From an uncultured Alphaproteobacteria bacterium (GTDB taxonomy: Bacteria; Pseudomonadota; Alphaproteobacteria; Caulobacterales; Hyphomonadaceae), in assembly GCA_963738625.1 (NCBI GenBank), contig CAVTXH010000003.1, positions 196,110 through 260,109 on the forward strand: DNA of 64,000 nucleotides. Direction: 5' to 3'. Under the pieces are notes generated by a model. That model did no database searches. It worked only from the letters and a program-made list of their open reading frames with translations, and was not told the DNA's origin. The translations under genes and the position numbers were made by a program. Below are positions 1 through 64,000 of the stretch, piece by piece (position 1 is the first letter of the stretch; every line of letters begins with the position of its first letter).

Positions 1-1
1 C

Positions 2-1657
2 TCCGACGGCCGCGCCGACGAACTCGCGCGCTCGGTCATCCTGTTCAAGGACCCGAAGGCGGCCGACGCCCTGCTGCAGAAGCTGCAGACCGTGACGGCC
101 GCGGACATACAGCGCGTCGCCAAGTCGATCATGGACGATGCGAAGTCCGTCACCCTCCGCTACCTGCCGGAGGACTTGCAGAAAGGCGCGGCCGAGGCGG
201 CCTTCGCCGACGCTCCCACCATACAGGCGACCAAGGTCGACATCCCGGCCTCGGAAGTCCCCACCTACACCCTGGCCGCGGAGGGCTCGCGCGTGCGGCC
301 GCCTGCAGCAGGAGCCGCCGTCGCGGCGAAAGTCCCGGGCGCTGCCGAGAAGACGATGGCCAACGGCCTGCGCGTGATCGTCGCCACCAAGCCGGGCCTG
401 CCGCTGGTCAGCGCCAGCCTGCGCCTGTCGGCCGGATCGGCGCTCGATCCCAAGGACAAGGCCGGCCTCGCCACCATGACCGCCGACCTTGCGACGCGCG
501 GCACTGAGACCCGCTCGGCCACCGAGATCTCGCGCCAGATCGAAAGCCTCGGCGCATCGCTGAACGCCGGCGCCGGCGCGGATGCTACGGACGTTTCGGT
601 CTCGGCCCGCTCGGACAACGCCAAGGACGTTTTCGCCATTCTGGCGGACGTCGTGCAGAATCCGGCCTTCGCCGCCGAGGAGCTGGATCGCGCCAAGCAG
701 GAAACGCTTGACGGCCTGATGGTGTCGCTGCGCCAGCCCCGCGCCATCGGCACATTCGCAATGAACCGCGCGCTCTACGGCGATGGCCCCTATGGCGGCA
801 CGCCCTCGCCAAAATCGATCGGCGCTCTGACCCAGGAAGACATCGCCCGCTTCCAGAAAGCCAACTGGCGACCGGACAACGCGGTCCTCGTGATCGCGGG
901 CGACATTTCGGCCGACGCGGGCTTTGCGCTGGCTGAAAGCTCGCTCGGCTCGTGGGCCAAGCCGGAAACGGCGCCGCCCGCCACGACCGCCGGAGCGGCC
1001 ACGGCCAGCAAGGCCGGCGCGATCGCCATTGACGTGCCGCAGATCGGGCAGGCCGCCGTCTTCCTGGGCCGCACCGGCCCGGCGCGCACGGCGGCGGACT
1101 ATTTCCCGACCCTGGTCGCCAACAACGTGCTCGGCGGCGGCTATTCGGCCCGGCTCAATGCGGAGATCCGCATCAAGCGCGGCCTCTCCTACGGCGCCAA
1201 CGCCAGCCTTGCCTCGCGCAAGGAGGGTGCGCCGATCGTTGCTGTGGCCCAGACCCGCAACGACGCCGTGCCGCAGGTGATCGACCTGATGGCGGCGGAG
1301 TTCAAGCGCCTGGGCGATCAGCCAATCCCCGCCGCCGAACTCGACGCCCGCAAGGCTGTGCTGATCGGCGGCTTCGGGCGTTCGGTTGAAACAACAGGCG
1401 GGCTTGCCGGCCAGCTCTCGGCCCTCGCCCAGTTCGGCCTGCCGCTCGACAAGCTGCAGACCTATTCGGCGGATGTCGGCGCCGTCACGGCCGAGCAGGC
1501 CGCGGCGGCTGCGAAAGCCCACTACGATCCGGCCAACGCCTTCCTGATCGTGGTCGGCGACGCCAAGCAGTTCTGGAACGCCATCAAGGGCAAGCGCGCC
1601 GGGTTCGAGAGGATCGACATCGGCAAGCTCAATCTCGACTCGGCGACCCTGAAGTAG
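2..1657 (+). CDS. M16 (pitrilysin/insulinase) family peptidase, C-terminal part; the 5' end lies upstream of the window
   Basis: The frame is open from nt 2 (SDGRADELARSVILFKDPKAA...) into the listed 92..1657 ORF. The translation shows an M16 half-domain pattern (NGLRVIVATKPGLPLVSASLRLSAGSALDP, GLATMTADLATRGT, NAVLVIAGDIS) and has high GC3. Confidence 0.8.
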   Translation, partial: SDGRADELARSVILFKDPKAADALLQKLQTVTAADIQRVAKSIMDDAKSVTLRYLPEDLQKGAAEAAFADAPTIQATKVDIPASEVPTYTLAAEGSRVRPPAAGAAVAAKVPGAAEKTMANGLRVIVATKPGLPLVSASLRLSAGSALDPKDKAGLATMTADLATRGTETRSATEISRQIESLGASLNAGAGADATDVSVSARSDNAKDVFAILADVVQNPAFAAEELDRAKQETLDGLMVSLRQPRAIGTFAMNRALYGDGPYGGTPSPKSIGALTQEDIARFQKANWRPDNAVLVIAGDISADAGFALAESSLGSWAKPETAPPATTAGAATASKAGAIAIDVPQIGQAAVFLGRTGPARTAADYFPTLVANNVLGGGYSARLNAEIRIKRGLSYGANASLASRKEGAPIVAVAQTRNDAVPQVIDLMAAEFKRLGDQPIPAAELDARKAVLIGGFGRSVETTGGLAGQLSALAQFGLPLDKLQTYSADVGAVTAEQAAAAAKAHYDPANAFLIVVGDAKQFWNAIKGKRAGFERIDIGKLNLDSATLK

Positions 1658-1691
1658 GACTATTCGGCCTCGCATCCGTTGGGAGAATGCG

Positions 1692-1874
1692 ATGGCCGAT
1701 CCAGGACAGGTGAAGCCCAACGTCCGCGAGGCCGTGCCGTTCTTCGGCGTCATGGACATGGCCGCGTCGCTGCGGTTCTACGTCGATGGCCTCGGCTTCG
1801 CGATGACCAACTCCTGGCGGCCTGATGGGCCGGATAGAGTGCGCTGGTGTTCGCTGCGGCTCGGCGACGCCTGA
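1692..1874 (+). pseudogene. Truncated glyoxalase/bleomycin-resistance (VOC) family fragment, about the N-terminal half only
   Basis: The 60-aa ORF begins like a VOC protein (AVPFFGVMDMAASLRFYVDGLGFAM...VRWCSLRLGDA) and then hits a stop. I could not find the rest of the domain in any downstream frame. Confidence 0.5.
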
Positions 1875-1962
1875 GGAAACCGAGTACGATCCGGCGGCGC
1901 ATGGATAGTCCGACAACCGTCCACGTTTTGGCGAAACGGCCGAATTGAGCTAGTTTCCAGTC

Positions 1963-2568
1963 ATGGCAGACGATCAGCGCCCTTCCGCCAAGTCCGCGAG
2001 CATAGAGAAGCCGCATCCTGCGCGCTTCGCACCCGAGGAGTTCGATCTCCTGATCGAGTCGGGAGTCGCAGCAAAACTTGGCCGGGTGGAACTTCGCCGG
2101 GGGGAAATCTATCGGATGAATGCGCAGCACGCTCCGCACGCAAGGATGCGGTTCAAGCTCGCACGTCTGCTTTGCGACGCAGCGGGCAAGCTCAGTCCGG
2201 ATCTGGAAGTCTTGGATGAGGTAACCGTCGGATTCGGCGAATTCATGCCTCTCCCGGACATCGTCCTGTTTAACAGCCCTGTGTCCCGGGGCGCGATTCC
2301 AGCACAGGGCGTTCGACTTATCGTTGAAGTCGCAGACACCACAGCAGCGGACGATCTTGGACCCAAGCGCGATCTCTATGCCGAGGCCGGCTTGGTGGAG
2401 TACTGGGTCGTCGATATGACGTCAGCCGTCATTCTCCAGTATGCTGATCCTGTCGATGGCGCCTTCACGCGCTCCCGCACCGTCCGCCGCGGCGAGACGG
2501 TCGAGTCGCTGATCCTCGCGGGCCTGAATATCGAAACTGCCGGTCTGCCCTGGGATATCGAAGGCTAG
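1963..2568 (+). CDS. Uma2 family (DUF820) putative restriction-like endonuclease
   Basis: Characteristic motifs are present: PDIVLF..., RLIVEVADTTAADDLGPKRDLYAEAGLVEYWVVD (the E-V..D...K..Y...G..EYW-V-D pattern). Confidence 0.8.
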   Translation: MADDQRPSAKSASIEKPHPARFAPEEFDLLIESGVAAKLGRVELRRGEIYRMNAQHAPHARMRFKLARLLCDAAGKLSPDLEVLDEVTVGFGEFMPLPDIVLFNSPVSRGAIPAQGVRLIVEVADTTAADDLGPKRDLYAEAGLVEYWVVDMTSAVILQYADPVDGAFTRSRTVRRGETVESLILAGLNIETAGLPWDIEG

Positions 2569-2846
2569 ACCAGCGCGACGCCGCCAAATCGTACCGCCGC
2601 TGCAATGGCGAGCAGGGCGAACAGAATGATCGCAGCGGCGATCAGCATTGTGACAAGCCGGGCCTTTGAGATGCCTATCTCGGCCATAGGATCGAGGAAA
2701 TAGCTGCGAACGGTGGGCGGCTCGACAGTCTCCTTCAGGAACCAGGGCGCAAGCCGGCCTGCGATCCAGAGAGCAGTGACGGTCAAGACAAGGCTTGCAG
2801 AAAAAAGCGCAAGCGCCGGGAACACCAGATCGCCCACCCCGCTCAT
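2565..2846 (-). CDS. Small hypothetical membrane protein (two hydrophobic helices)
   Basis: The 93-aa ORF has two TM-like stretches (LVFPALALFSASLVLTVTALWIAG; LVTMLIAAAIILFALLAIAAA). Its stop overlaps the Uma2 stop by 4 nt, tail to tail. Confidence 0.5.
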   Translation of the reverse strand: MSGVGDLVFPALALFSASLVLTVTALWIAGRLAPWFLKETVEPPTVRSYFLDPMAEIGISKARLVTMLIAAAIILFALLAIAAAVRFGGVALV

Positions 2847-2945
2847 ATCGATTCAGCCTCCAGCCCATTCCCCAGTTAGAGGTGATTCATCCCGCCACTG
2901 CCGTCAAACGTCTTATCGCCGCAACCGCACGCCGGAGCGCTTTTC

Positions 2946-4232
<1,287 letters not shown>

Positions 4233-4300
4233 TCAACGGATTTTGTATATGTCGTTGTTTCGTCTAGGTTCGCCCGAGTCGGGACCACTCAGGAGACGGC

Positions 4301-4883
4301 ATGACCAAGGGGCGGCTGGAAGCCTTCAGCGACGGCGTGCTGGCGATCATCATCACCATCATGGTGCTGGAGCTGAAAGTCCCGCATGAGTCGAGCCCCG
4401 AGGCGCTGCTCGCGCTCTGGCCAGTGTTCTCCAGCTATGTTCTCAGCTTCATCTATGTCGGCATCTACTGGAACAACCACCACCATTTGTTCCATGCCGT
4501 CCAGCATGTCCGGGGCGGCGTGCTGTGGGCCAACCTTCACCTGCTGTTCTGGCTCTCGATCGTGCCGTTCGTGACCGGATGGATGGGCGAGAATCGATTT
4601 CGCCCGCTGGCCGGTCTTCTTTTACGGCGTCGTGCTTCTGTGCTGCGCCATGGCCTTCAACATCCTGCTGCGCTTCCTGCTGGCGGCGAACGGCCCGGAC
4701 TCCCTGCTGGCCAAGGCGGTCGGCAATGACTGGAAGGGCAACATTTCGCTGGCGATCTATGTCCTGGCGCTCGGGCTCAACTTCATCTACCCGCTGCTCA
4801 GCATCGCATGTTATGTGACCGTCGCGGTAATCTGGTTCATCCCCGACAAGCGGATCGAGAGGGTGCTGCACAACAAGCGCTGA
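4301..4883 (+). pseudogene. TMEM175-family (DUF1211) potassium channel gene interrupted by a +1 frameshift near nt 4598-4602
   Basis: ORF 4301.. reads RLEAFSDGVLAIIITIMVLEL...WMGENRF and then turns Arg/Pro-rich. The homologous continuation (F)ARWPVFFYGVVLLCCAMAFNILLRFLL...IWFIPDKR is in the frame of ORF 4632..4883. One extra base in the context cgatttCgcc explains the shift. Confidence 0.75.
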
Positions 4884-4933
4884 GCCCGATCCGCCGCCTT
4901 GCGACGCCCATGTGATCGAACCTGGCCCCGAAC

Positions 4934-7249
4934 CTATTCCGGCGCGCCGCCCGGTCCCAGCTGCCGCGCGAGATAAACGTAGTGGAGCGCCCAGCGTTTC
5001 GAATTCAGCACTGGATCAGAATCATTGGAGTGCCCGCCGTCGGTGTTCTCATAATACAGCGCCGGGAATCCCATTTTCTGCAGCTTCGCTGCGAACTTGC
5101 GCGCGTGTCCGGGATGCACCCGGTCGTCGCGCGTGTTGGTGGTGATGTAGACTTCCGGATATTTCGCACCTTCCCGGATGTTCTGGTAGGCGGAGTACTT
5201 CGCGATGAACCCCGCCTCCGCCGCGATGCGCGGATCGCCGTACTCGCCGATCCATGACGCGCCCGGCGGCAGCTCGTGATAGCGCAGCATGTCGACCAGC
5301 GGGCTTTCGATCACCGCCCCGCCGATCAGTTCGGGATGCTGAGTCAGCGTCACCGACGTCAGCACGCCGCCGTTGGAGCGGCCATAGATGCCCAGATGCT
5401 CCGCCGAGGTGATCTTGCGATGTGCGAGATCCGCAGCCACCGCCGCGAAATCGTCGAACGCCCGCTGTCGGTTGGCCTTCAGCGCCGCCTGGTGCCAGGC
5501 CGGGCCGAACTCCCCGCCGCCCCGGATGTTGGCGAGCACATAGGCGCCGCCGCGCTCCAGCCACAGCTTGCCGAGTTCGGGTTTGTAGGCCGGCGGATAG
5601 GACACTTGGAAGCCGCCATAGCCGAACATAAGCGTTGGCGTCGACCCATCCAGCGGCGCATCTTTCAGGCGCACGACGAAGTACGGAACCTTCGTCCCGT
5701 CCGAAGATGTCGCTTCGAACTGCTCGACCACGTGCCGGGATGCATCGAACCGCTCCGGCGACTGCCGTAGGACCTCCGCGGTGATGGAGTTCGCATTGGC
5801 GAGGCTGAGTGTCGATGGCGTCAGGAACCCCTCGTGCGTGTAGAAGATGCGGCCTGTCTGCCGGCTGGCCGAACCGAGATGGATCGCGGAATTCGCCGGC
5901 GCAGGCAGCGCCGTCTCCACCCACCCGGCGGTTTCGTCCTTGTCGCTGAACACCGACACGCGGCCGCGCACATTGTCATAAACCGACGCGACGAGCCGGT
6001 CGTCGAACACCGCGACCTCTTCGAGGGATTGCCGCGCCGTCGGCTCGAAAACCGAGGTGTCGGCATTCGTCATGACCAGCCCAACGCCGGGCGGCGGCGG
6101 ACGGAGCAGGCGCATGCCCACCGCCATAAGCGCGCCCGCGCCTACCTTCTTGATGTTGTTGGGCGCCCACGGCTCCTCGACCGTGAATACCAGCCTCGGC
6201 GCCGCATCGGCTGATCCGCCCCCCAGAGCGCCACGGATAGTGACGCGTTCCGGCAGCGCCAGCTTCACTGGTTTGCCCTCGACGATCTCCCACGTTTCCG
6301 ATCGGAACGTGTCCAGCGGCCGCGACACCAGCACCGCTAGCACTTTGCCTGCGCCATCGCGCAGAACGTAGGGGTCGACGCCATAGCCGCCATCCTTGGC
6401 GGCGCCGCTGTAAAGCGTCTTCGCGGTTGCCAGCTCCTCGCCGCGCGCCAGCGTCTTTACGATGAACGGATAGCCGCTTTCGGTCAGCGATCCCTCGCCG
6501 AAATCGGTTGCAACCAAGAGCGTGTCCTGGTTCAGCCATGCAAGACGATGCTTGCCCTCGGGCAGCTTGAACCCATTGCGGACGAAGCGCTTTTCCGCCG
6601 TGTCGTATTCGCGAACGACAACGGCGTCCTTGCCGCCGTCCGACAGGCTAACCAGGCAGAGCTTTTCCTCAGGCGCGAGGCAGTCTGCGCCTTTGTAGAT
6701 CCAGTTCTTCTTTTCCGATTTCGCCAACGCGTCGATGTCAAGCACCGTCTGCCATTTCGGCTTGTCTTCGCGATAGCTTTCCAGCGTCGCCCGCCGCCAA
6801 ACGCCGCGCACGCTTTTCTGGTCCTGCCAAAAATTGTTGATGGCGTCGCCGCGGAAATTCGGCGTCGGAATCCGGTCCTGCGCCGTCAGAATCGCCAGCG
6901 CCTCCTTGCGGAACGCCTCATAGCGCGGGTCTTTTTCCAGAATCGCGGCAGTCTTCTTGTTCTCCTCGCGCACCCATTTCAAGGCGCGCTCGCCATTCAC
7001 TTCCTCCAGCCAGAGAAAGTCGTCGCCCGACTTCACGGCTTCGGGAGACAGGTTCGCCTGCGGAGATACGACCGGCGTCGGCGCAACCGGCGCCGCGGGA
7101 GCTGGCGGCGTTGCAGACGCTGCGACAGCGGCCGCCACTACGTTTTCCTCGCCGGCTGTCTCGCATGCGGCGCAGGCCAGCAGCGCGACGGCGAAGGTGA
7201 ATCGGGCTGTCAGACAGGCCAAATCTCTCTCCCTGATCTCCTCGCTCAT
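4934..7249 (-). CDS. S9 family prolyl oligopeptidase-like serine peptidase, probable lipoprotein or secreted
   Basis: The C-terminal catalytic domain shows GGGEFGPAWHQAAL, GIYGRSNGGVL (GxSxGG) and DDRVHPGHARKF. The N-terminus carries a hydrophobic signal with LLACAAC. Confidence 0.85.
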   Translation of the reverse strand: MSEEIRERDLACLTARFTFAVALLACAACETAGEENVVAAAVAASATPPAPAAPVAPTPVVSPQANLSPEAVKSGDDFLWLEEVNGERALKWVREENKKTAAILEKDPRYEAFRKEALAILTAQDRIPTPNFRGDAINNFWQDQKSVRGVWRRATLESYREDKPKWQTVLDIDALAKSEKKNWIYKGADCLAPEEKLCLVSLSDGGKDAVVVREYDTAEKRFVRNGFKLPEGKHRLAWLNQDTLLVATDFGEGSLTESGYPFIVKTLARGEELATAKTLYSGAAKDGGYGVDPYVLRDGAGKVLAVLVSRPLDTFRSETWEIVEGKPVKLALPERVTIRGALGGGSADAAPRLVFTVEEPWAPNNIKKVGAGALMAVGMRLLRPPPPGVGLVMTNADTSVFEPTARQSLEEVAVFDDRLVASVYDNVRGRVSVFSDKDETAGWVETALPAPANSAIHLGSASRQTGRIFYTHEGFLTPSTLSLANANSITAEVLRQSPERFDASRHVVEQFEATSSDGTKVPYFVVRLKDAPLDGSTPTLMFGYGGFQVSYPPAYKPELGKLWLERGGAYVLANIRGGGEFGPAWHQAALKANRQRAFDDFAAVAADLAHRKITSAEHLGIYGRSNGGVLTSVTLTQHPELIGGAVIESPLVDMLRYHELPPGASWIGEYGDPRIAAEAGFIAKYSAYQNIREGAKYPEVYITTNTRDDRVHPGHARKFAAKLQKMGFPALYYENTDGGHSNDSDPVLNSKRWALHYVYLARQLGPGGAPE

Positions 7250-7468
7250 CCGTTCGAGAAGGTTACGTTTCCGCCAGAAACTAGCTCATGCCGCTGCTAG
7301 CACAACACCCGCGCGTGCGCCGCTCTTAACGCCTCGCTCCATCCCGCCACAATCGCCGCCGCGCCGCCGCAGTCGCCGCCACAACGTCACCGCGCCAGCA
7401 AACGCCGGACGACGTCACACTGTTGTGTGCGGTTCATCGGGCGCCTCAGGGGGGCGGCCACCCCGGGG

Positions 7469-9769
7469 ATGGAACAGATGAGCACCCTCACAATGTATGT
7501 CGACCGCGCGCGCCCCGCACTCGCAGGCGCGCTCCTTGCCGCAACGGCCCTCAGCCCTGCGGCTTTCGCCCAGCAGCCGCAGCGCGACGGCACGATCAGC
7601 AAGGCCGAAGTATCCTCCGGCTCCCTGCTGCTGCAATCCGCAACGCCTGGCCGCTATGTCGAGGCGCCGCTTGTGGCGGCCGACGTGAAGATGGACATCG
7701 CCGGTCCGGTCATCCGCACCCGGCTCACCCAGCGCTTCACCAACCCCACGGACAAGTGGGTCGAAGGCGTCTACGCCTTTCCGCTGCCGGAAGATGCGGC
7801 CGTCGATACGCTGCGTGTCATCATCGGCGACCGCTTCATCGAAGGCGACATCAAGGAGCGCAAGGAAGCCCGCATCATCTACGAGCGCGCCGCCGCCGCC
7901 GGCCAGAAAGCGGGCCTGGTGGAGGAAGAGCGCCCGAACCTGTTCACCACGTCTCTGGCCAATATCGGTCCCGGCGAGACGGTCGCCATCCAGATCGAAT
8001 TCCAGGACAAGGCCCGCCTCGACAACGGCGTCTGGTCGACGCGTTTTCCGCTGGTCATCGGCCCGCGCTATATCCCCGGTCCTGTGACACCAGCGCTCGT
8101 TGCGGACGTTTCCGGCCGCATTGGCGTCGGCCTCAGCAATCCACGCGTGCCTGACGCCGCGCGCATCACGCCGCCCGTCCTCCATCCCGCGCACGAGCCT
8201 TCCGGGCCGGAAGGCCTGCGCCTGCCGGTGCATTTCGACATCTCGCTCGAAGCCGGCGTGCCGCTGTCCTCGATCACCTCGCAGACCCACTCTCTCGACG
8301 TCGCCCGGCCCGACGATGCCAGCGCGCACATAACGCTGCGCGACGGCGAAGTGCCGGCCGACCGCGACTTTGTCCTCTCCTGGAAACCGGAGCCCATCGC
8401 CGCGCCGAAAGCCAGCCTGTTCCGTGAAGAACGCAATGGCGAGGAATTCCTGCTCGCCGTCATCAACCCGCCCGCGCTGAAGGTTGAAGGCCAGCGCCGA
8501 GACCGCGAGACGATCTTCGTTATCGACAACTCCGGGTCGATGTCCGGCGAAAGCATGGACCAGGCGAAGGAAGGTCTGCTGCTCGCGCTCAACCGGCTTG
8601 CGCCTACGGACGAGTTCAACATCATCCGCTTCGACGACACGATGGACATGCTGTTCACCGCCGCCGTCCCCGCGAGCGACCAGAACCTCGCCCGCGCCAA
8701 GCGCTTCGTCTCGAGCCTTGAGGCCAATGGCGGCACCGAAATGCTGCCCGCCCTGAAAGCCGCGCTTATCGACAACGACCGGAAGAACACCGAGGAAGTC
8801 CGCCAGGTCGTCTTCATCACCGACGGCGCCATCGGCAATGAGGATGAGCTCTTCTCGGCCATCCACGACAATCTCGGCCGGTCGCGTCTCTTTACCGTCG
8901 GTATCGGCTCGGCCCCCAACGGCTACTTCATGACGCGCGCCGCCCGCCAGGGCCGCGGCACGTTCACTTACATGGACGACGTCACCAAAGTCGCCGAGCA
9001 GTCGGAGAAACTCTTCGCCGCGCTCGAAAACCCGGTGATGACCGACCTGGAGGCCAAGCTGCCGCTCGCCACGTCCGACGCCTATCCCTCGCCGCTGCCG
9101 GATCTCTATGCCGGGGAGCCGGTGACGATGGTGATCCGCGCCGACCAGCTGAAGGGCGATCTCCAGCTCTCCGGCAAGCTCAACGGCAAGGTCTGGAACA
9201 CCACGCTGTCGCTCGCAGACGCCGCGCCCTCCAAAGGCATCGCGCAATTGTGGGCTCGCGCGAAGATCTCCGGCATCGAGGAAAGCCGCTATGCCGGCGT
9301 CACGATGGAAGCCGTCGACGCCAGCGTGCTCAAGACCGCGCTCGACTTCCATCTCGTCTCGCGCCTCACCAGCCTTGTCGCCGTCGACAAGACGCCGGCG
9401 CGGCCGGCGGGCGAGAAGCTCGACACGCGCCAGATCGCGACCATGCTGCCGAAAGGCTGGGACTTCGCCCATGTCTTCGGCCCCGAAGCAGAAGCGCGCG
9501 CCCTGCGCTTCGACCGGCTGCCCGACGGCGTGATGCAGAAGATCAATGCACGCGCCGCGAAGGAGCAGGTTCGCGACGAGGACGACAACTTGCCGCTGCC
9601 GGGCACGGCCAGCGCCTGGGAAATGATGCTCGCCTTCGGACTCACGCTCTTCCTGTTCGGCGCCGCGCTACTGCGCTCCGGACGATCCGCCATCGGCCTC
9701 CGGGGACAGGCTTCTACAGCCAGCGACGGGCAGGTGCGCGCAACGTCCGGTCGCAGACGCGCGAGGTAA
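7469..9769 (+). CDS. VIT + von Willebrand factor A domain protein with a C-terminal sorting signal (proteobacterial sortase target protein)
   Basis: The protein has a signal peptide (ALAGALLAATALSPAAFAQ), a VIT-like N-terminal region and a vWA MIDAS motif (IFVIDNSGSMSG...GGTEM...FITDGAIGNE). The C-terminus reads LPGTAS + hydrophobic helix + Arg-rich tail. The start is uncertain (GTG 7427, ATG 7469/7478/7493). Confidence 0.85.
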   Translation: MEQMSTLTMYVDRARPALAGALLAATALSPAAFAQQPQRDGTISKAEVSSGSLLLQSATPGRYVEAPLVAADVKMDIAGPVIRTRLTQRFTNPTDKWVEGVYAFPLPEDAAVDTLRVIIGDRFIEGDIKERKEARIIYERAAAAGQKAGLVEEERPNLFTTSLANIGPGETVAIQIEFQDKARLDNGVWSTRFPLVIGPRYIPGPVTPALVADVSGRIGVGLSNPRVPDAARITPPVLHPAHEPSGPEGLRLPVHFDISLEAGVPLSSITSQTHSLDVARPDDASAHITLRDGEVPADRDFVLSWKPEPIAAPKASLFREERNGEEFLLAVINPPALKVEGQRRDRETIFVIDNSGSMSGESMDQAKEGLLLALNRLAPTDEFNIIRFDDTMDMLFTAAVPASDQNLARAKRFVSSLEANGGTEMLPALKAALIDNDRKNTEEVRQVVFITDGAIGNEDELFSAIHDNLGRSRLFTVGIGSAPNGYFMTRAARQGRGTFTYMDDVTKVAEQSEKLFAALENPVMTDLEAKLPLATSDAYPSPLPDLYAGEPVTMVIRADQLKGDLQLSGKLNGKVWNTTLSLADAAPSKGIAQLWARAKISGIEESRYAGVTMEAVDASVLKTALDFHLVSRLTSLVAVDKTPARPAGEKLDTRQIATMLPKGWDFAHVFGPEAEARALRFDRLPDGVMQKINARAAKEQVRDEDDNLPLPGTASAWEMMLAFGLTLFLFGAALLRSGRSAIGLRGQASTASDGQVRATSGRRRAR
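9596..9610 (+). other. LPxTG-like sorting motif (LPGTA) of the sortase substrate
   Basis: Codons ctg ccg ggc acg gcc are followed by AWEMMLAFGLTLFLFGAALL and then RSGRS...RRRAR. Confidence 0.6.
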
Positions 9770-9775
9770 CGCCGA

Positions 9776-9816
9776 GAGCCCGCCCTCCCTCCAGCCGCTT
9801 CCGGGAGAGCGGGCTC
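9776..9816 (+). promoter_or_regulatory. Intercistronic stem-loop between the sortase-target and sortase genes
   Basis: gagcccgccctccc (9776-9789) pairs with gggagagcgggctc (9803-9816) as a 14 bp stem with one mismatch and a 13-nt loop. No U-tract follows. Confidence 0.4.
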
Positions 9817-9835
9817 GAATATCGGAGTATCAGAT

Positions 9836-10450
9836 ATGAGCCAGCTCCAGTCCTCCGCTCATGCCGAAAGCTGGAAACCATCCGGCCGATCCACGCGTTC
9901 TCTTTCAGCCCTCGCCATTCTCGTCGCGGGCGCGCTCATCGCCGCGCAGGCGCTGTTCATTCCGGCCAAGGCGCAAGTGGCCCAGATCCTCATGGCCAAC
10001 GCCTGGGAGCGCCAGCTCTCAACCGGCGATCCGGCGCGGCCCTGGCCGTGGGCGGACTTCACGCCGGCGGCCAAACTCGCCTTTCCCGCCCAGAAGAAAA
10101 CCGTGCTGGCGCTCACCGACGCCGCCGGCGAGAGCCTTGCCTTCGGCCCAACGCTGATGGCGGCCTCAGCTAAGCCCGGCCAGCGCGGTGTAGCCGTCTT
10201 CGCCGCCCATCGCGACACGCACTTTGCGTTTCTCGGCGATGTAAGATCCGGCGACCCGATCACCGTCGAGACGCCGGACGGCGCGAAAACCTTCCGCGTC
10301 TCGCACTCCGAAGTGGTCCGCTGGGACCAATCCGGCATCCAGCCCCACGACAACGGCCGGCCGCGCATCGCCCTGGTCACCTGCTGGCCGCTGGATGCAA
10401 AGATGCATGGGCCTATGCGCTACGTGGTGTGGGCCGAGTTGCAGGATTAG
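9836..10450 (+). CDS. Class GN (marine proteobacterial type) sortase
   Basis: The protein has an N-terminal TM anchor. Catalytic signatures are the His region VFAAHRDTHFAFL, the Cys motif IALVTCWP (TLxTC-like) and the Arg region MRYVVWAE. The gene lies directly downstream of the LPGTA-bearing protein. Confidence 0.85.
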   Translation: MSQLQSSAHAESWKPSGRSTRSLSALAILVAGALIAAQALFIPAKAQVAQILMANAWERQLSTGDPARPWPWADFTPAAKLAFPAQKKTVLALTDAAGESLAFGPTLMAASAKPGQRGVAVFAAHRDTHFAFLGDVRSGDPITVETPDGAKTFRVSHSEVVRWDQSGIQPHDNGRPRIALVTCWPLDAKMHGPMRYVVWAELQD

Positions 10451-10512
10451 GGCTGGCGGAAACCCTTCCCTCGCAAGCCCTCGCAAGCGGGAGAAGAGTT
10501 GCGCCTAGTCCG

Positions 10513-13392
10513 TTACTCCGGCACGACCTTCAGCTTCCACGCCGTCTCGGCTTTCAGCCAGCGCTTCGCTGCCGCCTGGATGTCGGCTGGCGTCAGCGAC
10601 TGATAGTCCGCGAGCTCCGAGCGGAGCGGATCGAGCTTCTTCGGGTCCTTCATCGTCCCCGCGAGGAACGCGATCCAGTAGCCGGCGGCGGCGACCTGCT
10701 CGCGCCTGGCCTGCTCGATGCGCGGTCCGGTGATGCGCGCAACCTCCGACACCGGAATCTGGTTGTTCGCAATATCCGCCGCGATGCCTTCGATCTGCGC
10801 CAGCACGCCGTCGAGCTTGTCGGGCGGCAGCTCCACCTGCATGCCGATATAGCCATACTCCGGCAGCTCGTACGAAAACTCGTCGATCACGATCGGCGAA
10901 TAGGTCGACCCGTTCCCCGTGCGCAGTTGCCGCGTCGCCTCATCGCGCAGCATGTCGGCCAGCACCATGCCCGCCCGCGCCGCCCTGGGATCGGTGTAAA
11001 ATCCCAGATTCGTTGGCCACGCGATGATCGCATAGCCCTGATCGCTGCGCCCCTTGTGCTTCAGCACTACGGGTTTCGCCGTAGGCGCAGGGAACTTCAC
11101 GCTGCGCAAGCCTGCCGGCTCCGCCTTCTCCGCCCGCGCCGGCAGGGCGCCGAACGTCTTGCCCACTTCGAGGATCGCTCGCTCGACATCGACGCCGCCC
11201 ACCATGATCACTTCGATAGGCGACTTTTCGACGATCGGCTTGATGAAGGCGACGGCGTCCGCCGGCTTCCAGCTCTTGCGCATCTCCGTCGTGTTGTAAG
11301 TCCAGCGCAGATCGCCTGCGTGCAGCATGGGCTGCAGGTTGAAGTCCAGCACGCGCGCCGCCGAGAACGGCGCCGCCGCCTCCGCAGCCGCGCTCGAGGC
11401 CATCCACGTATTCCACTCGTCCGTCCGGAACCCCGGATCGCTCACCCGCGCCGCCATCAGCTGCAGCTGCAACGGCAACAGCTCGCCCAGCGTCGCACCG
11501 GACGAGAGCGCGAACGCGTCTTCTTCCGTTGTCGTCGATATACCGACGCGCTTGCCCGCCAGCGTGCGCCCCTGTTCGGTGTTCGTTAGCTGGCCCAGCC
11601 CGCCGCTCGACCACACCAGCTGTCCCATGTCCGACGCGTCGATCCGGTCGCGCGGCATGCCCAAGCGCCCGAGGCCGAGCCTTGCCTGCACGAAGATCTG
11701 GTCGCCCATGATGGGCATGGGTTTGACGGTCAGCCGCACGCCATTTTCGAACTTCACATAGGTCACGCCCAAATCGGCGACCTGCCGTCGCTCGGCAACC
11801 TTTCCCGGCGCGCCGAATGTTTCGTACGGCCATGGCTTCACCGGCGCCGCGGCGTAAGCCGTTACCGACGCGCCCATCGCCCTATCCAGCGCCGCGCGCA
11901 GCGAGGCTTCGCTCACATCCGCCCGCTTCGGCCCGCGATAGACCAGCTTCGGCTTGTCCTTCAGACGGTCGCGGATCGCCGCGTTCACGTCGTCGAGCGT
12001 GATCGTCTTAAGGTCCTCTTCCAGCATGGCGAGGCTGTCCGCGCGCGAGACGAACACCGGATCGCTCGTCAGCCGGTCCGAAATCGCCTCCGCTTCACGC
12101 GATGAATCCGCCGTCCGTCCCATGGCGACGGCGGCGCGCGCCTCGTCCAGCCGAAGCGCCTTCACCCGCTCGAACTCTTCCCGCGTGATCCCGAATTCGA
12201 CCGCCTGCCGCTGCGCGCGCGCCATAAGACCGATCGCCGCGGCCGGATCGCTCACATCGACAGCCCGCGCGAACTGCCCGTTCCAGACGCCGGAAATGCG
12301 CGAGGCTGCGGGCGATCCCGCGTTGCGCGCCGGCCGGCCGGCCGCCTCGTTCAGCCCCCGCATGCGCTGCGCGACTGCACCCTGGCCGAGTTGCTCGACC
12401 AGCACGCGCCGCCGCTCGGCGCGCGTCGGCGGGAGTTCTCGGTAGGGTTCGAACCAGTACAGCTCGATTGAACTGCTCGGCGATGCGTTCGTCATGAAGA
12501 CGGCGACATCCGGCCCGTCGGGCTTGTTCATCACCGGCGCCGGATCGGCGCCAGCCGGACCGCGCCCCGCCCAGTCGGAGAACCGCTGCTGGAGGATCGG
12601 GACGATGTCGCCCGGCCGCAGGTCGCCCACAATCACCAGCGTCGCCCGCTCGGGCCGATAGAAGGCGTCGTAGAATTTACGGATCTGCCGCTGGTCCGCC
12701 GTCTGGATCACATCGCGCTTTCCAACCACTTCGCGCGCGAACGGATGATCGCCCACCTGCAGGCGAAGCGACGCCATGGCCGCTTCGGTCTCCTCGGGCG
12801 AGGCGCGCATGCGCTCCTCCGCCAGCACCACGCCGCGCTCGGCGTCGATCATCCCGGGCGCAAGCTCCAGCTCGCTGGCGATCTCGCGCAGGATGGTGAG
12901 GCCGGTGTCGAGCGATCCCGCATCGTTGCGCGCCATGTCGAGCATGAAAGTGGTGTGGTCCGCGTGCGTCGTGGCGTTGACGTCCGAGCCCATCTGCAGG
13001 CCCAGCGCCTCCAGCCGCCGCTGGATCTCGCCGTCCGGCAACTGCTTCGAGCCGCGGAAAGCCAGATGCTCCAGGAAGTGCGCCAGGCCCTCCTGTCCCG
13101 TGGCCTCGTGCATCGAGCCGACAGAGATCACCATCCGCATCGCCACCTGTCCGGGCGGGTTCTGGTTCGGCAGGATCAGATAGCGCATGCCGTTGGGCAG
13201 CATGCCCAGCGTGTAGTCCCTGTCCGGCGGCAGGTCGCTCCGGCTGTTGGCCCAGCCAGGCGTGCGCGCCGGCGCAGGCGCGGCTGCAGCGACGACGGCA
13301 GGCGCTTCCTGCCCGCGCGCCTCCACAAGGGCGGCCGCATTCGCGAACGCCAGCCCGGTAAAAGCGACAAGGTATCTGGCGAACTGCTTCAT
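10513..13392 (-). CDS. Large secreted M16 family zinc metallopeptidase (two M16 domain pairs)
   Basis: The HxxEH zinc motif is present (GLAHFLEHLAFRGS) along with a signal peptide (MKQFARYLVAFTGLAFANAAA). The protein is 959 aa from Met8 of the listed ORF. Confidence 0.9.
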   Translation of the reverse strand: MKQFARYLVAFTGLAFANAAALVEARGQEAPAVVAAAAPAPARTPGWANSRSDLPPDRDYTLGMLPNGMRYLILPNQNPPGQVAMRMVISVGSMHEATGQEGLAHFLEHLAFRGSKQLPDGEIQRRLEALGLQMGSDVNATTHADHTTFMLDMARNDAGSLDTGLTILREIASELELAPGMIDAERGVVLAEERMRASPEETEAAMASLRLQVGDHPFAREVVGKRDVIQTADQRQIRKFYDAFYRPERATLVIVGDLRPGDIVPILQQRFSDWAGRGPAGADPAPVMNKPDGPDVAVFMTNASPSSSIELYWFEPYRELPPTRAERRRVLVEQLGQGAVAQRMRGLNEAAGRPARNAGSPAASRISGVWNGQFARAVDVSDPAAAIGLMARAQRQAVEFGITREEFERVKALRLDEARAAVAMGRTADSSREAEAISDRLTSDPVFVSRADSLAMLEEDLKTITLDDVNAAIRDRLKDKPKLVYRGPKRADVSEASLRAALDRAMGASVTAYAAAPVKPWPYETFGAPGKVAERRQVADLGVTYVKFENGVRLTVKPMPIMGDQIFVQARLGLGRLGMPRDRIDASDMGQLVWSSGGLGQLTNTEQGRTLAGKRVGISTTTEEDAFALSSGATLGELLPLQLQLMAARVSDPGFRTDEWNTWMASSAAAEAAAPFSAARVLDFNLQPMLHAGDLRWTYNTTEMRKSWKPADAVAFIKPIVEKSPIEVIMVGGVDVERAILEVGKTFGALPARAEKAEPAGLRSVKFPAPTAKPVVLKHKGRSDQGYAIIAWPTNLGFYTDPRAARAGMVLADMLRDEATRQLRTGNGSTYSPIVIDEFSYELPEYGYIGMQVELPPDKLDGVLAQIEGIAADIANNQIPVSEVARITGPRIEQARREQVAAAGYWIAFLAGTMKDPKKLDPLRSELADYQSLTPADIQAAAKRWLKAETAWKLKVVPE

Positions 13393-13470
13393 GTGGGCTC
13401 CCCCCGCAGGCAACCCTATCTTCCGGCGCCATTCAACCGTTCGCGGCGCCTGACAATCCGGGGGCGCCGT

Positions 13471-14712
13471 CTATTCCGCTGCGTTCCGCCGTTCCGACCA
13501 TTCCGGAAGGTCGAATTTGGGATTGGGCCAGCCCGCATCGACATAGGCCGGCGCCGCCTTGCGGCCGATTTCCAGCAGCAGCTTCATATTCTCCGGGTGC
13601 CCGTTGGCGAGCTGGTCGACGCTCTCGATCACCCGCGGATCCAGCTCCCGGTCCAGCAGCTTTTCGATCGAGGACCGCGCCAGCGCCTCGCCGCGCTTCG
13701 GCCTGGGCTTCAGGTCGAGCCGCACGTCGATGCGCTGGAAGTCGATCAGCGGCTCAGGCGTGATCGTTCCGCCGCTCAGGTCGCCGACCTCGCTGTTTAT
13801 CTTCCACGGCCGCTGCGATTCCGAGAGCGCCTGCATCAGCATGATGCCCTGCACCTGCGTGTCGTAGATCATGGCCCGCAGCGCGCCGATGCCGCGAAAG
13901 CCCGGTCCCTGGCTCGAGAACTTCTTGCCCTCGACCTCGGGCCTGCGCATGCCCGTGCCGAACGAGGCCATCATCAGCTTGTCTGCGCCCGGCTTCCACC
14001 CGAACCCGTAAGCAGGCACCATCGCCGTCAGCAGAAGCTGTACGCTCGGATTGTTAAACCCGCCCACAGCGCCGTCGACGAAATAGCCGAACTGCTTTGG
14101 CTTGTCCTTCTTGTCGTAGGCCATCGGGATCTTGATCTCGTCGAAGAAGGTCGGCGCCGCCGCGCTCGCCATCACCACATCGATCAGCCGATAGTCCTTG
14201 TTGGGCACATCGTCCGGCCCGAAATCCGGCGGATCGTAATACGGCGCCTTCGGATTGTTGGTCAGCACCCAGGGCGAGCCCGTGTCGATGCGCTTGGCAT
14301 GCAGCGCCAGTCCCGTCCTGATCTGCGAGGAGCCCAGCGTCTTCTTGTCGAGCACGGGCCACAGCGCTTCCTTCAGCGCCTTGCTGTCGTATTTCGAGCC
14401 CATCAGCATGCCGTCGCTCTTGGCCTTGCCGAACACCTTCGGCCCAAGCTCGCCATACATCTTGATCAGCTCGCCGACAGACTTGCCGACGCCGAGGCCC
14501 GCCGCGATGATCGCCCCAGTCGAGGTGCCCCCGATCAGATCGAAATAGTCGCTCAGCACCAGTTCCGGATCGCCTGACCGCCGGCGCAGCTCCTTCTCGA
14601 GCACTTCCAGCATGCCGAGCGTCAGGATGCCCTTCACCCCGCCGCCATCGAGCGCAAGAATCCGCTTTGGCCCCGTGTCAGGATCGAGGTGGCTCGCGAG
14701 TGTCCGGCTCAT
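13471..14712 (-). CDS. Patatin-like phospholipase
   Basis: Signatures are the oxyanion hole ILALDGGGVKG, the nucleophile elbow GGTSTGA (GxSxG) and the catalytic Asp in YFVDGAVGGFNNP (DGA). I chose the start at Met40 of the listed ORF (ATG 14712), which removes the overlap with the upstream gene. Confidence 0.9.
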   Translation of the reverse strand: MSRTLASHLDPDTGPKRILALDGGGVKGILTLGMLEVLEKELRRRSGDPELVLSDYFDLIGGTSTGAIIAAGLGVGKSVGELIKMYGELGPKVFGKAKSDGMLMGSKYDSKALKEALWPVLDKKTLGSSQIRTGLALHAKRIDTGSPWVLTNNPKAPYYDPPDFGPDDVPNKDYRLIDVVMASAAAPTFFDEIKIPMAYDKKDKPKQFGYFVDGAVGGFNNPSVQLLLTAMVPAYGFGWKPGADKLMMASFGTGMRRPEVEGKKFSSQGPGFRGIGALRAMIYDTQVQGIMLMQALSESQRPWKINSEVGDLSGGTITPEPLIDFQRIDVRLDLKPRPKRGEALARSSIEKLLDRELDPRVIESVDQLANGHPENMKLLLEIGRKAAPAYVDAGWPNPKFDLPEWSERRNAAE

Positions 14713-14780
14713 GATGATCCCCTGCGGCTTTTCCCGCCGGGGCGACTTTGGCCAATCTCGGGCTCGGCGCCAAGCGGCGC

Positions 14781-15188
14781 CTACTCCCCACGCACCAGCT
14801 TCGCCAGCTTCTTCGGGGCAATGGCGCAATAGCTCTGGATCATCCAGGCCTTTAGCGTGTCCATCTCCGCCAGAATGTCATCCTCCGCATCGAAACGCGC
14901 GATGACCCAGTTGTACTGCTTGAACCAGCCTTTGCTTTCGCGGACGAAATAAAGCTGCTGCACCATCTCCGCCGAGATCGGCAGCTTCATGATCATGGTC
15001 AGCTGGTCGGGTCCGTCCTTCTTGTCGCCGAACACGAAGAACATCTTGGTCCGCATGTAGAGCGCCCGCGCCGGGACCCAGGCCGGCCCTGCGGTCGTCT
15101 CCGGGAACGTCAGCCCGAATTTCGTGAGCTCGGCTTCCGCCTGTCTGTGCGGCGTCTGCTTCCTCGCGCCGGTTTTCGCCTTCGCCAT
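14781..15188 (-). CDS. MmcQ/YjbR family protein (predicted DNA-binding)
   Basis: The 135-aa ORF fits the YjbR-like pattern (FPETTAGPAWVPARALYMRTKMFFVFGDKK...MIMKLPISAEMVQQL...WMIQSYCAIAPKK). Confidence 0.7.
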   Translation of the reverse strand: MAKAKTGARKQTPHRQAEAELTKFGLTFPETTAGPAWVPARALYMRTKMFFVFGDKKDGPDQLTMIMKLPISAEMVQQLYFVRESKGWFKQYNWVIARFDAEDDILAEMDTLKAWMIQSYCAIAPKKLAKLVRGE

Positions 15189-15278
15189 GGCGGCACGATA
15201 GCCAGCCCAACGCCCGCCGCAACACGATTGCGTCGGGCTGCCGCCACAACGTTGGCAATAGCCTGGCAGCGGGCAGGA

Positions 15279-17336
15279 TCAGATCTTGAGTCCCGCCCCG
15301 CGCTGGGTCGCAAAGGGAGGCGGCTTGGCCCCCGACTTCACCGCCCGGATCGCATCGACGACTGTCGAGATGTCATCGAGGCCGTCTCCGGTCACCGCGA
15401 GCGCCGAGAAGCCGTCCGCGAACACCTGCGCAAGGCCGCGCGTCAGCTCGATCGGCAGGATGTTGCAGTGGTCTTCGTCGAACAGCGTCTTGCGATACTC
15501 GATTTCGCGCTGCACCCAGCCCTTCTGGCCATCCGGACCGGCCGCGCGGTCGGAAACAAACGGCACCATGACGAGGGACTCCGCCAGGGCGAGCTCGATC
15601 TCCTTCTTGAATTTCCGCATCGCGTCGGGGCGGCTCATATAGACGCGCAAGCCCGTCTGCTCCAGCGCCGTTCGCCACGCGCTGGCAATCTGTTCGTCGC
15701 GGTTGGTGTAGCTGATGAAAGCGTCGAATGTGAACTGTGCGGCAAACTGCTTCTTCAGCTGATCGACAAGCCTGGCGAAAACAGTTGGGCCGAACGCCCG
15801 CAATGACCGTTCGGAAATCCGCACCACATTCACGATCGATCCGCCGGCGTCCGGATCGATATGGAAGGGATGACTGGCGCTGATGAACGTTCCCGGAAGG
15901 TTCACGCAGACGAGCGGGAGATCGGCCGCATCCAGCTTCTTGGGGACGATCTCGTTTTGCGAGGCTTCAACCAGCCCGCCGCCGGCCAGGATGTAGACGC
16001 CCGGCGCGGCAAAGCGATCCTCGGACGCCAGCTTCGCGGCCGCCTGCTCCCAGTTGAGTTTGTACTGCTCGGCGTCGGCGGCCATCGTCTCCCAGGGATC
16101 GCTCAGTCCGGCCAGCGGGGCGTTGGGCCCCTTGGCGAGATAGCTGCAGCTCTGGCACAGGAAACGCAGCGACCGCTCGAGCAGGAAGTCGCTGAAGACA
16201 CGCTGCAGGCGCCCGGCCTGCGAGCCGGTGTCCAGCAGGCCGCGCAGGATCTCGTAGTTGATCGACAGGAACGCCGTCGGCCCGATGGCCTGCAGCGTGG
16301 CCGTGCGCCGCCGGTTCAGCGCCAGGGCAAGCTCGCCGACAATCTGCCCTTCGCCGAATCTGATGCTCGGAAGCGCCATCGCCGCAGGCGCATCCGGCGG
16401 AGGCGCCGCCGCCACGCCGATGCCGCCCTTGAGAACGACGAACATCGCATCGCCGGGATCGTCCTGGGCGCAGATCGTCTCGCCGTCCTCGCGTTCGACG
16501 AGCTGGGCCGCCCGGATCAGTTCCTGCAGCGACTGGCGGTTCAGCGACGACAGAAGCGGATGGGCCTCGAAACCGTCTCCGCCGCGCGAGCGCAGGACGA
16601 GTTGCGAAGGGTTGAGCATTTGCAGCGCGCCAATCGCCTGCGCGTCCGTTGAGTCGACCTGCAGCAGCCGTTTGGCGTGGTAGATCGCAGCCCACAGCCT
16701 GCCGCGCCGCATCGCGTTTTCTATCTGGGCCTTCTCCGGATGAATCTGGCTTGTATCCGGAGGGGCGATCATGCCTTCGATCGACATCGGCATGATGATC
16801 GCGGCCCTGTCATGCTTCAGGTAGACCTGTTGCTCGCGATGAAAGCTCAGCTTCCCGAGCAGGGGATCGCCGTTGTCCCGGACACTCTCGCAGAGATCGC
16901 GGAAGGACGATGTCGCCAGCGCAATGCCTGCCCTGCCGAACTTCAGCAGGCTGCCGCAGACATTGATGCCGTCTCCGACAAGTTCGTGGCGGCCGTCAGC
17001 GCCTCTGATCACCGAGGCTGGACCAAGATGGACGGTCAGCCTCAGGCCGACCGGCTGGTTGTCGGGGCTGCGCTTGGTCTCGCCGGCCCACGAATAGAGC
17101 CGCGCAACCAGCCGAAGGCCAAACTCGCACTTGTCCTCGCCGAATAGCGCAAGGTGCCCCCCATCGCCGCCGGAGGCCCAGACCAGGTCGCGCCCGAAGC
17201 GCTCGCCGCATGCGTCCGCAATGCAGCCATTCAGGCTTTTGATCCGCTCGAGCTGCCGGGAATGATCAGGATCATCGCCGTGGGAGACGATGTCGCAGGA
17301 GACGAATACCGCGTTGCGGGCTGCTTCGAGATCCAT
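15279..17336 (-). CDS. Multidomain signalling/effector protein: class III nucleotidyl cyclase-like domain + cNMP-binding (CAP-type) domain + uncharacterised middle region + C-terminal TIR domain
   Basis: The 685-aa ORF has high GC3. The N-terminus shows AVFVSCDIVSHGD, ASGGDGGHLALFG and LRLTVHLGPASVIRGADGRHELVGDGINVCGS. The middle shows FGEGQIVGELALALNRRRTATLQA. The C-terminus shows FDAFISYTNRDEQIASAW...LVMVPFVS...GWVQREIEY. Confidence 0.85.
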   Translation of the reverse strand: MDLEAARNAVFVSCDIVSHGDDPDHSRQLERIKSLNGCIADACGERFGRDLVWASGGDGGHLALFGEDKCEFGLRLVARLYSWAGETKRSPDNQPVGLRLTVHLGPASVIRGADGRHELVGDGINVCGSLLKFGRAGIALATSSFRDLCESVRDNGDPLLGKLSFHREQQVYLKHDRAAIIMPMSIEGMIAPPDTSQIHPEKAQIENAMRRGRLWAAIYHAKRLLQVDSTDAQAIGALQMLNPSQLVLRSRGGDGFEAHPLLSSLNRQSLQELIRAAQLVEREDGETICAQDDPGDAMFVVLKGGIGVAAAPPPDAPAAMALPSIRFGEGQIVGELALALNRRRTATLQAIGPTAFLSINYEILRGLLDTGSQAGRLQRVFSDFLLERSLRFLCQSCSYLAKGPNAPLAGLSDPWETMAADAEQYKLNWEQAAAKLASEDRFAAPGVYILAGGGLVEASQNEIVPKKLDAADLPLVCVNLPGTFISASHPFHIDPDAGGSIVNVVRISERSLRAFGPTVFARLVDQLKKQFAAQFTFDAFISYTNRDEQIASAWRTALEQTGLRVYMSRPDAMRKFKKEIELALAESLVMVPFVSDRAAGPDGQKGWVQREIEYRKTLFDEDHCNILPIELTRGLAQVFADGFSALAVTGDGLDDISTVVDAIRAVKSGAKPPPFATQRGAGLKI
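15342..15728 (-). other. TIR domain (about residues 537-665)
   Basis: The domain opens with FDAFISY. A W-x-x-x-E motif (W607...E611) sits where TIR NADases carry the catalytic Glu. Confidence 0.7.
16233..16553 (-). other. Cyclic nucleotide-binding domain (about residues 262-368)
   Basis: The phosphate-binding cassette is G-E-L-A (334-337) followed by R-T-A (344-346). Flanking beta-roll-like sequence reads DAMFVVLKGGIGV. Confidence 0.7.
16887..17315 (-). other. Cyclase homology domain (about residues 8-150)
   Basis: The metal-binding Asp candidates are D15 (CDIV) and D58 (GGDGG). The Asn is N125 (GINV). The expected Arg four residues later is Ser (S129). Confidence 0.65.
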
Positions 17337-17491
17337 AGAGCCACCCCGCTCTATCTCAGGCGGGCCTTCGGGAGCCTAACTGCCTCCAGCTGTCAGGCAG
17401 GGTCAACAGCAACCGTGGCGCGTTCTCCGCCCCTATGCCGGTCAATCCTCACCCTGGATCGCTTCGAGGCGCGCGGGGCCGGCAATGCCAG

Positions 17492-18412
17492 CTACTGCTC
17501 CGGCAGCGTCCCGAAGCCGCCAAAGCCGCCTTCGCGCGAGCGCCGCGCCTTCTCGCCGGCAAGACAGTCGCTCTTCTCGGCCGGCAGTTTCAGCTGCACG
17601 CGCATGACGCCCGGCGCCGGCGCCGCCTCCGCGAACTGCACGGGCGCCGTTCCGGGCATCGCGTCGATATCCGTCTCCAGCCCGGCAATCTCCAGCACCA
17701 GCTTCTTGCGGATCGTCGCCGACAGCTGGCTCAGGTTGAACACCGGCGCGATGAACGCCGCCGGGCCGCCGATCACGCAGTGCTTGTAGTAGCGGTCGAG
17801 GTGGTCGATATCGATGCCCCTGCCGCCATAGCCGCCCCCGCCATATCCCCCGCCGCGGCCCTGGTTCAGCAGGATCGGCAGGCCGTTGATGACGATGTTC
17901 TTCTTCAAGACCGCATCGCGCGCCTCCTCCACCGGAGGCCCCGCATTGTTGGCGCCGTCGCCCGACACGTCGATCACCTGCCGGTGCGAGGCGATGTCGT
18001 TCTCCTCGATCAGCCGCGCCGCTTCGTACAGCGCCGTCGAGATCGACGTGCGCCGCTCGCCATTGATCGGCACGGCCGCCATCTCGTCGGCGAAGGCATG
18101 CGCCGCTTTGGCGCTGTCGATGATCGTCCAGCCGATGATCTGCCGCGGCTGGTAATCCCCCGCCCACTCCATGTAGGTCACCGCGATGCGCCCTTCGGGC
18201 CCGCTCATCAGCGCATCGATCACGTCCTTGTGCCGGAACGCCTCGACATAGCCGTTGCGCTGCAGGGCATGTTCGCTCTCGTCCATCGAGCGCGAGACGT
18301 CGACCGCCAGCACCAGTTCGAGATCGGCTTTCCTCATCGCCTGACCGAAAGCGGGCGCCGCGGCGCCGAGCGCCAGCAGCCCCGACATCAGAACGCAAGA
18401 CACTGGCGTCAT
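17492..18412 (-). CDS. DUF1194 (vWA-like) secreted protein with a Gly/Tyr-rich insertion
   Basis: The protein has a signal peptide (MTPVSCVLMSGLLALGAAAPAFGQA) and a vWA-like core (LVLAVDVSRSMD...IDVSGDGANN...INGLPIL). The insert GRGGGYGGGGYGGRG is encoded at 17816..17860. Confidence 0.8.
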   Translation of the reverse strand: MTPVSCVLMSGLLALGAAAPAFGQAMRKADLELVLAVDVSRSMDESEHALQRNGYVEAFRHKDVIDALMSGPEGRIAVTYMEWAGDYQPRQIIGWTIIDSAKAAHAFADEMAAVPINGERRTSISTALYEAARLIEENDIASHRQVIDVSGDGANNAGPPVEEARDAVLKKNIVINGLPILLNQGRGGGYGGGGYGGRGIDIDHLDRYYKHCVIGGPAAFIAPVFNLSQLSATIRKKLVLEIAGLETDIDAMPGTAPVQFAEAAPAPGVMRVQLKLPAEKSDCLAGEKARRSREGGFGGFGTLPEQ

Positions 18413-18499
18413 GGCCGGCTCCCGCAGCAAGGCGTCACCGTGCGCGCTAAGCGCTTTGCCAGCAAGCCCCGCCGCTAATCACGAAGCCATGAGCCGCCG

Positions 18500-19489
18500 C
18501 TAGATTCGCGCCAGCCTGCGCAGCGCCTGCGGCGGTTGCCCGAAGGCGCGCACGAACGCCCGCCGCATCCGCTCCGGATCGCCAAAGCCCGCTTCCCGCG
18601 CAATGACATCGATCGGGTCGGGCGAATGCTCCACCTGCTCGCGCGCCGTCTCCAGCCGCAGCCGCTCCACCGCCTTGGCCGGCGTCACGCCCGTCTCCGC
18701 CGCGAAGGCGCGCGCGAAATTGCGCGGGCTCATGTTCGACTGCTCGGCCAGCTGCTCCACCGTCAGCTTCTGGTCCAGCCGCTCGCGCATCCAGCCGAGC
18801 AGCTTGGTGAACCGCCCTTCCGTGCGCTCGATGTCGAGCAGCGCCGAGAACTGCGACTGGCCGCCCGGCCGGCGGTGATAGACCACCAGCTCCTGCGCCG
18901 AGCGCCGCGCCGCCTCCTCGCCCAGATCGTCCGCGATCAGCGCCAGCGCGAGGTCGATCCCCGCCGTGATCCCCGCCGACGTCCAGATCTTCCCATCGTG
19001 CGTGTAGATGCAGTCCGGCTCCAGCTTCACATTCGGAAAGCGCTTCTGGAAATCCGGCGTGCGCCGCCAGTGCGTGGTCGCGCGCTTGCCGTCCAGCACG
19101 CCCGCCGCCGCCAGCACATACGCGCCCGAGCACACACTGCACAGCCGCCGCGACGCCTTCGCCGACGCGGTCACCAGCGCCAGCAGACGCTGGTCCTGCA
19201 TCGCCTCGCGCGTGCCGACGCCGCCCGACACGATCAGCGTGTCGAACATCGGATCGCGCGGCAGCCCCTCCGCCATCATCTCCACGCCGCACGAGGCGCG
19301 CACCAGTCCCGCTTTTGGCGCGATCACTTTCAGGTCGTAAGGCGGCGGATCGAGCCCGCGCATCGGCATCTCGAACGCCGAGATCGGCCCCGCCGCATCG
19401 AGCAGCTGGAACCCGTCGAAGATCACCACGCCGATCGTCCTCGGCTTCAGCTTCCTTGCCCTGGTCTCGCGCGCAGCGCTGTCCGGCAT
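18500..19489 (-). CDS. GlxA family transcriptional regulator (DJ-1/PfpI-like N-terminal domain + AraC-type HTH)
   Basis: The N-terminal domain reads IGVVIFDGFQLLDAAGP...LCSVCSGAYVLAAAG. The C-terminal AraC HTH reads LTVEQLAEQSNMSPRNFARAF...GFGDPERMRRAF. Confidence 0.9.
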   Translation of the reverse strand: MPDSAARETRARKLKPRTIGVVIFDGFQLLDAAGPISAFEMPMRGLDPPPYDLKVIAPKAGLVRASCGVEMMAEGLPRDPMFDTLIVSGGVGTREAMQDQRLLALVTASAKASRRLCSVCSGAYVLAAAGVLDGKRATTHWRRTPDFQKRFPNVKLEPDCIYTHDGKIWTSAGITAGIDLALALIADDLGEEAARRSAQELVVYHRRPGGQSQFSALLDIERTEGRFTKLLGWMRERLDQKLTVEQLAEQSNMSPRNFARAFAAETGVTPAKAVERLRLETAREQVEHSPDPIDVIAREAGFGDPERMRRAFVRAFGQPPQALRRLARI

Positions 19490-19610
19490 GTCTCTCGCCT
19501 ATGGCAGTAAAAGTTGGATCATTGTCATTTCAGCCAGAGGCTTAATCGGCGATACAGGCCTCGTCAAGCCGGGCTTCCTCCCCGAAGCGGCTACGAGAAG
19601 GACAGGCGCC

Positions 19611-20334
19611 ATGAGCCCCGCCCCGACGCCGACCGCCCCCAAGGCAGACGCGAGATTCACGATCGTCTTCGCGATCTTCCCCGGCATGACGCATCTCGAC
19701 TTCACCGGCCCGCATCAGTTCCTCAGCCGCATGCCCGGCGCCGACGTCATCGTCGCCTCGCCTGCGGGCGGTTCTGTCGATGCGGACGGCCTTACCTTCG
19801 GCGGCACGGCGAGGATCGCAGACGTCAGAAGCTGCGACCTCATCTGTGTCCCCGGCGGCGTGAACGCCACCACCGTCGCGCTCGACAAGGCCTTCGTCGG
19901 CGAGATCCGCCGCCTGGCGCTCGGCGCGCGCTACATCACCTCGGTCTGCACCGGCTCGCTGATCCTCGGCGCCGCCGGACTCTCTGGTGGGCCGCCGCGC
20001 CGCCTGCCACTGGGCCTACGCCAGCCTGCTGCCGCTCTTCGGCGCGATCCACGACCCTGCACGCGTCGCGCGCGACGGAAACATCATCACCGGAGGCGGC
20101 GTCACGGCGGGCATCGACTTCGCCCTCACCGTCCTCGCCGAGATCGCCGGCGCCGAAATTGCGCAGACCATCCAGCTCGGCCTCGAATACGCCCCCGCCC
20201 CGCCCTTCGACTCGGGCCGTCCCGAACTCGCCTCCCCCGCCGTCCTCGCCCGCTACGAGAGCGTCCGCCAGAAGATCCTCACCACCCGCCGCGCCGAGGC
20301 GGAAGCCGCCGCCGCGCTCATGACCGTTGCCTGA
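19611..20334 (+). pseudogene. DJ-1/PfpI family protein gene with a single-base frameshift near nt 19980-19984
   Basis: The first frame reads MSPAPT...FTIVFAIFPGMTHLDFTGP...ITSVCTGSLILGAAGL and then becomes Arg/Pro-rich. The homologous continuation (L)VGRRAACHWAYASLLPLFGA...ITGGGVTAGIDFAL is in the frame of ORF 19987..20334. One extra base in the context ggactcTctggtg explains the shift. Confidence 0.8.
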
Positions 20335-20582
20335 GGCGGCGTCGGCGCCGCAGGCGTCTTCAGCCGCATCGTCACCCGCGTCGTCAGGCGCGGCGTCGTC
20401 GTCGCAACGACGCGCGGCGCGGCGAAACTTCGTCACAGTCGCGCGGCGTCTTCGTCACACCGCCGCGCGGCGCGGCGCCGCTGCGCACCCCGCGCCACGA
20501 TTGCGCACCTTCCGCGCAGGGCAACCCCCGCACCTGCGTCGCTGCTTTGCGTCGATGCGGATGCAGGAAAGGCGCCCGCACC

Positions 20583-20616
20583 TTGACCTATCCCGTATCA
20601 CGGTATACGTTATAGT
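20583..20616 (+). promoter_or_regulatory. Candidate higBA promoter with an inverted repeat (possible antitoxin operator)
   Basis: TTGACC lies at 20583-20588 and TATACG/TATAGT-like elements lie at 20604-20616. The inverted repeat CGTAT-N6-ATACG spans 20594-20609. A GGGGGAA Shine-Dalgarno lies 6-12 nt upstream of ATG 20636. Confidence 0.35.
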
Positions 20617-20635
20617 CGGCTTTGGGGGAAGCTGA

Positions 20636-20914
20636 ATGATCCGGTCGTTCGCCTGCCGCGACACCGAGCTGGTGTTCAACATGCAGCGAACGCGGAAGTT
20701 CGACCCGATCGGGCGCCAGGCGCGGCGCAAGCTGATCCTGCTTGACGAGGCAGGCCGTGTGGAAGAGTTGCGCTCTCCGCCGGGCAACCGTCTGGAAGCG
20801 TTGAGAGGAAATCGCGCCGGCCAGCATTCGATCCGCATCAACGACCAGTGGCGGATCGTTTTTGCCTGGCGCGAGGATGGCCCGCACGACGTGGCTATCG
20901 TGGATTATCATTGA
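20636..20914 (+). CDS. higB: HigB-type (RelE/ParE superfamily) toxin, 'plasmid maintenance system killer' family
   Basis: The 92 aa contain PPGNRLEALRGNRAGQHSIRINDQWRIVFAW...VAIVDYH, the typical HigB pattern. Confidence 0.9.
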   Translation: MIRSFACRDTELVFNMQRTRKFDPIGRQARRKLILLDEAGRVEELRSPPGNRLEALRGNRAGQHSIRINDQWRIVFAWREDGPHDVAIVDYH

Positions 20915-20924
20915 GGAGCAGCCG

Positions 20925-21236
20925 ATGGCGCGCGATCCGAAGCTTGGCCCCATCCACCCCGGCGAATTCCTGGCTGAGGAATTCATGAAGCCGCTGGGGC
21001 TTTCCCAGAATGCGCTGGCCCGTGCGCTCGCCGTGCCGCCGGGCAGGGTAGGCGAGATCGTCAACGAAAGGCGCGGCATCACCGGAGACACCGCACTGCG
21101 GCTGGCGCGGTATTTCGGGACGACGCCGGAGCTCTGGCTGAACCTGCAGGCGCGGTTCGAACTGGAATCGGCCGAAGCCGCCGCCGGCAAGGAAATCCGC
21201 GCGAAAGTCCGCCCGCGCAAGCGCGAGGCGGCGTAG
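20925..21236 (+). CDS. higA: HigA-type antitoxin (XRE HTH)
   Basis: The sequence IHPGEFLAEEFMKPLGLSQNALARALAVPPGRVGEIVNERRGITGDTALRLARYFGTTPELWLNLQ is the typical HigA pattern. The gene starts 10 nt after higB. Confidence 0.9.
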   Translation: MARDPKLGPIHPGEFLAEEFMKPLGLSQNALARALAVPPGRVGEIVNERRGITGDTALRLARYFGTTPELWLNLQARFELESAEAAAGKEIRAKVRPRKREAA

Positions 21237-21283
21237 CCATCGACGAACTGGGGAAGGACATGCACGAGCGGAGAGGTAGGGGG

Positions 21284-21613
21284 ATGCGCGCGATTTGGGC
21301 AGCCGTAACGCTTGCAGTACTGGCCGCAGCGTGCGATTCGCCGCCGCCACCCCCGCCGGAGGCCAAGGTTCCGACCGTAGGCGAACCGCTCGTTATCGAA
21401 GTCGACGTCAACGGTCGCATCCTCTGGAATGGCGAGGAGGTGTCACTTGAAGAGCTGGAACGCCGCGCACGAGCCGCTTCCGGCACGCCAACCGAGTTGC
21501 GATTCATGCCCGACGGGAAGGCCGGTTTCGAACGCATAAAGCAGGTCGCCACTGTCCTCGAGCCGACCGGGCTGTTGAAGAAGGCCTATGTCGTGGGCGG
21601 CACGGCGGAGTGA
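21284..21613 (+). CDS. Small lipoprotein, tentatively with an ExbD/TolR-like periplasmic domain
   Basis: The lipobox is MRAIWAAVTLAVLAAAC followed by a poly-Pro linker. The tail LVIEVDVNGRILWNGEEVSLEELERR...ELRFMPDGKAGFERIKQV resembles the ExbD C-terminal fold pattern. Confidence 0.45.
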   Translation: MRAIWAAVTLAVLAAACDSPPPPPPEAKVPTVGEPLVIEVDVNGRILWNGEEVSLEELERRARAASGTPTELRFMPDGKAGFERIKQVATVLEPTGLLKKAYVVGGTAE

Positions 21614-21617
21614 CGCG

Positions 21618-21696
21618 GTCCTCCACCGCCGAAGGCGGGGGAGGTGGCGGCCGCGCGAAGCGCGGATGACGGAGGGGGCCGCCCGAGGGGCGGATG
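21618..21696 (+). repeat. A-family structured repeat, copy A1
   Basis: gtcctccaccgccGAAggcgggggaggtgg-cggccgcgcGAAgcgcggat-gacggaggggg-ccgcccGAGgggcgg shares the conserved motifs GTCCTCC, GGAGGTGG and GACGGAGGGGG with copies A2-A5. Confidence 0.8.
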
Positions 21697-21771
21697 TCTC
21701 AACGAGCGGACCCCGTAGGGTGCATGAGGCCAAAGGCCGAAACGCACCTTTCGTGCGTGTGGCGCGATGGT

Positions 21772-21834
21772 GCATTTCGCTTCCGCTCAATGCGCCCTAC
21801 CTCGCAACGGCACGAAGCCTCGCGAAGCGAGGCG
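21772..21834 (+). repeat. B-family repeat, left arm of a large inverted repeat (B1)
   Basis: gcatttcgcttccgctcaatgcgccctacctcgcaacggcacgaagcctcgcGAAgcgaggcg. Its reverse complement closely matches 21961..22022. Confidence 0.8.
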
Positions 21835-21960
21835 CTACTGCTGCTCAAAGATGTCACGCCGGATGTCGCCGCTACATGATAAATTTTAGGGTGTTGAAAA
21901 TCGCGTGGATAAGCTTCGACACGCCACCTTCGCTTGCGCTTCGGCGTTCGCCAGAGCCCT

Positions 21961-22022
21961 CGCCTCGCCGCGCGAGGCTTCAAGCCGTTGCGACGCAGGG
22001 CGCCTTGAGCGGAGCGAAATGC
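21961..22022 (-). repeat. B-family repeat, right arm (B2)
   Basis: cgcctcgccgcgcgaggcttcaagccgttgcgacgcagggcgccttgagcggagcgaaatgc is an imperfect reverse complement of B1. Confidence 0.8.
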
Positions 22023-22052
22023 GCCGTCTCGCCGCGATCACTGGCCCCGCTA

Positions 22053-22130
22053 CTTCCTCCGGCGGCTCCCCCTCCGTCTCGGGCGCGAGCGCGCGATCCA
22101 CCTCCGCCCACTGCGTGGGGGAGGACTTCG
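22053..22130 (-). repeat. A-family structured repeat, copy A2 (inverted relative to A1)
   Basis: The plus strand reads ...ccccctccgtctcg-ggcgcgagcgcgc-gatccacctcc-gcccactgcgtggg-ggaggac, the reverse complement of the A consensus. Confidence 0.8.
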
Positions 22131-22414
22131 TGTTGCAGCTTGAGATCAGAACAAGCCTCGACATGCCGCCCGGGCGCGGGCGCGCACGCGCCGTAGACCC
22201 GAGAACCTTCCTGCCGCCGGCTAAGAAAGATGCTCGGCTCAGGGCCGAGCAGGACTCGCGGATGGGTAGGTAGGGTTCGCCTTCCGTAGGGAAAGGCGCC
22301 AGCGGAAGCGCCCTCTCGCTTCCGCAATATTAACGGTTGCTGAGTAAGCGTATTCCGGCGTTCGACGCTCCCGGGGGGAGGCGGGTGTTCAGCTTACATT
22401 GCCGAGGGGCAGTC

Positions 22415-23566
22415 ATGTGGTCGGAAGTATTGAAGCGCTCCGATGCGGGCGTTTGGTCTACGCTTAGCAACAGCGATCTGCCGCCCCCGGGCCTGGTGAT
22501 CATGTTTGGCTCCAGCGAGGCGATGCGGCGCTCAGATCACGCCGAAGAACTGATCAGGAAATTCCCCAACGCCCTGCACATCGGATCGAGCACCGGAACG
22601 GCCGTCCAGGGCCGTGAATTGACCGATGAGGGGTCGGTCGCGATGGCGCTCGGCTTTGCGAGCACCCGGATCGAGCTGGCGACCCGGAAGCTTGCCAACC
22701 CGGCCGATTCTGAAACGGTTGGTCACGCGCTCGGGTCCGAACTGGCGGCGCCGGATCTGGCGGCTGTATTCGTGCTGTCCGATGGTCTGTCGGTGAACGG
22801 CAGCGCCCTGGTCCGGGGATTGGTCAGCGCGGTAGGACCGGGCGTGACGGTCAGCGGCGGACTTGCCGGCGACGGCCCCCGGTTCGAAGAAACGCTTATC
22901 AGCGTCGCCGGCGTTGCGATGCCGAACGCGGTCGTTGCGGTGGGGCTATATGGCTCGGCCCTGAGAGTGGCGCACGGAAGCGCCGGCGGGTGGGACACGT
23001 TCGGCCCGAAGCGGCTGATCACCCGCTCCGCCGGCAATGTGCTGTACGAGCTGGACGGCATGCCCGCCCTCGACCTTTACGAGCGGTATCTGGGCGAGGA
23101 AGCAGCGCAGCTCCCCGCCTCAGGCCTCCTCTACCCCCTGAAGATCTGGGATCCGGCCGCCCCCGAAAACGAGGTTGTCCGGACGATTCTGGCCATAGAC
23201 CGCGAAGCGCGCAGCCTGACATTTGCCGGCGACGTGCCGCAGGGCTGGGAGGCGCGCCTGATGCGCGGGACGTTCTATCGCCTGACCGAAGGCGCAACCG
23301 TAGCGGCGCAACATGCGAGACAGTCCCTGGCTGCGGCCGGCTGCGAACCTGAAGCCTGCATCATCGTGAGCTGTGTCGGTCGCCGCCTGTTGATGCAGCA
23401 GCGGACGGAGGATGAGATCGACGCGGTGGCGAACGCCATTGGCCGGACAACGCCGGTTGCGGGTTTCTACTCCTACGGCGAAATCGCGCCGGACAACGCG
23501 ACCGGTTTCTGTGGTCTGCACAACCAGACCATGACGCTGACCCTGCTGGCCGAGGTCGCTGCGTGA
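22415..23566 (+). CDS. FIST domain (FIST_N + FIST_C) sensory protein
   Basis: The protein contains LVIMFGSSEAM...FPNALHIGSSTGTAV and ends ...GFYSYGEIAP, as FIST_C domains do. A GAGGGG Shine-Dalgarno precedes ATG 22415. Confidence 0.85.
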   Translation: MWSEVLKRSDAGVWSTLSNSDLPPPGLVIMFGSSEAMRRSDHAEELIRKFPNALHIGSSTGTAVQGRELTDEGSVAMALGFASTRIELATRKLANPADSETVGHALGSELAAPDLAAVFVLSDGLSVNGSALVRGLVSAVGPGVTVSGGLAGDGPRFEETLISVAGVAMPNAVVAVGLYGSALRVAHGSAGGWDTFGPKRLITRSAGNVLYELDGMPALDLYERYLGEEAAQLPASGLLYPLKIWDPAAPENEVVRTILAIDREARSLTFAGDVPQGWEARLMRGTFYRLTEGATVAAQHARQSLAAAGCEPEACIIVSCVGRRLLMQQRTEDEIDAVANAIGRTTPVAGFYSYGEIAPDNATGFCGLHNQTMTLTLLAEVAA

Positions 23567-24567
23567 CTTTCCCGCCTCTGCTCCGCCGTCAGATTGCCCG
23601 CGCGACCTCCAGGGACGGTCAGTTCGACGCCGCGGCGCTGTTGGCGATGGTGGCGGCGGCCTACACGGAACACGAGCGCGACCTGCAGCGCACGGATCGG
23701 GCCAACGCGGTGGTGTCCGAGGAGCTCGAGTCGGCGCATTCCGAGGTAAAGGCGCAAAACCTCGGACTGAAAGCCGCGCGCGAGGCGGCCGACCGGGCGA
23801 ACGCCTCGAAGTCCGAATTCCTGGCCAACATGAGTCACGAGATCCGGACGCCCCTCAACGGCGTGCTGGGGATGGCGCAGGCGCTCCAGATGGAGCAGCT
23901 CAGCCCCACGCAGCGCGAGATGGTCTCGATCATCCTGGATTCTGGCGGCACGTTGATGACAATTCTCAACGATGTGCTTGACCTGTCCAAGATCGAGGCC
24001 GGCAAACTTGAGATATCCAAAATGCCGGGAGACGTCGCCGATGCGGTCTCGCGGGCCTTCTATCTGTTTCAGACGCAGGCTCGCGCCAAGAGCCTCGGTT
24101 TCGAACTCGTCAGCGACCCGGGCATTCCGCGCCAGCTCTCATTCGACCAGGTGCGCGTGCGGCAGTGCGTCAGCAATCTCGTATCGAACGCTTTGAAATT
24201 CACGGCCTCGGGAAGCGTCGTGGTCCGCGTGTCGGCGCAACGCGTCAGGGCCCAGGCATATCTCGTTTCGATCACCATCACCGATACCGGGCGCGGCATG
24301 AGCGAGGAGGTGCAAGCCAAACTTTTCGGCGCCTTCGTGCAGGCTGACGCGGCCACGACACGGCAGCATGGCGGCACGGGCCTCGGCCTCGCCATTTCCA
24401 GACACCTGGCCCGCATGATGGGCGGAGACATCACGGTTCGCAGCTCGCCGGGGCTCGGCTCCACCTTCACCCTGACGTTTGAGGCCGGAGACGAAGCAGC
24501 CAGCCTGCCCGCGACAGCCGCAGCCGAACCGGCCGATCTCTACCCGCAGGCGCAACGCCGGGCGTGA
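23563..24567 (+). CDS. Soluble histidine kinase (coiled-coil + HisKA + HATPase_c), translationally coupled to the FIST gene
   Basis: The H-box is FLANMSHEIRTPLNG. The N, G1 and G2 boxes are SNALKFT, TDTGRGM and GGTGLGLAIS. A GTGA start/stop overlap links it to the FIST gene. I see no TM segment and no receiver domain. Confidence 0.9.
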   Translation: MTFPPLLRRQIARATSRDGQFDAAALLAMVAAAYTEHERDLQRTDRANAVVSEELESAHSEVKAQNLGLKAAREAADRANASKSEFLANMSHEIRTPLNGVLGMAQALQMEQLSPTQREMVSIILDSGGTLMTILNDVLDLSKIEAGKLEISKMPGDVADAVSRAFYLFQTQARAKSLGFELVSDPGIPRQLSFDQVRVRQCVSNLVSNALKFTASGSVVVRVSAQRVRAQAYLVSITITDTGRGMSEEVQAKLFGAFVQADAATTRQHGGTGLGLAISRHLARMMGGDITVRSSPGLGSTFTLTFEAGDEAASLPATAAAEPADLYPQAQRRA

Positions 24568-24603
24568 GGCGTCTGCCTGCAGCGCTGCGTACCCGCCCTC
24601 TCG

Positions 24604-24819
24604 TCAGTTCGACCAGATCGGTTCGCCCAGATAGAGGTCTTCCTTGTCGGTGAGGTAGCCGACGCTGCCGCCGACAGCTGCGCCGACGACGATGCCGCCC
24701 GGTCCGCCGAGCAGGCCGAAGCCCGCGCCGATCGAGGCGCCCGAGAGGCCGCGCTCGGCCTTGGTGGTGCCGCACGCGGCGAGCAGCATGACGCCCGCGC
24801 CAAGAAGAATGATCCTCAT
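24604..24819 (-). CDS. Small glycine-zipper lipoprotein (71 aa)
   Basis: An AAGGAG Shine-Dalgarno precedes ATG 24819. The lipobox is LLAAC and the glycine zipper reads GASIGAGFGLLGGPGGIVVGAAVGGSVG. Confidence 0.7.
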   Translation of the reverse strand: MRIILLGAGVMLLAACGTTKAERGLSGASIGAGFGLLGGPGGIVVGAAVGGSVGYLTDKEDLYLGEPIWSN

Positions 24820-24873
24820 CGCAAGTCTCCTTTTGTCTGCCGTGTGACGATTCCGTATCCGGCCCGGTAGCGT

Positions 24874-24950
24874 GCATTGAGCGGAGCGAAAAGGGGCCAT
24901 CGCGCCACGCCAACGAACGCTGCATTTCGCTACGCTCATTCACCCTACGG
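24874..24950. repeat. B-family repeat, self-complementary copy (B3)
   Basis: gcattgagcggagcgaaa...loop...gcatttcgctacgctcattcaccctacgg shares the gcatttcgct.cgctca / tgagcggagcgaaa cores with B1 and B2. It lies upstream of the lipoprotein gene. Confidence 0.7.
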
Positions 24951-25132
24951 CGCTGGCGGTTAACCGATCGTCGCACACGGTGCGCCAGCGCAATGATGGG
25001 CAATGAAAACAAAGTTTAAGGCCGCTGGCGCCGCCGCGGCCGCGGGTTTGCACGTTTCCTGCCGAACCGGGACTTTTCGCGCGCGGCGGGCTGGATCAGA
25101 CTTCAGCGGCCTGTCGTGCCGGGGACTTTGCC

Positions 25133-25645
25133 ATGAAGACACTCGCCCTGAAGCGGCCAGATGTGAAACGGCCGGCCATAGCGCGTCCCGCCATGCCTCG
25201 TCCCGAAGGCGTGGTCGATGTGCGCAAGGTGAAGAGCGCCGCCGGCGGCGCGGGCCCCGCGCAGCTTACCTGGGTGATCGCCTACAGCGAGCGGATCCTG
25301 CCGGGCTCGCCCGGCCACGCGGCGATCCGCGCGTTCGCCGGCACGCTGAAGGCGCCGCGCAATGTCGAGCAGAGCGTCATGCTGCTGCCCGTGATGGCGC
25401 GCGAGGCGCCACCGGCCGAAGCGCGCCCGCCCGCCCACGCGCCGACCCACGCGCCGACCCACGCGCCGAAGAAGGCCCGCGTCAAGCGGCGCGCCAAGGC
25501 GCGTGCGAAGGCCGCCGCCAAGCCGCGTGCGAACGTGCGGGCGAAGGTTCAGGCGAAGCGCGCGATGAAGCCTGGCGTGAAGTCGCGCGCGAAGCCCGCC
25601 CGCAAGCCGCCGCGCAGGCCCGCGCGCCGCCGCACCACGCGCTAA
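25133..25645 (+). CDS. Hypothetical protein with a histone-H1-like Lys/Arg/Ala/Pro-rich C-terminal tail
   Basis: The 170-aa ORF has reasonable GC3. The short repeat HAPTHAPTHAP is followed by KKARVKRRAKARAKAAAKPRANVRAKVQAKRAMKPGVKSRAKPARKPPRRPARRR. I recognise no family. Confidence 0.45.
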   Translation: MKTLALKRPDVKRPAIARPAMPRPEGVVDVRKVKSAAGGAGPAQLTWVIAYSERILPGSPGHAAIRAFAGTLKAPRNVEQSVMLLPVMAREAPPAEARPPAHAPTHAPTHAPKKARVKRRAKARAKAAAKPRANVRAKVQAKRAMKPGVKSRAKPARKPPRRPARRRTTR

Positions 25646-25796
25646 CCGGGTCAACGCGGAACAAGGAGCCCTCCGGCCCTCGCTTGCGCTCGGGCGTTCG
25701 GCGCTCTGACCGTCGCTTACGCTCCGGCGTGCGGTGTTTGATTTGATCCACTGGACCAGATCGTCCCTGCGGGACCGCGCCCGGCAGCCCCAACCA

Positions 25797-25924
25797 CCGC
25801 TCATCCCGGCGAAAGCCGGGACCCAGGGCAGGCTTCAAGGCTTGTTCCAAAGTAAGGCTGCAGCCGGAATTCGGAACAAGCCTCCACACGTTTCCTGGGT
25901 CCCGGCTTTCGCCGGGATGAGCGG
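25797..25924. repeat. Palindromic intergenic element with a perfect 31-bp inverted repeat and nested hairpins
   Basis: 25797-25827 (ccgctcatcccggcGAAAgccgggacccagg) is the exact reverse complement of 25894-25924. The spacer contains a second pairing, aggcttgttcc/ggaacaagcct. Confidence 0.85.
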
Positions 25925-25940
25925 GACAAGGAACGGGACC

Positions 25941-26339
25941 CTATGCCTTGCCCATCAACAGCTCGCCCATCTTCTGGTGCAGCACGTTGATCGCCTTCAG
26001 CGGGCGCACCATCACCTTGAAATGCGTGATCAGGCCCGCATCGTTCCAGTGGATGAGATCGACGCCATTGATTTTGATGCCGTCGATCTCGCTGAAGAAT
26101 TCCAGCACGGCCGACTTCTCGCCGAACCACTCGCCGCCATAGCGGAAGTGCTCCGTGTTCAGCACTTTCAGCGCCCCGCGCAGATATTTTTCCACGATGG
26201 CGCGGCCGACCTGGGGCGTGTGCACCACCGGGCTCTCGAACACCGCATCCTCCGCCAGCATCCCGGCCAGCTCCTCCGGCAGGTTCTGCAGCGCGATGCG
26301 ATGCCAGCGCCTGATCGTTTCTGGAATCTCACCCGCCAT
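25941..26339 (-). CDS. NTF2-like / SnoaL-like family protein
   Basis: The 132 aa from Met33 of the listed ORF fit a SnoaL-like layout (WHRIALQNLPEELAGMLAEDAVFESPVVHTPQVGRAIVEKYL...INGVDLIHWNDAGLITHFKVMVRP). Confidence 0.7.
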   Translation of the reverse strand: MAGEIPETIRRWHRIALQNLPEELAGMLAEDAVFESPVVHTPQVGRAIVEKYLRGALKVLNTEHFRYGGEWFGEKSAVLEFFSEIDGIKINGVDLIHWNDAGLITHFKVMVRPLKAINVLHQKMGELLMGKA

Positions 26340-26910
26340 CGCCAGTCTCCATCTTCCGCTCCGGACGGAGCATCGCGGGCAAATCCGCTTGAGCGTTGAT
26401 CCGCCGTTGCAGCTCAGGTGTCCAGACCTCGCCATCCTCCGTCAAGCTGTCGCCCTCCACGTCCGCTTCGCCCAAGCTGACCTCGCCAAGGCTCTTCACT
26501 CCGGCCACGCGCGGATCGGGCGCCAGCTCCACCTTCGGCGCCTCCAGCCGCTGCGGCGCCGCCATCGCGCCCAGCATACGCTCCAGCCGCTCCATCGCGC
26601 CCTCGCCGCCATCGGCCAGCAGCCGCACCGCCTCGCGCATCACCAGCGCCAGCTCCGCGCGCAGCGCCGCCGGCGCATCGGCCGCGCGGTTGCCGTCGCG
26701 GATAGCGTGCAGCGTCCTGCGCGTCGCCTCGCGCGAGCGTTCGAGCTCGATGTCCTTGCGCCGCCACCCGCCCTTCAGCGCCCACTGCGACAGCGTCGAG
26801 ACATGCACGCCCAGCCTGCGCGACACCTCCGCCCGCGACTCGCCCGAGCGCACCAGCCGCTCGGCCTCCATCTCAAGCCCCATCAGTTCCGCATACGTCC
26901 TCGACATCAC
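26329..26910 (-). CDS. Hypothetical protein with an N-terminal helix-turn-helix
   Basis: The HTH reads RSGESRAEVSRRLGVHVSTLSQWALKGGW and the C-terminus is acidic. Its 3' end overlaps the downstream gene's start by 11 nt. Confidence 0.55.
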   Translation of the reverse strand: MMSRTYAELMGLEMEAERLVRSGESRAEVSRRLGVHVSTLSQWALKGGWRRKDIELERSREATRRTLHAIRDGNRAADAPAALRAELALVMREAVRLLADGGEGAMERLERMLGAMAAPQRLEAPKVELAPDPRVAGVKSLGEVSLGEADVEGDSLTEDGEVWTPELQRRINAQADLPAMLRPERKMETGDGG

Positions 26911-27050
26911 CCGCCTCCCGTGCGGAAGGCCCTGCGCCTTCCTGCAGAGCCAGTGTCGAGTCAGCTCCGGGCGGGGTGGGATAAGTTTTCAGGTTGCGGA
27001 GGTTAGGGGGTTGAATCTGCGGGAGTCACACCCTTCGCATCTGTAGGATA

Positions 27051-27148
27051 ACTCCACCAAAGTCCTCCGCCGCGAGAAGCGCGGGGGAGGTGGATCGCTG
27101 ACAAAGTCAGCGAGACGGAGGGGGCCGCCGGCCCTCGGCCGGCGGAGG
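27051..27148 (+). repeat. A-family structured repeat, copy A3
   Basis: ...aagtcctccgccgcgagaagcgcgggggaggtggatcgctgacAAAgtcagcgagacggagggggccgccggccCTCggccggcgg. The repeat also supplies the last codons and the stop of the DUF559 ORF. Confidence 0.8.
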
Positions 27149-27538
27149 CGCCGCGCCAACACCCGGCGGACGCCACATCCCCCGCGCCCTCATCTCGTCC
27201 ACCGCCCGCATCATGATCGTCTCAACCACGCCGGTCTCGTTGCCATAGACCTCGCCATTCCGCACGCGCAGGATCGTCCAGCCCTCGCCTTCGAGATAAG
27301 CCGTTCGCCGCGCATCGCGCCGCCGCTCATGCTCGCGCCAGTGCGTCTCGCCATCCACCTCGACCAGAAGCCGCGCCTTCACGCAGGCGAAATCCGCAAT
27401 GTAAGGCCCGACCGGATGCTGCTTGCGGAAGTGAAGCTTGAGCAGCCGGCTTTTCTGCAGCCGCGTACACAGGATCGTTTCGGCCAGCGCAATTGCTTCG
27501 CCCGAGCCCGTGTCCGACGGTGCGCCCGCATTCCCCAT
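27107..27538 (-). CDS. DUF559 (Vsr-like) endonuclease domain protein
   Basis: LHFRKQHPVGPYIADFACVKARLLVEVDGETHWREHERRRDARRTAYLEGEGWTILRVRNGEVY is the typical DUF559 core. The Pro-rich C-terminus is encoded inside repeat A3. The start is taken at Met22 of the listed ORF. Confidence 0.8.
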   Translation of the reverse strand: MGNAGAPSDTGSGEAIALAETILCTRLQKSRLLKLHFRKQHPVGPYIADFACVKARLLVEVDGETHWREHERRRDARRTAYLEGEGWTILRVRNGEVYGNETGVVETIMMRAVDEMRARGMWRPPGVGAAPPPAEGRRPPPSR

Positions 27539-27540
27539 CC

Positions 27541-27621
27541 GGTCGCTCCGCGACCGGCCCCTTCCGTCTCGCGCGCTACGCACGCGATCCACCTTCCCCA
27601 CTTCGTGGGGCAGGACTTCTT
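27541..27621 (-). repeat. A-family structured repeat, copy A5 (inverted)
   Basis: The plus strand reads ggtcgcTCCgcgacc-ggccccttccgtctcg-cgcgctacgcacgcg-atccaccttcc-ccacTTCgtgggg-caggac. It aligns with copy A2. Confidence 0.75.
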
Positions 27622-27636
27622 TAGCGCATCAAAGAA

Positions 27637-27725
27637 AAGTCCTCCACCAGTCGAAGACCGGGGGAGGTGGATCGGCGCGCAGCGCCGAGACGGAGGGGGC
27701 AGGCCGCCGAAGGCGGGCGGATGGC
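27637..27725 (+). repeat. A-family structured repeat, copy A4
   Basis: aagtcctccaccagtcGAAgaccgggggaggtggatcggcgcGCAgcgccgagacggagggggcaggccgccGAAggcgggcgg. It forms a near-palindrome with the adjacent A5. Confidence 0.8.
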
Positions 27726-27729
27726 GGGA

Positions 27730-30018
<2,289 letters not shown>

Positions 30019-30178
30019 GCCGGCAATATGGAGCGTTCGCCCCGCGTTCGCCAGCCCGTCAGTGACAGGCTGCTGACATGACCGTGGCAACAACCTGCGG
30101 CGGCGCACGGCGCTGTTGGCGACGCAGGCGTAGGATAGAGTCGCCGACCGGCTGTTGAAGGCTTTCGGGTAGAGAGGG

Positions 30179-30367
30179 TTACTTGTTTTCTTTGTCGACG
30201 GTGTCGACGACGGCGCCGACGCCGGCGCCGACGGCGGCGCCGACAGGGCCGGCGATGATGAGGCCGGTGGCGGCGCCGGTCGCGGCGCGCTCCTGCATGT
30301 TAGTGCCGCAGGCGGCGAGCAGCGCAACGCCGGCGACGGCGAGGCAGAGGGTGTTGAGCTTGGTCAT
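30179..30367 (-). CDS. Small glycine-zipper lipoprotein (62 aa), paralog 1
   Basis: MTKLNTLCLAVAGVALLAACGTNMQERAATGAATGLIIAGPVGAAVGAGVGAVV. The core is nearly identical to the neighbouring gene. Confidence 0.7.
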   Translation of the reverse strand: MTKLNTLCLAVAGVALLAACGTNMQERAATGAATGLIIAGPVGAAVGAGVGAVVDTVDKENK

Positions 30368-30511
30368 TGTGATTCCCTTTAGGCCGGCAGAGTCCGGCAA
30401 CCTTCTATCGCGTCCGGCGCCAGACACAAAACAGATGAGCGGGGCCCGGACTTGCGTCCAGAACCCGGCCCAGCAACCCAGCTCACCACGGCGGACTTCC
30501 GATTCCGCGGT

Positions 30512-30733
30512 TTACTTTGTGAATTTGGCGTCAGCGTCGTTCTGATTTTCCTCGGCTTCGTTGACGACCGCGCCAACGCCCGCGCCGACGGCGGCGCCTA
30601 CGGGACCGGCAACCACGAGGCCCGTTGCGGCGCCCGTGGCCGCGCGTTCCTGCATATTCGTTCCGCATCCGCCAAGAAGCGCCAGGGCCAGAAGGGCGGC
30701 GGCAGGAAGATACGTCGCTGAAATGGCGGTCAT
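30512..30733 (-). CDS. Small glycine-zipper lipoprotein (73 aa), paralog 2
   Basis: MTAISATYLPAAALLALALLGGCGTNMQERAATGAATGLVVAGPVGAAVGAGVGAVV. Confidence 0.7.
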   Translation of the reverse strand: MTAISATYLPAAALLALALLGGCGTNMQERAATGAATGLVVAGPVGAAVGAGVGAVVNEAEENQNDADAKFTK

Positions 30734-30935
30734 TCCGGGCTCCTTGGCTTCATGTTTGACTGAGGCTTCAACGCCGCTCACAACGGGGCGGTTCCCAATC
30801 CTTTAGTTAACGGGCCATGTTTACGAGTTCGGGGGCGAAGCAGCTGCGCCACAGTTTAGCTAAACTTGGACGGCCTGCTGGACGTTGAACTCTATCGTTT
30901 GTTTCTAAAGGCCATCCGCCAAACGGAGACCTGTC

Positions 30936-32273
30936 ATGCGTCGCGTCGGGGCCCCCGCCCTTTTTGCCTTCCTCGCCTTGTCTTTCAGCGGCCTTTCCTG
31001 CTTTGGCATAGCGGCCGCACTCGCGCTGTCAGCCGGCGCGCAGCAGCCAGGCGCGTGGACCACGTCGCTGAACTGGCCGGACGGACGGGAGATGCAGTGG
31101 CGCTCCACCTCCGCGCCAGGGTGCGACGGCTCGAACGTCGAGCTGCGGCTGAACAACAACTCGTCCTCCGCCGGGACGGCGCGGATGAGCTCGGCGACTT
31201 TCGCCTGCAAGCGCGGCGGGCAGTACACCAGCCCGGGGCGCGTGCTCGGCACGGTCTCCGCTGGCGGCTCCGTCGTAGCGCCGACGATCAACTGCGCCTG
31301 CCCCGACAAGGGCGGCGTCAAGGAAGTTCTCGAAGTCGATATGGAGTTCCTGCGCGACGGCGTTGGACAAGAAACGGCGGGCAATGGCTGCACCTATCAG
31401 GGCAACTACGCCAATGGTCAGCGCAGCGGCAAGGGCGTCTATGCCTGCCCGGGCGGCTATCGCTATGAGGGCCAGTTCCTGATGGGCGAGCTGAACGGCC
31501 TCGGCACGGAGACGCTGGGCAGCGGGCAGAAGTACGAAGGCAATTTCGTCAACGGCCGGCGCCAGGGCCTCGGCAAGATGACCTATATCGACGGCTCCGC
31601 CTACGAAGGCGAGTTCAAGGACAGCAAGCGCGAAGGCACGGGCACAACGACCTACAAGGACAAGTCGCAATACATCGGCGAGTGGAAGGCGGACTTGCGC
31701 GTCGGCCACGGCACTTATGTCGCCGCCGACAAGTCGTGGACGTTCGACGGCGAGTGGCAGAACAACCTTCGCAACGGGCCGGGCAAGCTGATCTACAACG
31801 ACGGCTCGTACACGTATGAAGGCCCGTTCCGGAACGACCTGCGCGACGGCCAGGGCACGGCGACGTTCAGCGACGGTCGGGTGTTCAAGGGCGCGTTCGT
31901 CGCCAACGAGCAGAACGGGGCCGGCACGCTCACCTATCCCGACGGCCGCAAGATCATCGGCAACTTCAAGGACCATCGCCCGCACGGCGCGGCGATCGAG
32001 ACGGGACCCGCCGCGACCTTCGACGGCAACTGGGCGAACGGACTGCTCGATGGTAAGGTGATCATCAGCTATTCGACGGGCGACCGCTTTGAAGGGACGT
32101 TCACCGCCGGCAAGCGCAACGGCCCCGGCGTCGAGACGCGCGCCGACGGTTCGAAATCCGAATGCCGGTGGGTGAACGACGCGCGGCAGGAGCCCTGCAC
32201 GCAGATCACCAAGGACGGCAAGCGCATCGAGTTCCGTGGCCGCTCGAAGAGCGGCAGGAACAGGGCCAACTGA
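30936..32273 (+). CDS. Secreted MORN-repeat protein with a Cys-containing N-terminal domain
   Basis: A signal peptide is followed by about 11 MORN-type repeats (YEGxFxxGxxxGxGxxxY/F, for example YEGQFLMGELNGLGTET, YEGNFVNGRRQGLGKMTY, YEGEFKDSKREGTGTTTY). Confidence 0.85.
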   Translation: MRRVGAPALFAFLALSFSGLSCFGIAAALALSAGAQQPGAWTTSLNWPDGREMQWRSTSAPGCDGSNVELRLNNNSSSAGTARMSSATFACKRGGQYTSPGRVLGTVSAGGSVVAPTINCACPDKGGVKEVLEVDMEFLRDGVGQETAGNGCTYQGNYANGQRSGKGVYACPGGYRYEGQFLMGELNGLGTETLGSGQKYEGNFVNGRRQGLGKMTYIDGSAYEGEFKDSKREGTGTTTYKDKSQYIGEWKADLRVGHGTYVAADKSWTFDGEWQNNLRNGPGKLIYNDGSYTYEGPFRNDLRDGQGTATFSDGRVFKGAFVANEQNGAGTLTYPDGRKIIGNFKDHRPHGAAIETGPAATFDGNWANGLLDGKVIISYSTGDRFEGTFTAGKRNGPGVETRADGSKSECRWVNDARQEPCTQITKDGKRIEFRGRSKSGRNRAN

Positions 32274-32298
32274 AGCGGCGCCCGAAGACAAAAATAAG

Positions 32299-32332
32299 AC
32301 GCCGCGGCTGGAGGGCCGCGGCGTTTCTGTTT
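32299..32332. terminator. Bidirectional rho-independent terminator between convergent genes
   Basis: The 10-bp GC stem pairs acgccgcggc (32299-32308) with gccgcggcgt (32315-32324). The loop is tggagg. The flanks are aaaaataag upstream and ttctgttt downstream. Confidence 0.75.
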
Positions 32333-32345
32333 GAGGATCGTGCGG

Positions 32346-33473
32346 CTATTGCTCGTCGCGGTCGCCGGCGCGCGCATTGCTCTTGCCGGACCGGTCGTTG
32401 GCGCGGCCGCCTTCGAGGATGCCGTAAAGGCCGTAATTGCCTTCATGGCAGGCGTATTCGAAGACGTGGCTGTTGACCTTGTTGAGGCCGACCTCGCCTT
32501 TCCATACCTGGCTGTAAAGAGCGGGATCGTGGACCTCGAACTCGTAGAGGACCTGGGTGTCCGAGTAGCGCGTGAACCGCTCGATGATCTTGCCGCCTTC
32601 GGTAAGCTGCACCTGGCCGCCGCCGTTCGGGTTGATGTTGACGGTCTCGACGACCAGCGTGTCGCCGTCCCACCAACCGATCGAGTCGCCGAGATAGGGG
32701 TTCAGCGACTTCGGCTTGTGCTTGCCGCCGATCGGAATGATGCGGGCGTCGTGGTTCATCTCGACCACGATAACGACGGCGTCCTTCGACTGAATAATTT
32801 GATAGTTGTTGTTGTAGAGCACGTTCATCATCGGCGGGCCGCCTGTGCCGCCGAAGCCGACGATGCACCGTTCGCCCGCGCCGCGTTCTTCCGGGTTGTC
32901 ATAGCCGGCGCCGCGGCCCTGCCCGCGCTGGCCGCGCATGCCGGCGAGAAGCTTGCGCCCTTCTTCCGAGAACGGAACCGAACCCGACGGCGGATCGACG
33001 ATCCACGACGTGCGCCACGTGCCCTTCACGTTGGCGAGGCTGGAGCCCGGATCGATCCAGAACGAGTTGTAGCCACGGCCAGAGGCGAGATCCTTCCCGT
33101 CGAGCTTGCCGTCCGTGATTTTCTGGTTGTCGTCGGTCGCCTGGCGGATATTGGAGGGGTCGGTCTTGCGCGCGACCTCGGCTTCCTCGTCGGAGAGCAC
33201 CAGCGTCTTGAACTTGCCCGGGCGCGTCATGCGCGTATTGGAGGCGTTCGACCAGACGCCGGTGAGATCCGGCTGGCCGATGGCGAGGCGCGGGGCGACA
33301 TAGCCGGCGGCGACGCGATCGCCTTCCCTGGCGGGTTTGAGGTTGTGCACCTCGACGCGGGCGCCGGTCTGCGCCGCCGCCTGGGCCGAGGCGGCGCCGG
33401 CTCCGGCTCCGGCTCCGGATACGACAAGCATGGCGGCCAGGGCCGCCAGCGAAACGTGGCGCAGAGTGATCAT
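32346..33473 (-). CDS. Conserved periplasmic protein of unknown function, tandem paralog 1
   Basis: A signal peptide (MITLRHVSLAALAAMLVVSGAGAG...) is followed by conserved blocks shared with the neighbour: GVWSNASNT, GRGYNSFWIDPG, VKGTWRTSWIVDPP, GDSIGWWDGDTLVVETVN, ERFTRY, EYACHEGNY. A GGGAGGAG Shine-Dalgarno precedes the ATG. Confidence 0.8.
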   Translation of the reverse strand: MITLRHVSLAALAAMLVVSGAGAGAGAASAQAAAQTGARVEVHNLKPAREGDRVAAGYVAPRLAIGQPDLTGVWSNASNTRMTRPGKFKTLVLSDEEAEVARKTDPSNIRQATDDNQKITDGKLDGKDLASGRGYNSFWIDPGSSLANVKGTWRTSWIVDPPSGSVPFSEEGRKLLAGMRGQRGQGRGAGYDNPEERGAGERCIVGFGGTGGPPMMNVLYNNNYQIIQSKDAVVIVVEMNHDARIIPIGGKHKPKSLNPYLGDSIGWWDGDTLVVETVNINPNGGGQVQLTEGGKIIERFTRYSDTQVLYEFEVHDPALYSQVWKGEVGLNKVNSHVFEYACHEGNYGLYGILEGGRANDRSGKSNARAGDRDEQ

Positions 33474-33556
33474 TTTCATCTCCTCCCGGACGGGCTCGTT
33501 GGCCCGCCGTTTATTTTTTGGCCGCACGCAAGGTCAGCTCCTGGCGGACCCGAGGA

Positions 33557-34678
33557 TTATTCCTCGCCGTCCTTGCGGGCGTCGTTCACCTTGCCCTCGC
33601 GATCGTTCTTGCGACCCGCTTCGAGGATGCCGTGCAGGGCGTAGTTGCCCTCGTGGCACGCGTATTCATAGATGGCGTTCGCAGCGTTGAGCGACATCTG
33701 GCCTTTCCACACCTGCGTGTAGTTGTCCGGATCTTCGACCTCGAACTCGTAGAACACCTGCCGGTCGTTGTAGCGCGTAAAGCGTTCTGTGATCTTGCCG
33801 TTGGGGCCGAGCTGCACGCCGCCGCCGCCACGCTGCATGTTGATGGTCTCGACCACCAGCGTGTCGCCGTCCCACCAACCGATGGAATCGCCCATCCACG
33901 GCGCGAGCTCCTTGGCTTTGTGCTTGGCGTTGAGCGGGACGATGCGTGAATCGTGGATCATCTCAGACATGATCACGACATGGTCCGGCGACTGAACAAT
34001 CTGCGTCGTGTTGTTGTAGAGGTAGTTGCCGATCGGCGGACCGGACGTGCCGAGGATGAAGCAGCGTTCGTTGAGGTTGCGCTCTTCCGGGTTGTTGTAG
34101 CCATAGCCGGGGTCGCGGCCTGCAGCGTTCTGCGGCCGGCCGCCGCCATAGCCGCGGCCGGCGGCGCCCGCCTTGGACGGCACCTGCCCGTTCGGCGGGT
34201 CGACGATCCAGGACGTGCGCCACGTACCTTTGACCATCGCGTAGTTATTACCCGGATCGATCCAGAACGCGTTGTAGCCGCGGCCAGAGGTCAGGTCCTT
34301 GCCAGTGAGCAGGCCGTCTTCCGTCTTCTGGTTGTCGTCGGTCCGCTGGCGGACGTTCTGCGGGTTGGCGGCCCGGGCCTTGGCGGCCTCCTCGTCGGTC
34401 ATCACCAGGTTTTTGACGCTGCCCGGACGGCGCAGCGAGGTGTTGGAAGCGTTGGACCAGACGCCGGTGATGTCGGGCTTGCCGTCCTTGAGGCGCGGAA
34501 CCTTGTAGCCCGGCTCGACGGTCGGAGCGTTGATCGCCGCCGTGTCGACGTCCGGGCCGGCCTTGGCGACGCCGGACTTCATGTCGCCAAAGTCGACCCC
34601 CACCGCCTGGGCGAAGGCAGCGCCCGATAGCGGCAACGCGGCAACCATGACGGCGAGCGAGACGTGGCGCAGTTTCAT
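33557..34678 (-). CDS. Conserved periplasmic protein of unknown function, tandem paralog 2
   Basis: The block structure is the same as 32346..33473 (GVWSNASNTS, GRGYNAFWIDPG, VKGTWRTSWIVDPP, GDSIGWWDGDTLVVETIN, EYACHEGNY). The signal peptide is MKLRHVSLAVMVAALPLSGAAFA. Confidence 0.8.
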   Translation of the reverse strand: MKLRHVSLAVMVAALPLSGAAFAQAVGVDFGDMKSGVAKAGPDVDTAAINAPTVEPGYKVPRLKDGKPDITGVWSNASNTSLRRPGSVKNLVMTDEEAAKARAANPQNVRQRTDDNQKTEDGLLTGKDLTSGRGYNAFWIDPGNNYAMVKGTWRTSWIVDPPNGQVPSKAGAAGRGYGGGRPQNAAGRDPGYGYNNPEERNLNERCFILGTSGPPIGNYLYNNTTQIVQSPDHVVIMSEMIHDSRIVPLNAKHKAKELAPWMGDSIGWWDGDTLVVETINMQRGGGGVQLGPNGKITERFTRYNDRQVFYEFEVEDPDNYTQVWKGQMSLNAANAIYEYACHEGNYALHGILEAGRKNDREGKVNDARKDGEE

Positions 34679-34847
34679 AGCTTTTTCCCCGGCGCCGGCA
34701 TGAACCAGCTTGTTGCACGCGTCTGCGTAATGCGTCTTACGGCGATAGATGCCGAATCCGTCGAACCCTCACAAGCTGCGGGGGTGTCGCGCCTGGGGTT
34801 CTCGCGTCGAAGTGAAGGATTCGCTGCTTTTTCTTGACCGGGCAGCC

Positions 34848-35513
34848 CTAACTCGCCCCGTCCAGCACGGCCTGGACCAGCCCGACCGCGTCCGGCGCGT
34901 CCCATTTCGCCGGATAGATGAGGCGCGCCTTCTCCCGCCCCTGCCTGTCGTAGATAATGGTCGAGGGGAAAGCGCCCGACTTGGCGTCGGCATTAACGTT
35001 GAACTTGTCGTCGTAATAGAATGGGAGCTGGTCGCCGACGAGTTCGGCGAGCTTCTTCCGGGCTGACTCCCGGGCTTCGGGATAGCCGAAGGCGATCGGA
35101 ATCACGACCACATCCGTGCCCGCGAACGCCTTCTGCAGGCCGGCCAGCGTCGGCATTTCCTCAACACAAGGGGCGCACCACTCCGCCCAGATATTGAACA
35201 CGACCACCTTGCCCTTGAACTCGGCGAAGGTGTGCGGATTGCCGGCGGCGTCCATGAAGGCCGAGGCCGGGATGGTCATCTCCGGCATGAATTCGAGCTG
35301 GTCCAGCTGGCCCTTCTTGAAGCTCTTGAGATCGGCTGCGACCGCGGGGGCCGCCTCAGGGGCGGCGGCCGATCCGGCAGGCGCGGCCGCGGTTCCGCTG
35401 TCCGGCTGGCAAGCGGCCGCGAAGAGTGCGAGAAGCGCGGCGGCAAGGGTGGTATTGAGGCGGCGCGGTGCGGTCATGAGGCTGTTCCGTGCGAATCCAG
35501 AGGCTTGGGACAT
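34848..35513 (-). CDS. tlpA: TlpA-family periplasmic thiol:disulfide oxidoreductase (thioredoxin fold)
   Basis: The active site is WAEWCAPC (CxxC). The lipoprotein-like signal is [13 protein letters not shown]. The gene is divergent from argH. The real start may be Met13 (35477). Confidence 0.85.
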
Positions 35514-35514
35514 A

Positions 35515-36933
35515 ATGACGAAACGTCCCGATGAGCAGTCAGTAGGTCAGGCAGCAGGCCAAGCAATGTGGGGCGGCCGGTTCTCGGCGCGCCCGGATCA
35601 GGTCATGGAGGCGATAAACGCCTCCATCGATACCGACAAGCGCCTCGCTGAACAGGACATCGCCGGCTCGAAGGCGCATGCGGCCATGCTGGCGAAGGCG
35701 GGCGTGATCTCGGCGGCGGACGCCAAGGCCATCGCCGATGGGCTGGATAAAGTCCTTGCCGAGATCAAGGACGGAAAGTTCCAGTTTTCCAAGGCGCTGG
35801 AAGACATCCACATGAACGTGGAATCGCGCCTGAAGGAAATCATCGGCGAACCGGCCGGGCGGCTTCACACGGCGAGGTCGCGCAACGACCAGGTGGCGGT
35901 CGATTTCCGGCTGTGGGTCAAATCCGCGTGTGAGATGCGGGGGGCGCAGATCACCGGGCTGATGAAGGCGCTGCTCGGCCAGGCGGAAAAGCACTCCGAG
36001 TCGGTGATGCCCGGCTTTACCCATCTGCAGACGGCTCAGCCAGTGACGTTTGGCCACCACCTGATGGCCTATGTCGAGATGCTGGATCGCGACCGCGGGC
36101 GCTTCGCCGATGCCATCTCGCGGATGAACGAGTCGCCGCTCGGCGCCGCGGCGCTGGCGGGCACGGGCTTTCCGATCGACCGGCATATGACCGCGAAAGC
36201 GTTAGGCTTCGACGCGCCGATGGCGAACTCGCTCGATGCGGTGTCGGCGCGCGACTTCGCGCTCGAGGCGCTGGCGGCGGCGGCGATCTGCGCGCAGCAT
36301 CTCTCGCGCCTGGCGGAAGAGATCGTGCTGTGGTCCTCGGCGCAGTTCGGCTTCGTGAAGCTGTCGGATGCTTGGTCGACCGGCTCGTCCATCATGCCGC
36401 AGAAGCGCAATCCGGATGCGGCCGAGCTGGTGCGCGCCAAGACCGGACGCGCCGTGGGATCGCTGGTGCAGCTTCTCGTCATCATGAAGGGCCTGCCGCT
36501 CGCCTATTCGAAGGACATGCAGGAAGACAAGCAAACGACGTTCGAGGCGTTCGACGCGCTCGACCTGTCGCTGCAGGCGATGACGGGAATGATCGAGACG
36601 ATGGCGCCCAACGTGGAGCGCATGCGCGCTTCGGCGGCTTCGGGCTTCTCGACGGCGACGGATCTGGCAGACTGGCTGGTGCGGGAGCTCAACATCCCGT
36701 TCCGCGAGGCGCACCACATTACCGGCGCAGCGGTGAAAGCGGCCGAAATGGCAGGCCTCGCCCTGCCCGACCTGCCGCTCGGGGCCCTCAAAGCCATCGA
36801 ACCGCGCATCACCGACAAGGTCTTTGCAGTGCTTACGGTTGAAGCCTCGGTCGCCAGCCGCCAGAGTTACGGCGGCACTGCCCCGGTCCGCGTGAAAGAA
36901 CAGATCGCGGCGTGGAAGGAGAAACTGAAGTGA
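35515..36933 (+). CDS. argH: Argininosuccinate lyase
   Basis: MWGGRFS..., the fumarate-lyase signature [12 protein letters not shown], and full-length similarity to ArgH. I chose the start at MTKRPDEQ. The long upstream extension is antisense to tlpA. Confidence 0.95.
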
Positions 36934-37196
36934 TGCGTATCACCCTCGCCGTCCTCGCTGCTGTTGCGTCGCTGTCTGCCTGCGGGCTGCGTGGAGGCCT
37001 GGAACGGCCCATGCCGATGTGGGGCAATCCGCCGAACGAGGGCCCGCTCGATCCGCGCTCCATCAAGGAGGCCGAGGAGAAGGCGAAGGCCGAGAAGGAA
37101 CGCCTGGAGGCCGAACGGGCGGCGGAGCGCCAGCGGCAGGAGCAGCTGCTCCAGCAGCAGCTCGACGCCACGCCCACGCCTGCGACGCCGCAATAG
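36933..37196 (+). CDS. Small lipoprotein upstream of lysA (LptM/YifL-like)
   Basis: [26 protein letters not shown] carries a lipobox plus a CGL(K/R)G motif. A TGATG overlap links it to the argH stop. The tail is Glu/Lys/Gln-rich. Confidence 0.55.
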   Translation: MRITLAVLAAVASLSACGLRGGLERPMPMWGNPPNEGPLDPRSIKEAEEKAKAEKERLEAERAAERQRQEQLLQQQLDATPTPATPQ

Positions 37197-37220
37197 AACA
37201 GACCAAGACAGACCTATCTC

Positions 37221-38492
37221 ATGCACCACTTCGCCTACCGCAATGGCGTCATGCACTGCGAGGACGTCTCGCTGGAGACGATCGCGCGCGAGGTGGGAAC
37301 GCCCGCCTATGTCTATTCCGACGCCACGCTGCGCCGGCACTACAACGTGCTGGCCGAGGCGTTTACCGGGAAGAAGTGCCTGATCGCCTATGCGGTCAAA
37401 GCCAACTCCAATCTTGGCGTCATCGCGACGCTCGCCTCGCTGGGCGCGGGCGCGGATGTGGTTTCAGGCGGCGAGCTGATGAAGGCGATGCAGGCGGGCG
37501 TGCCGGCGAACCGCATCGTGTTCTCGGGCGTGGGCAAGACCGCCGAGGAAATGCGGCTCGGCCTCGAGCGCGGCATCCACCAGTTCAACGTCGAGAGCCG
37601 GCCGGAACTGCTGCGGCTGTCCGAGGTCGCGAGCCGGATGGGCAAGAAGGCGCCGATCGCGTTTCGGGTGAACCCGCACGTCGATGCTGGCGGGCACGCG
37701 CACATCTCCACCGGATCGGCGGAGCATAAGTTCGGCATCGCCTGGCATGAGGCCGAACAGTTCTACCAGGAGGCGATCGGCCTGCCCGGCATCGAGCCGG
37801 CGGGCGTCGCAGTCCACATCGGCAGCCAGATCATGCGCGTGCCGCCGCTGCGCGAGGCGTGGGAGAAGGTCGTCGCCCTGACGCGCAAACTTCGGAGCCG
37901 GGGTTTCGCGATCAACCGCGTCGACTTCGGGGGCGGACTCGGCATCCCGTACAAGGAGGACGACGACCCGGACAGCCCGGCGATGTACGCTAAACAGGCG
38001 CGCGAGGTGCTGGGCGATCTCGATGTCGAGCTGATCTTCGAACCGGGACGGTTAATCGCCGGAAATGCCGGAGTTTTGATATCGCGTGTCGAGTACGTCA
38101 AAGAGCGGGACGGGCGCACTTTCGTGGTGCTGGATGCGGGCATGAACGACCTGCTGCGCCCCGCCCTCTACAGCGCCCATCACGAGGTGCTGCCGGTGCG
38201 CGAACCCCCGGCTGGCGCGCCCCGCGCGGCTGTCGATCTGGTGGGGCCGATCTGCGAAAGCGCCGACCGGTTCGCCAAGGAACGGGCAATGCCCCCCCTG
38301 AAAGAGGGTGATCTGGTGGCTTTCATGACTGCCGGAGCATACGGCGCCACATTGTCGTCCCAGTATAATTCAAGACCAATGGTTGCAGAGGCGCTGGTTC
38401 GAGGCGATGCTTGCGAAATCGTCCGGCGCCGGCCGACGTTCGAAGAAATGATCGCCCTGGAACGGGCCCCCGATTGGATCGCGAGTGGCTGA
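37221..38492 (+). CDS. lysA: Diaminopimelate decarboxylase
   Basis: YAVKANSNLGV (PLP lysine), GGGLGIPY, EPGRLIAGNAGVL and CESAD are typical LysA motifs. Confidence 0.95.
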   Translation: MHHFAYRNGVMHCEDVSLETIAREVGTPAYVYSDATLRRHYNVLAEAFTGKKCLIAYAVKANSNLGVIATLASLGAGADVVSGGELMKAMQAGVPANRIVFSGVGKTAEEMRLGLERGIHQFNVESRPELLRLSEVASRMGKKAPIAFRVNPHVDAGGHAHISTGSAEHKFGIAWHEAEQFYQEAIGLPGIEPAGVAVHIGSQIMRVPPLREAWEKVVALTRKLRSRGFAINRVDFGGGLGIPYKEDDDPDSPAMYAKQAREVLGDLDVELIFEPGRLIAGNAGVLISRVEYVKERDGRTFVVLDAGMNDLLRPALYSAHHEVLPVREPPAGAPRAAVDLVGPICESADRFAKERAMPPLKEGDLVAFMTAGAYGATLSSQYNSRPMVAEALVRGDACEIVRRRPTFEEMIALERAPDWIASG

Positions 38493-41262
38493 CGGATTTG
38501 GCCTCAAAGAGAAGCTAGACGCCCGCATTGCGGCCGCGCGACGCGGTCTGTTCTATCCCGCCTTCATCCGCGCCGTCGGCCCCGCCGCGATCTGGCTGGC
38601 CGCCTTCACGATCTTCTGGCTGACGGGCCTCTATGGCTGGTTGCCGCTCGAGGCTCAAGCACTGTCCGGCGTCATCTTCTGGATCGGCCTGCTGATCGGC
38701 GTTCTCATCGGCCTCAAGGTCTGGAAGGGCCCGACAGACGATGACGCGCGCGACCTGATCGATAGCCATATCGAAGGCCGCCCGCTCAGCGTGTGGACCG
38801 ACCGTCCCGCCAGGCCGGACCAGCTCACCTGGAAACTATGGCAGGAACACCGCGACCGCATGGCGGCGCTGGCGGCGAAATCCGGCAAGCTCGATCTCGC
38901 CCCGCAATGGCGCCAGGCCGATCCGGCATGGATGCGCGCTGTTGTGCCCGGCCTCGTCATCATCGCCGTAGTGGTCGCCGGAGCGAATGCGCCCGACCGG
39001 ATGTACAAGGGACTGTTCCCGGATTTCGGCGCGCTGTTCGGCGCGCACAAGCTGACGGTCGAAGCGTGGATCACGCCGCCCGCCTATACCGGATCGGCGC
39101 CCTTCATCCTCACCAACGGCGAAGTGCAGAAGGTGTCCGAGCATTCGGAGATCACGCTGCGCGTCATCGGGCCGGGACGCCCGAACATCAGGATCATGCC
39201 GGAGGGCGCGCTCGGCGCGACTCTCAATCCGCGCGCGGGCGTCGATGGCGCTTACGAGGCCAAGGTCGAGGTCGACCGGCCGATGCGCGTTGCGGTGAAT
39301 TTCTGGGGCGAGCGCGCGAGCTTCCCCTTCACCGTCGTTCCCGACGGCACGCCGACCGTATCGTTCGTCGAGCCGCCCAAGCTGGGCGAAGGCGACCACA
39401 CGACGTTCAAGTACAAGATCGCCGACGACTATGGCGTAGAGAAACTCGAGCTTGTGGTCCGCCGCATCGACACGCCCGCCGACGCCGGCGCGGTGGAGGA
39501 CGCCGAGCCGATCGAGACGGTTTCGCTGAGCCCCAAGGAAGAGGAAGGCGATTATTCGCAGGACCTCGTCCGCCATCGCTGGGCCGGCATGGACGTGATG
39601 GTGAAGCTGCGCGCAACCGATGGTTCGGGCGCATTCGGCGAGAGCCCGGAAGTGGCCTACCGCCTGCCCGAGAAGATCTTCCTGCAGCCTATCGCGCGCG
39701 CCGTGCAAGAGCAGCGGGCGACTCTCCTGAGAGAGTGGCGGCCCTACACCATGCCGGAAGGCAAGGACGATTTCACGGCCGTCAAAGGCGTCGGCTACAA
39801 CGCCTTCGCCGCAAACGCCGCCTCGCGCCTCAGCTATGCGCCGGAAGGCGTCAAACGCTCCGTGATGATGATCGACGCTATGACATGGCGCCCGGGCGAT
39901 TATTTCGAAGACCCGATCATCTTCATGGGTCTGCGCAATGCCCGCTCGGTGATCGATGCGGCGCGCGACAAGCCGGAAGCGGAAAGCGCCGAAGCGCTGC
40001 TGTGGGACATCGCGCTGCGCGCCGAATACGGCAGCCTGTCCGACGCCACCGCCGCGCTGGAAGCAGCGCGCCGCGCGCTGGAAGACGCGCTGCGCCGCGG
40101 GGCGAGCGAGGAAGAGATCAAGCGCCTGCTCGACATGTACGAACAGGCGATCGAGAATTATCTGGCCGCGCAGATGGCGGAGGCGATCCGCAATGGCCGG
40201 ATGACCCAGGGCGACGGCCAGCAGCAAATGGGCCAGGGCGGCGGCCCGCAGATGGGCGACGACGAGCTCACCCGCATGCTTCAGGCGCTGCGCGACCTGT
40301 CGGAGACCGGCGCGCGCGACCAGGCGCGGCAGCTTCTGTCGGACATGCAGAACCTGCTCGACAAGATGCAGAACATGCAGCTGCAGATGAGCCGCGGCGG
40401 CGGACAGGGCGGCCAGAACCAGGACGGGCCGATGAGCCGCGCTCTCAACCGGGCGCTGCAGGAAACCAACCGCGCGATGAACGACCAGCGCGACCTCAAC
40501 GACCAGACCGAGCAGGCCCAGCGCAACGGCCAGAACAATCCGCAGCGCGGCCAGCAGCTCGCCGACCAGCAGCGCCAATTGCGGGAGCGATTGGAACAAC
40601 AAATGCGCTCTGGGGGCGGTCAGCCGCAACAACCGGGACAGGGCCAGCAAGGCCAGCAACAAGGCCAGGGACAACAGGGTCAGGGACAAGGCCAGCAACA
40701 GGGTCAGGGACAGCAGCCCGGCCAAGGCCAGCAGCAAGGTCAGGGCGGCCAAGGCAACCAGCCGGGCCAGCAGCCTGGCCAGGGCGGACAGCAAGGCCAG
40801 GGCCAGCAGAACGCCGATCGCGGCGGCCCCGGCGGCGAGCCAGGACGGCCAGGCGTCGAGAGCGATGGCCGCTATGGCCAGGAAAACCAGCGCTCGCGGC
40901 AACTGCTTGGCAACGCGATCGAGATGCAGCGCCGCGCCGAGGAAGCTCTGCGCCGGGGCGACTTCGCCGCTGCGCGCGAGGCGCAGCAGCAGGCGATGGC
41001 CGCGCTGCAGGACCGCTCCAGCGAGCTGGCGCGCCTCAATGACGAGAACGACCCGGACGCCAAGGAAGCGCGCGACGAGCGCGACATTCTCGGCCGCCTC
41101 AACAATGGCGAGAGCGGCTATGGCGACACGGTGAAGATTCCCGACGAGATGGAGCGCCAGAAAGCGCGCGACATTCTCGACGAGATCCGCCGCCGCGCCG
41201 GCAACCGCGCACTGACCAATGAGGAGTTGCAATACCTGCAGCGCCTGCTGGACCGGTTCTAG
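38485..41262 (+). CDS. Large alphaproteobacterial membrane-anchored protein with a low-complexity Q/G region (TIGR02302 / DUF4175-like, from memory)
   Basis: The protein has N-terminal TM helices ([34 protein letters not shown]), sits in the conserved position after lysA, and has a long Gln/Gly-rich tract. The GTG start overlaps the lysA end by 8 nt. Confidence 0.8.
40621..40812 (+). repeat. In-frame low-complexity (Q/G/P)n coding tract
   Basis: It encodes [63 protein letters not shown] from degenerate ggccag/cagcaa repeats. Confidence 0.9.
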
Positions 41263-41272
41263 GACAGCGCCG

Positions 41273-41899
41273 ATGGCGCACGACCATCACCACGATGATG
41301 ACCATGAGCACGACAACGAGCTCGATCCCATGGACGCGCGCGTGCGTGCGCTGGAGACGATCCTTGTCGGCAAGGGGCTGATCGATCCCAAAGCGATCGA
41401 CGCCATCGTCGAGACCTATGAAACCAAGGTCGGCCCGCGCAATGGCGCGAAGGTTGTGGCGGAGGCCTGGAGCAATCCCGAGTTCGCGGACTGGCTGAAG
41501 CGCGACGCCACGGCGGCGATCGCCTCGCTGGGCTTTGCCGGCCGCCAAGGCGAACACATGCAGGCCGTGTTCAACACCAGCGAGACGCACAACCTCGTCG
41601 TATGCACGCTATGCTCCTGCTATCCATGGTCGGTGCTGGGGCTGCCGCCGGTCTGGTACAAATCCCCGCCCTATCGTTCGCGGGCCGTCATCGATCCGCG
41701 CGGCGTGCTGGCGGAGTTCGGGCTGGCGCTGCCTGTGGACAGGAAGATCCGCGTCTGGGATTCGACGGCGGAGCTTCGCTATCTCGTCGTGCCGGAACGG
41801 CCAGCGGGAACGGATGGTTTTACGAAGGAACAACTCGCCGATCTTGTGACGCGCGATTCCATGATCGGCACGGGCGTTGCGCGGGAGCCAGCGCAATGA
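41273..41899 (+). CDS. nthA: Nitrile hydratase alpha subunit, cobalt type
   Basis: The metal-binding motif is [11 protein letters not shown] (Thr at the position that is Ser in Fe-type enzymes). The N-terminus [16 protein letters not shown] is unusual. Confidence 0.9.
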
Positions 41900-42555
41900 A
41901 CGGCCCTCACGATGTTGGCGGACAGCACGGCTTCGGGCCGGCGGCGCCGGAGAAGGACGAGCCGGTTTTCCATGCGGACTGGGAGAAACGCGCGCTCGGC
42001 TTGGTGATCTGCGGGGGCGCGGCGGGCCGATGGACGCTGGATGAAAGCCGGCATGCGCGGGAGTCGCTGCCGCCGGCGACGTACTATTCATCAAGCTATT
42101 ATGAGATCTGGATCCGTGGGCTTGAGACGTTGCTGCAACGGCACGGTTTTGTGACGGCGGCGGACCTTGCAGCGCAGCGCGCCGTCGATCCGAGTGTCCC
42201 GCCCAAGCGTGTACTCGTCGCGGCGGACGTGCCGGCGGCGCTGGCGCGCGGCGGTCCATATGATCGTCCGGTTTCGACGGCGCAGACGTTTTCCGCTGGT
42301 CAGCGCGTGCGGACTCGCAACATGCATCCCGCGCATCACACGCGCCTGCCCCGCTATGCCCGCGGGAAGGTTGGCGTGATCGACGCGGTGCGCGAGGGCT
42401 ATGTCCTGCCGGACAGCAATGCGCACGGCAAGGGCGAGAATCCGGAATGGGTCTATACGGTCGCGTTCGATGCGCGCGAGCTGTGGGGCGAGGACGCCGA
42501 TCCAGCGCTGACCGTCAGCATCGACGCTTGGGAGAGCTATCTTGAGCCGGCATGA
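41896..42555 (+). CDS. nthB: Nitrile hydratase beta subunit
   Basis: [15 protein letters not shown]... is the typical beta-subunit start. An ATGA overlap links it to the alpha stop. Confidence 0.9.
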
Positions 42556-42907
42556 CGCAGCGCGCCTTCCACCCGGCGTCGACGAGTCTGTGTTCGCCGA
42601 GCCGTGGCAGGCGAATGCGTTCGCGCTGACCGTGGCGCTGCACGAGCGCGGCCTGTTCTCGTGGAGCGAATGGGCGGGGGCCTTGTCGGGCGAGGTGAAG
42701 ACGACGTCGGGCAAGGACTACTATTCGGCCTGGCTGCGTGCGCTGGAGAAGCTGCTGGCCGAGAAAGGCGCGGCCACGCGACAGGACGTTGATCGCCTGG
42801 CCGCGGCGTGGGAGCGCGCGGCGCACGCGACGCCGCATGGCCAGTCGATCCGGCTGGAGAACGATCCCGAATTGGGGAACGCCGGGCGCCTGCCCGGCCA
42901 GACCTGA
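42542..42907 (+). CDS. Nitrile hydratase accessory (activator) protein
   Basis: FAEPWQANAFALTVALHERGLFSWSEWAGAL...YYSAWLRALEKLL is the typical beta-homologue-type NHase accessory pattern. It overlaps the beta-subunit 3' end. The start is TTG. Confidence 0.8.
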   Translation: MSRHDAARLPPGVDESVFAEPWQANAFALTVALHERGLFSWSEWAGALSGEVKTTSGKDYYSAWLRALEKLLAEKGAATRQDVDRLAAAWERAAHATPHGQSIRLENDPELGNAGRLPGQT

Positions 42908-42964
42908 CAACAAACACGACGCTTGCTTACGGGCTTGCCGGGGAGGCGCCCGGCGCTCCCCTGT

Positions 42965-43576
42965 TCAAGCGCCCTTGATCGCGCCCACGAAAGGCAGGCC
43001 GCGCATCTTGCCGGCGTCATCCATGCCGTAGCCGACCAGATAGCGGCTTGGAGCATCCCACGCCCAGGCGTCGAGGCCTTCAATGGCGGCTTCGGGCTTG
43101 CGAGCGAAGACGCAGGTCAGCACCTCGCGCGCGCCCTTGTGCATCATGTGATCGCGCGCGAACGCAATGGTGCGGCCGCTATCGAAAACGTCGTCGATGA
43201 GCAGTATTCCACGGCCTTCCACGGGCCGCATCACATCAGCGTGGATCAGCATGCGGCCGGAACTTTCACGCGCATCCGCATAGCTCTGCAGCCACAACGC
43301 ATCGAAGCCGACGTCGATCTTGTGACGCGCCAGTGCGCGCATCAGGTCGGCTGCGAAAGGCGTTGCGCCGAGCAGGATAACGACAGCGGTCCATGATCCT
43401 TCCGAGAGGCGCGGCGCGAGCCTGGCGGCGAGAGCATCCACCTTCGCCTGCACCTCGCCCGCAGTCAGCAGAGTGTCGACCTGATCAGTTATGACCCGCC
43501 TCCCCGCCGGCGGGTTGAGGCTTGGGCGCAGCAGCGGCGGGTGCGGGCGCTGGCGCCGCGCCGCCGTCGCCGCCAT
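42965..43576 (-). CDS. hpt: Hypoxanthine/guanine phosphoribosyltransferase
   Basis: The PRPP-binding motif is GILLIDDVFDSGRT. The start is uncertain because the listed Met1 overlaps the upstream gene by 92 nt. Confidence 0.8.
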   Translation of the reverse strand: MAATAARRQRPHPPLLRPSLNPPAGRRVITDQVDTLLTAGEVQAKVDALAARLAPRLSEGSWTAVVILLGATPFAADLMRALARHKIDVGFDALWLQSYADARESSGRMLIHADVMRPVEGRGILLIDDVFDSGRTIAFARDHMMHKGAREVLTCVFARKPEAAIEGLDAWAWDAPSRYLVGYGMDDAGKMRGLPFVGAIKGA

Positions 43577-44423
43577 TCCAGCCGGGCTCCTGATACGAGC
43601 TGCCTTCTGGCTTGGGCGTTAGGGGCGCAGCGGGTCCTGCAGGCGGCGCGCCTTCCGGCGCGGATGCGACGGTCGCGGCTTCGAGCAGCGTCTCGCCGCC
43701 CTGCGAGGCTTCTCCTGGCAGCGGCGCGAAGGTGACGGAGAGGCGGTAGGTCTCGACCGGCGGCGCGATGAAACGTGAGGAGAACTCCACGCGTTCGCCC
43801 GGTCCGAGCGAGGCGACTTTGAGGGAGTCGGTCCACGACTGGACTTCCTTGCCGGTCTCATCCCGCAGCACGACGCGCAGCTCCGGAGCTATGCGGCGCT
43901 CCTCGCCCTGGTTGACGGCGGAGCCGGTGACGGTGAGCACGGGCGTCGTTCCATCAAACGAACGTTTGGCGCCGACATTCTCGAGCACCAGGCCGAAGCG
44001 GTTCACGTCGAGCCCGACCATGCGATAGAGCACGGCCGTGCGCGGCCAGAGATTGGCGACCTCGTTGCGGAACAGGATCGACGAGCCAAGAGCGACGGCG
44101 AACACGATGAAGCCTGCGGACCACGCGATGGTGGCGGCGCGCGAACGCTCGCGCTTGCGGCGGGCGTGTTCCCGGGCGCGGAATTCGGCGTGCGGTCCGG
44201 CGCGGGCCGCAGAGTTGGCGGCGGCGGTCTGGCGCAGACGCTCGACCTGTTCGCGGGTAAGGCCTGTATCCTCGACCGGAGCGGCGGCCGGAATGCCTTC
44301 TTCCTGCACTTTGGCGAACCAGGAATGGCCGCAGGACACGCAGCGCACACGTCTGCCGTCTTTGCCGATTGCAGAATCGTCGGCGAAGTAGCGTGTATCG
44401 CAAGACGGGCAGACGAGGATCAT
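43485..44423 (-). CDS. MJ0042-type zinc-ribbon protein with one TM segment and a Pro/Ala-rich tail
   Basis: MILVCPSCDTRYFADDSAIGKDGRRVRCVSCGHSWF carries two CxxC pairs. The TM segment is AATIAWSAGFIVFAVALGSSILF. The gene is divergent from ftsE. Confidence 0.8.
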   Translation of the reverse strand: MILVCPSCDTRYFADDSAIGKDGRRVRCVSCGHSWFAKVQEEGIPAAAPVEDTGLTREQVERLRQTAAANSAARAGPHAEFRAREHARRKRERSRAATIAWSAGFIVFAVALGSSILFRNEVANLWPRTAVLYRMVGLDVNRFGLVLENVGAKRSFDGTTPVLTVTGSAVNQGEERRIAPELRVVLRDETGKEVQSWTDSLKVASLGPGERVEFSSRFIAPPVETYRLSVTFAPLPGEASQGGETLLEAATVASAPEGAPPAGPAAPLTPKPEGSSYQEPGWNGGDGGAAPAPAPAAAAPKPQPAGGEAGHN

Positions 44424-44503
44424 CGCTCTAACGAATGCATAATAGTGGTTAATATAATCCAATTCGGGCCAGATTCTGAACCAACAATGGCGCCTCGGGA
44501 AGC

Positions 44504-45232
44504 ATGCGGGAACGCGACGACATAAGGGACGAGCCGGCGGTCCGTTTTGACCGCGTAAGCCTGTCATATGGGCCGGAAGCCGATGTTCTGGCCGATGTTA
44601 CGCTGCAATTGAAGCCCGGCTCGATGACTTTCCTCACAGGTCCTTCGGGGGCCGGCAAGTCGACTTTGCTCAGACTGGCGTATCTGGCGTTAAGACCTTC
44701 GGCAGGCCGCATCTCCCTGTTCGGGATCGACACCGGCAAGCTGAACCGTCCGACCATGGCCCGACTCAGGGGGCGTATCGGGGTCGTGTTTCAGGAGTTC
44801 AGGCTGCTCGAACACCTCACCGCCTATGAAAACGTCGCCCTGCCCCTGCGGGTGCATGGCGACAACGAGAAGCGCTATCGCGGCGATGTCATTGAACTGT
44901 TGAACTGGGTCGGACTCGGCGATCGGCTGGATGCGCGGCCTGCCACGCTATCGGGCGGGGAGAAGCAGCGGGTAGCCATCGCGCGCGCAGTTATCGTAAA
45001 GCCGGACCTGATCATCGCCGACGAGCCGACAGGAAATGTCGACGAGGAGATGGGCGATCGGCTGCTGCACCTGTTCCGCGAACTGAACCGCAGCCTCAAC
45101 ACCACGTTGCTGATCGCGACGCACGATCTCGCCATGGTGCGCAAATCGAAGGCGGATGTGCTGCGCCTCGCCGACGGCATGGTGGTGCGCACATCGGCGT
45201 CTCGGGTCGAGCCTGAAGAGGCGCAGGCATGA
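44504..45232 (+). CDS. ftsE: Cell division ATP-binding protein FtsE
   Basis: Walker A is GPSGAGKST, the ABC signature is LSGGEKQR, and Walker B is LIIADEPT. An ftsX-like gene follows. Confidence 0.9.
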   Translation: MRERDDIRDEPAVRFDRVSLSYGPEADVLADVTLQLKPGSMTFLTGPSGAGKSTLLRLAYLALRPSAGRISLFGIDTGKLNRPTMARLRGRIGVVFQEFRLLEHLTAYENVALPLRVHGDNEKRYRGDVIELLNWVGLGDRLDARPATLSGGEKQRVAIARAVIVKPDLIIADEPTGNVDEEMGDRLLHLFRELNRSLNTTLLIATHDLAMVRKSKADVLRLADGMVVRTSASRVEPEEAQA

Positions 45233-46098
45233 AGGCAGCGTCCGCGCCCCTTCTTCCACGCGAGGACGCGCGCGAGGCGGCGCTGTTCTTCGTCGTGTGC
45301 GCGCTGTGCTTCCTTGCGGCGCTGTCGGGACTCGTCGCACGGTCGGCCTACGCCGCCGCCGATTCCTGGACGGCGCGCGTCACCGGGCAGATCACCGTGC
45401 GCGTTCGCGGGACCGAGGCTGAGACCCGGAGCGCTGTCGAAATCGCGAAGGCGACGGCGGGCATTATCTCCGCTCGCGCGCTGACGCGGGCTGAGTCCGA
45501 GGACCTGCTGAAGCCCTGGCTCGGCGCGGCCGGCGTGCCTGCGGACCTGCCGCTGCCGCATCTGATCGCTGCGGAAGCGGCCCCTGGCGCGCGCGGCGCG
45601 GGCGATGCGCTGACGCAAAAATTCGAAGCGGCGGGGCTGGACGCGACCGTGGATGACCACATCGTCTGGTCGGAGGATGTGAAGCGCGCGACGGATTCGG
45701 CGGGGCTTGTCGCCCTGATCGCCGTGGCGCTGCTGGGCGCTACAGGCATAGCCGTGATCGCATTCGCCACCCATGCGACCCTGCTGGCGCGGCGCGACAT
45801 TGTGGAGCTGCTGCACCTCAGCGGGGCCAAGGACGGCTTTATTTCAGGGCTTTTCGAGCAGCGTTTTCTCATGTTGGGCGTGCAGGCGGGCGCGGTAGGC
45901 GCCCTATTGGCTCTGGGCGCTGCAGCGTTCATCCTGTTCGTGGTCAAGCAATCGGACCAGCGCGTCTGGCTTTTGCCGCAGCTTTCGCTGTCACTCGCGG
46001 ATGGGTTGATTCTCGGCTTGGCGCCCCTCGTAGCGGGCGTCGCCGCGATGCTGGCCGCGAAGGTGACCGTCATGCGGTCGCTGTCTGAAATGGTATGA
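45229..46098 (+). CDS. ftsX: FtsX-like cell division permease
   Basis: A 4-nt overlap links it to ftsE. The layout is TM - periplasmic domain - 3 TM (LVALIAVALLGATGIAVIAFA...). Confidence 0.85.
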   Translation: MKAASAPLLPREDAREAALFFVVCALCFLAALSGLVARSAYAAADSWTARVTGQITVRVRGTEAETRSAVEIAKATAGIISARALTRAESEDLLKPWLGAAGVPADLPLPHLIAAEAAPGARGAGDALTQKFEAAGLDATVDDHIVWSEDVKRATDSAGLVALIAVALLGATGIAVIAFATHATLLARRDIVELLHLSGAKDGFISGLFEQRFLMLGVQAGAVGALLALGAAAFILFVVKQSDQRVWLLPQLSLSLADGLILGLAPLVAGVAAMLAAKVTVMRSLSEMV

Positions 46099-46135
46099 GA
46101 CCTGAATATGTTCGTCGGGGAATTGGTTTGATGTC

Positions 46136-46753
46136 TTGCGCCTGATCGCCCGTGTTCTTGTTGTCCTTCTCGCCATCGGTCTTCTTGCCGCTGGATATGA
46201 CTTTTCGCGTTTTGTCGCGCGCGCGGATCGCGCCGTGACGCCGGACCCGCCGATCAACGCACAGGCGATCACAGCTCTTACCGGCGCTTCGAACGCGCGG
46301 ATCGTCGCGGCCGTGCAGCTCGCCGACTCGCTGCAACTGCCTCTGTTGATCTCGGGCGTCCATGTCGACACGCGCCCCGAAGACATCGCCGAGATCGCCG
46401 GCGTGGACGTGAAGGAGATCGAGTGCTGTGTGACGCTGGGCAAGGCGGCGGCCAGTACGGAGGGCAATGGCTCCGAGGTCGCCGAGTGGGCGCGCCGCCG
46501 GAACGTTTCGCGCGTCATCGTGGTGACGTCGGAATACCACATGGACCGCGCGATGCTTGAGCTGCGCCGCTTCATGCCGGAAGGTCATTTCATTCCGCAC
46601 GCGGTGACCACGACCAAGGTGCGCCCGCGCGACTGGTTCCGCGATCCAGCGACCGCTCATCGCCTGATCGAGGAATGGGCCAAGTATCGCATCGCCAGCC
46701 TGCGCGCGAAGCAGACGATCGCTGCGACGCCGCCGAAGGACCACGCAGGATGA
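46136..46753 (+). CDS. YdcF/DUF218 family protein
   Basis: The protein has an N-terminal TM segment. ITALTGASNARI...PLLISGV...STEGNGSEVAEWARRRNVSRVIVVTSEYHMDRAMLE fits the DUF218 pattern. The start is TTG. Confidence 0.8.
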   Translation: MRLIARVLVVLLAIGLLAAGYDFSRFVARADRAVTPDPPINAQAITALTGASNARIVAAVQLADSLQLPLLISGVHVDTRPEDIAEIAGVDVKEIECCVTLGKAAASTEGNGSEVAEWARRRNVSRVIVVTSEYHMDRAMLELRRFMPEGHFIPHAVTTTKVRPRDWFRDPATAHRLIEEWAKYRIASLRAKQTIAATPPKDHAG

Positions 46754-47514
46754 TCCTCCTGAGATCCCTCGCCTACGCGATCTTCTTCTACGTTACGCTG
46801 GTGGCGATCGGCCTCGTCTGCATGCCGTTTTCGGTCTTCTCGCGGGACGCGGCAATGAGCGCGATCCGGTTCTGGTGTCGGGCGCAAAGGCTGGCGCTGC
46901 ATGTCATCTGCGGCATCAAGACGGAATTTCGCGGGCTGGAGCACCTGCCGCACGATGCATGCATCATCGCGATGAAGCACCAGTCTGCCTACGATACGCT
47001 GGCGCCGTTCCTGTTCATCCGCGATCCGGTCTACATCCTGAAGAGAGAGTTGCTGCGCGCGCCCGTGTTCGGCGTCTACGCCTCGCGCGTAGGCATCGCG
47101 ATCGATCGCACCGGCCATGCCCGCGCCCTCAAGGCCATGCTGGCCGAGGCGAAGAAGGCGATAGAGCAGGACCGCCAGGTGGTGATCTTTCCCGAAGGCA
47201 CGCGCCAGCATGTCGATACGCCCATGGCGGCCAAGTCGGGCGCTTTCGCGATGTATCGCGACATGGGGGTGAAGTGCGTTCCGGTCGCGCTGAACACCGG
47301 GTTGTGTTGGAAAAGCTTCTGGCGCCGGCCGGGCCACATCATTTTCGAGGTGCTGGAGCCGATCAAGCCGGGGCTGGAGCGCGATGCGTTCACACAGCGC
47401 CTGAAGGATGTGCTCGACCCGGCAACAAGGCGGCTGGTGGCTGAGGGGCGCGCGGCGCAGGGCAGGCATGCCGAGCCGGTCGTCGCTAGCCCCAAAATCG
47501 AGCCCGGCGCGTAG
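46750..47514 (+). CDS. plsC: 1-acyl-sn-glycerol-3-phosphate acyltransferase
   Basis: The HX4D motif is KHQSAYD and the second motif is FPEGTR. An ATGA overlap links it to the upstream gene. Confidence 0.85.
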   Translation: MILLRSLAYAIFFYVTLVAIGLVCMPFSVFSRDAAMSAIRFWCRAQRLALHVICGIKTEFRGLEHLPHDACIIAMKHQSAYDTLAPFLFIRDPVYILKRELLRAPVFGVYASRVGIAIDRTGHARALKAMLAEAKKAIEQDRQVVIFPEGTRQHVDTPMAAKSGAFAMYRDMGVKCVPVALNTGLCWKSFWRRPGHIIFEVLEPIKPGLERDAFTQRLKDVLDPATRRLVAEGRAAQGRHAEPVVASPKIEPGA

Positions 47515-48444
47515 CTATTTCTTCTCGTCCTTGTCGCGGCCGAAGTTGGGGGCTGCCGTGTCCTGCCCTGCCTCGATGATCTCGCGACGGATGCCCCGCG
47601 CGTGGGTGAAGACGTCGAACAGCTTCTGACCGTCGCCATTGCGGATGGCCTTGCGCAGGGCGGTGAGATCGTCGTCAAAGCGGCCGAGCACTTCCAGCAC
47701 CGCCTCGCGGTTGTTGAGGAAGACGTCCCGCCACATCGTGGGATCGGATGCTGCAATACGCGTGAAGTCGCGGAAGCCGGCGGCCGAGAACTTCACCACC
47801 TCGCCGTCCGTGACGTTCTCCATGTCGTGCGCGGTGGCGACGATGTTGTAGGCGATGAGGTGCGGCAGGTGGCTGGTGACGGCGAGCACCAGGTCGTGGC
47901 GCTGGGCGTCCATGCGCTCGACCTTGGAGCCGAGGCGTTCCCAGAACAGGGCGAGTTGGTCGGATGCGGCTTTGTAATCGGCGTCGCCGCCGGCTTCGGG
48001 CGTGAGGATGCACCAGCGGCCCTCGAACAGGCTGGCGAAACCGGCGTCAGGGCCGGACTTCTCGGTGCCGGCGATGGGGTGGCCGGGGATGACGTGAACG
48101 CCGGGCTGGCCGACGGCGCGCAGCTCCTTTGCAACGCTGCCTTTCACTGAGCCCACGTCGGTGAGAGTGGCGCCGGGCTTCATCGCGGCGATGCTGGCGG
48201 CGCCGGCCTCGCTCATGGCGCCCACGGGCACGCAGAGGAAGACAGCGTCCGCATCGGCGACGGCTTCGGCGATGGTGGAGCGGATCTCTCCGAGGCCGAT
48301 CTCGCCTGCCCGGCCGAGCGCGGCGGGGTTGGCGTCGAACAGCGAGATGGCGCCGGCGGCGCCCTTGTCCCTGGCCGCGCGCGCGATGGATCCGCCGATC
48401 AGGCCGACGCCGACAATGGCGATGCGATCGAAGACGACGCTCAT
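47515..48444 (-). CDS. tyrC: Prephenate/arogenate (cyclohexadienyl) dehydrogenase
   Basis: The Rossmann motif is IAIVGVGLIGGS. GHPIAGTEKSG is also present. It overlaps hisC by 4 nt. Confidence 0.9.
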   Translation of the reverse strand: MSVVFDRIAIVGVGLIGGSIARAARDKGAAGAISLFDANPAALGRAGEIGLGEIRSTIAEAVADADAVFLCVPVGAMSEAGAASIAAMKPGATLTDVGSVKGSVAKELRAVGQPGVHVIPGHPIAGTEKSGPDAGFASLFEGRWCILTPEAGGDADYKAASDQLALFWERLGSKVERMDAQRHDLVLAVTSHLPHLIAYNIVATAHDMENVTDGEVVKFSAAGFRDFTRIAASDPTMWRDVFLNNREAVLEVLGRFDDDLTALRKAIRNGDGQKLFDVFTHARGIRREIIEAGQDTAAPNFGRDKDEKK

Positions 48445-49538
48445 CTGCCGGCCAGGAAGGCTTTGAGGCGCGAAAGGACCGCGTCGTTGCCCTCGACCGT
48501 CCCGACCGAGATGCGCAGGTATTGCGGCATGCGATAGCCGGCGAGCGAGCGGACGGTGACGCCGTGCTCCTTCAGGTAGGCCAGCGCTTCGGCGGCGGTC
48601 TTGCCTTTGGCTTCGGGGAACTTCACGACACAGAAATTGCCGACGCTTTCCAGAACCTCGAGACCGAGCGCGCGCAGGCCGGCGATGAGACGCGGCAGCT
48701 CCTTGTCGTTATGGGCGAGGGACTTCTCAGTGAAGGCGTCGTCTTCCAGGGCCGCGATGGCGACAGCCTGCGCGATCAGGTTGACGTTGAACGGCATGCG
48801 CACACGTTCGAGCGCATCGATCACGTGAGCGGGCGCATAGGCCCAGCCGACGCGGAGACCGGCGAGCCCATAGAGCTTCGAGAAGGTGCGCGTCAGGATG
48901 ACGTTGTCGAACTGCGAGGCGAGTTCGATGCCGGAAGCGTAGTCGTTCTTGCGCACGAATTCCGCATAGGCGCCGTCGAGCACCAGCAGCACCGACGACG
49001 GCAGGCCTGCATGCAGGCGCTTCACCTCGTCATACGGCAGGTAGGTGCCGGTCGGGTTGTTCGGGTTGGCGAGCCAGACGATCTTGGTCCTCGGCGTCAC
49101 GGCCTTGAGGATCGCATCCACGTCGGCAGTAAAGTTCTTTTCGTCTACCTCGATCGCCGTCGCGCCTTGCTGCTGGGCGATGATGGCGTAGATAGCGAAG
49201 GCGTGCTTGGTGCTGATGGTTTCATCGCCCGGGCCCAAATAGGCACGGCCGAGCATCAGGAAGATCTCGTCCGATCCGGCGCCGACGATGATGCGCGCGG
49301 CGTCGAGGCCATTCTTTTTCGCGATGGCGGCCTTTAGGGCGCCCGCCCCGCCGTCAGGATAGATTTCCAGCTTGCCGGCCATTTCCGCGAAGACGGCCTT
49401 CGCTTTCGGAGACGCGCCGAGCGGGTTCTCGTTGGAGGCGAGCTTGTAGCTCGGGCCCTTGCCTGGCCTGGGCGCTTCGCCTGGCACATAGGCGTTCACC
49501 TTCGCCAATTGCGGCAGCGGTTTCGGCTTGTCAGTCAT
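48441..49538 (-). CDS. hisC: Histidinol-phosphate aminotransferase
   Basis: LASNENPLG, NPNNPTG and TFSKLYGLAGLRVGW (PLP lysine) are present. The start is taken at Met16 of the listed ORF. Confidence 0.9.
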   Translation of the reverse strand: MTDKPKPLPQLAKVNAYVPGEAPRPGKGPSYKLASNENPLGASPKAKAVFAEMAGKLEIYPDGGAGALKAAIAKKNGLDAARIIVGAGSDEIFLMLGRAYLGPGDETISTKHAFAIYAIIAQQQGATAIEVDEKNFTADVDAILKAVTPRTKIVWLANPNNPTGTYLPYDEVKRLHAGLPSSVLLVLDGAYAEFVRKNDYASGIELASQFDNVILTRTFSKLYGLAGLRVGWAYAPAHVIDALERVRMPFNVNLIAQAVAIAALEDDAFTEKSLAHNDKELPRLIAGLRALGLEVLESVGNFCVVKFPEAKGKTAAEALAYLKEHGVTVRSLAGYRMPQYLRISVGTVEGNDAVLSRLKAFLAGR

Positions 49539-49557
49539 GTATGTACGCGCTTTCGGC

Positions 49558-50343
49558 CTAGGGCCGTGGCCGTACCCCGACAACGCGCAGTCCGTCCAGC
49601 CCCGCCTTCCGGGCGAGGTCGATGCGGCGATCGTCGACCGCCACGAAATCCTTGATCCGGATCAGGGCGAGCGAGCGGGCGCGGGCGACAACCTCGGCCT
49701 TGAGGCCGACATCGGCCAGGCGGCGTTCGGCGATGTGGTGGTCGTCATGGGCGGTAGCGAGCGTGTCGTCCTCGCCCGAGGCTTCCATCGCTACGCGGCC
49801 GAGAACGGCAATGCGCGGCGCGTCGGACGGCGAGCTGGGATAGCTGGGCCAGCCGGCCACGATGGACAGGGGGCGGAAGTGGGCTTCGTTGAGGATCGGC
49901 CACCATTGGCCGGCGCCGGCGTGTTCCGGCCATGGCACGCAAGCCAGAGCACCCGGCATGGTGCAGGCGCGCTCCAGCGCATCGCGTATCTCGACCAGGG
50001 GGGTCATGGCGGGGCCGAAGCCGAAATAGCCGCGGGCCGCCTGGAGCGAATGGGAAATGTCCCCGCCTGCGACATAGACGGCCTTGAGGCCCCGGCTGAC
50101 CAGCATGTCGCCGCAGAGGGACCGCCACAGCCTGGCCATGGCGTCTGCCGGGATCCCGACGGCGGTGGCCGCCCGGGTCAGCCGGCGCATCTCGGACGCC
50201 TCGCGGGCGGGCCGGAAGCCGATTCCAGCCGGGGATACCGCCGGGGCCGCTTGGAGTTCCCGCCATCGATCCGCCAGGGCGGACAGGAGAGGGTCGTTCA
50301 CCGTCTCGACGACGGTATGGAAACTGTCTGCCGCCATAAGCAC
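49558..50343 (-). CDS. Chorismate mutase family protein (alphaproteobacterial long form), tentative
   Basis: The call rests mainly on the conserved position upstream of hisC-tyrC and divergent from metX, as recalled from Rhizobiales synteny. The ORF has high GC3, and direct motif evidence is weak. Confidence 0.5.
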   Translation of the reverse strand: MLMAADSFHTVVETVNDPLLSALADRWRELQAAPAVSPAGIGFRPAREASEMRRLTRAATAVGIPADAMARLWRSLCGDMLVSRGLKAVYVAGGDISHSLQAARGYFGFGPAMTPLVEIRDALERACTMPGALACVPWPEHAGAGQWWPILNEAHFRPLSIVAGWPSYPSSPSDAPRIAVLGRVAMEASGEDDTLATAHDDHHIAERRLADVGLKAEVVARARSLALIRIKDFVAVDDRRIDLARKAGLDGLRVVGVRPRP

Positions 50344-50507
50344 GCTACTTAAATCTACGCTCCCCAGCGGAGCCCACCTTAGTATGCTTCGGCCCAGCCT
50401 GCAAAAAACATGTCATGGCGCCCCCCAATATCTTTGGCCTGGGAGCGTTACGGCGGGTTCCCATCTATTGCTTCATTCCGTAGGCGTCCTGATCTAGGTT
50501 CCGCGCC

Positions 50508-51674
50508 ATGAATTCGCCCGCCCGCACCCTGAGCGGCGCGGATGGGCTGAAACGCCTGTCCGTCGCCTCGCCCGCAAAGCCCTTCCGGCTGGACAGCGGA
50601 CGCACGCTCGACCAAGTCGAAATCGCCTATGAAACCTGGGGGGAACTGAGCCCGGCCAGGGACAACGTCGTGGTCGTCTGCCACGCCCTGACGGGCGACC
50701 AGTTCGCGGCCAGCCCCAACCCCGTGACCAAGCGGCCGGCCTGGTGGCCGCTGATCGTCGGGCCGGGCCTGCCCGTCGACACCAACCGCTTCTTCGTCAT
50801 CTGCTCCAACGTGCTGGGCGGCTGCATGGGCTCCACTGGCCCGGCCAGTCAGAAGCCGGACGGGACCTATTGGGGCACCGATTTCCCGCTGATCACCATC
50901 GCCGACATGGTGCGAGCCCAAATCGCCCTGCTCGACGAACTCGGCATCCAGGACGTGTTCCTCGCCATCGGCGGCTCGATCGGCGGCATGCAGGTGCTGG
51001 AATGGACGATCCAGGCGCGTGATCGCGTGTTCGCCGCCGTCCCGATCGCTGTGGCGGCGCGGCAGTCGGCGCAGAACATCGGCTTCTACGAGACCGGCCG
51101 GCAAGCGATCATGGCCGACCCCAACTGGCGCAATGGCGCATACCTTGCCGCCGGCGTTCGGCCGGACCGCGGCCTCGCCGTCGCCCGGATGGCGGCGCAT
51201 ATTACCTACGTCTCGGAAGCATCGCTGAAACGCAAGTTCGACCGGCGTCTCCAGGACCGGCAGGCCAAGACATTCGGCTTCGACGCCGACTTCCAGATCG
51301 AGAGCTATCTGCGCCACCAGGGCCAGGTGTTCGTCGACAGGTTCGACGCCAACTCTTACCTCTACATCACACGGGCGATGGACTACTTCGATCTCGCGGG
51401 CGAGCATGGCGGGGTGCTGGCCAATGCGTTCAAGGGACTGAAGACCCGCTTCTGCGTCTTCTCGTTCTCCACCGACTGGCATTATCCGCCCGACGCGAAC
51501 CGCGACATCGTCCGCGCGCTCAACGCGGCGGGATGTGAGACGTCCTACGTCAACATCGACACCGACAAGGGCCACGACGCCTTCTTTGTCGAGGAGCCAG
51601 AGTTCGAGGCGGGCCTCAAGGGCTTTATCGACGCCGCGGCGCAGGCGCGCGGCATTGGCGGGGGCCGCCGATGA
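50508..51674 (+). CDS. metX: Homoserine O-acetyltransferase
   Basis: VVVCHALTGD and the nucleophile elbow GGSIGGMQ indicate an alpha/beta hydrolase MetX pattern. metW follows. Confidence 0.95.
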   Translation: MNSPARTLSGADGLKRLSVASPAKPFRLDSGRTLDQVEIAYETWGELSPARDNVVVVCHALTGDQFAASPNPVTKRPAWWPLIVGPGLPVDTNRFFVICSNVLGGCMGSTGPASQKPDGTYWGTDFPLITIADMVRAQIALLDELGIQDVFLAIGGSIGGMQVLEWTIQARDRVFAAVPIAVAARQSAQNIGFYETGRQAIMADPNWRNGAYLAAGVRPDRGLAVARMAAHITYVSEASLKRKFDRRLQDRQAKTFGFDADFQIESYLRHQGQVFVDRFDANSYLYITRAMDYFDLAGEHGGVLANAFKGLKTRFCVFSFSTDWHYPPDANRDIVRALNAAGCETSYVNIDTDKGHDAFFVEEPEFEAGLKGFIDAAAQARGIGGGRR

Positions 51675-52306
51675 AGTCGGGTCCGGGATCGCACGGCATG
51701 CGGCGCGCCGACCACGTCGCCATCGCCCAGTTCATCAAGCCCGGCGAACTTGTGCTCGACGTCGGCTGCGGCGACGGGCAGCTGATGGAGTTGCTGCAGG
51801 CCGAGCGCGGCGCGCGGACGCGCGGGCTGGAGGTCGAACAGGCGGGCGTGAACCGCTGCGTCGCTAAGGGCCTCGCCGTCGTGCAGGGCGATGCCGATAA
51901 CGACCTGCCTGTCTATCCCGATGGCGCGTTCGACGCTGCCATCCTGTCGAAGACTGTGCAGGAGCTGGCGCGGCCGAAATTCGTGCTCGGCGAACTTTCG
52001 CGCATCGCCCGCAAGGTTATCGTGTCGTTCCGAAATTACGGCCACTGGAAGGTGCGCACGGCGCTGCTGACGTCTGGACGCATCCCCTCGCTCAGCAGCG
52101 GCGACACGGGCTGGTGGTCGGACGGGGCACGCCGCCCCTGCACCGCCCGCGACATGGCCGAACTGGCGCAGGAACTGGGCCTCCGCATCACTGCCGCAAC
52201 GGCAGTCAGCGGCTCTCCCGTCGGCGCTAACGCGCTTACTCGGCTGAACTGGACCGCCGAGGAACTGGTTTTCGTTCTGGAGCGCGGGAAGACCGAGGCG
52301 GAATAG
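51671..52306 (+). CDS. metW: Methionine biosynthesis protein MetW
   Basis: VLDVGCGDGQLM is a SAM-MT-like motif. The length is typical for MetW, and a 4-nt overlap links it to metX. Confidence 0.9.
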   Translation: MKSGPGSHGMRRADHVAIAQFIKPGELVLDVGCGDGQLMELLQAERGARTRGLEVEQAGVNRCVAKGLAVVQGDADNDLPVYPDGAFDAAILSKTVQELARPKFVLGELSRIARKVIVSFRNYGHWKVRTALLTSGRIPSLSSGDTGWWSDGARRPCTARDMAELAQELGLRITAATAVSGSPVGANALTRLNWTAEELVFVLERGKTEAE

Positions 52307-52375
52307 CGCTCTTGCTGCGCACGGTAGCCTTGCCTACGACCGAAGCAGAAAAGCTGAGGCAGAGCGAGGACCGCC

Positions 52376-53245
52376 ATGACCGACTTCACCACATTCACCG
52401 TCGAGAACCGCGACGGGATCGCGATCGTCACCTTTTCGCGGCCGGAGAAGATGAACACATTCACCAGTGTCATGATGATCGAGCTGATCTCGCTGTTCGA
52501 CCAGACCGACAAGGACGACTCGGTCCGCGCCGTCATCGTCACCGGCTCCGGCCGCGCCTTCTGCGCCGGGGCGGACCTTGGGTCGGGAGGCGGCACGTTC
52601 GACCCTTCCAAGCGCGACATGTCGCGCGAGTTGATCGTGAACGGCGTGCGGCGGGATGGCGGCGGGCGCGTCAGCTTGCGCATCTTCAACAGCCTCAAGC
52701 CGGTGATCGCGGCAGTGAACGGCGCGGCCGTAGGCGTCGGCGCCACCATGCAGCTGCCGATGGATTTCCGAATCGCCTCTACCGAAGCGCGCTACGGCTT
52801 CGTGTTCGCCCGCCGGGGCATCGCGCCGGAAGCCGCCTCGAGCTGGTTCCTGCCGCGCCTGGTCGGCGTGCCGACCGCGCTGGAGTGGATCTATTCCGGC
52901 CGCGTGTTCGGCGCGGACGAGGCGAAGGCCGCCGGCCTCGTCCAGTCGGTGCACAAGCCCGACGACCTCCTGCCTGCGGCGATCGACTTCGCCCACAGCA
53001 TCACCGACAAGTCTGCGCCCGTCTCGGTCGCCATCAGCCGCCAGATGGTGTGGCGCATGCTCGGCGCCCCGCACCCTATGGACGCCCACCGCGCCGACAG
53101 CCGCGCCATCAACTCGCGCGGCGCCTCCGCCGACGTGCGCGAAGGCATCTCGTCCTTCATGGAAAAGCGCGATGCGAAGTTCGTGAACAGCGTCGCCACT
53201 GAACTGCCCGAGCTGTTCACCGATCCGGACCCTGAATTCCGGTAG
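52376..53245 (+). CDS. Enoyl-CoA hydratase/isomerase (crotonase) family protein
   Basis: IAIVTFSRPEKMNTF...VIVTGSGRAFCAGADL...KPVIAAVNGAAVGVG is the crotonase fold signature. Confidence 0.9.
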   Translation: MTDFTTFTVENRDGIAIVTFSRPEKMNTFTSVMMIELISLFDQTDKDDSVRAVIVTGSGRAFCAGADLGSGGGTFDPSKRDMSRELIVNGVRRDGGGRVSLRIFNSLKPVIAAVNGAAVGVGATMQLPMDFRIASTEARYGFVFARRGIAPEAASSWFLPRLVGVPTALEWIYSGRVFGADEAKAAGLVQSVHKPDDLLPAAIDFAHSITDKSAPVSVAISRQMVWRMLGAPHPMDAHRADSRAINSRGASADVREGISSFMEKRDAKFVNSVATELPELFTDPDPEFR

Positions 53246-53257
53246 CCGGAACGCAAA

Positions 53258-53286
53258 GGCGGGACGACGCCGGGCGTCGTCCCGCC
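53258..53286 (-). terminator. GC-rich hairpin after the P-II gene, read on the minus strand and followed by TTTGCGTT
   Basis: ggcgggacgacgcc / ggcgtcgtcccgcc form a palindrome between the convergent gene ends. Confidence 0.5.
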
Positions 53287-53309
53287 TCATGACGGAAAGG
53301 CTGGCCGTC

Positions 53310-53654
53310 TTACGACGAGAGAGCGGCTTCGTTCTTCTCGCCGGTGCGGATGCGCATCACGCCTTCGAGGTCCATCACGAAGATCTTGCCGTCGCCGATC
53401 TTGTTGGTGTTGGCGGCCTGGGTAATGGCGTCGATGATCTTCTCGACAACAGTGTCAGACACGGCCACTTCGATGCGGACCTTCGGCAGCAGGCGCACCT
53501 CGTATTCGGCGCCGCGGTAGACTTCCGTCTTGCCCTGTTGGCGGCCATAGCCGCGGACTTCCGTGACGGTGACGCCCGATGCGCCGGCGGCGGTCACAGC
53601 ATCCAGGACGGCGTCGAGGCGGCTGGGTTTGAAAACGGCGGTTATGTATTTCAT
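53310..53654 (-). CDS. P-II family nitrogen regulatory protein (GlnB/GlnK)
   Basis: MKYITAVFKPSRLDAVLDAV...VTEVRGYGRQQGKTEVYRGAEY carries the T-loop Tyr51. GDGKIFV is also present. Confidence 0.95.
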   Translation of the reverse strand: MKYITAVFKPSRLDAVLDAVTAAGASGVTVTEVRGYGRQQGKTEVYRGAEYEVRLLPKVRIEVAVSDTVVEKIIDAITQAANTNKIGDGKIFVMDLEGVMRIRTGEKNEAALSS

Positions 53655-53748
53655 GGGAGTTTCCTTTCCGCGATGGCCGCCGGCCCATCTGGTCGGGCTG
53701 TCTGCGGCTTGTTCTACATATATTGCTCTACTTACACATGTTCAACAT

Positions 53749-54492
53749 CTAAACAGGCGGCTTGTCAACCTGTTCTCGTGAAGCGCGTCTTACCGGGACT
53801 TTCACGACCTTCCGGACCCGGGCCGGTTTGCCGGGCTCGATGTAGAGTCGCTTTATCGCCTCGATCATCAAAACGCCGCCAAATCCGGACCATCCGAAGC
53901 GTCCGATACGCTCCCACGCGTCCCCGGCCGAGGTGATGAGGCCCCAGCCTATGGGCGGCGCGTACAGCGCCCTCGCCGATGCAGTCGGCAAGAACATCGC
54001 CTCCTCCAGCAGCCGGTTCAGCTGCGAGCGGGTATACGGACGCCCATGGCCGTAGGGAGTCGACTCGGCGCGCGCCCATAATCCGCGCCGGTGGGCCACA
54101 ATGATCAGGATTCGAGCTTCGGGCGCCGCAACACGCCAGAATTCGCGCAGCAGCCGCTGGGGGCTTTCGGCTTCCTCGAGCCCGTGAAGCACGATGATGC
54201 GGTCGAACAGGGCGTCCGGGAAAGGCAGCCGCTCCTCGTCGACCAGCGCGGCGAGGCCCTTTTCGTCTGCTGGCCAGCGGATGGCGCCCTGGGCGTCCGG
54301 CGAGGCGGAGACCACCCGGCGCGCGCCAGGGCGATAGCGCTCCAGCAGGCTGTCTGCGTGGCCAAAGCCGAGCACGTCCAGCCCGCCGGCTTCGGGCCAC
54401 AGGGCGCCGACACGCCTTGCCACCATCTCCCGCGCCATGCCGCCGAGCGATGCGCCGTAGAATGCCTGCAGCCTGTCGATGTCGAAGCGCAT
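53749..54492 (-). CDS. Class I SAM-dependent methyltransferase
   Basis: LDVLGFGHA...FDRIIVLHGLEE fits a methyltransferase pattern. The gene is divergent from gloB, as in many alphaproteobacteria. The start is taken at Met11. Confidence 0.7.
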   Translation of the reverse strand: MRFDIDRLQAFYGASLGGMAREMVARRVGALWPEAGGLDVLGFGHADSLLERYRPGARRVVSASPDAQGAIRWPADEKGLAALVDEERLPFPDALFDRIIVLHGLEEAESPQRLLREFWRVAAPEARILIIVAHRRGLWARAESTPYGHGRPYTRSQLNRLLEEAMFLPTASARALYAPPIGWGLITSAGDAWERIGRFGWSGFGGVLMIEAIKRLYIEPGKPARVRKVVKVPVRRASREQVDKPPV

Positions 54493-54605
54493 CAGCCTGT
54501 CCTGGACTTTCCGGCTTGCCACGCCATAGCCGAAAGGCGAAGCCGGGACCTATATAGGCTGAAGGCTCGCAAAGCCTGAAGGCTGGCGCGAAAGGCAATA
54601 CCCAA

Positions 54606-55373
54606 TTGGCCGCTCCCATCGTCCATATGTTTCCGTGCCTGAAGGACAATTACGGCTTCCTGCTGCACGAGCCCGACAGCGGCGAGACCGCCTGCATCGA
54701 CACCCCGGAGGCGGACCGCATCCTGGCCGAGGCCGAGGGCAAGGGCTGGAAGATCACCCAGATCTGGAACACGCACTGGCATCCCGACCATGCCGGCGGC
54801 AACGCCGCCATCAAGGCCGCGACCGGCTGCCGGATCGTCGGACCCAAGGGCGAAGCGGCGAAGATACCGACGCTGGAGCGGCAACTGGTCGAGGGCGATA
54901 CGGTGAAGCTCGGCTCTGTGACGGCGCGGGTGCTGGATACGCCTGGGCATACGGCCGGGCATATCGCCTATCACCTGCCTGACCATGGCATCGCCTTCGT
55001 CGGCGATACGCTGTTCGCGCTCGGCTGCGGTCGGCTGTTCGAAGGCACGGCGCAGCAGATGTGGACCAGCCTCGGAAAGCTTCGGATTCTGCCCGATGAC
55101 ACGAAAGTCTACTGCGCACATGAGTACACGCAGGCGAATGCGGCCTTCGCGCTGAGCGTCGATCCGGAAAACCGCGACCTGCAGATCTATGCAGACGAAG
55201 TGGCGCAGAAACGCTCTACCGGCCGGCCCACAGTGCCGACGACGATCGGCAAAGAAAAGCGCGCCAACCCCTTCCTGCGAGCAGATGATCCCAAGCTGCA
55301 GGCCTTCGTCGGTCATGCAGGCGATGCAGTGGCGACCTTCGCCGAAGTGCGCGAACGGAAGAACCGGTACTGA
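54606..55373 (+). CDS. gloB: Hydroxyacylglutathione hydrolase (glyoxalase II)
   Basis: LKDNYGFLLHE and the metallo-beta-lactamase motif THWHPDHAGGN are present, as is TPGHTAGHI. The start is TTG. Confidence 0.9.
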   Translation: MAAPIVHMFPCLKDNYGFLLHEPDSGETACIDTPEADRILAEAEGKGWKITQIWNTHWHPDHAGGNAAIKAATGCRIVGPKGEAAKIPTLERQLVEGDTVKLGSVTARVLDTPGHTAGHIAYHLPDHGIAFVGDTLFALGCGRLFEGTAQQMWTSLGKLRILPDDTKVYCAHEYTQANAAFALSVDPENRDLQIYADEVAQKRSTGRPTVPTTIGKEKRANPFLRADDPKLQAFVGHAGDAVATFAEVRERKNRY

Positions 55374-55834
55374 TGGACCGGCCGAGCGTATCCCCGGCGC
55401 TGACGCTCGAGGCGGTGATCCTCACCCTCGGCCTGAAGCCGCATCCGGAGGGCGGCTTCTATCGCGAAATGCATCGGGTGGATGCGCCCGACGGACAGCG
55501 GTCGCCAGGTACTGCGATCTACTACGCGTTGGGACGCGGCGACCGTTCGCATTGGCATCGGGTCGATGCGGTCGAGATCTGGCACTTCTACGCGGGGGCG
55601 CCGCTGGAGCTTTCAATCGCGGCGGATGGGGAAAGCGATCCCCAGACCCATATCCTTGGGGCCGCACTCGGCGCCGGCCAGCGGCCTCAGATGATCGTGC
55701 CCAAGGGCCATTGGCAGTCGGCCGTTAGCGCCGGCGACTGGACGCTGGTGGGCTGTACGGTGTCGCCCGGCTTCGAGTTTTCGGGGTTCGAGGTGGCCCC
55801 GCCCGGGTGGAAGCCCGGCGGCGACGCGTTCTAA
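55373..55834 (+). CDS. Cupin domain protein (DUF985)
   Basis: LGLKPHPEGGFYRE...IYYAL...HWHRVDAVEIWHFYAG is the typical DUF985 pattern. Confidence 0.85.
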   Translation: MDRPSVSPALTLEAVILTLGLKPHPEGGFYREMHRVDAPDGQRSPGTAIYYALGRGDRSHWHRVDAVEIWHFYAGAPLELSIAADGESDPQTHILGAALGAGQRPQMIVPKGHWQSAVSAGDWTLVGCTVSPGFEFSGFEVAPPGWKPGGDAF

Positions 55835-55856
55835 CCAGCTGGCTAACCAGCCGGCG

Positions 55857-56642
55857 CTAGTTGGTCGAGCGCGCGGCGGTCATCGCCTGGGCGACGGCTT
55901 CGGACGTCGGCAGGCCGAGATAGCCTTCGGCCGGGTTGATCCCCAGCACCAGTTCACCGTCCCTGAACGTAACGTTGGCGGAGCGCGCGCTGACGAGACG
56001 CACGGCGTTAAGCTTGGCGGCGACGCGGCCGGCCAGCCCATTGGAGCGCTCGACGCCGCGGACCATGGCGCTGAGCGCTTCCGCCGCCCACTGCTCGTTG
56101 CTCGCGAATTCGGCGGCCCCGAAGATCGTCACGTCGTGGCCGGCCAGCTTGCTGAGCCGGGAGGCGGCGTTGACGCGCATCTCGTTGAGAGAGGCGGTCA
56201 TAGGCGGGGCATTCAGGGGAGCGACGAGGCCGGCCATGGCGGCGGGCGCGCCGTTCTTGTTGTCGACATAGGAGACGAGGTTGCCCTGCTCGGTCAGGCG
56301 GAACATCACCTGCCCGGCGTCATTGCGCAGGAAGGTGTCGCCACGCTGCGCCGGTATGGCTTCGAGAACCATGACTTCGGGGCTGTCCTCGTATTTCACG
56401 ATGGCTTCCCTGCCGCGCTGTTCGAGCACGAAACTGCGCTGGCTGGCGGCGTCCTCGTAGCGAGTTGCGGACTGGCTGGGCTGGGCCACGGCGCGGCCGC
56501 TGCCAGTCTGAGCAAATGGGGCGGAGGGGGCCGGCGGAGGTTGCTGGGCGAAGGCCGGAGCCGAGAATCCCAAGATAGCGGCTGCCAAAGCCGCGCGGGC
56601 TACGCAGAGCCCCACCGGGACGTGAAATTCTTTCATCTTCAT
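55857..56642 (-). CDS. Secreted hypothetical protein
   Basis: The signal peptide is MKMKEFHVPVGLCVARAALAAAILGFSAPAFAQ. The ORF has good GC3. I trimmed it to avoid overlapping phaB. Confidence 0.65.
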   Translation of the reverse strand: MKMKEFHVPVGLCVARAALAAAILGFSAPAFAQQPPPAPSAPFAQTGSGRAVAQPSQSATRYEDAASQRSFVLEQRGREAIVKYEDSPEVMVLEAIPAQRGDTFLRNDAGQVMFRLTEQGNLVSYVDNKNGAPAAMAGLVAPLNAPPMTASLNEMRVNAASRLSKLAGHDVTIFGAAEFASNEQWAAEALSAMVRGVERSNGLAGRVAAKLNAVRLVSARSANVTFRDGELVLGINPAEGYLGLPTSEAVAQAMTAARSTN

Positions 56643-56811
56643 CCCAGCCAGAAGGCGCTTGGACTGGGGCATTTCTTTGTTCGAAAGGGCCGCCCCACTG
56701 GCAACGATGCGGCCATTCAGCGGCAGGCGCAAGTGAGTCAGACGCCGCAAATACAGGGCTGTAGCGCTCGTTGTGAGAGCGTGGCGCCGGCGCCTCTGTG
56801 GGCGGATCTTT

Positions 56812-57537
56812 CTAGCCTGTGATGTATTGACCACCATTGGCTGTGAGCGTCGCTCCCGTGATGAAACCGGCATCCGGCCCGGCGAGGAAGGAGACGCAGG
56901 CTGCGATCTCTCCGGCCTTGCCCAGGCGGCCCACGGGGATTGTAGCGATAATGCTTTCCAGAACCTTTTCGGGGACTGCAGCGACCATGTCTGTGTCGAT
57001 ATAGCCCGGGCAGATCACGTTAACGGTGATGCCTTTCTTGGCGTTTTCCTGCGCCAGCGCCTTGGTGAAGCCGATCAGACCGGCCTTGGCGGCAGAGTAG
57101 TTGACCTGCCCGATCTGGCCTTTCTGGCCGTTGATGGACGAGATGTTGATGATCCGGCCGAAGCCGCGCTCGCGCATGCCCTCGATGGTCAGGCGGCACA
57201 GGTTGAAGGCCGAAGTGAGATCGACCCGGATGACGTCGTCCCATTGCTGGCGGGTCATGCGATGGAGGACGGCGTCCTTGGTGATGCCTGCGTTGTTGAC
57301 CAACACTTCGACCGGGCCAAGGTCTTTGGTTACCGCAGCGATCCCCGCCGCACACGCATCATAGTCGCCGACATCCCATTTGTAGGCCTTGATTCCCAGT
57401 TCCGCAGCGCACTTGGCGGCCGCCTCGTCATTGCCCGCGAAGTTGGCGGCGACGTTGAACCCGTCCCTGGCGAGCCGTTCGGTGATGGCCTTGCCGATGC
57501 CGCGAGTTCCCCCGGTAACCAGTGCGACCTTCGTCAT
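56812..57537 (-). CDS. phaB: Acetoacetyl-CoA reductase (SDR)
   Basis: MTKVALVTGGTRGIG..., NNAGIT and YSAAKAG (YxxxK) are present, with high overall PhaB-like similarity. The gene is divergent from phaR. Confidence 0.9.
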   Translation of the reverse strand: MTKVALVTGGTRGIGKAITERLARDGFNVAANFAGNDEAAAKCAAELGIKAYKWDVGDYDACAAGIAAVTKDLGPVEVLVNNAGITKDAVLHRMTRQQWDDVIRVDLTSAFNLCRLTIEGMRERGFGRIINISSINGQKGQIGQVNYSAAKAGLIGFTKALAQENAKKGITVNVICPGYIDTDMVAAVPEKVLESIIATIPVGRLGKAGEIAACVSFLAGPDAGFITGATLTANGGQYITG

Positions 57538-57608
57538 GCCTATCTCCGCCAGCTCACCGCCCCGTAAGCAGCCTCACCATTCACCAACGCCGCGCCGATC
57601 GCAATTCA

Positions 57609-57637
57609 TGCTGCGAAATTGCTGCAAAGATGCTGCG
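57609..57637. promoter_or_regulatory. Three TGCTGC(G/A) direct repeats at 11-bp spacing in the phaB-phaR intergenic region (candidate PhaR operator)
   Basis: tgctgcg lies at 57609-57615, tgctgca at 57620-57626 and tgctgcg at 57631-57637. Confidence 0.4.
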
Positions 57638-57775
57638 CACGCGCTCGATGCCTCCGTATGTGTGTGCAGGTGCGTAAGGATCGTGCTACACATCAGACTG
57701 AACGCGATTTAATGTGGACCGTAAACGCAGCCGTCATCCGGGGGATGGGCAGGGCCAAGCGGCGGTTCCGGGGAG

Positions 57776-58450
57776 TTGAGCTTGACGCAAGCGAACGGCG
57801 CCGACGGCGAAAAGATCATCATCAAGAAGTACGCGAACCGGCGTCTCTACGACACTTCGGCCAGCGCCTATGTCACCCTCGACCACCTGTCCGAGCTTGT
57901 CCGTAACGGCAAGGAATTCCAGGTCCAGGACGCCAAGACCGGCGAGGACCTGACTCGCGCGGTCCTAGCCCAGATCATCTTCGACCAGGAGAACCGGAAA
58001 GAGGGCGTCCTGCCCGTCAGCTTCCTGCGCCAGCTGATCCAGTTCTATGGCGACAGCTTCCAGTCGATGCTGCCGGCCTATCTCGAGCTGTCGATGAAAA
58101 GCTATACGCAGCAGCAGGAGAAATGGCGCGAGTACATGCAGTCCGCGCTGGGCAGCGAGGAAAAGGCCAAGGCCTTCGAGGAACAGGTCCGCAAGAACAT
58201 GTCGATGTTCGAGGACACCTTGAAATTCTTCGCGCCCTTCGTCCCCCCCGGCATGCCTGGCGCTCTCAAACCGGAGGACAGCACCTCGTCCTCCCCGCCC
58301 CCGGCCGCCGACAAGCCAGCAGCAGCGCCCCCGACCGGCCTCGACGCCATCCGCGCGCTGCAGCATCAGATGATGGACATGCAGCGCCAGCTCGCCCAAC
58401 TGGCCACAGGCAGCTACACGCCCTCGACGGACAAGCCCAAGGACGCCTGA
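57776..58450 (+). CDS. phaR: Polyhydroxyalkanoate synthesis repressor PhaR
   Basis: IIKKYANRRLYDTSASAYVTLDHLSELVRNG...DLTRAVLAQIIFDQE is the canonical PhaR N-terminus. The start is TTG. Confidence 0.9.
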   Translation: MSLTQANGADGEKIIIKKYANRRLYDTSASAYVTLDHLSELVRNGKEFQVQDAKTGEDLTRAVLAQIIFDQENRKEGVLPVSFLRQLIQFYGDSFQSMLPAYLELSMKSYTQQQEKWREYMQSALGSEEKAKAFEEQVRKNMSMFEDTLKFFAPFVPPGMPGALKPEDSTSSSPPPAADKPAAAPPTGLDAIRALQHQMMDMQRQLAQLATGSYTPSTDKPKDA

Positions 58451-58570
58451 GGCGCGGCGCTGTTAGGACTTGGCTCGGGCACAGACCTGTTACGCCAAGG
58501 CGGTAACCCTGCTTCTCCCTGCAAATCGGCGTGAAATGAAACGCGGCGCAGCGCTTGCAGTTAGTGCTGT

Positions 58571-58843
58571 ATGCGCGTCGAACCCGCCCCGTACGTGTTC
58601 CGCAACGAAGACCGTCGCCGGCGGTTCGCCGAGCGGCGCACCGAAACGGAAGACCGCCGCACCGAAGCCAGCTCAGGTCCTCGCGCGCGGCACGCGGCCC
58701 ATGTCTGGTTCGCCCCCGCATTCGGCGCCCACCTGCTCGGCCAAGTCGCGCCGGAAAGGGTGATCCCCGCCCTTGCCCGCCGCGCCTACACCCAGCCGGA
58801 ATCGCGCACGCCGCTGCGCCCGCGCCATATGAAATCTGCCTGA
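58571..58843 (+). CDS. Hypothetical small Arg-rich protein
   Basis: The 90-aa ORF has coding-like GC3 (MRVEPAPYVFRNEDRRRRFAERRTETEDRR...VWFAPAFGAHLLGQV...). I recognise no family. Confidence 0.4.
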   Translation: MRVEPAPYVFRNEDRRRRFAERRTETEDRRTEASSGPRARHAAHVWFAPAFGAHLLGQVAPERVIPALARRAYTQPESRTPLRPRHMKSA

Positions 58844-58857
58844 TTGAAGCCTGAGGC

Positions 58858-59241
58858 CTAGCGCCGGTCGATCTTCTGGATCGCCAGTTCGAGCAGCCGT
58901 TCCAGCCTGTCGAGCCGCTCGTGGATCCCGGAGATGACTTCGCGGGTGACGACGAATTCAGGCTCATCCGAACGGGACCGCATCGGTTGCATCGGCCGCA
59001 TCGGGGCGGCGTCAGCCGGTCCGGGATTGGCGACGCCAGACCGGTTGGCGACCTCCCGCGCGTCCGCGCCGAGGATACGGGCGATGGCGTGCACTTCGGG
59101 ACCTTCGAGTTCGCGCTGGTCGCGGAACACCATCTCGACTTCGTCGATGCTCATGCCGGCGGCCTGGGCGATTGAGACACGCGTGAGCCCTGCGGCCTTC
59201 AGCCGGTCGTCGAACCAATCCTGGTCGAAGAACAGTCCCAT
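58858..59241 (-). CDS. Hypothetical protein with an N-terminal HTH-like segment
   Basis: LTRVSIAQAAGMSIDEVEMVFRDQRE...EVHAIARILGADAREV resembles an XRE-like HTH. The C-terminus has a short coiled coil. Confidence 0.55.
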   Translation of the reverse strand: MGLFFDQDWFDDRLKAAGLTRVSIAQAAGMSIDEVEMVFRDQRELEGPEVHAIARILGADAREVANRSGVANPGPADAAPMRPMQPMRSRSDEPEFVVTREVISGIHERLDRLERLLELAIQKIDRR

Positions 59242-59308
59242 GCACTCACCACACTACGAGCCGATTGCGCGGCGAACACCAGCGCCCGCCAAGGCCAGCG
59301 GACCCGGA

Positions 59309-59776
59309 TCAGCGTCCCGTGACGCCGTCGCCGACGGTGAAGTCACGCCGCGCCGAGATGATGGTCACCACCACGCCGGCCAGCACGTCGAGCAGCGTCA
59401 TGATAGTGAGGATAAAGAACACCGACGTCGCGAAATTCTTCAGCAGCAGGAATTCGATCAGGCAGATGATGAACACCACCATCGACACCGCGTGGTTGGC
59501 GATGGTCGAGGCGCCGGTCGAGGTCGACTTCAGGATCTCAACGAAGAAGAAACACATAGACAGCACGACCAGAAGATCGCCGGAAGTGACGGCCCAGACC
59601 GCGCCTTCCGACACCATCGGGATGCGCGCGACAGCGAAGGCCGGATTGCCGATCTGGTCGGCCATGGTGCGGGCGACGCCGTTCGCATCGACCTCTCCGC
59701 CGAACGTAAACGCCATCAGATTGTAGATGATGACAGGAATGGCCAGCAGCGGGAAAATCCCGAAGATCGCTCGCAT
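59309..59776 (-). CDS. Hypothetical integral membrane protein (about 4 TM)
   Basis: The 155 aa from Met64 of the listed ORF contain the TM stretches IFGIFPLLAIPVIIYNLMAF, LLVVLSMCFFFVEIL, VSMVVFIICLIEFLLL and VFFILTIMTLLDVLAGVVV. Confidence 0.65.
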   Translation of the reverse strand: MRAIFGIFPLLAIPVIIYNLMAFTFGGEVDANGVARTMADQIGNPAFAVARIPMVSEGAVWAVTSGDLLVVLSMCFFFVEILKSTSTGASTIANHAVSMVVFIICLIEFLLLKNFATSVFFILTIMTLLDVLAGVVVTIISARRDFTVGDGVTGR

Positions 59777-59916
59777 TGGTGTTCCCCTTCGTGGCCCGCC
59801 CGCTCCGCCGCCCCTCTTGCGGAAGCGGTCTTCGACAGCGCCGATGCCGACAGCGGTACCCAAGATTCCGGCCAAATGAAAGCCCCTCTGAGCCGAGTCG
59901 ACCTGACGCAGGATGG

Positions 59917-60690
59917 CTAGATTTCGTCGATTCCACCGGGAGATTTGCGGCGGCGTCTGAGCCACATCACCCCGCGCATGTCGGATGCAGCATCCGCCAG
60001 GCGCCCGAAATTGGTGTAGTTGGAGCGGCCATGCTTGCGGGCGCGATGGCCCACGGCGCGCTCTTCCACCTCGAAGCCTTCAGAGATCATCAGAGCCGGC
60101 AGGTAGCGGTGCATATGATCGAAATAGGGAAGATGAATGTAAGCTTCGCGCTTGAAGGCGCGCGCGCCACAGCCGCTGTCCGGGCTCCCGTCCTTCAGGA
60201 TCGACCGGCGGACGGCGTTGGCGAATCTGGAGCCGAACTTCTTCCAGCCGCTGTCGGAACGTTTGGTGCGAGCGCCCTGCACAAGCGCAAGATTGGGCGG
60301 CGCATCGGCGCGCGTGAGCTGACCGGCGAGGCCAACAAGATCGGCCGGATCGTTCTGTCCGTCGCCATCGATGGTGACAATGACGCCTGAACGTGCAGCC
60401 AGCACGCCTGTGCGGACGGCGCGGCTCTGCCCGGCGTTCTTGCGGTGGCCGATGATGCGCAGATTGGGATACTTGTCCTTCATCTGGTGCAGCCGCGCCC
60501 GCGTGTCGTCTGTGGACGAATCGTCGACGAAAATCATCTCGTAGGCGCGGCCTGACAGAGTCTCGGCGATCTCCCTGACCAGGCCCTCGACATTGTCGGC
60601 TTCGTTGCGCACGGGCGCGACGACGCTGAATTCGGGGCGGCCTTCGACGCCGTTGGCCATGATCCTGTCCGTCAGAACTCTAGCATCCAT
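59917..60690 (-). CDS. GT2 family polyprenyl-phosphate glycosyltransferase (ArnC/GtrB/DPM1-like)
   Basis: FSVVAPVRNEADNV...MIFVDDSSTDDT...NAGQSRAVRTGV...IVTIDGDGQNDP are present. The start is uncertain (60690 or 60660). Confidence 0.85.
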   Translation of the reverse strand: MDARVLTDRIMANGVEGRPEFSVVAPVRNEADNVEGLVREIAETLSGRAYEMIFVDDSSTDDTRARLHQMKDKYPNLRIIGHRKNAGQSRAVRTGVLAARSGVIVTIDGDGQNDPADLVGLAGQLTRADAPPNLALVQGARTKRSDSGWKKFGSRFANAVRRSILKDGSPDSGCGARAFKREAYIHLPYFDHMHRYLPALMISEGFEVEERAVGHRARKHGRSNYTNFGRLADAASDMRGVMWLRRRRKSPGGIDEI

Positions 60691-60901
60691 GTAATGTCCT
60701 ATAGCCGGGCATGCGCTGCGTTGCGAGGGGGCCTGCCCACACGGCTCCACACGGGGCAGTGAGGCCTCAACGGCGCGGCGAACAATCCCGGCGACGGGTC
60801 TGCCAAAGGCCGGTATGGTCCGGCCAATCCGGTGCGCGAGCCCCCGAATCGGCCCGGCTGTGTGGGTTTGTCTGGGGTTGCCTGAGGTTTGTCCACCCGT
60901 G

Positions 60902-62833
60902 ATGGCGTCTTTCGACCGCTTCATCGAGACCCGCTGGGCCTACGGAGCCCTCGCAGCGATGGTCTTCATCCTGTCCCTGCCGGGGGTCTTCGCCATGCCA
61001 GTGATGGACCGGGACGAAGGCCGCTTTGCCGAGGCGAGCTCCGAGATGCTGGAGACCGGCGATTTCGTCGTGATCCGCTATCACGAGAACCTCCGCAACA
61101 AGAAGCCGGTCGGCATTCATTGGATGCAGGCGGCAAGCGTCGCCGCAACCGTCGGCGCCGAGGCGCGCGAAATCGCGGCCTATCGCCTGCCGTCCCTGCT
61201 GGGCGCGATTCTGGCCACGATGGCGACGCTCTGGTGCGGCTCGGCGCTGTTCACGCGTCGCGCGGCGTTCATCGGCGCGATGCTGATCGGCACGACGCTG
61301 CTGCTCACCGCCGAAGCGCACATCGCCAAGACGGACGCAGCGCAGTGCGGGTTCCTGGTGCTGGGCATGGGCGCCCTTGCGCAGATGCGGCGTGGGGCCG
61401 GCAAGTCGATGGGAGTGCTGTTCTGGTTCTGCCTCGCGGTCGGCGTGCTGCTGAAGGGCGTGATCGCGCCGATGGTGATGGGCTTCACGGTTGTCGGCCT
61501 GCTATTGTGGGAACGCAGGGCCGGCGTGTGGAATGCGGAGTGGGCAAAGCCTCTCCTCAGCTGGCTGGGCATCAGCCTGTTCTGCGTCATGACCATTCCG
61601 TGGTTCATCGCCGTGCAGATCGCGACGCAGGGCGAGTTCCTGTTCGAGGCCGCCGCCGTCGACCTCGGCCAGAAGATCGTGAGCGCAGCCGAGGGTCACA
61701 AGGGACCGCCGGGCGTACACCTCGCGGGGCTGCCGATCCTGTTCTGGCCGGGCACGCTTTTGCTGGTTCCAGGGATATGGCTTGCGATCTCCAACCTGAT
61801 CCACATGCGCAAGAACGGCGGGAGCAGCACGGGATTGGCCTGGGCGGATGAAGAAGCCGGAGCCTGGCGCTTCCTTGCGTGCTGGGTGGTGCCGGCATGG
61901 ATCGTGTTCGAGATCGCTCCGACCAAGTTGTTTCACTACACGCTGCCGATGTATCCGGCGCTGGCGCTGATGGCGGGGGCGGCGGCCGACAGATGGTTCT
62001 CGACCGACGAATGGGACAAGGGGCGTTGGACCTCGCTTGCGCTGTTCGCAGGCGTCAGCGCGCTGCTTGCAGCGCTGGCGACGCCATCGGTGCTTGCGAT
62101 GCTGCGCGCGGACGCCGCCAGCGATTTCGGTCCGGCGCTTGCCGACCGCGTGGCGTTTATGTGGAGCGAGGCGTGGAAAGCGACCGGCATAGGATTTTGG
62201 GTCAGCATCCTGATCGCGCTCGCCACGCTCGCAACGATCTACGCCTGGTGGCGGAAACAGCCGATGGGACTGCTGGTTGGCATCCTCGCCTGCTCCGCCG
62301 TCGGCGGGATCGGCTACCGCGCAGTCGTGCTGCCCAACCAGTCATGGATACTTTCAACCGGCGCGTCGCTCTCGGCGCTGAAGGAACTGTGCGCGCTGCC
62401 AGAAGGCACGGCGCAATGGAAGAAGTCCGGCTGCGAGAAGGATCCGAATGGCTTCCGGCCGCCCAAGATCGTGCGCGCAATTTCCTACGCCGAGCCCAGC
62501 CTGGTTTTCGAACTGGGCAATAAGATAACCTTGCCGCCGGTTTCGAAGCCGGTGATCCCCCCGGTCGCGGAAGACAACCGCCCGGCGTGGCTGATCAACA
62601 CGGGCGAGGAAGCGGGCCGCAAGGCGTTGGACGAACTGGTGGTCGCCGCCGCAGCCGCGGATCGCTGCATTCGCTTCGCGCGGCGCTATGCCTACAACTA
62701 TTCCAACGGCGACCCGTCCATCCTGGTTGCGGCGGTCGTCGAACCGGCAGGCTGCCCGTTGTCGGGCGCTCCGCCGCCGGAATTGCGTGAACGCAGCGAC
62801 GAAGATCCGGCCGAAGCCGTCCTGGAGAATTAG
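60902..62833 (+). CDS. GT39 / ArnT-like polytopic membrane glycosyltransferase
   Basis: The first-loop motif is PVMDRDEGRFAEASSEML. There are many TM helices, and the C-terminal soluble domain is about 140 aa. Confidence 0.85.
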   Translation: MASFDRFIETRWAYGALAAMVFILSLPGVFAMPVMDRDEGRFAEASSEMLETGDFVVIRYHENLRNKKPVGIHWMQAASVAATVGAEAREIAAYRLPSLLGAILATMATLWCGSALFTRRAAFIGAMLIGTTLLLTAEAHIAKTDAAQCGFLVLGMGALAQMRRGAGKSMGVLFWFCLAVGVLLKGVIAPMVMGFTVVGLLLWERRAGVWNAEWAKPLLSWLGISLFCVMTIPWFIAVQIATQGEFLFEAAAVDLGQKIVSAAEGHKGPPGVHLAGLPILFWPGTLLLVPGIWLAISNLIHMRKNGGSSTGLAWADEEAGAWRFLACWVVPAWIVFEIAPTKLFHYTLPMYPALALMAGAAADRWFSTDEWDKGRWTSLALFAGVSALLAALATPSVLAMLRADAASDFGPALADRVAFMWSEAWKATGIGFWVSILIALATLATIYAWWRKQPMGLLVGILACSAVGGIGYRAVVLPNQSWILSTGASLSALKELCALPEGTAQWKKSGCEKDPNGFRPPKIVRAISYAEPSLVFELGNKITLPPVSKPVIPPVAEDNRPAWLINTGEEAGRKALDELVVAAAAADRCIRFARRYAYNYSNGDPSILVAAVVEPAGCPLSGAPPPELRERSDEDPAEAVLEN

Positions 62834-63978
62834 CGCCGGAATCTCGCGCGCAGCATCAACGCGGCGGTGATGGCGGGACCGAGCATTGCCGCCACGGATT
62901 TCTCCGCCGGCGTCTCGGCGAATTTCTGGAAATACCGATTGAGCCCCGCCGCCTTGTGGCGCTCAACCGTGACGGACGGGCTGTCACTCGTGGCGCCATG
63001 GTGCAGCGCGGATGCGTGGGGCGTGTAGATCACCGATCCGCCATCCGCGTCTGCGCGGCGGCAGAGGTCGATGTCCTCGACATGTAGAAAATAGCCCTCG
63101 TCGAATCCACCCAGACGCTCGAACCCCGAACGCGAGAGATACATCAGGGCGCCGCTGACCGCGTCCATCGGCACAGGCCCGTCGGGCTGAGGTTCGCCGT
63201 TGCGATTGACGCTGACGAAGGCGGGATTGGTCGCCCTCAGCCAGCCGAGCCCCAGGAATGTCGCTGCGGCGGAAGCGAGCGTCAGCCGGCGCCGGCGGGC
63301 GCCGCGCTGCTCCTTGCCGTCCTCCCCGAAAATCCTGCCCCCTACGATGATCGGTTCGGCGAAGTTGGCCCGCGCCGCCTCCAATGCCCCGACCGATCCC
63401 GGCTGCAGGATGGCGTCGGGGTTGATGATCAGCAGGCGCGCGCCTCTTGCCTTCGACACGCCGAGGTTCACCCCGGCGGCGAAGCCGCGGTTCTCTCCGC
63501 CGCCGGTGATCTTCAGCTTGATCGACTGCGCCGCGAGTTCATCGAGACGCCACAGCGTCTCCTGCGGATTGCCATTGTCGACCACAACGATCTCGTCGAC
63601 CGCTGGGTCCAGCTCAAGCGCCTTCAGGCATTCGAATAGGACATCGCCGGTGCGGTAGCTGACAACGATGGCCGAGACGCCCGGGTTCCCCGGAGCGCCT
63701 GCATCCACGGCAGGGGCGTTGTGCAGTTCCTCGGCGGCATACTCCTTCACGGCGTGGAGCAATTCGCGGACTTCAGCCGCAACTTTCTCCATCGATCCAT
63801 CCGGCTGCATGCGCGCGCGCCAAAAGTCGGCGGCGAACTTCAGAGCAGGCTTCAGGATATCGGGAAGGTCGCCAGCCTTGTCCAGCTCCTTCAGGATAGG
63901 GTCGAGATTGTCGGCCAGACGCCGCACCTCGTCCGGGGGCAGGCTATCCACCTTCACCACGCTGATCGCGCGCATCAA
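62830..63978 (-). CDS. GT2 family glycosyltransferase
   Basis: VSAIVVSYRTGDVLFECLKAL...IVVVDNGN...NRGFAAGVNLG...HVEDIDLCRR is the typical GT2 (rhamnosyltransferase-like) pattern. Its stop overlaps the GT39 stop by 4 nt. Confidence 0.85.
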   Translation of the reverse strand: MMRAISVVKVDSLPPDEVRRLADNLDPILKELDKAGDLPDILKPALKFAADFWRARMQPDGSMEKVAAEVRELLHAVKEYAAEELHNAPAVDAGAPGNPGVSAIVVSYRTGDVLFECLKALELDPAVDEIVVVDNGNPQETLWRLDELAAQSIKLKITGGGENRGFAAGVNLGVSKARGARLLIINPDAILQPGSVGALEAARANFAEPIIVGGRIFGEDGKEQRGARRRRLTLASAAATFLGLGWLRATNPAFVSVNRNGEPQPDGPVPMDAVSGALMYLSRSGFERLGGFDEGYFLHVEDIDLCRRADADGGSVIYTPHASALHHGATSDSPSVTVERHKAAGLNRYFQKFAETPAEKSVAAMLGPAITAALMLRARFRR

Positions 63979-64000
63979 GTCGCCGGAGGTTGCGGGGCCG

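Follow-up and report, generated by a model that had tools for sequence, protein, structure and literature searches.

Can the generator, the sensor and the effector of a cyclic-nucleotide signalling response be carried by one polypeptide, and what would such a protein do for its host? The question is raised by a gene in a 64,000-nucleotide stretch of Hyphomonadaceae DNA (the window), for which an earlier note had proposed that a nucleotidyl cyclase domain, a cyclic-nucleotide-binding (CNB) domain and a TIR domain are fused in a chain with Pycsar-like logic. The open reading frame at 15279-17336 indeed encodes 685 aa, and it lies on the minus strand, a point absent from that note. Its GC3 of 0.82 is similar to that of neighbouring genes and it has 87 homologous protein clusters, mostly of 660-690 aa and with E-values down to 0, so that we regard the gene as real. 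All residues that had been singled out (D15, D58, N125, R344 and E611) are present in M1 numbering, three of them within the segments WASGGDGGH at 53-61 (D58), the cassette GELALALNRRRTA at 334-346 (R344) and WVQRE at 607-611 (E611). From the N- to the C-terminus, the features are:

15279..17336, minus strand: complete gene for the cyclase-CNB-(CNB-like)-TIR protein, 685 aa (ATG 17336-17334, stop 15281-15279; open reading frame and translation)
16779..17321, minus strand: predicted class III cyclase homology domain, residues ~6-186 (family-profile matches, AF2 model, Foldseek and column counts; not detected by Pfam)
17292-17294, minus strand: metal Asp D15 (alignment to Ma1120 and Rv1900c)
17163-17165, minus strand: metal Asp D58, within WASGGDGGH at 17154-17180 (same alignment)
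17040-17042, minus strand: phosphate Arg R99 (same alignment)
16962-16964, minus strand: transition-state Asn N125 (same alignment)
16950-16952, minus strand: Ser129, at the canonical transition-state Arg position (same alignment)
16587..16742, minus strand: helical linker, residues ~199-250, with a conserved YHAKRLLQ.DS.D motif (model helices 199-209, 213-226 and 231-239)
16152..16574, minus strand: cNMP-binding domain CNB-A, residues ~255-395 (PF00027, PKA-RI alpha match, column counts)
16299-16337, minus strand: phosphate-binding cassette G334 E335 ... R344 T345 (G, E, R and T each in 74/74 homologues)
15741..16100, minus strand: beta-rich domain, residues ~413-532 (seven strands flanked by helices, pLDDT mostly >90)
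15336..15731, minus strand: TIR domain, residues ~536-667, with a WxxxE motif (PF13676, homologue matches, column counts)
15504-15506, minus strand: predicted catalytic Glu E611 (74/74 homologues)

All three domain calls were upheld, those of the cNMP-binding and TIR_2 domains by Pfam and that of the cyclase by a family profile together with AF2 and Foldseek. PF00027 matches residues 283-369 (E 9.6e-11, 42 bits vs the cut-off of 27.5), thus above its gathering score and with an intact Gly-Glu ... Arg-Thr/Ser cassette; the same domain matches PKA-RI alpha at E 2.6e-11, and weak matches of the protein include the Bd1971 CNB-EAL enzyme and the acetyltransferase Pat. At the C-terminus, PF13676 also exceeds its gathering score (residues 540-632, E 7.7e-9, 36.5 bits vs 28), and homologues reach TIR_2 at 8e-21 and TIR (PF01582) at 2.8e-8. 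The TIR Glu is conserved (E611 74/74, with F540 74/74 and W607 71/74), and on established knowledge of TIR NADases we take E611 to be the catalytic residue. Against PADLOC models, the TIR region shows weak matches to the ThsB type (E 0.011-0.057) and none to the TIR segment of the PycTIR models. Conservation was counted over 74 homologues that have diverged to 26% identity, and D15, D58, R99, N125, G334, E335, R344, T345 and E611 are each present in 74/74. In each of the three modules these ligand and catalytic residues therefore do not vary, which supports a generator, sensor and effector in a single chain, and every functional residue of the three modules is, as judged from these alignment columns, under purifying selection.

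The cyclase domain is the least conventional part of the protein. The earlier note had proposed hmmscan with PF00211 as a check, and this profile matched neither the full protein, nor the isolated N-terminus (E<=10), nor any of 25 family members scanned singly; likewise, Pfam, NCBIfam and PADLOC returned no cyclase match on the full protein or the isolated N-terminus. Because PF00211 is blind to this domain, the proposed test would have appeared negative. A profile built from 25 family sequences nonetheless matches solved class III cyclases (Ma1120, 4wp3, E 1.9e-7; Rv1900c, 1ybt, 0.0037) and, at E ~0.01, GC-A and rhodopsin guanylyl cyclase (RhGC). RecA chains heading the same profile-versus-PDB list were rejected as an artefact, arising from concatenated RecA constructs in which a 22-residue motif recurs. 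An AF2 model of residues 1-196 (pLDDT 94.4, pTM 0.91) searched against the PDB with Foldseek recovered the class III fold, the best 50 matches all being class III adenylyl or guanylyl cyclase catalytic domains (TM 0.61-0.80, E 1e-10 to 1e-8). Judging from family profile and predicted structure, the N-terminal domain is a class III cyclase fold. The next tier of its relatives in the sequence library is PF00211-positive, the nearest relatives include cyclase+CNB proteins that match PADLOC PycC models, and one homologue is named by NCBI as 'cyclic nucleotide-binding domain-containing protein' only. The family thus forms a divergent clade of cyclases that escapes present-day annotation by Pfam, PADLOC and NCBI.

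Within this fold, the invariant residues D15, D58 and R99 align with the canonical positions of the two metal Asp residues and the phosphate Arg, whereas the transition-state Asn-x-x-x-Arg pair is incomplete: N125 is invariant and the +4 position holds Ser in the query. Across the 74 homologues this position is S in 49, R in 7, G in 5, H in 5 and another residue in 8, and hence non-Arg in 67/74. Replacement of the transition-state Arg implies that turnover may be low or the chemistry altered. Canonical purine-specifying pairs are Lys/Asp for ATP and Glu/Cys for GTP; here Ala54 (73/74) occupies the Lys position, and Gln (42) or Glu (30) the Asp position (n=74). The family has invariant motifs of its own, WASGGDGGH and GADGR, and its specific invariant residues W53, S55, G56, G57, G59, G60 and H61 cluster in the active-site region. 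Three basic or His residues that are invariant or nearly so (R116 71/74, H61 74/74 and H19 73/74) could stand in for the absent transition-state Arg.

Between the cyclase and CNB-A, the linker carries residues Y218, K221, R222, L224, Q225 and D230, which are invariant or nearly so (this count omits Met1; add 1 for M1 numbering). The region at ~400-530, flagged earlier as unassigned, is a confidently folded beta-rich domain in the model. We tentatively take it for a degenerate CNB-like barrel, the second in the chain, that lacks the phosphate-binding cassette; this reading is drawn solely from the lengths of the Foldseek alignments of the full-length model, which span ~285 columns against the tandem-CNB structures of PKA-R and PKG. 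Comparison of residues 399-534 with CNB-A by hhalign was not significant (probability 0.6%), and a profile of the beta-rich domain had no match among PDB sequences.

The family is rare, with ~36 carriers among 185,579 species genomes (about 0.02%), and it is scattered over Alphaproteobacteria, Actinomycetota, Verrucomicrobia and Burkholderiales with few species per genus; its hosts are mainly morphologically complex taxa. A constant cyclase-CNB-CNB' chassis is joined to a TIR output in 126 of the 226 proteins collected, and in relatives the TIR domain is replaced by an alpha/beta-hydrolase (P0082, P0086, P0163 and P0167), a Ser/Thr kinase (P0075 and P0195) or a CHAT protease (P0096, whose C-terminus matches PDB 8tl0 at E 1.4e-15). 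Effector-less forms of ~540 aa are present in Lentzea, where an RNase_H_2 gene lies upstream; it was rejected as a partner, being conserved in that genus only and inseparable from plain synteny. Five variants carry an N-terminal extension that is HTH-like by eye and has no match among PDB sequences. Together, the effector-less and HTH-extended forms could be a sign that the protein serves regulation instead of immunity.

The gene does not behave like a syntenic housekeeping gene present in all relatives, the case that the earlier note had named as damaging to its proposal: it is rare and scattered, with a different neighbourhood in each lineage. Neighbourhoods differ at every locus, and the flanks are unconserved even between genes 82-83% identical in DNA. 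The defence-island location for which the note had suggested a test was not found among 125 immediate neighbours at ~32 loci searched with PADLOC models. There, 28 models were matched, each by at most one neighbour, no defence family recurs, most neighbours are housekeeping genes, and at most loci the gene lies amid ordinary metabolic genes. No conserved operon partner exists among these 125 neighbours; the sole recurrent neighbour family is a ~190-aa membrane protein (Pfam 8xMP) at four actinobacterial loci, and a literature search for '8xMP' returned nothing relevant. Among the ten proteins examined in the window, an adjoining CBASS-type patatin is the sole PADLOC match. This patatin and a downstream 135-aa ORF were considered as parts of the system; they are common only to a 98%-identical strain, and since they are absent from all other loci we do not count them in it. 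Plasmid and phage collections hold no homologues, no tRNA, integrase signature or flanking repeats were found around the gene, and no consensus promoter or terminator rises above shuffle expectation.

We propose, at about even odds (a probability of roughly 0.5), that the protein is a self-contained abortive-infection module of Pycsar-like design, supplying its own cNMP and having cell suicide or growth arrest as its output; the anti-phage role, the NADase activity and the cNMP product are what we infer. In our model, a trigger, most plausibly phage infection, would cause two cyclase domains to pair, as class III cyclases must in order to work, and a 3',5'-cNMP would be made, the base of which is not predictable because Ala54 and Gln/Glu118 take the place of Lys/Asp or Glu/Cys. 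The nucleotide would bind to CNB cassettes, either in the chain that made it or in chains nearby, and ligand-induced oligomerisation would assemble the TIR domains as an active NADase, by analogy to PycTIR and PucTIR; with NAD+ depleted, the infected cell would no longer support phage growth. Because a diffusible messenger is combined with oligomerisation that gathers further cyclase domains, the fused design could be a self-amplifying, all-or-none switch, and it could hold the signal local, beyond phage sponges or phosphodiesterases. A wider proposal, which we advance tentatively and with some doubt, is that the family represents a new type of single-protein immune system, with generator, receptor and effector in one chain, a remodelled class III active site (an Ala/Gln pair, no transition-state Arg and the invariant WASGGDGGH/GADGR motifs), sensing in cis or in trans, positive feedback, and modular outputs comprising TIR, CHAT protease, lipase-like hydrolase and kinase. 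For the abortive-infection model we counted the domain identities, residue conservation, effector swapping, rarity and patchiness, unconserved flanks, the PycC-matching cyclase+CNB relatives and the precedent of CNB-TIR filaments (PMC11224242 and 10.64898/2026.08.12.744502). Against it we counted the lack of defence-island enrichment, of plasmid or phage matches and of mobile-element signatures, the non-Arg residue at Asn+4 in 67/74, the lack of PycC and PF00211 matches for the cyclase, and the effector-less and HTH-like forms.

Several of these points would also suit a non-immune physiological regulator, that is, a cNMP-gated NADase (a hydrolase or kinase in paralogous forms) through which stress inside the cell, or a developmental cue, would act on NAD+ level, dormancy or programmed cell death. 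The mainly complex morphology of the hosts and their complex life cycles (prosthecate Hyphomonadaceae, Hyphomicrobium and filamentous actinomycetes) agree with such a role, as do the ordinary metabolic neighbours at most loci with no defence-island signal, the regulatory appearance of the effector-less and HTH-extended variants, and the existence of CNB fusions to housekeeping enzymes such as Bd1971 CNB-EAL and the acetyltransferase Pat. We nevertheless consider this role unlikely: a core regulator should be much commoner and far less patchy than a gene found in ~0.02% of species and, in large genera, in only a few of them, synteny is lacking even between close homologues, and TIR, CHAT protease, lipase-like hydrolase and kinase are typical conflict-system effectors (Kaur et al. 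2020, PMC7159879).

A different objection concerns the cyclase domain, which could be an NTP-binding sensor or dimerisation module that is no longer a signal maker, leaving the CNB-TIR part to answer cNMP from other sources in the cell, such as housekeeping cyclases or a Pycsar-type cyclase encoded apart from it. The earlier note had allowed for a degenerate cyclase of this sort, an alternative that keeps some likelihood: Ser at the canonical transition-state Arg position, here and in 49/74 (non-Arg in 67/74), fits a weakened or repurposed domain, both purine-specifying positions are non-canonical, and the domain escapes the cyclase models of Pfam and PADLOC. Inactive cyclase domains, however, normally lose the metal Asp, the phosphate Arg and the Asn first, whereas here the metal Asp pair, the phosphate Arg and the Asn are each retained in 74/74, and the WASGGDGGH loop is invariant throughout. 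In addition, R116, H61 and H19 could replace the absent Arg, and Rv1900c, a cyclase with a solved structure, likewise deviates at the Asn position. Thus, although other conflict systems are known to contain cNMP-cyclase domains without catalytic activity (PMC7159879), we judge a non-producing domain to be improbable. The output may also be misjudged, in that the TIR domain could be a signal maker (Thoeris-like, ADPR-derived) or a protein-interaction scaffold that does not deplete NAD+, with cNMP governing a second signalling step. We give this very little weight; the weak ThsB-type matches (E 0.011-0.057) and the failure to align to the TIR part of PycTIR would accord with it, but there is no conserved partner gene to receive a signal, a CNB followed by a C-terminal TIR is the order of the PycTIR and PucTIR NADase effectors, and directly destructive enzymes replace the TIR domain in relatives.

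If the abortive-infection model is true, the protein would be the most compact known form of cyclic-nucleotide immune signalling, encoded by one gene that can be transferred and assayed alone. Why a protein in which the generator is already tethered to the receptor should still use a diffusible messenger is then a pointed question. Most likely the messenger serves to amplify the response from one molecule to the next, to make it switch-like, or to shield the signal from phage nucleases and sponges. Because Pfam, PADLOC and NCBI annotation miss the cyclase clade, defence-system finders will overlook the family, and its unusual specificity residues mean that the product could be a nucleotide outside known prediction rules. 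No account of a cyclase-CNB-TIR fusion turned up in our literature searches.

Pycsar, reportedly described by Tal et al. in 2021 as a PycC cyclase with a PycTIR effector, is the system to which the protein had been likened. Both have a class III-fold cyclase, a 3',5'-cNMP (predicted for the fusion), a CNB domain and a C-terminal TIR domain, and the query CNB matches PADLOC PycTIR/effector models at E 8.7e-7 to 1.9e-5, over the CNB part only. The differences are that Pycsar is a two-gene operon and the query a single polypeptide, that the N-terminus of the query matches no PADLOC PycC cyclase-domain model and its base-specifying residues differ, that an extra beta-rich domain lies between CNB and TIR, that the TIR does not align to that part of the PycTIR model, and that the query is found without defence-island context (~32 loci). 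The CNB...TIR order is present; by PADLOC models the protein is not Pycsar, as its cyclase domain has no PycC match and the effector models are matched via its CNB only. When cNMP binds PycTIR, the CNB domains dimerise and filaments form, turning the NADase on (PMC11224242). Pucsar, a Pycsar-related offshoot composed of PucC and PucTIR that uses cGMP, similarly activates its CNBD-TIR effector by a purine cNMP through filament assembly (10.64898/2026.08.12.744502), indicating that cyclase/CNB-TIR systems are not confined to pyrimidines; Pucsar has two genes with a standalone cyclase, whereas the query is fused. The text of the same survey names immune-cyclase fusions with STAND NTPases, a bihelical domain and AGS-C, and no cyclase-CNB-TIR among them (10.64898/2026.08.12.744502).

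The PADLOC model PDLC00734 ('PycC'), for a Pycsar cyclase subtype with an N-terminal CNB and a C-terminal cyclase, likewise places a generator and a cNMP sensor in one chain, and the query CNB matches its positions 25-121 while the cyclase domains of relatives match ~266-374. It differs in having the opposite order, CNB and then cyclase, and no effector in the chain, and the query's own cyclase domain does not match it. With canonical class III cyclases (Ma1120, Rv1900c, Rv1625c, Cya2, soluble GC and RhGC) the query shares the fold (TM 0.61-0.80) and the positions of the two metal Asp residues, the phosphate Arg and the Asn; unlike them, it falls below the PF00211 threshold, has Ala for Lys/Glu, Gln/Glu for Asp/Cys and Ser for the transition-state Arg, and carries the invariant WASGGDGGH/GADGR motifs. 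Finally, the TIR-SAVED proteins of CBASS and type III CRISPR also carry a nucleotide sensor and a TIR domain in one chain, and in them the TIR NADase becomes active when the ligand drives oligomerisation. Their SAVED sensor binds cyclic oligonucleotides, and their generator (CD-NTase or Cas10) is encoded separately, whereas the query CNB is predicted to bind cNMP and its putative generator is part of the same chain.

The reading frame that joins a cyclase, a cNMP-binding (CNB), a beta-rich (CNB') and a TIR module in one chain is a genuine gene, because its third-position GC (0.82) is comparable to that of neighbouring genes and a search of 5.8 billion proteins returned 87 homologous clusters of matching length, nearly all 660-690 aa, that cover 97-100% of the query at identities from 98% down to 27%.

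15279-17336 (-), cyclase-CNB-CNB'-TIR gene, 685-aa ORF, ATG at 17336

The extent and length claimed in the earlier note hold; the strand, which it did not give, is minus, and the plus-strand translation of 15279-17336 is riddled with stops. The residues it named lie where it placed them in M1 numbering, namely D15, D58 (within WASGGDGGH, 53-61) and N125 in the cyclase domain, R344 in the CNB cassette GELALALNRRRTA (334-346), and E611 in the TIR motif WVQRE (607-611).

Pfam, NCBIfam and PADLOC gave no cyclase match with the full protein, nor did the isolated N-terminus, even at E<=10, or 25 family members scanned singly. A profile of 25 N-termini matched solved class III cyclases in the PDB: Ma1120 (E 1.9e-7), the cyclase homology domain of Rv1900c (0.0037), and GC-A and rhodopsin guanylyl cyclase (about 0.01). 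The RecA matches that ranked above them are artefactual and stem from concatenated RecA constructs in which a 22-residue motif recurs. The best 50 Foldseek PDB matches of an AlphaFold2 model of residues 1-196 (pLDDT 94.4, pTM 0.91) are all class III adenylyl/guanylyl cyclase catalytic domains (TM 0.61-0.80), and JGI annotates several homologues as 'class 3 adenylate cyclase'. The N-terminal domain is therefore of the class III fold, in a divergent form that falls below the PF00211 threshold. Thus, the fold proposed in the earlier note stands, and the PF00211 search by which it was to be recognized does not detect it.

HMMER alignments to Ma1120 and Rv1900c place D15 and D58 at the two metal-binding Asp positions, R99 at the phosphate-binding Arg of the 'vRiGiH' strand, N125 at the transition-state Asn (His in Rv1900c), A54 at the substrate-specifying Lys and S129 at the transition-state Arg.

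Conservation of functional positions (column counts in a 74-sequence alignment)
D15, D58, R99, N125: each 74/74
WASGGDGGH loop, W53, S55, G56, G57, D58, G59, G60, H61: each 74/74
A54 (Lys position): 73/74
Asp/Cys position (N-7): Gln 42, Glu 30, n=74
Arg position (N+4): Ser 49, Arg 7, Gly 5, His 5, n=74
CNB cassette G334, E335, R344, T345: each 74/74
TIR E611: 74/74
TIR W607: 71/74

By these counts, all residues needed for metal-dependent nucleotidyl transfer, cyclic-phosphate binding and TIR catalysis are under strict purifying selection. The base-specifying pair follows the rule for neither ATP nor GTP, and most family members lack the canonical Arg; the family-specific, near-invariant H19, H61, H103, D114 and R116 might substitute for it.

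As the earlier note had proposed, Pfam recognizes cNMP_binding (residues 283-369, E 9.6e-11) and TIR_2 (540-632, E 7.7e-9), both above gathering score, and the CNB domain matches PKA-RI alpha in the PDB (E 2.6e-11). In the full-length model (pLDDT 87.6), residues 199-250 form a helical linker that carries a conserved YHAKRLLQ motif. C-terminal to the CNB domain lies a beta-rich domain (~413-532), itself well folded, which a long helix connects to the TIR domain. About 285 columns of this model align to the tandem-CNB proteins PKA-R and PKG in Foldseek, and the strand motif PGLYILAGGxL resembles the CNB beta2-beta3 motif. The domain lacks a phosphate-binding cassette, hhalign gives no significant similarity between it and the first CNB domain, and its profile has no PDB match. 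The region at ~400-530 that the earlier note left unassigned is given a beta-rich fold by the model, and is probably a degenerate second CNB-like domain.

When 226 collected proteins were scanned with a local HMM for each of the four modules, 126 showed the complete architecture. Eight proteins retain the first three modules but end in something other than TIR: an alpha/beta-hydrolase bearing a GHSxGG-type elbow in P0082, P0086 (Pfam PF12697), P0163 and P0167, a Ser/Thr kinase (Pkinase) in P0075 and P0195, a CHAT caspase-like protease in P0096 (whose C-terminus matches PDB 8tl0, E 1.4e-15), and another non-TIR domain in P0113. Five more (P0123, P0139, P0142, P0145, P0151) have no C-terminal effector, ending right after the second CNB-like domain, and carry an N-terminal extension of 115-160 aa with a conserved pattern that by eye looks like an actinobacterial XRE-type HTH and has no PDB sequence match. 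The combination of an unchanging sensor chassis with toxic outputs that can be exchanged has been described for prokaryotic conflict systems (PMC7159879). Effector-less forms of ~540 aa also occur in Lentzea species, where the cyclase-CNB-CNB' gene lies within about 14 bp downstream of a gene for a 561-aa protein that ends in an RNase_H_2 domain (PF13482), a pairing kept only inside this genus that may be plain synteny.

L031:6278-7963 (+), Lentzea 561-aa RNase_H_2 gene ahead of the effector-less cyclase-CNB-CNB' gene; equivalents in L034, L037 and L042

The family is small and scattered. Among 1.84 billion representatives searched by profile, 104 clusters matched at E<1e-30, most of 650-690 aa; after a gap, the next tier consists of ordinary PF00211-positive cyclases at E ~1e-15, including two cyclase+CNB proteins without effector (P0210 and P0214, the cyclase of the latter matching PADLOC PycC models). 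Full-length relatives occur in only about 36 of 185,579 species-representative genomes, from Hyphomonadaceae, Hyphomicrobium, Roseiarcus and Acetobacteraceae among the Alphaproteobacteria to Micromonosporaceae, Pseudonocardiaceae, Sphaerisporangium and Solirubrobacterales, one Verrucomicrobia MAG and one Burkholderiales MAG; within large genera only a few species carry the gene.

The neighbourhood changes from lineage to lineage: gene order is kept only in a 98%-identical strain, and three loci (L007-L009) whose genes are 81-83% DNA-identical to that in the window share no flanking sequence with it. Among 125 immediate neighbours at about 32 loci, the sole recurrent family is a ~190-aa membrane protein (Pfam 8xMP, PF24838, best E 6.6e-48) that directly adjoins the cyclase-CNB-TIR gene at four actinobacterial loci and may be a lineage-specific partner.

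L016:10004-10567, L022:10120-10677, L041:10007-10603, 8xMP genes, downstream
L029:7334-7900, 8xMP gene, upstream

PADLOC matches among these neighbours are isolated, and the defence-island association raised in the earlier note is not visible; nor is this a syntenic housekeeping gene, being rare, scattered and differently flanked. Plasmid and phage collections yielded no homologues, and neither a tRNA nor repeats flank the gene. It stands alone as an accessory gene that moves horizontally and is not visibly part of defence islands.

Other genes around it, and one in a Saccharothrix lineage, are as follows.

7427-9769 (+), VIT and von Willebrand A protein
9836-10450 (+), sortase
13471-14829 (-), patatin-like phospholipase, two genes downstream
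14781-15188 (-), 135-aa ORF between the TIR and patatin genes, GC3 0.87
17492-18430 (-), DUF1194 protein (E 4.8e-73), directly upstream
18500-19489 (-), AraC-type regulator with DJ-1/PfpI domain, upstream
L032:9961-12096 (+), NB-ARC and TPR STAND NTPase, Saccharothrix

The true start of the patatin is probably the ATG at 14711 (its annotated length in the 98%-identical strain, L086, is 413 aa). Its match to the CBASS 'Effector Phospholipase' models of PADLOC is strong (PDLC00758, E 2.8e-46); no CD-NTase lies nearby, and the linkage to the cyclase-TIR gene is absent in all other lineages. The 135-aa ORF has no Pfam or PADLOC match and is kept in L086 (2794-3201); neither the DUF1194 nor the AraC-type gene is kept beside homologues. 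In Saccharothrix, about 20 bp at the 3' end of the cyclase-CNB-TIR gene also belong to the STAND NTPase gene, an overlap suggestive of co-transcription in this lineage. The VIT protein and the sortase that follows it look like the known dedicated sortase/target pair of proteobacteria; an ORF antisense to the former (7415-9472), coincidentally also of 685 aa, is spurious.

Active sites of class III cyclases form across a dimer interface. In our model, a trigger would pair two cyclase domains, the resulting cNMP would fill the cassette in the molecule that made it or in others close by, and oligomerisation would activate the TIR domain, so that NAD+ would be depleted. The same assembly would concentrate the cyclase domains locally, so that the design would suit positive feedback and keeping the signal from phage nucleases or sponges. 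The accounts of PycTIR and PucTIR describe cNMP on the CNB domain inducing dimerisation and filaments that switch on the TIR NADase (PMC11224242; 10.64898/2026.08.12.744502).

We give this reading as a whole a probability of about 0.5. The cyclase domain, with its invariant metal-binding Asp pair and mostly missing Arg, could instead be non-catalytic and the signal supplied from elsewhere, which we consider unlikely; we are equally doubtful that this protein, with its exchangeable effectors and varied neighbourhoods, is a non-immune cNMP-gated regulator. That the TIR domain signals rather than depletes NAD+ seems very improbable.

The earlier note knew of no description of this architecture, and we found none of a cyclase-CNB-TIR fusion in the literature, exclusive of the drawing in Figure 1A of the Pucsar preprint, said there to include cNMPBD and TIR among its architectures (10.64898/2026.08.12.744502). 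A PADLOC 'PycC' model joins CNB and cyclase domains in the order opposite to that found here, and the fusion of generator and sensor alone therefore has precedent; for generator, sensor and effector in one chain we found none, as far as could be established. Pycsar comprises two genes, in contrast to the single gene described here, whose own cyclase leaves the PycC models unmatched, whose TIR domain does not align to the TIR part of the PycTIR model, and for which the defence-island context of Pycsar was not found. For these reasons, the fused protein is Pycsar- and Pucsar-like by logic and not Pycsar by membership.
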